A program made the translations under genes and the position numbers. Of a stretch of 18,375 nt of DNA, positions 1 to 18,375 are shown piece by piece. Each line of letters starts with the position of its first letter. The stretch's first letter is position 1. Source of the DNA: an uncultured bacterium (GTDB lineage: Bacteria; CSSED10-310; CAZUFC01); contig CAZUFC010000150.1 of the NCBI GenBank assembly GCA_964619725.1, forward strand, positions 1 through 18,375, in the 5' to 3' direction. A model generated the notes under the pieces. That model searched no databases. It saw only the letters and a list, made by a program, of their open reading frames with translations, and was not told the DNA's origin.

Positions 1-140
1 GGGATCGGGGTTGGTGTCGGTATTTGGATCGGGTTCGGGGTCAGTATCGGGGTCGGTCTTGGGTCGGGGTCGGGATCGGGGTCGGGATCGGGGTTGGTGT
101 CGGTATCTGGATCGGGATCGGGGTCGGGATCGCAGTCGGA
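1..140 (+). repeat. Degenerate hexamer tandem array (ATCGGG/GTCGGG)n, cut by the window start
   Basis: Iterated GGGATC/GGGGTC/GGTATC units; 1-33 and 84-116 form a 33-nt direct repeat with one mismatch. Confidence 0.9.
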
Positions 141-256
141 CATTTGATACGACTATCGGTCCAACTTTATGCCTTCTTCAAGTTTGTCCCAAACTGAGGT
201 TTTTTTTTGCGGGAGGTTGATACGTCGATTTTTTCGATTGATTCACTCAGTTATAC

Positions 257-292
257 GTTTTGAAAAAAGCTTAACACCATTTTGATCATTCC
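257..292 (-). repeat. Degenerate terminus of the GGGACTGATCAAA repeat family (copy F)
   Basis: gttttgaaaaaagcttaacaccattttgatcattcc matches 12738-12773 at 30 of 36 positions without gaps. Confidence 0.75.
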
Positions 293-450
293 AGAAATTT
301 TTTTAATCTATTGTTGTGTTTTCGTTAACCAAAACAAAATTTCTACCAGTCAATGTCAGAAGATATGAAGGAGTTGAATAAAACTCGCCCCAACCCGCCA
401 TAGAAGAACCCAACTAAACCCCCTAACCAGCCCAAAACAAACCACTCTGA

Positions 451-491
451 CTCCCCCTCTCCATTCATGGAGAGGGGGCCGGGGGGTGAGG
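451..491. repeat. GC-rich REP-like palindrome
   Basis: CCCCCTCTCCAT (453-464) / ATGGAGAGGGGG (467-478) is a perfect inverted repeat, followed by CCGGGGGGTGAGG. Confidence 0.7.
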
Positions 492-651
492 TGAGTTTAG
501 GGGATATGGAAAAACTATGGGCGATTTTCCCGGGGTTTTTTGATTGCAGGTAATGATTAATTTATCAGGCTGCCGGAAACTCGGGGCGGTTGTTTCAGTT
601 TTGGACCTGATTTTTGCTTTTACAGGTTAACGACTTCATACACGCCATGGA

Positions 652-670
652 AAGCGGCAGGATGCCGCTT
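652..670. repeat. Short palindrome AAGCGGCA-GGA-TGCCGCTT
   Basis: 8-bp perfect stem with a 3-nt loop, downstream of the minus-strand anti-sigma gene; no clear U-tract. Confidence 0.5.
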
Positions 671-782
671 CACCTTTGCTTCGTTCCTTGATGACGGTTT
701 TTAATTTTAATATGAATTGATTTCTTTTTTATCAATAAGCAGATTCAGCGTCCTGCCCCCCAGTGTCCGTCATCTGTTTTCT

Positions 783-1580
783 TCAGACCGCGCTGTTCTT
801 ATTGATTGCTTTCTGCAGTTCTTCGGCTATATCCATCAGGTATTCGGGTTGGAGTCTTCCTTCTATGGTCCAGATTCTGTTGCGGCTGAACCATGAGACG
901 CTGTGATACAACGTCTTCGATTCGTCGCCCGTCAGGATGAAAATCTTGTCTTTTGGTTTCCTTTTTGTGGGAATCGAGCTTAATACTATTACCTGGCCGA
1001 ACGGCGATACGTACGGAATGCACAGGTTTTCACCCGTCTGCTTCATTTCCTTTTGCGCTATTGAATAAGGACCGTGCGACATCACTCTTTCCGGCACACT
1101 TATCGGGGATTGTTCTTCCTTCATCGTCACCGCATTAAATTCTTCCTCCCTGCTGCGGTATATGGAATAGGGATCAACCGCGTAATTTATGTCGAATAAA
1201 TTCCGGCAATTCAATTCCTTTCCGGCTTGCAATTTTATTACATCCAACTCCTGACTCTTGTGGAGATAATTGCTCATCAGAAAACCAGCGGCGAAGATAA
1301 CCAGTCCGGCGCAAGCATATCCCAGGACCCTGAATGAGATAAAGATGCCTCTCCGGTCCGGTTTTGAATAAAAGCTTTTTTTCGTCCGTTTCATGAGCTC
1401 CCTGGACGGTTCGGGGGCTTTGATGTTTTCCATGCTTTTGCTGAGTCGCTGGAAAGATTGCTGAAATTCACGGCAGTCCCTGCATTCCTTCAGATGCATT
1501 TCTAACGCCTTCTCATTTTCATTGTTCAACTTGCCGTCAAAGCTTTTCAGAATGATGTCCCTGTATTTTTCACAGTTCAT
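783..1580 (-). CDS. Zinc-binding (zf-HC2/ZAS) transmembrane anti-sigma factor
   Basis: N-terminal MNC...HLKECRDC (HxxxCxxC), one TM helix (VLGYACAGLVIFAAGFLM) and a C-terminal extracytoplasmic domain. Lies directly after the ECF sigma stop. ATG 1580 has GGAGA upstream; the ORF-track start 1592 is the alternative. Confidence 0.88.
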   Translation of the reverse strand: MNCEKYRDIILKSFDGKLNNENEKALEMHLKECRDCREFQQSFQRLSKSMENIKAPEPSRELMKRTKKSFYSKPDRRGIFISFRVLGYACAGLVIFAAGFLMSNYLHKSQELDVIKLQAGKELNCRNLFDINYAVDPYSIYRSREEEFNAVTMKEEQSPISVPERVMSHGPYSIAQKEMKQTGENLCIPYVSPFGQVIVLSSIPTKRKPKDKIFILTGDESKTLYHSVSWFSRNRIWTIEGRLQPEYLMDIAEELQKAINKNSAV

Positions 1581-1581
1581 T

Positions 1582-2136
1582 TTATTCTCCATATTTTTCC
1601 CGGTATTTTTCCATGAGGATTTTCCGGGCCCTGTTCAACCTGGACCTTACCGTACCTTCCGGAATGGCCAGCAATTCGGCCGTCTGTTTGGTGGAACAGC
1701 ACTCCAGGTGCCTCAGAATAATAACTTCTTTCAGAGAACTCGGCATTTCTTCCAACAAACTTGCAGTGAATTTCTGAATTTCCCGGACTTCAGCCGTTTT
1801 TTCCGGACTCTCGACGGCAGGATTTAAAATGAAGTCGCGATATAGGGGTTCTACTCTGGTATCGTAAAACTTTCGGCGTCTCCATTTCTCCCGGTTGATG
1901 TTGATGCATATTTTTATCAGCCAGGCGGCTTCTTTTGATTCATCCTGGTAACCATCGAAAGCCTGGTAGGCGCGTAAAAAGGTTTCCTGGAAAAGGTCGT
2001 CGGCATCGGAGCGATTGAACCCGGAGAGTTTCCAGGCCATGCCGTAGACTCTCCGGGCGTTTCTTTGAAAAATATTATTGAATTTTTTACGCTTTGAACG
2101 TGTTTCTGAGAATTTGAATTTCAGCATCCTGGTCAT
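1582..2136 (-). CDS. ECF-family RNA polymerase sigma-70 factor
   Basis: Region 2 DADDLFQETFLRAY...WLIKICIN and region 4 TAELLAIPEGTVRSRLNRARK; 184 aa; adjacent to an anti-sigma. Exact start uncertain. Confidence 0.93.
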   Translation of the reverse strand: MTRMLKFKFSETRSKRKKFNNIFQRNARRVYGMAWKLSGFNRSDADDLFQETFLRAYQAFDGYQDESKEAAWLIKICININREKWRRRKFYDTRVEPLYRDFILNPAVESPEKTAEVREIQKFTASLLEEMPSSLKEVIILRHLECCSTKQTAELLAIPEGTVRSRLNRARKILMEKYREKYGE

Positions 2137-2238
2137 TGGCGCTCTAAGTATTGAATTAATTGGTTTTTTTCAATATAAACCGGTATAAAAAGTTGTGCTT
2201 TTTCCTGCTCCCCATAAATCCCTCCGCTGTCGCTTACT

Positions 2239-2266
2239 ATTATACACGCTTGATGCAATAGACTAA
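2239..2266 (-). promoter_or_regulatory. Possible sigma70-type promoter upstream of the ECF sigma gene
   Basis: Minus strand TTAGTC-N16-TATAAT; perfect -10, weak -35. Confidence 0.3.
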
Positions 2267-2353
2267 TGATTTTCATTTTATACTTCAAATACAAGGAGTT
2301 ATAAAAATTATTCTTCAGAACGAAAACAGATAAAACTGTGACTTCATAGAAAG

Positions 2354-2448
2354 CCCCCCCTATATCCCCCCGCGAGCGGGGGGACTTTGCTTCATGGCTT
2401 CTTTGACGGACTTCGACGCTTTAAATCTCCGGCGAGTGGGGGGACTTT
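2354..2448. repeat. Two tandem C/G-tract palindromes (REP-like)
   Basis: TCCCCCCG-CGAG-CGGGGGGA (2365-2384) followed by CTTT; a decayed copy atctccggcgagtggggggacttt lies 60 nt downstream (2425-2448). Confidence 0.7.
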
Positions 2449-2493
2449 TTTTATTGACCTTCATTGATCGCATGTTGGTTTTTTTTTAAAATG

Positions 2494-2620
2494 GGGACTG
2501 ATCAAACCGGGCTATGGTTCTTTCAAGTTTTTCGACAGTTTGTTTCAGTAATCGGATCGCAATTGCAAAAAAATGATGGAATATTCTGTAGAATTTCAAC
2601 TTCAAAAGATGAATTTTGAA
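2494..2620 (+). repeat. GGGACTGATCAAA repeat family, copy A (single arm)
   Basis: gggactgatcaaaccggg...tttcaagtttttcgacagtttgtttcagtaatcgg...aaaatgatggaatattctgtagaatttcaacttcaaaagatg is colinear with 4071-4213. Confidence 0.9.
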
Positions 2621-2669
2621 AAATTCTCAAAATGCACATTTTTTTCAAGCATCGTCAAGAGTTCAGAAT

Positions 2670-3617
2670 TCAATTCATACGATCCTCTGCAATGTCATCA
2701 GGCAATTCGCCGTCGAGTTCTTTTATCATCTCAATACCATTCGCTTTTTTCAATTCTTCGGCCCATTCTGCAGTTTTTCTGATCCTGGCATCCGGGTCTT
2801 TTTTCCCTTCATCGATGACCCGCCTGCATAATTCACTAGTTTCGCGATCCAGCGTAAAAGCATTCAGTTCAGCGACAGCCAGCAATATTTCCAGTTTTAA
2901 CGGCAGGTAACGAACGGTGGGATACAGCAGCGCTATTTGTTTGAACTCTTCGGAGGCTTTACGGGGCCATTCGTCTTTGTTTCTGAGTTTCTGATTAACG
3001 AAGCGAGGCAGGGCATCCAGGTATGCATTCTTCTGCGCGAGAAAACGTGCGCAAGCGGCAGCATTGTCTTCATCGCCTTTTGCGATAAAAAGATCGCCCA
3101 TGCCTTCGGCGCCTTCCGTCAGGCAACTCAGTGATATCATGTCCTGTATGATGGTGATGCCGGGTTCTTCCCACAACAGCAGTCCTAGATTCAGGGCGTT
3201 TGAAAACCACATTTCAGCCTCTTCAAATTTCTTTTTTTCCAGCGCTTTTTCTCCGTTTTGAGAAAAAGTCTTTGCAGCCGAGCGGTAGAGTTTCATCATG
3301 GGTATCATCTGCTCGTAAGGGGGAAGCTTCATATCCAGGGAAAAAGGAAATTCACACCGGCGGCATTCAAGTCCTTTCATGACCAGCCGGTATGCGTCCG
3401 AATTCTGCTTTAATCTTCCCTCGACAATCTCATCATCCGATTTTCTGACCATTTTTTCCGCGTTCAAAAACATTTCGGCAGCATTACAATTATTGGCCGG
3501 ACGTTCGATCATGGAATACAGCGTTGAAACGTCAGGCGGCACAGGGATCGTACCTGCACAAGCGGATGCCGCCGGTATGATTACCAGGATCAATGCGGCA
3601 ATGATTCGACTTTTCAT
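2670..3617 (-). CDS. Secreted alpha-helical (TPR/HEAT-like) hypothetical protein
   Basis: ATG 3617 has GGGAGG 7 nt upstream and opens with the signal peptide MKSRIIAALILVIIPAASACA. TPR-like segment GEKALEKKKFEEAEMWFSNAL and HEAT-like KDPDARIRKTA. The ORF-track start 3734 is probably too long. Confidence 0.8.
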   Translation of the reverse strand: MKSRIIAALILVIIPAASACAGTIPVPPDVSTLYSMIERPANNCNAAEMFLNAEKMVRKSDDEIVEGRLKQNSDAYRLVMKGLECRRCEFPFSLDMKLPPYEQMIPMMKLYRSAAKTFSQNGEKALEKKKFEEAEMWFSNALNLGLLLWEEPGITIIQDMISLSCLTEGAEGMGDLFIAKGDEDNAAACARFLAQKNAYLDALPRFVNQKLRNKDEWPRKASEEFKQIALLYPTVRYLPLKLEILLAVAELNAFTLDRETSELCRRVIDEGKKDPDARIRKTAEWAEELKKANGIEMIKELDGELPDDIAEDRMN

Positions 3618-3860
3618 TTTTTTCCTCCCGAGGTTGAAAGATACCATCGTTCTCTCAAAAAGGATAATGAATGAAAAGGAATTTTGTTCACAAAAAGCCT
3701 GGTCGAATAGATCAGAAATCATGAAAAACGACACCTACAAATTTCATTTAAGGACGAATTAAGGAATCTATTGTAAAAACAGGGCGTTGATAACGATGAT
3801 AAATGCCCCCGGGGTTGAAAATCTGTTCAATCCTTTCAGAATTTTTAAATTCATCCATCT

Positions 3861-3926
3861 GCCCAGGGTTGCGCTCCGCTTCGCTTCGCTTAACCCTAGG
3901 CTCTGCTGTCGAGAACCCTTCGGGGT
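3861..3926. repeat. Composite REP-like hairpin element
   Basis: GCCCAGGGTT (3861-3870)...AACCCTAGGC (3892-3901) stem around CGCTT iterations, then ACCC-TTCG-GGGT (3915-3926). Confidence 0.65.
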
Positions 3927-3994
3927 CAATATTATTGTGTTAAGCGTGTGTAATAGCCAATTTTTTAATGGGGAATTTACCCGATCATTCTATC

Positions 3995-4032
3995 ATGCCG
4001 GCACGTATTGTTGCCTCCATTTGATCAGTCCC
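3995..4032 (-). repeat. GGGACTGATCAAA family, variant arm (GGGACTGATCAAATGGAGG)
   Basis: Minus strand gggactgatcaaatggaggcaacaa resembles the plus-strand sequence from 18322, ggcgctgatcaaatgggggtacaa; it lies back-to-back with copy B. Confidence 0.7.
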
Positions 4033-4070
4033 AAATTTTCAGATACACAGTAAAGCTGCTTGTCATTCTT

Positions 4071-4213
4071 GGGACTGTTCAAACCGGGGTTATACTTATT
4101 TCATAACTTTTAACAGTTTGTTTCAGTAATCGGGATCGGGATCGGGGTTGAAACAAAATGATGGGAAATTCGGAAGAATTCCAACCTTAAAAGACGCATT
4201 TTTGATCAATGCC
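4071..4213 (+). repeat. GGGACTGATCAAA repeat family, copy B (single arm)
   Basis: Aligns without gaps to the reverse complement of 10006-10148 at about 80% identity by hand count; contains ATCGGG iterations. Confidence 0.92.
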
Positions 4214-4420
4214 CAAAAAGGTTAAAAATGTATTCGTTGTCGCGATCCTGGTCGTGATCGTTGTCGAATAAAGGTTTAACGTCCATTCAGGCGAAATTGA
4301 ATTTAAATGACATTTCATGCTGTATTCCGACAACGATTCATAAGCCATTCATTAGTAGGGAGTCGGCGGATTAAGTCTTTGTGACGGGCTCTGACCCCGT
4401 TTCTGATCGTTTGTCTTGAA

Positions 4421-5674
4421 TTATTTTGGGGAGAGTTTATAGTATTTTCGTTTTCCTATTCTTATGGTGACGCCTTGTTCAGGGATGTTTGCTGCGGCAT
4501 CTACATTTTTTTGCTGTTCCTGTTCGACGTAGAAACCGCCTTGTTTCATGAGGCGTCTCAGTTCGCCTTTGGATGGAACGATTTTCAGTGCGTGACAGAC
4601 GTCAAGCCATTTTTTCCCCTGCAATTCATGTGGAACCGTTAATTCAGGAATATCTTCCGGGGCTTCTTTGCGTTGAACGATCTGCTGAAACTCTTTTTCC
4701 GCTTCTTTTGCTTTCTGTTGACCGTGGTATTGGGTCACGAGGTTAAAGGCGAGGACTTTTTTGACTTCCATGGGGTTGACGCCTTCTTTCAACCGTTTCA
4801 CGAGTTCGTCTATTTTCGTTCCTTCGAGGGAACTGGTCAATTCCAGGTATTCCTGAATATGATCGTCAGCGATGCGCATTGTTTTTCCGTACATGTCGAA
4901 AGGGGAATCATTGATGTTGATGACGTTCCCGTAACTTTTGGACATTTTCCTGCCGTCGGTTCCTATTATGAGGGGGTTGGTGAGCATCACATGCGGTTTA
5001 TCGCCGAAATATTCCTGTATGGCTCTTCCCGCCAGCATATTGAAATGCTGATCATAGGCGCCGACCTGAACATCGCATTTAAGTATGTACGCATCGTAAC
5101 CCTGCATCAGGGCATAGAGCGATTCATGAAAGCGGAGCGATTCGCCCTTTTCCATGCGTTGCTGAAAATCGCGTCGCGCGATGATCTGTTTCATGGGGAA
5201 AATACTCGCCAGTTCTATAATGTCAGCGAAACTTAATTTGGATAACCATTCGCCGTTGTATCTGACCTCGGTCTTCTGTTCATCCAGCACCCTGAAGGCC
5301 TGATTCGTGTACGTTTTGGCCATTTCCATCACCTGATCGTGCGTGAAGCGTCTCCGTTCGCTCGATTGTCCGCTCGGGTCCCCGATGGTTGCGGTATAAT
5401 CACCGATCAGGAAAATGATGTGATGTCCCAATTCCTGGAATTTACGTAACTTCTGCAGAGGCACGAAATGACCGATGTGAAGGTCTGTGCTTGTCGGGTC
5501 CACTCCCAGGTAAATTCTCAACGGCCGTCCTTCCGATAATTTTTCGTGCAGTTCCTTACTCATTTGAGCGCGCATACCCTGCTGCTCGTCGCTCAAATCC
5601 AACCACTCCTCAGCCTCATCCGCAAAACGAGTGCCCCTCATTAATATTTTTAATTGCTCATCAGGCGATAACAT
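4421..5674 (-). CDS. tyrS: Tyrosine--tRNA ligase
   Basis: YLGVDPT..DLHIGH, IGDPSG, Y.LMQGYD, KMSKS and a C-terminal S4-like domain ending RIGKRKY. Start placed at ATG 5674 (MLSPDEQLKILMRG); the frame is open to 5743. Confidence 0.97.
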   Translation of the reverse strand: MLSPDEQLKILMRGTRFADEAEEWLDLSDEQQGMRAQMSKELHEKLSEGRPLRIYLGVDPTSTDLHIGHFVPLQKLRKFQELGHHIIFLIGDYTATIGDPSGQSSERRRFTHDQVMEMAKTYTNQAFRVLDEQKTEVRYNGEWLSKLSFADIIELASIFPMKQIIARRDFQQRMEKGESLRFHESLYALMQGYDAYILKCDVQVGAYDQHFNMLAGRAIQEYFGDKPHVMLTNPLIIGTDGRKMSKSYGNVININDSPFDMYGKTMRIADDHIQEYLELTSSLEGTKIDELVKRLKEGVNPMEVKKVLAFNLVTQYHGQQKAKEAEKEFQQIVQRKEAPEDIPELTVPHELQGKKWLDVCHALKIVPSKGELRRLMKQGGFYVEQEQQKNVDAAANIPEQGVTIRIGKRKYYKLSPK

Positions 5675-5797
5675 TGTTCCGTTAAACCCTCTCTGTTTCA
5701 TAGTTGATTGTTTTCTTACCTTGTCATACATTTTTAAACTCAAAACCGCACATTGAAAAACGCAGCCGTGCGGACATTTCCGATACAGCCTCGTTTC

Positions 5798-5825
5798 ATT
5801 ATAAGAATATTTCGGATTTGATCAA
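5798..5825 (-). promoter_or_regulatory. Putative sigma70 promoter of tyrS
   Basis: Minus strand TTGATC-N16-TATAAT. Confidence 0.55.
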
Positions 5826-5879
5826 TCCTATTATCCGATAATGGCGTTTTCGTTGATTTTATGCTGATGTTCGACAATA

Positions 5880-8063
5880 ATGAACGCCAGAATGAATTCT
5901 CTTTTAAGCCATATAATAAAGTTCGGGACTGTCGTCATCATCGGTGCAGCAATGCTGATTTTATGGTCACGGTTCGATGTTGACGAAGGAGGATTTTCTC
6001 AAGGGGTTGTCCCGCAGAAGGAGGCGATTGTTTTCAAAAGCACGGGCAAAATCGACTGGGGAGAAAAAGGAGCCGATTACTTTTCCGTCCAGGGGATCGA
6101 TTCCGATGATGCGACAAGCGGACAATTCATTTCAGCGAAAGCCCGTGTCGCCCGCGTACAATTCTGGCGCGTAAAATCTGAAACGTTTACATTAAGAATC
6201 AGATGCAGGCAATCATGCGAAGCATCCCACATAGTTCCTTTATTGCTGTCGGTTAACGGCAGGCATGTCGGCCGCCTGCGACTGAAACGTGACTGGGAAA
6301 CTTTTTCAGTGAGCATACCTGCGAAACTGACGTTAAGCGGCCGCAATATTCTGACGCTGGAAACGCCAAAGGGCACGACAAAGCCTGATATGTATTATGA
6401 CCTGGACTGGATGGATTTCGGAGCTGATCATAATGAAGCGAATCAAAGGCCGGCATGGCGGGAATTAACTCCAGGAACAGCCGTAATGACCTATCATTTT
6501 TTATTTCCCGGAGACAGTATTCTGCTGCAATGCGGCAAGAACAGTCCGGGTTATTCGGCCGTAAGCATAACGGGCGATAATGTGCGGGAAAAAGAGTATT
6601 TTCTTGGCCGCCGGTTATGGTTTGAAGAAACTTCAATCGAATACGAGCTGCAAGGCGGGGCCGGCGCTTCATTGTATCCTTCGGCCGCCAGGTGCCTGGT
6701 ATATGCGGATGACGAGCATGCCGGGGACGCTTTTCGGTTCAAAATCGGTCAGAAAAACTCACGAAAAGCCCCGGGAGAATCTCTTGCTTTATATTCCGAA
6801 TTCGCGAATGAAACGCCGCAAGCAGATATAATCGTTCTCGTGCTGGACTCGCTGCGGGCTGATGCCGCGGGTTGCGGAGGTTGTTCTCTGAAGATAACGC
6901 CCAACATCGACAAAGCTGCGAGGAAGGGTTTGACTGTTTTTCAGAGTATAGCGGCAGCGCCGTTTACGACTTCTTCGATTGCGTCGTTAATGACCGGGGT
7001 TCAACCTGTCCGGCACAAAGTATACGACATAGAAAGCATGGTCCCGGAGGCTCTTCCGACCCTGGCGGAAGAATTGAAAAAGGCCGGATATGAGACATGC
7101 GCCATAAACGCCATGGCGACCCTGGCCGGCGAATACGGTTTCTCCCGGGGTTTCCAGATTTACCATGAAATTCACGATCAATTTCCGCATCCTGTTGACG
7201 GAATACATGCTGTTGAGGCATTTGAGAAAATTTACGGGAAATCGGGATTTGAATTTCCGGGGTTCTTTTATATTCACCTGAGAGAACCGCATTTTCCTTA
7301 CCTTCCGCCCTCTCCTTATATCGATTTATTCGGAAAGGCAGGAACCTATCGTTACCTGATGGATCGGAGGGTGTTCCGGAGGATAAAAAAATTTGAAAGA
7401 ATCTTATCGCCGGATGAACTGAAGGGAATGCGAATGCTCTATAATGCCGGGGTGAGATATGCGGATTACTGCCTGGGTGAAATTCTAAAGACCGTTATTG
7501 AGAAGAAACGCTGGACCGACACATTATTGATAATTCTAGGCGATCATGGAGAAGGCTTCTGCGAGCACGGCAGGTACTCGCACGGCAGCGTCGTTTATAA
7601 TGAAATGACGCGTGTTCCGACGATCATTTCAGGCGGCTGCATCAATGATCAGCAAAAAGACAGGATCATCAGCTCGATGGGAACGACGGATTTGCATCGT
7701 CTTATCCTTGACAGAGCGGGAATAAATTATGTGGAAACCGGCGTTAAGCCCGGCGAATCCGAAAATCGTTTACATCATTCACACGGAATGAGCAGGTACG
7801 GTCAACATTCGTTATGCCGGAATAATTGGAAATTTATCGGCAGTTACAAACAATTTTACGATTTTGAGCTGTATAATCTGGAGCAAGACCCGAATGAACA
7901 CGAGAATCTGTCAGAAGGATATCCTATCCTCGTCGAATACTTTCATAACATAATGGACATAAAGCTGTATGAGGATTTCTCAAGGCCGGTCAAACGGAAA
8001 AGAATCCTGTCGAAAGGTCATCATAAGAAATTAAAGGCGCTGGGCTACCTTTCTGAGGATTAA
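5880..8063 (+). CDS. Membrane-anchored sulfatase-like hydrolase/transferase (alkaline phosphatase superfamily)
   Basis: N-terminal TM, beta-rich middle region, then IIVLVLDSLRAD, TPNID, APFTTSSIASLMTG, EPHFPY, GDHGEGF.EHG..H, ELYNLEQDPNE and terminal LKALGY. Confidence 0.9.
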   Translation: MNARMNSLLSHIIKFGTVVIIGAAMLILWSRFDVDEGGFSQGVVPQKEAIVFKSTGKIDWGEKGADYFSVQGIDSDDATSGQFISAKARVARVQFWRVKSETFTLRIRCRQSCEASHIVPLLLSVNGRHVGRLRLKRDWETFSVSIPAKLTLSGRNILTLETPKGTTKPDMYYDLDWMDFGADHNEANQRPAWRELTPGTAVMTYHFLFPGDSILLQCGKNSPGYSAVSITGDNVREKEYFLGRRLWFEETSIEYELQGGAGASLYPSAARCLVYADDEHAGDAFRFKIGQKNSRKAPGESLALYSEFANETPQADIIVLVLDSLRADAAGCGGCSLKITPNIDKAARKGLTVFQSIAAAPFTTSSIASLMTGVQPVRHKVYDIESMVPEALPTLAEELKKAGYETCAINAMATLAGEYGFSRGFQIYHEIHDQFPHPVDGIHAVEAFEKIYGKSGFEFPGFFYIHLREPHFPYLPPSPYIDLFGKAGTYRYLMDRRVFRRIKKFERILSPDELKGMRMLYNAGVRYADYCLGEILKTVIEKKRWTDTLLIILGDHGEGFCEHGRYSHGSVVYNEMTRVPTIISGGCINDQQKDRIISSMGTTDLHRLILDRAGINYVETGVKPGESENRLHHSHGMSRYGQHSLCRNNWKFIGSYKQFYDFELYNLEQDPNEHENLSEGYPILVEYFHNIMDIKLYEDFSRPVKRKRILSKGHHKKLKALGYLSED

Positions 8064-8129
8064 GCGTTTTCACGGCGCCGGCGCAGCAGAAGCGCTGCAG
8101 TCAGTCACCGGTGCAGGGAAGTTTGCAAA

Positions 8130-9944
8130 ATGAATCATTCTCATTCTCGGTTATCGCTTTTGTCACGAAGATTAATCCTCATACTGGTCCCTCTCGCAGC
8201 GCTGATTCTATCGCTGCCGGCGTTAAAGCTTGGTTTTTACATGGACGACCATACGCACAGGCTGCTTTTGCAGGATACGGACGTCATTCCTCACATGAAA
8301 TCGCCGCTGATGGACATGTTCGCATTCGTCGACGGGAAACCTGAGCATACGCGTATAATGCTGGAAGACGGGATACTGCCGTGGTGGTCCCTGCCGCACC
8401 TGCAACTGTCATTCTGGCGTCCCCTGTCCGTTATGACTCACATGCTGGATTATGCTTTATGGCCTGACAGTCCAATTCTCATGCATTTTCACAATATCGT
8501 ATGGTATGTGGTACTGATTATCCTGGTCACGCTGCTTTACCGGAGAATAATGGGACCGGTATGGACAGCGGGTCTGGCAGCATTTTTTTATGCCGTGGAC
8601 GAAACGCATTCCTGGCCCATCGGCTGGATAGCCAACCGTAATGCGCTGATCTCTGCAGGCCTGGGAGTTGTCGTATTACTCTTTTATGACCGTTACAGAA
8701 GAAAAAACTGGAAGCCGGGGGCCTGGCTGGTACCGGTTTTTCTCTTCCTGGGACTGCTTTCAGGCGAATCGACCATCGCAATTACGGCATATCTTTTCGG
8801 TTATGCGGTCTGCCTGGATTCGGGAAAACTTTTTTCCCGGGCGCTCAGGCTTCTGCCCTCCCTCATTGCCGTCGCCGCATGGTGGGCAATTTATCATGCA
8901 CTAGGCTTCGGCACATTCGGATCAGACGTTTACATCAACCCCCTCAATGAACCCTGGAGTTATCTGTCGGCGCTGCCCGAACGAGCCTCCGTCCTGCTGC
9001 TGAATCAATGGACGTTCACCGTTGCCGGCCTGGACATCGTTTTACCCGAAGAGAGTTACGGCTATATTCGCGTTGCCGCATTCCTTTTTCCGCTCCTCCT
9101 CCTTTTCCTTCTGCTTCCTCTGTGTAAACGAAGTAAAGTCTCCCGATTCTGGTGCATCGGTATGCTTCTGTCACTGCTGCCGGCCTGTTCGACATTTGCT
9201 CACGACCGGCTGCTGATTTTCAGCGGAATCGGCGCCCTGGCCCTGGCGGCTCAACTGATCGACGCCCTCATGAATAAACCCGGTATATTTCCCTTGTTGA
9301 AGGCGAAGAAAATATTGAGAAGACTTCTTGTCTGGGCAATAATAACCGTGCACGCGGTTATCGCTCCCGTCATGATGTGGGGCGGATTCATGAGCGTGCA
9401 CGGCATGAAAGCTCTTGTCGAAGGCGCATCAGAAACCGCCCCGCTCGATCCGTCCGTCACCGGCAGCCATTTTATACTGGTCAATCCCCCCATACCCTTT
9501 ATAGCCATGAACATCCCCGTCGTCAGAACCCTCAGAAAACAACCCCTTCCTCTCAGCATCAAAATCCTCGCATCAGGACATACCTCCGTTGAAATAACTC
9601 GATGGGATGCATACTCGGTTTCATTGCGTCCTGAATCCGGCTTTATTGCAGCTCCGCTGGACAGGATGCTCAGAAGCGAACAGCATCCCTTCCGCCCGGG
9701 ATGGAAAATCGAATTGCCTGCCGTGAACATCACGGTCCTCTCCACCTCAGAAGACGGCAGACCCGCGGAAGCGCTCTTCCGGTTCAATATGCCGCTCGAA
9801 GATCAATCATTCATATGGCTTCAATGGAAAAACAACGGGTATGAATCCTTTACGCCGCCTGAAATCGGACTGACAGTCGCATTGCCGCCGAATCCCGCTC
9901 ATTTGCTGTTCCTGAATGCAGTCGCCTATTCCCCGGGCGGTTGA
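8130..9944 (+). CDS. Polytopic membrane protein, probable GT-C-fold glycosyltransferase
   Basis: About 10-11 hydrophobic segments, FYMDD after TM1, WRPL loop motif, later WIANR, GES and DRLL segments, and a soluble C-terminal domain. The function is inferred. Confidence 0.7.
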   Translation: MNHSHSRLSLLSRRLILILVPLAALILSLPALKLGFYMDDHTHRLLLQDTDVIPHMKSPLMDMFAFVDGKPEHTRIMLEDGILPWWSLPHLQLSFWRPLSVMTHMLDYALWPDSPILMHFHNIVWYVVLIILVTLLYRRIMGPVWTAGLAAFFYAVDETHSWPIGWIANRNALISAGLGVVVLLFYDRYRRKNWKPGAWLVPVFLFLGLLSGESTIAITAYLFGYAVCLDSGKLFSRALRLLPSLIAVAAWWAIYHALGFGTFGSDVYINPLNEPWSYLSALPERASVLLLNQWTFTVAGLDIVLPEESYGYIRVAAFLFPLLLLFLLLPLCKRSKVSRFWCIGMLLSLLPACSTFAHDRLLIFSGIGALALAAQLIDALMNKPGIFPLLKAKKILRRLLVWAIITVHAVIAPVMMWGGFMSVHGMKALVEGASETAPLDPSVTGSHFILVNPPIPFIAMNIPVVRTLRKQPLPLSIKILASGHTSVEITRWDAYSVSLRPESGFIAAPLDRMLRSEQHPFRPGWKIELPAVNITVLSTSEDGRPAEALFRFNMPLEDQSFIWLQWKNNGYESFTPPEIGLTVALPPNPAHLLFLNAVAYSPGG

Positions 9945-10005
9945 TTTACTTGCGTTCAAGAACCGATAAAGTCAATCTGCATTGGGTTACAGACAGGAAT
10001 AAAAA

Positions 10006-10149
10006 GGCGTTGATCAAAAATGCATCTTTTGAGGTTTAAGTTCTTCAGAATATCCGATCATTCTGTTTCGATGGCGATACCGACGCCGATTGCTGAAACA
10101 AACTGTCAAAAGTTTCGAAAGAGGCGTAACTCCGGTTTGATCCCTCCCC
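10006..10149 (-). repeat. GGGACTGATCAAA repeat family, copy C (single arm)
   Basis: Reverse complement aligns with copies A and B; ends in gtaactccggtttgatccctcccc. Confidence 0.9.
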
Positions 10150-10244
10150 GAGTTTTTTAACGGGGGATTTATATAAGCCCATTTTCTTGTTGATTATTCT
10201 TTTAACCGGTTTTTTCTCAGACCGGAATTTTTTTTGAAAAAATT

Positions 10245-10272
10245 TGCAACAAAACCGGCTGCGCTTACGTCT
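10245..10272 (+). promoter_or_regulatory. ECF sigma-type promoter
   Basis: TGCAAC-N17-CGTCT fits the generic ECF pattern (AAC at -35, CGT at -10) and lies upstream of an anti-sigma operon. Confidence 0.7.
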
Positions 10273-10283
10273 TATGCACGACT

Positions 10284-10409
10284 ATGAAACGGGAACGCTT
10301 CAAAAAAGAGCAGAGGATGAAAAAAAATCGCAATGACAATCATGCCTTTTATTGCACGGGGAATCAGAAGTCCGCCCCTGCAATCGTCAGGAAGGGTGAT
10401 TTTTCATGA
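10284..10409 (+). CDS. Putative 41-aa small ORF coupled to the anti-sigma gene
   Basis: MKRERFKKEQRMKKNRNDNHAFYCTGNQKSAPAIVRKGDFS*; its TGA (10407-10409) overlaps ATG 10406 as ATGA. Confidence 0.35.
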   Translation: MKRERFKKEQRMKKNRNDNHAFYCTGNQKSAPAIVRKGDFS

Positions 10410-10969
10410 ATTGCTCAGGATATAAAGAAAAAATTCAGTCCTACCTGGAGGGAGATTTACCGGGAAAACAGGCTGAGAAGTTTAAAGCGCACATGCGGCA
10501 ATGCGGGGCTTGTCGAAATGAGTATGAAGATTACCGGATGATGATGAAATGCATGGGGAGCCTGGAGCTTCAAAAATGTCCGGCGCAGGTTGTTGACGAT
10601 GTTTACCGGGAAATTGAATCAAGGAATAAGGACCATAAGGTTAAAAACGGATTTTTGTCGCTGCTGGATTTTCCTTCTTTAACCATGCGGCAGGCTGCCG
10701 CCGTCGGAATGGCCGCCGTGCTGTTATTAACCTTAATCATTGCTTTTCCGGGTATCAAGGATCACTATTTCACCAATCCGCAATACTCGGATGAAGAAAT
10801 TCAGCAGGGCGTCAACCAGGTTAAAATGCTTCTGGGTTATATCAAGCATTTAAACCGGAAAACACAGGAAAAAATTGAACGGGAGGTGATGGATGAAGGG
10901 ATAGCGCATTCTCTTAATAATTCTGTGGAATCATTGGAAAATTACATTCTTGATAATAATGGAGGTTAA
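10406..10969 (+). CDS. Zinc-binding (zf-HC2) transmembrane anti-sigma factor
   Basis: MNC...YLEGDL...HMRQCGAC (HxxxCxxC), single TM AAAVGMAAVLLLTLIIAF, short helical C-terminus. Confidence 0.87.
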   Translation: MNCSGYKEKIQSYLEGDLPGKQAEKFKAHMRQCGACRNEYEDYRMMMKCMGSLELQKCPAQVVDDVYREIESRNKDHKVKNGFLSLLDFPSLTMRQAAAVGMAAVLLLTLIIAFPGIKDHYFTNPQYSDEEIQQGVNQVKMLLGYIKHLNRKTQEKIEREVMDEGIAHSLNNSVESLENYILDNNGG

Positions 10970-10971
10970 AA

Positions 10972-11574
10972 ATGAAAAGTTTGACGGTTTTATTGATACT
11001 GGCGATTGCCGGTGCAGCTTCCGCCGCTACTGCCGGCGACTATTCGGACCTTCCCGGATACGTGGATTTAAGCGACATGCAAGACTTCAAAGTTGAAGGG
11101 GAAGAAGTTGAAGTCTACATAACGAAACCTATGCTCAACATGATGTCTGCCGTGGTTGCCGGCGAAGATCAGGAATTGGGACAGTTCATGGAAGCTTTGA
11201 ACCTGATTCGCGTGGAACAATTTGAAATTGGCAGGGAGACTGCGGGAGTCATACGCAAAGCGATAGAGCAGAAAGGGGAAAAGCTGGCGGAACAGGGATG
11301 GGAAAAGATGGTTCGGGTGAAAGAGGAAGATGAAATAGTGGAAGTATACATCAAGCCAGTGGATGAAAAAATTGAAGGTTTGTGCGTCATGGTCCAGGAT
11401 TCTTCTGAAGTAGTATTTGTAAACATAGTCGGAACGATTGATATGAGTTTACTGGGCAAGTTAAGCGGTCAATTCAATATTCCCGCTGTGAATAATTTTG
11501 TTCCTGCCGGCAATGCGCCGGATGCGCCGCAGGAAGACGAACCGGAGGCTTCAGAACCTGCTTCCGAGGAATAG
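10972..11574 (+). CDS. DUF4252-like exported protein
   Basis: GGAGG SD, signal peptide, PGYVDL, GWEKMVRVKEEDEIVEVY, EVVFVNIVGTID, acidic tail. Confidence 0.85.
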   Translation: MKSLTVLLILAIAGAASAATAGDYSDLPGYVDLSDMQDFKVEGEEVEVYITKPMLNMMSAVVAGEDQELGQFMEALNLIRVEQFEIGRETAGVIRKAIEQKGEKLAEQGWEKMVRVKEEDEIVEVYIKPVDEKIEGLCVMVQDSSEVVFVNIVGTIDMSLLGKLSGQFNIPAVNNFVPAGNAPDAPQEDEPEASEPASEE

Positions 11575-11587
11575 AAAAGGTGTCATC

Positions 11588-12127
11588 ATGAAACCTTCAA
11601 GAGTAATTATTTTCATGTTTTTCCTGACCTGGGCAGCGCTTTCCTCCGGTTGCATCTTTTGCACTAACTTTGAAGGCGTGCAGGGCGTAATAGACGGAAT
11701 GACAAAAGACTGGGGCGTCAAGCCGGTCGTTAAGATTTGCATGGGGCCGCTGAGTTTAAACGCGATGGGAGCGGCAGCATTAAAAGCTGCATCTGAAGAA
11801 GAGGCTGCAGATTATTTGAAACACATATCGGGTATCCAATTGGGCGTCTATGAGTTAGGATCGGAGCTAATTTCGGAAAAATCCGGGATGATGTCTGTAA
11901 TTGAACGGGAATTGCTGGCTGATGACTGGGAACTGTTCATACGAGTTAAAGATAAGGATGAATTCGTCGTGATATATTTTCATGCTGAAACTGAAACAGA
12001 CGCGGCGCTTTATCTCGCGGTTCTCGACGGAACCGATATGGTGTTGGGAGAAATAAAGGGCAATCTGACGGCGTTGATGCAGGCAGCGCTGCAGAACCAG
12101 GAACTTGAAATCGGGGCGTTTGCTTAG
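11588..12127 (+). CDS. DUF4252-like lipoprotein
   Basis: ATG 11588 follows AAAGGT; lipobox-like AALSSGC; WELFIRVKDKDEFVVIY and MVLGEIKGNL parallel the upstream gene. Confidence 0.8.
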   Translation: MKPSRVIIFMFFLTWAALSSGCIFCTNFEGVQGVIDGMTKDWGVKPVVKICMGPLSLNAMGAAALKAASEEEAADYLKHISGIQLGVYELGSELISEKSGMMSVIERELLADDWELFIRVKDKDEFVVIYFHAETETDAALYLAVLDGTDMVLGEIKGNLTALMQAALQNQELEIGAFA

Positions 12128-12248
12128 GCAGCACGATTGCCGTTTCGATCGGAACACGACTGGCGCTTGTTTATGAGTAAATCCGCTGCCTTATGAATAC
12201 AAAGGTCGAATCAGGGAGAAGACTTTTGCTTAATTTAAGATACGCTTC

Positions 12249-12352
12249 AATGATCGGATGAAAACTTCCTACCTCCAATAAAGTTTACTTCGATCATTTA
12301 ACCGGCAATAGCATCGCCGCCCCGGAATTTCGGTGCGGCGATGCTTTTTTTT
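12249..12352 (+). ncRNA. Candidate small RNA (hairpin with C-rich loop plus terminator)
   Basis: AATGATCG/CGATCATT and AAACTT/AAGTTT stems enclose the loop CCTACCTCCAATA, followed by an intrinsic terminator. Confidence 0.4.
12310..12352 (+). terminator. Rho-independent terminator
   Basis: AGCATCGCCGC-c-CCG-gaattt-CGG-t-GCGGCGATGCT followed by a T run. Confidence 0.85.
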
Positions 12353-12375
12353 AATTTGTGTATGGGCCTTGATAC

Positions 12376-12426
12376 AAAGGGACAAAAGGACAAAGGGACC
12401 TAAGAGACCTAAGGGACAGAAGGGAC
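12376..12426 (+). repeat. Degenerate 8-9-mer tandem repeat (AGGGACNNA), about six units
   Basis: aagggaca aaaggacaa agggaccta agagaccta agggacaga agggac. Confidence 0.8.
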
Positions 12427-12504
12427 GCCTGGAATATAAGAACATTTGTATTAATGAAAACCGGCATCTGGAAATTAACCTTCTTAAAGAAGAAACTGAA
12501 TTTC

Positions 12505-12775
12505 TGGAGTGATCATAGCAGGGGGGCAATTTTCATGCAACATTTGACTGCTTGAAATCCCCTGTTTTTTTTCATCGAGGGCTGGTTGGTTCGATATCGG
12601 GGTGGGTATAAGAATACTTAGTAAGCCCAGCCCGCCTATTCTATGGCAGCACGACAGACGTCGAACTTTTCTTGACCAAAGCCCCTTTCGTTCCTTTCGA
12701 TCCCGATCCCGATTACTGAGGAAACAAAGTGTCAAAAGTTTTGAAAAAAGTGTAACCCCGGTTTGATCAGTCCCC
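12505..12775. mobile_element. Two-ended copy D of the GGGACTGATCAAA family (MITE-like; left end decayed)
   Basis: Left part ggagtgatca...ttgaaatcccctgttttttttcatcgag matches 17996-18073; right end gtaaccccggtttgatcagtccc is intact; internal atcgggg and cccgatcccgat hexamers face each other. Confidence 0.75.
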
Positions 12776-12799
12776 ATTCTCCTTCATCCGGTATCCAGT

Positions 12800-13990
12800 T
12801 TAGAAGGCTTCGCGATTTTGAAAATAGGGATATACTCCGTATTCGCTGAATCCTATATCCAGGCGAAGATTAATCCTTTTTTCTTTATCCAGGGCATAAC
12901 GCAAACCGAATCCGTATGAACTTTTCAAATCGCTGAATTTAAAATCGCGGGTGTCCTGGAAAACGTTTCCGGTACCCGCGAAAAGAACTCCTGAGAATCT
13001 TCCCCGGATAAAGAACCTGTATTCCATTTGGAGGGAATACAGCACATGGTCCCGGAAACGGTCCGCTTCAATGCCCCGCAACCTGTCGCCTACTTTGGGC
13101 ATATCGAAGAAAGGGGTTTCCTGAACGGATGTACAGGCTCCGTAAAGTTGTATGCCTAACGTCTGTCCTGCCGTTAACGGTAAAAAACGCCTTAAATCCG
13201 CCTCATAATTCTCATAGTTATAATCGCTTCCGAATGCCTCTCGATAATAATATGCGGAAAAGCGATACCAGCCTCCGGACAAAGTGAAGAATGCATTGTC
13301 ACGGGTATCCCAGTCAATTATGAAACCCATGCCGACCCTTTGTCCGCCTTCTATGCCCGGCGGCGAATCCTGTATTAGTTTTCCATCTTTTTCCATATCC
13401 TTCAGATTCAGTTTATCCCAGTCTAATCCGAAACCTATGCGAGCCTGCCTGTATATCATTCGCAGTATCACGGGATTGAACCTGTATTCCTCTTCCGCGT
13501 ATGTTTCTTCATCTTCTTCCCGTGTTGAATCGCCGATACCGTAATACGACGTTGGAAAATTTTTGTAGAACAGTCCGATTACCGTTTCTGTGCGACCCTG
13601 GTTAAAATAAAAATCGGGAATCAAAAGGAAAATCGACTGTGACTTCAGCGTATAAGAAGCGACTATATTGATGTTGTCAATGCGCTCGATCTCGCCTTCG
13701 CTTTTTCCGGTCATTATTAAAGCTCCGCCCATACCGAGACTGGTCTCCGGCGTATAAAAAACCACGGGAAAGAAAAAAGAATCCCAGTCGGATTCCTCCC
13801 TTCCTGATAAGGCGTTATCAGTATTCGCTCCCTTTCCGCTTTTACTGAGGGAAGTCGCCCTTCCGCACGCATCCTCAACATCCGTTTCATCGGAGGGCGA
13901 AATTTCAGCATTTGAATCGCTGCCGTCGCTGCACAGAATGGTATGAAAATTCAAAAAAATCAGAAATAGAACCAGGAAAACTTTCTTCAT
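12800..13990 (-). CDS. Omp85 (BamA/TamA-like) outer-membrane beta-barrel protein without POTRA domains
   Basis: Signal peptide, PVVFYTPETSLGMG, WDTRDNAFF..SG, LRG...RFRD, YGFGLRY, NLRLDIG and terminal Phe; 396 aa leaves no room for POTRA repeats. Confidence 0.88.
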   Translation of the reverse strand: MKKVFLVLFLIFLNFHTILCSDGSDSNAEISPSDETDVEDACGRATSLSKSGKGANTDNALSGREESDWDSFFFPVVFYTPETSLGMGGALIMTGKSEGEIERIDNINIVASYTLKSQSIFLLIPDFYFNQGRTETVIGLFYKNFPTSYYGIGDSTREEDEETYAEEEYRFNPVILRMIYRQARIGFGLDWDKLNLKDMEKDGKLIQDSPPGIEGGQRVGMGFIIDWDTRDNAFFTLSGGWYRFSAYYYREAFGSDYNYENYEADLRRFLPLTAGQTLGIQLYGACTSVQETPFFDMPKVGDRLRGIEADRFRDHVLYSLQMEYRFFIRGRFSGVLFAGTGNVFQDTRDFKFSDLKSSYGFGLRYALDKEKRINLRLDIGFSEYGVYPYFQNREAF

Positions 13991-14051
13991 TCAACTGACC
14001 CCGATGATATGACAACAGATGTCCCGCCGAAAAAAAAGCGCCGGACAATCT

Positions 14052-14081
14052 CCTATACTGGAATGACCGCGAAATTGTCAA
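14052..14081 (-). promoter_or_regulatory. Possible sigma70 promoter of the Omp85-like gene
   Basis: Minus strand TTGACA-N18-TATAGG. Confidence 0.35.
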
Positions 14082-14282
14082 ATTTTGCGCCTTTTCCTTT
14101 TAATCCGCTGGTTTGCGGAGGGGTCAGAGCCCTGCGCAAAACATGGATGTATAAACGATTTTTGCGTTTTACTGGTGCGCAGGAGCAAAAGGAATTATAA
14201 TTTGACATGGAGGAGCAATGGGAAGTGAGTATAAACCGTTAATTTTTGCATTTTATATTTTTATATTTGAGGAGAAGGGGCA

Positions 14283-16220
14283 ATGAATCATAGAAAACTG
14301 GCGGGTATTTTCACAGTTTTTTTGTTAGTGGTTCCGGCGCTGCCGAATTTCATAGCGCGTGCGGAGAATTCTGATTTTTCTGTTTCGATGGCTGTTGATA
14401 TGCGGAGTTATTCAGGGCCGGGATATTATGATGAACCGGAGTATTTTCGGGGCGTCTGCGAAGCTATAGGGGAACTCGGAGCGGGAGAATTTATGTTGAG
14501 TCCGGGGGATATAGACCCTCCTGCGGATGTGTATTGGACGATACAGAAATACATCGGTTCGGATTACTTGTGGTATCCCGGGGTGGGCAATCATGAGGCT
14601 GAGACGCCTTCGGATATGGCATGGCTGCGCAATTTCAATCCGGACGGTGATTCTTTACCCTATATCGTGAACGCCGGTCCGGCGGGATGTGAAGAAACGA
14701 CCTATTCATTTGATTTTGGGAACACTCATTTCATTCAGATAAATGAATATTACGATGGGGAGAGCGATACGGGGACATACGGCGATGTAACGGATGCCTT
14801 GTATAACTGGCTGGAGGCGGACCTTCAGAGCACACTTAAGGAACATATCATCGTGCTGGGTCATGAACCGGCCTGGCCACAGCCTGACCGGGATTCAGGC
14901 CGAATGCGTCACCTGGGCGACAGCCTGGACCAGTATCCGGACAACCGGGATCGATTCTGGGTCCTGCTCCGTGAATATAACGTCGCCGCTTACTTGTGCG
15001 GGCATACTCATAATTTCAGCGCGGTCAATATCGACGGAGTCTGGCAAATTGACGGAGGTCACAGCAGGGGCATCGGCGATACTGGTTCCTTGAGCACATT
15101 TCTTTTTCTCGACTTTGAAAACGATCTCATCAGATATCGAACATACCGGGGAGTCGGAACGGCCGGCGAATATTCGTTATACTACAGCGAAATAATTGAT
15201 TCTGCGGACTCGATTACCCACAGTTTTCAGGACGGCAGATATCCCTCTTACGCTTACCAGGGAACGGAGGACACCTATCTTGATCAGGGAGGACCCCATG
15301 GATCGGATACGCCGTTGATCGTCGACGGAGACCCCGATTCTGCAGCTTTGATTAAATGGGACTTATCGGAGATATCTCAACCTTTTACCGCGGATAAAGC
15401 CTGGATCGTCCTCAACGTTAATAATTCAAGCATAGATTCCTATGAAATATATGAACTCAAAAAAAACTGGATCGAACAAGAAGCCGATTGGAATCAATAT
15501 GCGGACGGGCATGACTGGGAGGAACCTGGAGCCGGCGGTCCCGGCGATCATGGTTCAACAGCATTGGGCGACATTTCAGCCAATCACCAGGGAATGTACA
15601 TCACCCGTTTGAACCAGAATGGAATAGCTTTGATCAATTCATGGATAGAAAATCCTTCGACTAATTATGGAATAATTCTAGTCGACTATGCCGAGGGCGA
15701 TTCAGTCCAGTGTGACTCCAGTGAATATGAAACGCCGGCCTATCGCCCCAAGCTGACCATACAAGGTTACCCTTCGATTCCGACGATTACGCCGACGACT
15801 GAACCTGAGCCGTCGGTCACGCCGACTTTCGTCGCTTCACCGACGCCGGCTGACGAACAAACGGGAGTCGATATATGGATGAACAAACATGAATATCGTC
15901 CGGGCGACTCCTGCGGATGCTGGGCCATGGTCTCAAATTTTGAAGGAGCAACGCTGCATGGATATCATCTTTTCGCTATTCTGGACATCTTCGGAATATT
16001 TTTTTACGGACCGGATTTTACTGAAATCCCTATGTCATATCTTGAGGAATTCCCCCTCTTTTTGCCGGGGAATACCCTGATAACCATCCTTTCCCCCTTC
16101 GAATGGCCCGCGGATACCGGACAGGCTCAAGGCATAAGATGGATAGCCGGTCTTACCGATCCGGAAATGACCCGCCTTTTGGGAAATCATGGCGCCTGGG
16201 AGTTCGGGTGGACCGAATAA
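14283..16220 (+). CDS. Exported metallophosphoesterase with DNRLRE-like domain, Pro/Thr linker and unassigned C-terminal domain
   Basis: Signal peptide; VDMR, PGDID, GNHE, GHE, GHTH metal motifs; EDTYL...LIKWDLS...W.EPGA...NYGIIL...SSE....RPKL (DNRLRE-like); PTITPTTEPEPSVTPT linker. Confidence 0.88.
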   Translation: MNHRKLAGIFTVFLLVVPALPNFIARAENSDFSVSMAVDMRSYSGPGYYDEPEYFRGVCEAIGELGAGEFMLSPGDIDPPADVYWTIQKYIGSDYLWYPGVGNHEAETPSDMAWLRNFNPDGDSLPYIVNAGPAGCEETTYSFDFGNTHFIQINEYYDGESDTGTYGDVTDALYNWLEADLQSTLKEHIIVLGHEPAWPQPDRDSGRMRHLGDSLDQYPDNRDRFWVLLREYNVAAYLCGHTHNFSAVNIDGVWQIDGGHSRGIGDTGSLSTFLFLDFENDLIRYRTYRGVGTAGEYSLYYSEIIDSADSITHSFQDGRYPSYAYQGTEDTYLDQGGPHGSDTPLIVDGDPDSAALIKWDLSEISQPFTADKAWIVLNVNNSSIDSYEIYELKKNWIEQEADWNQYADGHDWEEPGAGGPGDHGSTALGDISANHQGMYITRLNQNGIALINSWIENPSTNYGIILVDYAEGDSVQCDSSEYETPAYRPKLTIQGYPSIPTITPTTEPEPSVTPTFVASPTPADEQTGVDIWMNKHEYRPGDSCGCWAMVSNFEGATLHGYHLFAILDIFGIFFYGPDFTEIPMSYLEEFPLFLPGNTLITILSPFEWPADTGQAQGIRWIAGLTDPEMTRLLGNHGAWEFGWTE

Positions 16221-16229
16221 GGACGGGCG

Positions 16230-16292
16230 GCGGACGAAGCGGACATAGCGGACCTGGCGGACATAGCGGTCATAGCGGGCGGTGCGGCCCTG
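16230..16292 (+). repeat. 9-mer tandem repeat, seven units of consensus GCGGACATA
   Basis: GCGGACGAA GCGGACATA GCGGACCTG GCGGACATA GCGGTCATA GCGGGCGGT GCGGCCCTG. Confidence 0.85.
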
Positions 16293-16408
16293 GCAGAGAG
16301 ACGGCAGTTTAATTTGATGGGCAACTATTAACGAGAAGGCTATGAGAAATCCGGTTCAGTGCAGGGCTCTGCCCTCTGCTTGATGTGAGTTAATCGTTTA
16401 ATAATTTT

Positions 16409-17863
16409 TCAGGCGTTTAATTTTTTACGGGCGAACAGGATTATGAGGAGTCCGAAAACTGCTGCGAGCAGCAAGGTTCCTTTTGGTCTGGAAGCGGGGA
16501 TGGGTTGCGGCGTCGGAGCGGGGGTCGGCGACTGCTGTGTTTTTATGATCCAGAAGGGATCGAAATAGTCGTCGTCTGCGCCTACGGCATTGCAGTGGAG
16601 GACGTTATCCGAACCTACGGATATTTCGAGGAAATGATTCCATAGAGCCCGGTGATTCGCCACGTAACCGGCGCTGTTGTCGGTGTAATATCCGACGGTA
16701 GGCGCGCCGGATGCGCCGGTAACCACGTATATCGTTCCTTCCGGGTCCGTGTATTCGCAGGGGTCCCAATCGGTTACGGTCGGATCGGAGGGATTATCTC
16801 CTCCGTAAAGCGGATAGGTTCTTTCATAGAAATGGTTGTGACCGCTGAACGCCAGGTCGACATGATATTGATCGAAGAGCGGAACGAAATAAGCCTGGAC
16901 GGAACCGCTGGGAGAATGAAAACCGGTGCCCCATCCTGAGGTATAAGGGGGTTTATGAAAATTGGCTATGATCCATTCGGCTGATTCTGAAGCGGCAGCC
17001 AGGTCTGATTCGAGCCAGGCGATCTGAGCGGGATCGGACGTTCGTTGAGTATCCAGGCATATGACGTGAATATTGGCGTAATCGAAAGAGTACCAGCGTT
17101 CGGTACCTGAACCTTCGGGCAGAGTAAACATACCCAGGTAATGTTCTGCGGGATCGTCGGATACGGTTTCATGATTGCCGATGCACGGCATTACGGGACA
17201 ACGACTGGTAATATTTTCGCATTTGTCGAACCAGTCGTGCCAGTAAGGTTGAGTTACTCCGTCATAAGTCATATCTCCGGAGAAAACGACAAAAGCCGGA
17301 ATATCGAAGGCCATTTTGTCCGTTATCGCGTTCCAGCCGTCCAGATTTCCCAAAGGCCAGGGAAGCCATTGCCTGGAATCGCCGCAGGCATAGAACCGGA
17401 TTTCACTCCAGGACCAGGGAGCAGCCCTGAAGGTCGCGTCCTGACTCCAGACCGTTCCCCCGTCTCCGCTCACCGAATAATGGTAAAGCGAGCCTGGAAT
17501 CAAACCCGTTAAAGTTGCGGTATGAATATACCCTGAAAAAGGCGATTCGTATCCCGTTCCTGTAACTGTTCCCAATTCGTAAGACGGCGTTCTGCCGTAT
17601 TTGACCTGGTTCGGATTGTCAGAGCTCTCCGTCGACCAGGTAACCGTCATCTGCGTCATACTTGAACCTGCAAAAGAAAGACGGATCATCGACGGCTCTT
17701 CAGAAAGCTCCCTCACCTGAGCCTCCATCAAATTCAGACGGGTCATGAAACCCGGAGGCAACGTGTAATAGACGTCTTTATCGTATTCAGCAAAGGCAGA
17801 AGACCAGGCAACAACAAGAGCAGCCAGAAAAAACAGGACTGATTTTATGCGCTTCCTTTTCAT
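16409..17863 (-). CDS. Purple acid phosphatase-family protein with FN3-like N-domain and IPTL-CTERM-like anchor
   Basis: Signal peptide; MTVTWST...VKYG...HTATLTGL.PG..YHY N-domain; GDSR, GDMTY, GNHE, FH, GHNH.YER motifs; tail PTPAPTPQP-IPAS-TM-RKK. Confidence 0.92.
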   Translation of the reverse strand: MKRKRIKSVLFFLAALVVAWSSAFAEYDKDVYYTLPPGFMTRLNLMEAQVRELSEEPSMIRLSFAGSSMTQMTVTWSTESSDNPNQVKYGRTPSYELGTVTGTGYESPFSGYIHTATLTGLIPGSLYHYSVSGDGGTVWSQDATFRAAPWSWSEIRFYACGDSRQWLPWPLGNLDGWNAITDKMAFDIPAFVVFSGDMTYDGVTQPYWHDWFDKCENITSRCPVMPCIGNHETVSDDPAEHYLGMFTLPEGSGTERWYSFDYANIHVICLDTQRTSDPAQIAWLESDLAAASESAEWIIANFHKPPYTSGWGTGFHSPSGSVQAYFVPLFDQYHVDLAFSGHNHFYERTYPLYGGDNPSDPTVTDWDPCEYTDPEGTIYVVTGASGAPTVGYYTDNSAGYVANHRALWNHFLEISVGSDNVLHCNAVGADDDYFDPFWIIKTQQSPTPAPTPQPIPASRPKGTLLLAAVFGLLIILFARKKLNA

Positions 17864-17869
17864 AACTTA

Positions 17870-17899
17870 ATAATATCTGAAATGTCACCGGACAGTCAA
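17870..17899 (-). promoter_or_regulatory. Putative sigma70 promoter yielding a leaderless mRNA
   Basis: Minus strand TTGACT-N18-TATTAT-N6-ATG (17863); no SD. Confidence 0.55.
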
Positions 17900-17995
17900 A
17901 ATCTTCGGTACCGATCGCAAATAGTTCATTTGAGGTTCTACTTATTCCGAATTTATGCGCTGATCAGATGGACGCGTTTCGAGGTCAAATTTTTT

Positions 17996-18315
17996 GGGAC
18001 TGATCAAACCGGGGTTGCACTTTATGATACAACGCTTGAATGATTGAAATCCCCTGTTTTTTTTTTCATCGAGCGCCTTTCCTTTAGGAGTCGGGGTCAA
18101 TATCGGGATCGGGATATAAACAAAATATTTCGGCATTGATCAAAAAAGCCTCTTTTGAGGTTACAATGCGACAGAATCGTCTGTCATTTTGTTTCGATTT
18201 CGATCACGATTGCGAATCCGATGCCTATACCGATTACGATACCGATACCGATTGCGATGTCGACATAAATTGTCAAAAGTTTTGAAAGAATTGTAACCCC
18301 GGCTTGATCAGTCCC
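17996..18315. mobile_element. 320-bp non-autonomous MITE/foldback-like element, copy E of the GGGACTGATCAAA family
   Basis: Terminal inverted repeats GGGACTGATCAAACCGGGGTTGCA / GGGACTGATCAAGCCGGGGTTACA (22/24); internal inverted hexamer arrays; no credible ORF; no target-site duplication seen. Confidence 0.8.
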
Positions 18316-18375
18316 TAAAATGGCGCTGATCAAATGGGGGTACAAATTGACGAGACACGAGAACAAATTATAGTT

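Follow-up and report, generated by a model that had tools for sequence, protein, structure and literature searches.

The window, that is, the whole stretch of 18,375 nucleotides analysed here, constitutes the entire contig C150 of a metagenome assembly of 9,173,508 bp (344 contigs, 47% G+C). The bin is 90.9% complete with 6.5% contamination, and its nearest genomes in the compared collection belong, at closest, to the same phylum. The window is present in four DNA runs from a single study, labelled as microbial mat metagenome; no RNA run containing it was among those listed. Its genes are ordinary (pairs of ECF sigma and anti-sigma factors, DUF4252 proteins, a tyrosyl-tRNA synthetase, a sulfatase, an Omp85 protein, and phosphoesterases), and no tRNA is encoded in the window. 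Between the long ORFs, and in each case outside of them, as an earlier note on this DNA had stated, lie the complete, truncated, or decayed members of a repeat family with two different ends (A and B). In the following list, profile positions are those of a 155-position family profile.

1–140, minus strand: long hexamer tract (period 6, TCG at each sixth base) that is cut off by the contig start
240–293, minus strand: decayed A-type terminus with 70% identity to the D3 reference copy (D3 being a repeat family)
2494–2620, plus strand: type-1 copy with A-type end and hexamer tract, B terminus lost (profile 1–144, E = 4e-24)
4007–4035, minus strand: solitary family terminus GGGACTGATCAAATGG... 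(repeat family D9; terminus alignment)
4071–4213, plus strand: complete 143-bp type-1 MITE with A end, three hexamers, and B end (profile 1–155, E = 8e-38)
10006–10148, minus strand: complete 143-bp type-1 MITE (profile 1–155, E = 4e-36)
12505–12694, plus strand: fragment of a rarer subfamily with a variant A-type end, then a T-run and CATCGAG; aligns with 17996–18131
12695–12774, minus strand: A-half of a type-1 copy with terminus and hexamers (profile 1–77, E = 3.5e-19)
17996–18131, plus strand: truncated unit of the rarer subfamily, of the same kind as 12505–12694
18132–18315, minus strand: complete 184-bp type-1 MITE of the young subfamily, in reverse orientation
18322–18375, plus strand: start of a further family member, GGCGCTGATCAAATGGGGGTACAAAT..., running off the contig end (repeat family D8, 78%; alignment)

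All relatives named in the earlier note were recovered by a repeat search and alignments. Three of them had been regarded as single arms; the copy at 2494–2620, which is colinear with 4071–4213 (77–78% identity), has indeed lost its B terminus, but those at 4071–4213 and 10006–10148 are complete units with two different ends. The latter two match each other in reverse orientation over 143 nt with 80% identity, in agreement with the value of about 80% previously given for colinear copies and with the pairwise identity of the family genome-wide (~80%). The terminal 54 nt are common to 12721–12774 and 240–293 (100% and 70% in repeat family D3). The tract at the contig start, where TRF detects periods of 6, 12, and 18 (positions 1–139) and where the repeat families D1, D2, and D4 are located, is the expanded internal tract of the decayed copy whose A-type end lies at 240–293. 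With seven profile matches, the window has a density of 3.8 per 10 kb, compared to a median of 0.8 on contigs of at least 20 kb. None of the window copies, including the complete copy at 4071–4213, has a visible intact target duplication.

The stretch at 17996–18315 had been described as a 320-bp element with inverted termini of 24 bp. The termini are real, as the repeat search of the window identified inverted arms of 32 nt (17991–18022 and 18289–18320) that are 88% complementary, but the stretch is a composite. In a BLAST search of the genome, the whole 320 bp were found solely at their own position, no other place spans the junction, and the coverage leaps at position 18131 from 13–43 relatives per bin on the left to 300–415 on the right. 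Because the coverage changes at this point and the full stretch is unique in the genome, it represents a one-off juxtaposition of two family members arranged head to head and not a mobile unit. The outward-facing A-type ends of both members mimic a long inverted repeat, with the unit at 17996–18131, which resembles cluster 6 in a clustering of all termini, contributing the left 24-bp arm; the flanks of the stretch, AATTTTTT and TAAAATGG, show no duplication. In the right-hand copy (18132–18315), two profile matches join over a long hexamer tract. According to the same BLAST search, the stretch at 12505–12775 is a comparable one-off, with just 1–11 relatives per 10-nt bin in its left part (12505–12694) and 125–472 per bin in its right part (12695–12774).

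When assembled contigs of the four runs were compared with the window, they piled up on the MITE copies. One contig of run X1 (7949–12422) bridges the copy at 10006–10148, and the listed assembled pieces of the same run terminate close to most of the window copies. An empty site, i.e., a contig that skips a copy, was not among the joints listed, although contigs could easily miss such sites.

Anatomy and genomic distribution of the family

The mobile unit comprises at least 143 bp, with the ends GGGACTGATCAAA... and ...TTTGATCAATGCC. According to the consensus, the commonest form (~143–166 bp) consists of an A end, a run of hexamers, the sequence AAACAAAATGA together with a short hairpin or palindromic region, and a B end. 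The A end (GGGACTGATCAAACCGGGGTTACA...) is followed by about 35 nt before the hexamer run begins; the B end reads ...TGTAACCTCAAAAGACGCATTTTTGATCAATGCC. Both ends have the form GGnnnTG (GGGACTG and GGCATTG) and share the motif GGsAyTGATCAAA. For a second common motif, GGTTACA, the first base is number 18 in the A end and number 28 in the B end, an offset of 10 bp in the consensus. Full-length copies range from 117 to 311 bp (median 154) and contain no ORF. Clustering of all termini revealed at least 12 smaller clusters that have the same termini and other interiors.

The description of the family as foldback-like did not hold. A foldback element should consist largely of long, strongly folding inverted arms, but only about 13 of the ~150 nt are inverted, the mean z-scores for the folding of 80 copies are −0.46 and −0.53, the consensus structure computed with RNAalifold from 264 copies is empty, and the 320-bp stretch that gave rise to the idea is unique.

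Each copy holds an internal tract of the form (NNNTCG)n, with 1–33 units among the 264 full-length copies. The main units are GTATCG, GGGTCG, CAATCG, TAATCG, GGATCG, and AAATCG, and the element length modulo 6 equals 5 in 135 of these 264 copies. Across the genome, there are 496 tracts of at least six units (the longest with 62), whereas a shuffled sample of 1.5 Mb contains two. Of the 496 tracts, 297 are situated at profile matches of the family, and 12 touch contig ends, including the tract at 1–140 of the window. The window copy at 18132–18315 differs from two 166-bp copies on other contigs (C6:33697 and C312:2719) by an insertion of 18 alignment columns, equivalent to three hexamers, and a few substitutions that are mostly within the tract. 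Because three extra hexamers account for most of the difference, the tract appears to change faster than the rest of the element. We infer slippage as the cause; after insertion, it would alter the length of the tract at a much higher rate than the remaining sequence mutates.

The earlier expectation of a high copy number genome-wide was substantiated by profile scans. In the assembly, the 19-nt terminus alone has 59 exact occurrences, and 603 when up to three mismatches are allowed, which is far beyond chance. A first profile, built from four window copies, detected 706 places (266 of them full length); a second profile, built from 264 copies with usable flanks, yielded 851 matches across the 9.17 Mb of assembly, among them 321 at full length, 245 confined to the A side, and 188 confined to the B side. 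In total, the family covers 102,134 bp, or 1.11% of the assembly, and has matches on 242 of the 344 contigs and on 127 of the 137 contigs of at least 20 kb. The preference for intergenic regions seen in the window extends to the whole genome: 804 of the 851 matches do not overlap with an ORF of at least 150 amino acids, whereas the same is true of 117 when 851 positions are chosen at random. Long ORFs begin or end, in the median, about 200 nt away from a copy, and convergent and divergent gene pairs are over-represented around the copies.

Outside of this genome, the family was found in none of 40 others (13 from its phylum and 27 from its domain), and the exact 24-mer terminus is absent from public collections of genome and metagenome contigs. 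A looser pattern of the B end retrieved four loci, which bear no resemblance to the family.

Target duplications, age, and proposed mode of movement

Evidence for transposition comes from the flanks. The 8 bases in front of the A end are repeated exactly behind the B end in 51 of 264 copies and with at most one mismatch in 87, whereas shuffled flank pairs yield 0.68. Flanks that match exactly over 7 or 9 bp were encountered in 1 of 264 copies each, so the duplication is exactly 8 bp long. The duplicated sites are rich in A+T (77%), with the profile A-A-A/T-T-T (approximately nAAATTTn). The median identity of the copies to their consensus is 88.5%; a decay of this extent would leave about 14% of the copies with identical 8-bp flanks, and the observed proportion of 19% is thus compatible with a duplication at the outset in nearly every copy. 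The signal of age is weak, as the intactness of the duplication shows little correlation with identity to the consensus (Spearman −0.13, p = 0.04). The impression that the family lacks a target duplication is thus correct for the copies in the window, none of which is flanked by an intact one, but does not apply to the genome, where the duplication is unmistakable.

The copies differ in age. Two of them (C6:33697 and C312:2719) are identical in all 166 positions yet lie in unrelated flanks with different perfect duplications (AATTATTC and TTAAATCC); another pair (C213:6387 and C60:47728) is identical over 161 bp, and several further copies with perfect duplications are 95–98% alike. Because identical copies at different sites carry perfect duplications, a small subfamily must have moved very recently, and the assumption that the family is old is valid for most copies (88.5% identity to consensus) but not for this young subfamily.

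Short noncoding sequence, terminal inverted repeats, a duplication of fixed length (8 bp), and many dispersed copies are all present in the family. The target duplications, which are far above expectation, identify it as a true MITE, presumably moved by a DDE transposase, and not as a REP system. The alternative in the earlier note, a non-autonomous transposable element, is therefore upheld by the 851 matches, the absence of internal ORFs, the terminal inverted repeats, and the 8-bp duplications. In the proposed mechanism, a DDE transposase supplied in trans would bind the A and B ends, and insertion would proceed into AT-rich sites by a staggered 8-bp cut, giving rise to the duplication. Most of the copies stem from an old burst, and a small subfamily has moved very recently.

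The other alternative in that note, a domesticated REP-like system, or more generally a REP/REPIN-like family moved by a RAYT (HUH, Y1) transposase, would be in line with copies that are short, very abundant, and intergenic, and a Y1 transposase from the IS200-like Pfam family is indeed encoded in the genome. However, this gene (on contig C22) lies among a different repeat, GGGGTCAGAGCCC, of which the genome contains 116 exact copies, including two within the window. Moreover, the MITE lacks a strong hairpin (mean z about −0.5, empty consensus fold) and, unlike REP elements, has two different ends and exact 8-bp target duplications, which single-strand transposition of the HUH type is not known to produce. 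A REP origin is hence highly improbable. The same degree of improbability is assigned to the notion that the copies did not spread by transposition but are maintained by selection, either as structured small RNAs or as regulatory sites such as terminators, promoters, or G-quadruplex tracts. One copy has a terminator-like hairpin with a T-rich tail (18170–18185), and the G-rich hexamers are similar to the GGGNATC quadruplex repeats known from Xanthomonas and Nostoc (PMC4692102), but the canonical quadruplex motif occurs in just 6 of the 264 copies, which speaks against the quadruplex idea. Rfam, which had been proposed for comparison, has no family that matches the window at the gathering score, RNAalifold finds no structure common to the 264 copies, and the target duplications together with identical copies at unrelated sites demonstrate transposition.

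As to the type of enzyme, the GGnnnTG ends in combination with 8-bp duplications point to a transposase of the IS1/IS6 type. Such termini are common to the IS1 and IS6/IS26 families, the latter with 8-bp duplications (PMC6807381), and 8-bp duplications have been reported also for an element of the IS1 family (ISAba3-like; PMC6382973). Taken together, a MITE family with ends of the IS1/IS6 type that was mobilised in trans by a DDE enzyme, in an old burst followed by the recent movement of a subfamily, provides the best explanation of the results (probability about 0.85).

Candidate transposases

In searches of the assembly, no element was found that encodes a transposase and also has ends of the MITE type and a duplication. 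Among the pairs of termini located 80–6000 bp apart with matching 8-bp flanks (100 pairs), 91 span at most 400 bp; the four pairs that exceed 2 kb all have one mismatch, and the one inspected, on contig C220, consists of an ordinary gene between two MITEs. None of 50 terminus pairs around a large ORF possesses a duplication. The long repeats detected by self-megablast are adhesin-like genes, a group II intron reverse transcriptase, and an Rpn-like gene, with no DDE transposase among them. ISL3 is represented by a single broken remnant without MITE ends, IS256 by one weak match, and ISAs1 by a fragment of 48 residues. A gene for a 387-aa protein of the DDE_Tnp_1 type (IS4-like) on contig C132 has adjacent terminus-like matches with two mismatches, and the rest of the MITE is missing. 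Members of IS1595, which are kin of IS1, make 8-bp duplications; the genome has no match to the IS1595 family in Pfam (PF12762), and NF033547 gives only a weak match (28.9 bits) to a gene on contig C100.

The earlier statement that no transposase is visible thus needs an addition, since this gene, elsewhere in the genome, is a candidate. It is the only gene of the IS1 family in the assembly, is intact, encodes 275 aa, and is best matched by the IS1 family model NF033558 (52 bits, E = 7e-14), a score that is below the curated cut-off of 100 bits. The protein has at least 8000 homologues, many of which are named “IS1 family transposase”; the closest among the matches listed is 65% identical. In an alignment of 24 members of the clade, all have the IS1 model as their best match and 22 match PF03400; the C100 protein retains all invariant columns. 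It narrowly passes the threshold of the Pfam family DDE_Tnp_IS240 (28.2 vs 27 bits) and falls far short of the IS6 model (28 bits vs a cut-off of 125). The gene is the sole tblastn match in the assembly, and the interior that surrounds it is single-copy. It sits exactly between the two halves, A and B, of a copy of the young subfamily (C100:81–2483), and the order on the gene's strand is as follows:

C100:2483–2399, gene's strand: A half with hexamers (profile 1–80)
C100, gene's strand: 73 nt, then the transposase gene, followed by a 57-aa ORF and a 137-aa ORF
C100, gene's strand: frameshifted PIN-domain gene (PF01850), located before the B half
C100:139–81, gene's strand: B half (profile 84–143)

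Both halves bear the derived bases of the youngest subfamily, which has about 36–40 members among the 851 matches. On C100, a copy encloses an intact IS1-family gene, albeit one whose IS has an end of its own that differs from those of the MITE. This end, GGTAGTGTCCTAATTTG, is located just inside the B half (C100:139–155), occurs once in the genome, and agrees in all 17 positions with the ends that relatives have in two other genomes. One relative, an element of 2,937 bp, has perfect ends of 18 nt and CACGACGC as its duplication; nine others, measuring 1.8–3.1 kb, have ends of the GGTAGTG type or similar and exact 8-bp duplications, which brings the number of relatives with clear ends and exact 8-bp duplications to ten. 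In the first 260 bases of five of these nine, there is no hexamer tract. On contig C145 (6999–7039), two sequences that resemble the end of the resident IS face apart with 7 nt between them, and this pair directly adjoins a 96-bp family member.

The arrangement on C100 could be taken to mean that the 2.4-kb unit is an autonomous master with functional A and B ends, from which the MITEs arose by internal deletion. The two halves lie on one strand and flank an intact transposase gene in the correct order, their ends carry bases of the youngest subfamily, which renders a chance landing unlikely, and a single-copy interior would be typical of a low-copy master. Nevertheless, this origin is unlikely. 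The canonical end of the clade lies just inside the B half, and MITE homology stops precisely there (117 matches end at position 139 and 12 at position 138), indicating that the IS inserted into a MITE and not that the MITE was derived from it by deletion. Old and young MITEs have one and the same internal junction, which makes repeated random deletion improbable; the assembly contains no second copy of the 2.4-kb unit, which is not flanked by a clean 8-bp duplication either (GAAAAATG vs TGAAAATT, 5 of 8 positions). Upstream of the gene, there is no matching left end of the IS. The sequence context therefore favours another scenario: most likely, a young MITE received an insertion of an IS of this clade, and the left end of that IS was lost afterwards.

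Whether the C100 enzyme also mobilises the MITEs is a separate matter. When the MITE ends and the clade end are anchored to each other and compared by eye, 10 of 19 positions are equal and 9 differ. The partial agreement of the ends, the equal length of the duplications (8 bp in the MITEs and in the ten elements that encode transposases of the clade), and the improbability of a chance landing in a subfamily of ~40 copies keep the enzyme in play as a tentative candidate, with somewhat less than an even chance. A related element that is absent from the 91%-complete assembly has about an even chance of being the source. As answers to one question, these two assessments overlap with each other and with that of the autonomous master. 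It is also conceivable, though improbable and a little more so than the master, that the one-ended IS has been re-armed by the termini of the MITE that surrounds it. If this were the case, a non-autonomous element would have regained a transposase gene, and the 2.4-kb unit, which has the broken PIN gene as a toxin–antitoxin-like passenger, would drive the formation of the recent copies; the hexamer tract beside its left end would then serve as a length-variable site for transposase binding or for the tuning of expression.

Relation to known elements and significance

The family resembles IS1-family elements in its GGnnnTG termini (PMC6807381) and its 8-bp duplications, which are documented for an IS1-family element (PMC6382973) and for the ten relatives of the C100 gene. 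IS6/IS26 elements likewise combine GGnnnTG ends with 8-bp duplications (PMC6807381). As with IS1-dependent MITEs, an intact IS1-family DDE gene is resident in the genome and, in this case, located physically inside a copy. By contrast, the MITE ends agree with those of the resident IS at only about half of the positions (~10 of 19), and the hexamer tract has no counterpart in the first 260 bases of the five relatives.

There is a precedent for a minisatellite inside a bacterial MITE. BrickBuilt of Porphyromonas gingivalis shares with the present family a variable internal tandem repeat, small inverted-repeat ends, and a strictly intergenic location; however, its repeat unit measures 23 nt and 19 copies are reported for one strain (PMC4596501), as opposed to a unit of 6 nt, hundreds of copies, and 8-bp duplications in the family described here. 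The GGGNATC repeats of Xanthomonas and Nostoc are similar in having short, G-rich tandem units with GATC-like cores that vary in number and are intergenic (PMC4692102), but the tract of the MITE has a period of 6 instead of 7, most of its units are not G-rich, and it is situated within a transposon.

The repeats therefore constitute a new family of MITEs, with ends that belong to the IS1/IS6-type class. Elements of this kind are well known, and the understanding of how MITEs work is left unchanged; what sets the family apart is that it is so abundant, that its members contain a hexanucleotide microsatellite, and that a transposase gene is situated between the two halves of one young copy. The copies are a hazard for annotation, because they create spurious ORFs (e.g., 12269–12529 and 12484–12777 in the window), and also for assembly, as illustrated by the pieces of run X1 that end near copies and by the hexamer tracts at 12 contig ends. 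In this large genome of a deep-branching, uncultured lineage, the family accounts for about 1% of the sequence, and because it was found neither in the 40 other genomes nor, by two exact end patterns, in public genome and metagenome collections, it could serve as a lineage marker. Its hundreds of length-variable intergenic microsatellites could allow strain typing in time series of microbial mats, and the gene bracketed by the halves of a young MITE offers a natural case for studying how MITEs find or regain their enzyme.

Passenger DNA of IS1-family elements

In the assembly of the metagenome bin (G000), the gene for the resident IS1-family transposase on contig C100 is followed by a passenger region, which comprises a 57-aa open reading frame (ORF), a 137-aa ORF without a known family, and a PIN-domain gene that is split by a frameshift into pieces of 42 aa and 128 aa. 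This layout resembles that of a toxin–antitoxin pair. Elements of the same IS1-family clade in ten genomes of other lineages (loci L021, L036, L042, L050, L067, L072, L084, L085, L090, and L095) measure 1.8–3.1 kb and thus have space for passenger DNA, because the transposase gene occupies only 0.85 kb; in the five of these ten elements that were inspected, the ORFs adjoining the transposase gene vary from element to element.

On contig C145, a 96-bp member of the MITE family is directly followed by two sequences resembling the end of the resident IS. They face outward, are separated by 7 nt, and differ from the 17-mer of the resident IS by 2 and 3 mismatches. The pair may have been left behind by IS copies that stood in tandem or were excised, or it may form a hairpin.

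Passenger region and end-like pair
G000:C100:207-1334 (locus L015), passenger region behind the IS1-family transposase
G000:C145:6903-7039 (locus L111:604-740), 96-bp MITE family member and two IS-end-like sequences

A second repeat family and other possibly mobile genes

A second repeat family, unrelated to the MITE family, has the core GGGGTCAGAGCCC, of which the genome contains 116 exact copies. On contig C22, a gene for a Y1 transposase (IS200-like, RAYT-type) is flanked on both sides by this core, and the repeats and this gene probably constitute the true REP/RAYT system of the genome.

Core copies in the window
4386-4398 (-), GGGGTCAGAGCCC core
14120-14132 (+), GGGGTCAGAGCCC core
near 16354-16377, imperfect GGGGTCAGAGCCC core

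Another possibly mobile gene is present in two copies with 89% identity (G000:C66:2-1309 and contig C247) and, named by eye alone, resembled a reverse transcriptase of the group II intron type; a second one (C57:3174-4163), named in the same way, looked like an Rpn/Transposase_31-type gene. A 21-kb stretch also occurs twice, with 99.995% identity (G000:C36:23040-44003 and C117:3666-24629), and C22:68874-73633 contains tandem copies of a 2.4-kb stretch with 99.9% identity. Both cases likely reflect either a duplication introduced during assembly or overlapping strains within the bin.

Tandem repeats and ORFs at repeat copies

Members of the rarer MITE subfamilies are repeatedly adjoined by tandem repeats of 8–9 nt of the GGGACAAAG / GGGACCTAA type, with further cases on contigs C43, C32, and C12; the genome contains 99 occurrences of the motif GGGACCTAAGGGAC. 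Two ORFs crossing repeat copies in the window, of 86 aa and 97 aa, had no family matches.

Features in the window
12269-12529 (-), 86-aa ORF crossing repeat copies
12374-12426, 8–9-nt tandem repeats
12484-12777 (-), 97-aa ORF crossing repeat copies

Both ORFs are probably spurious and likely to mislead gene callers.
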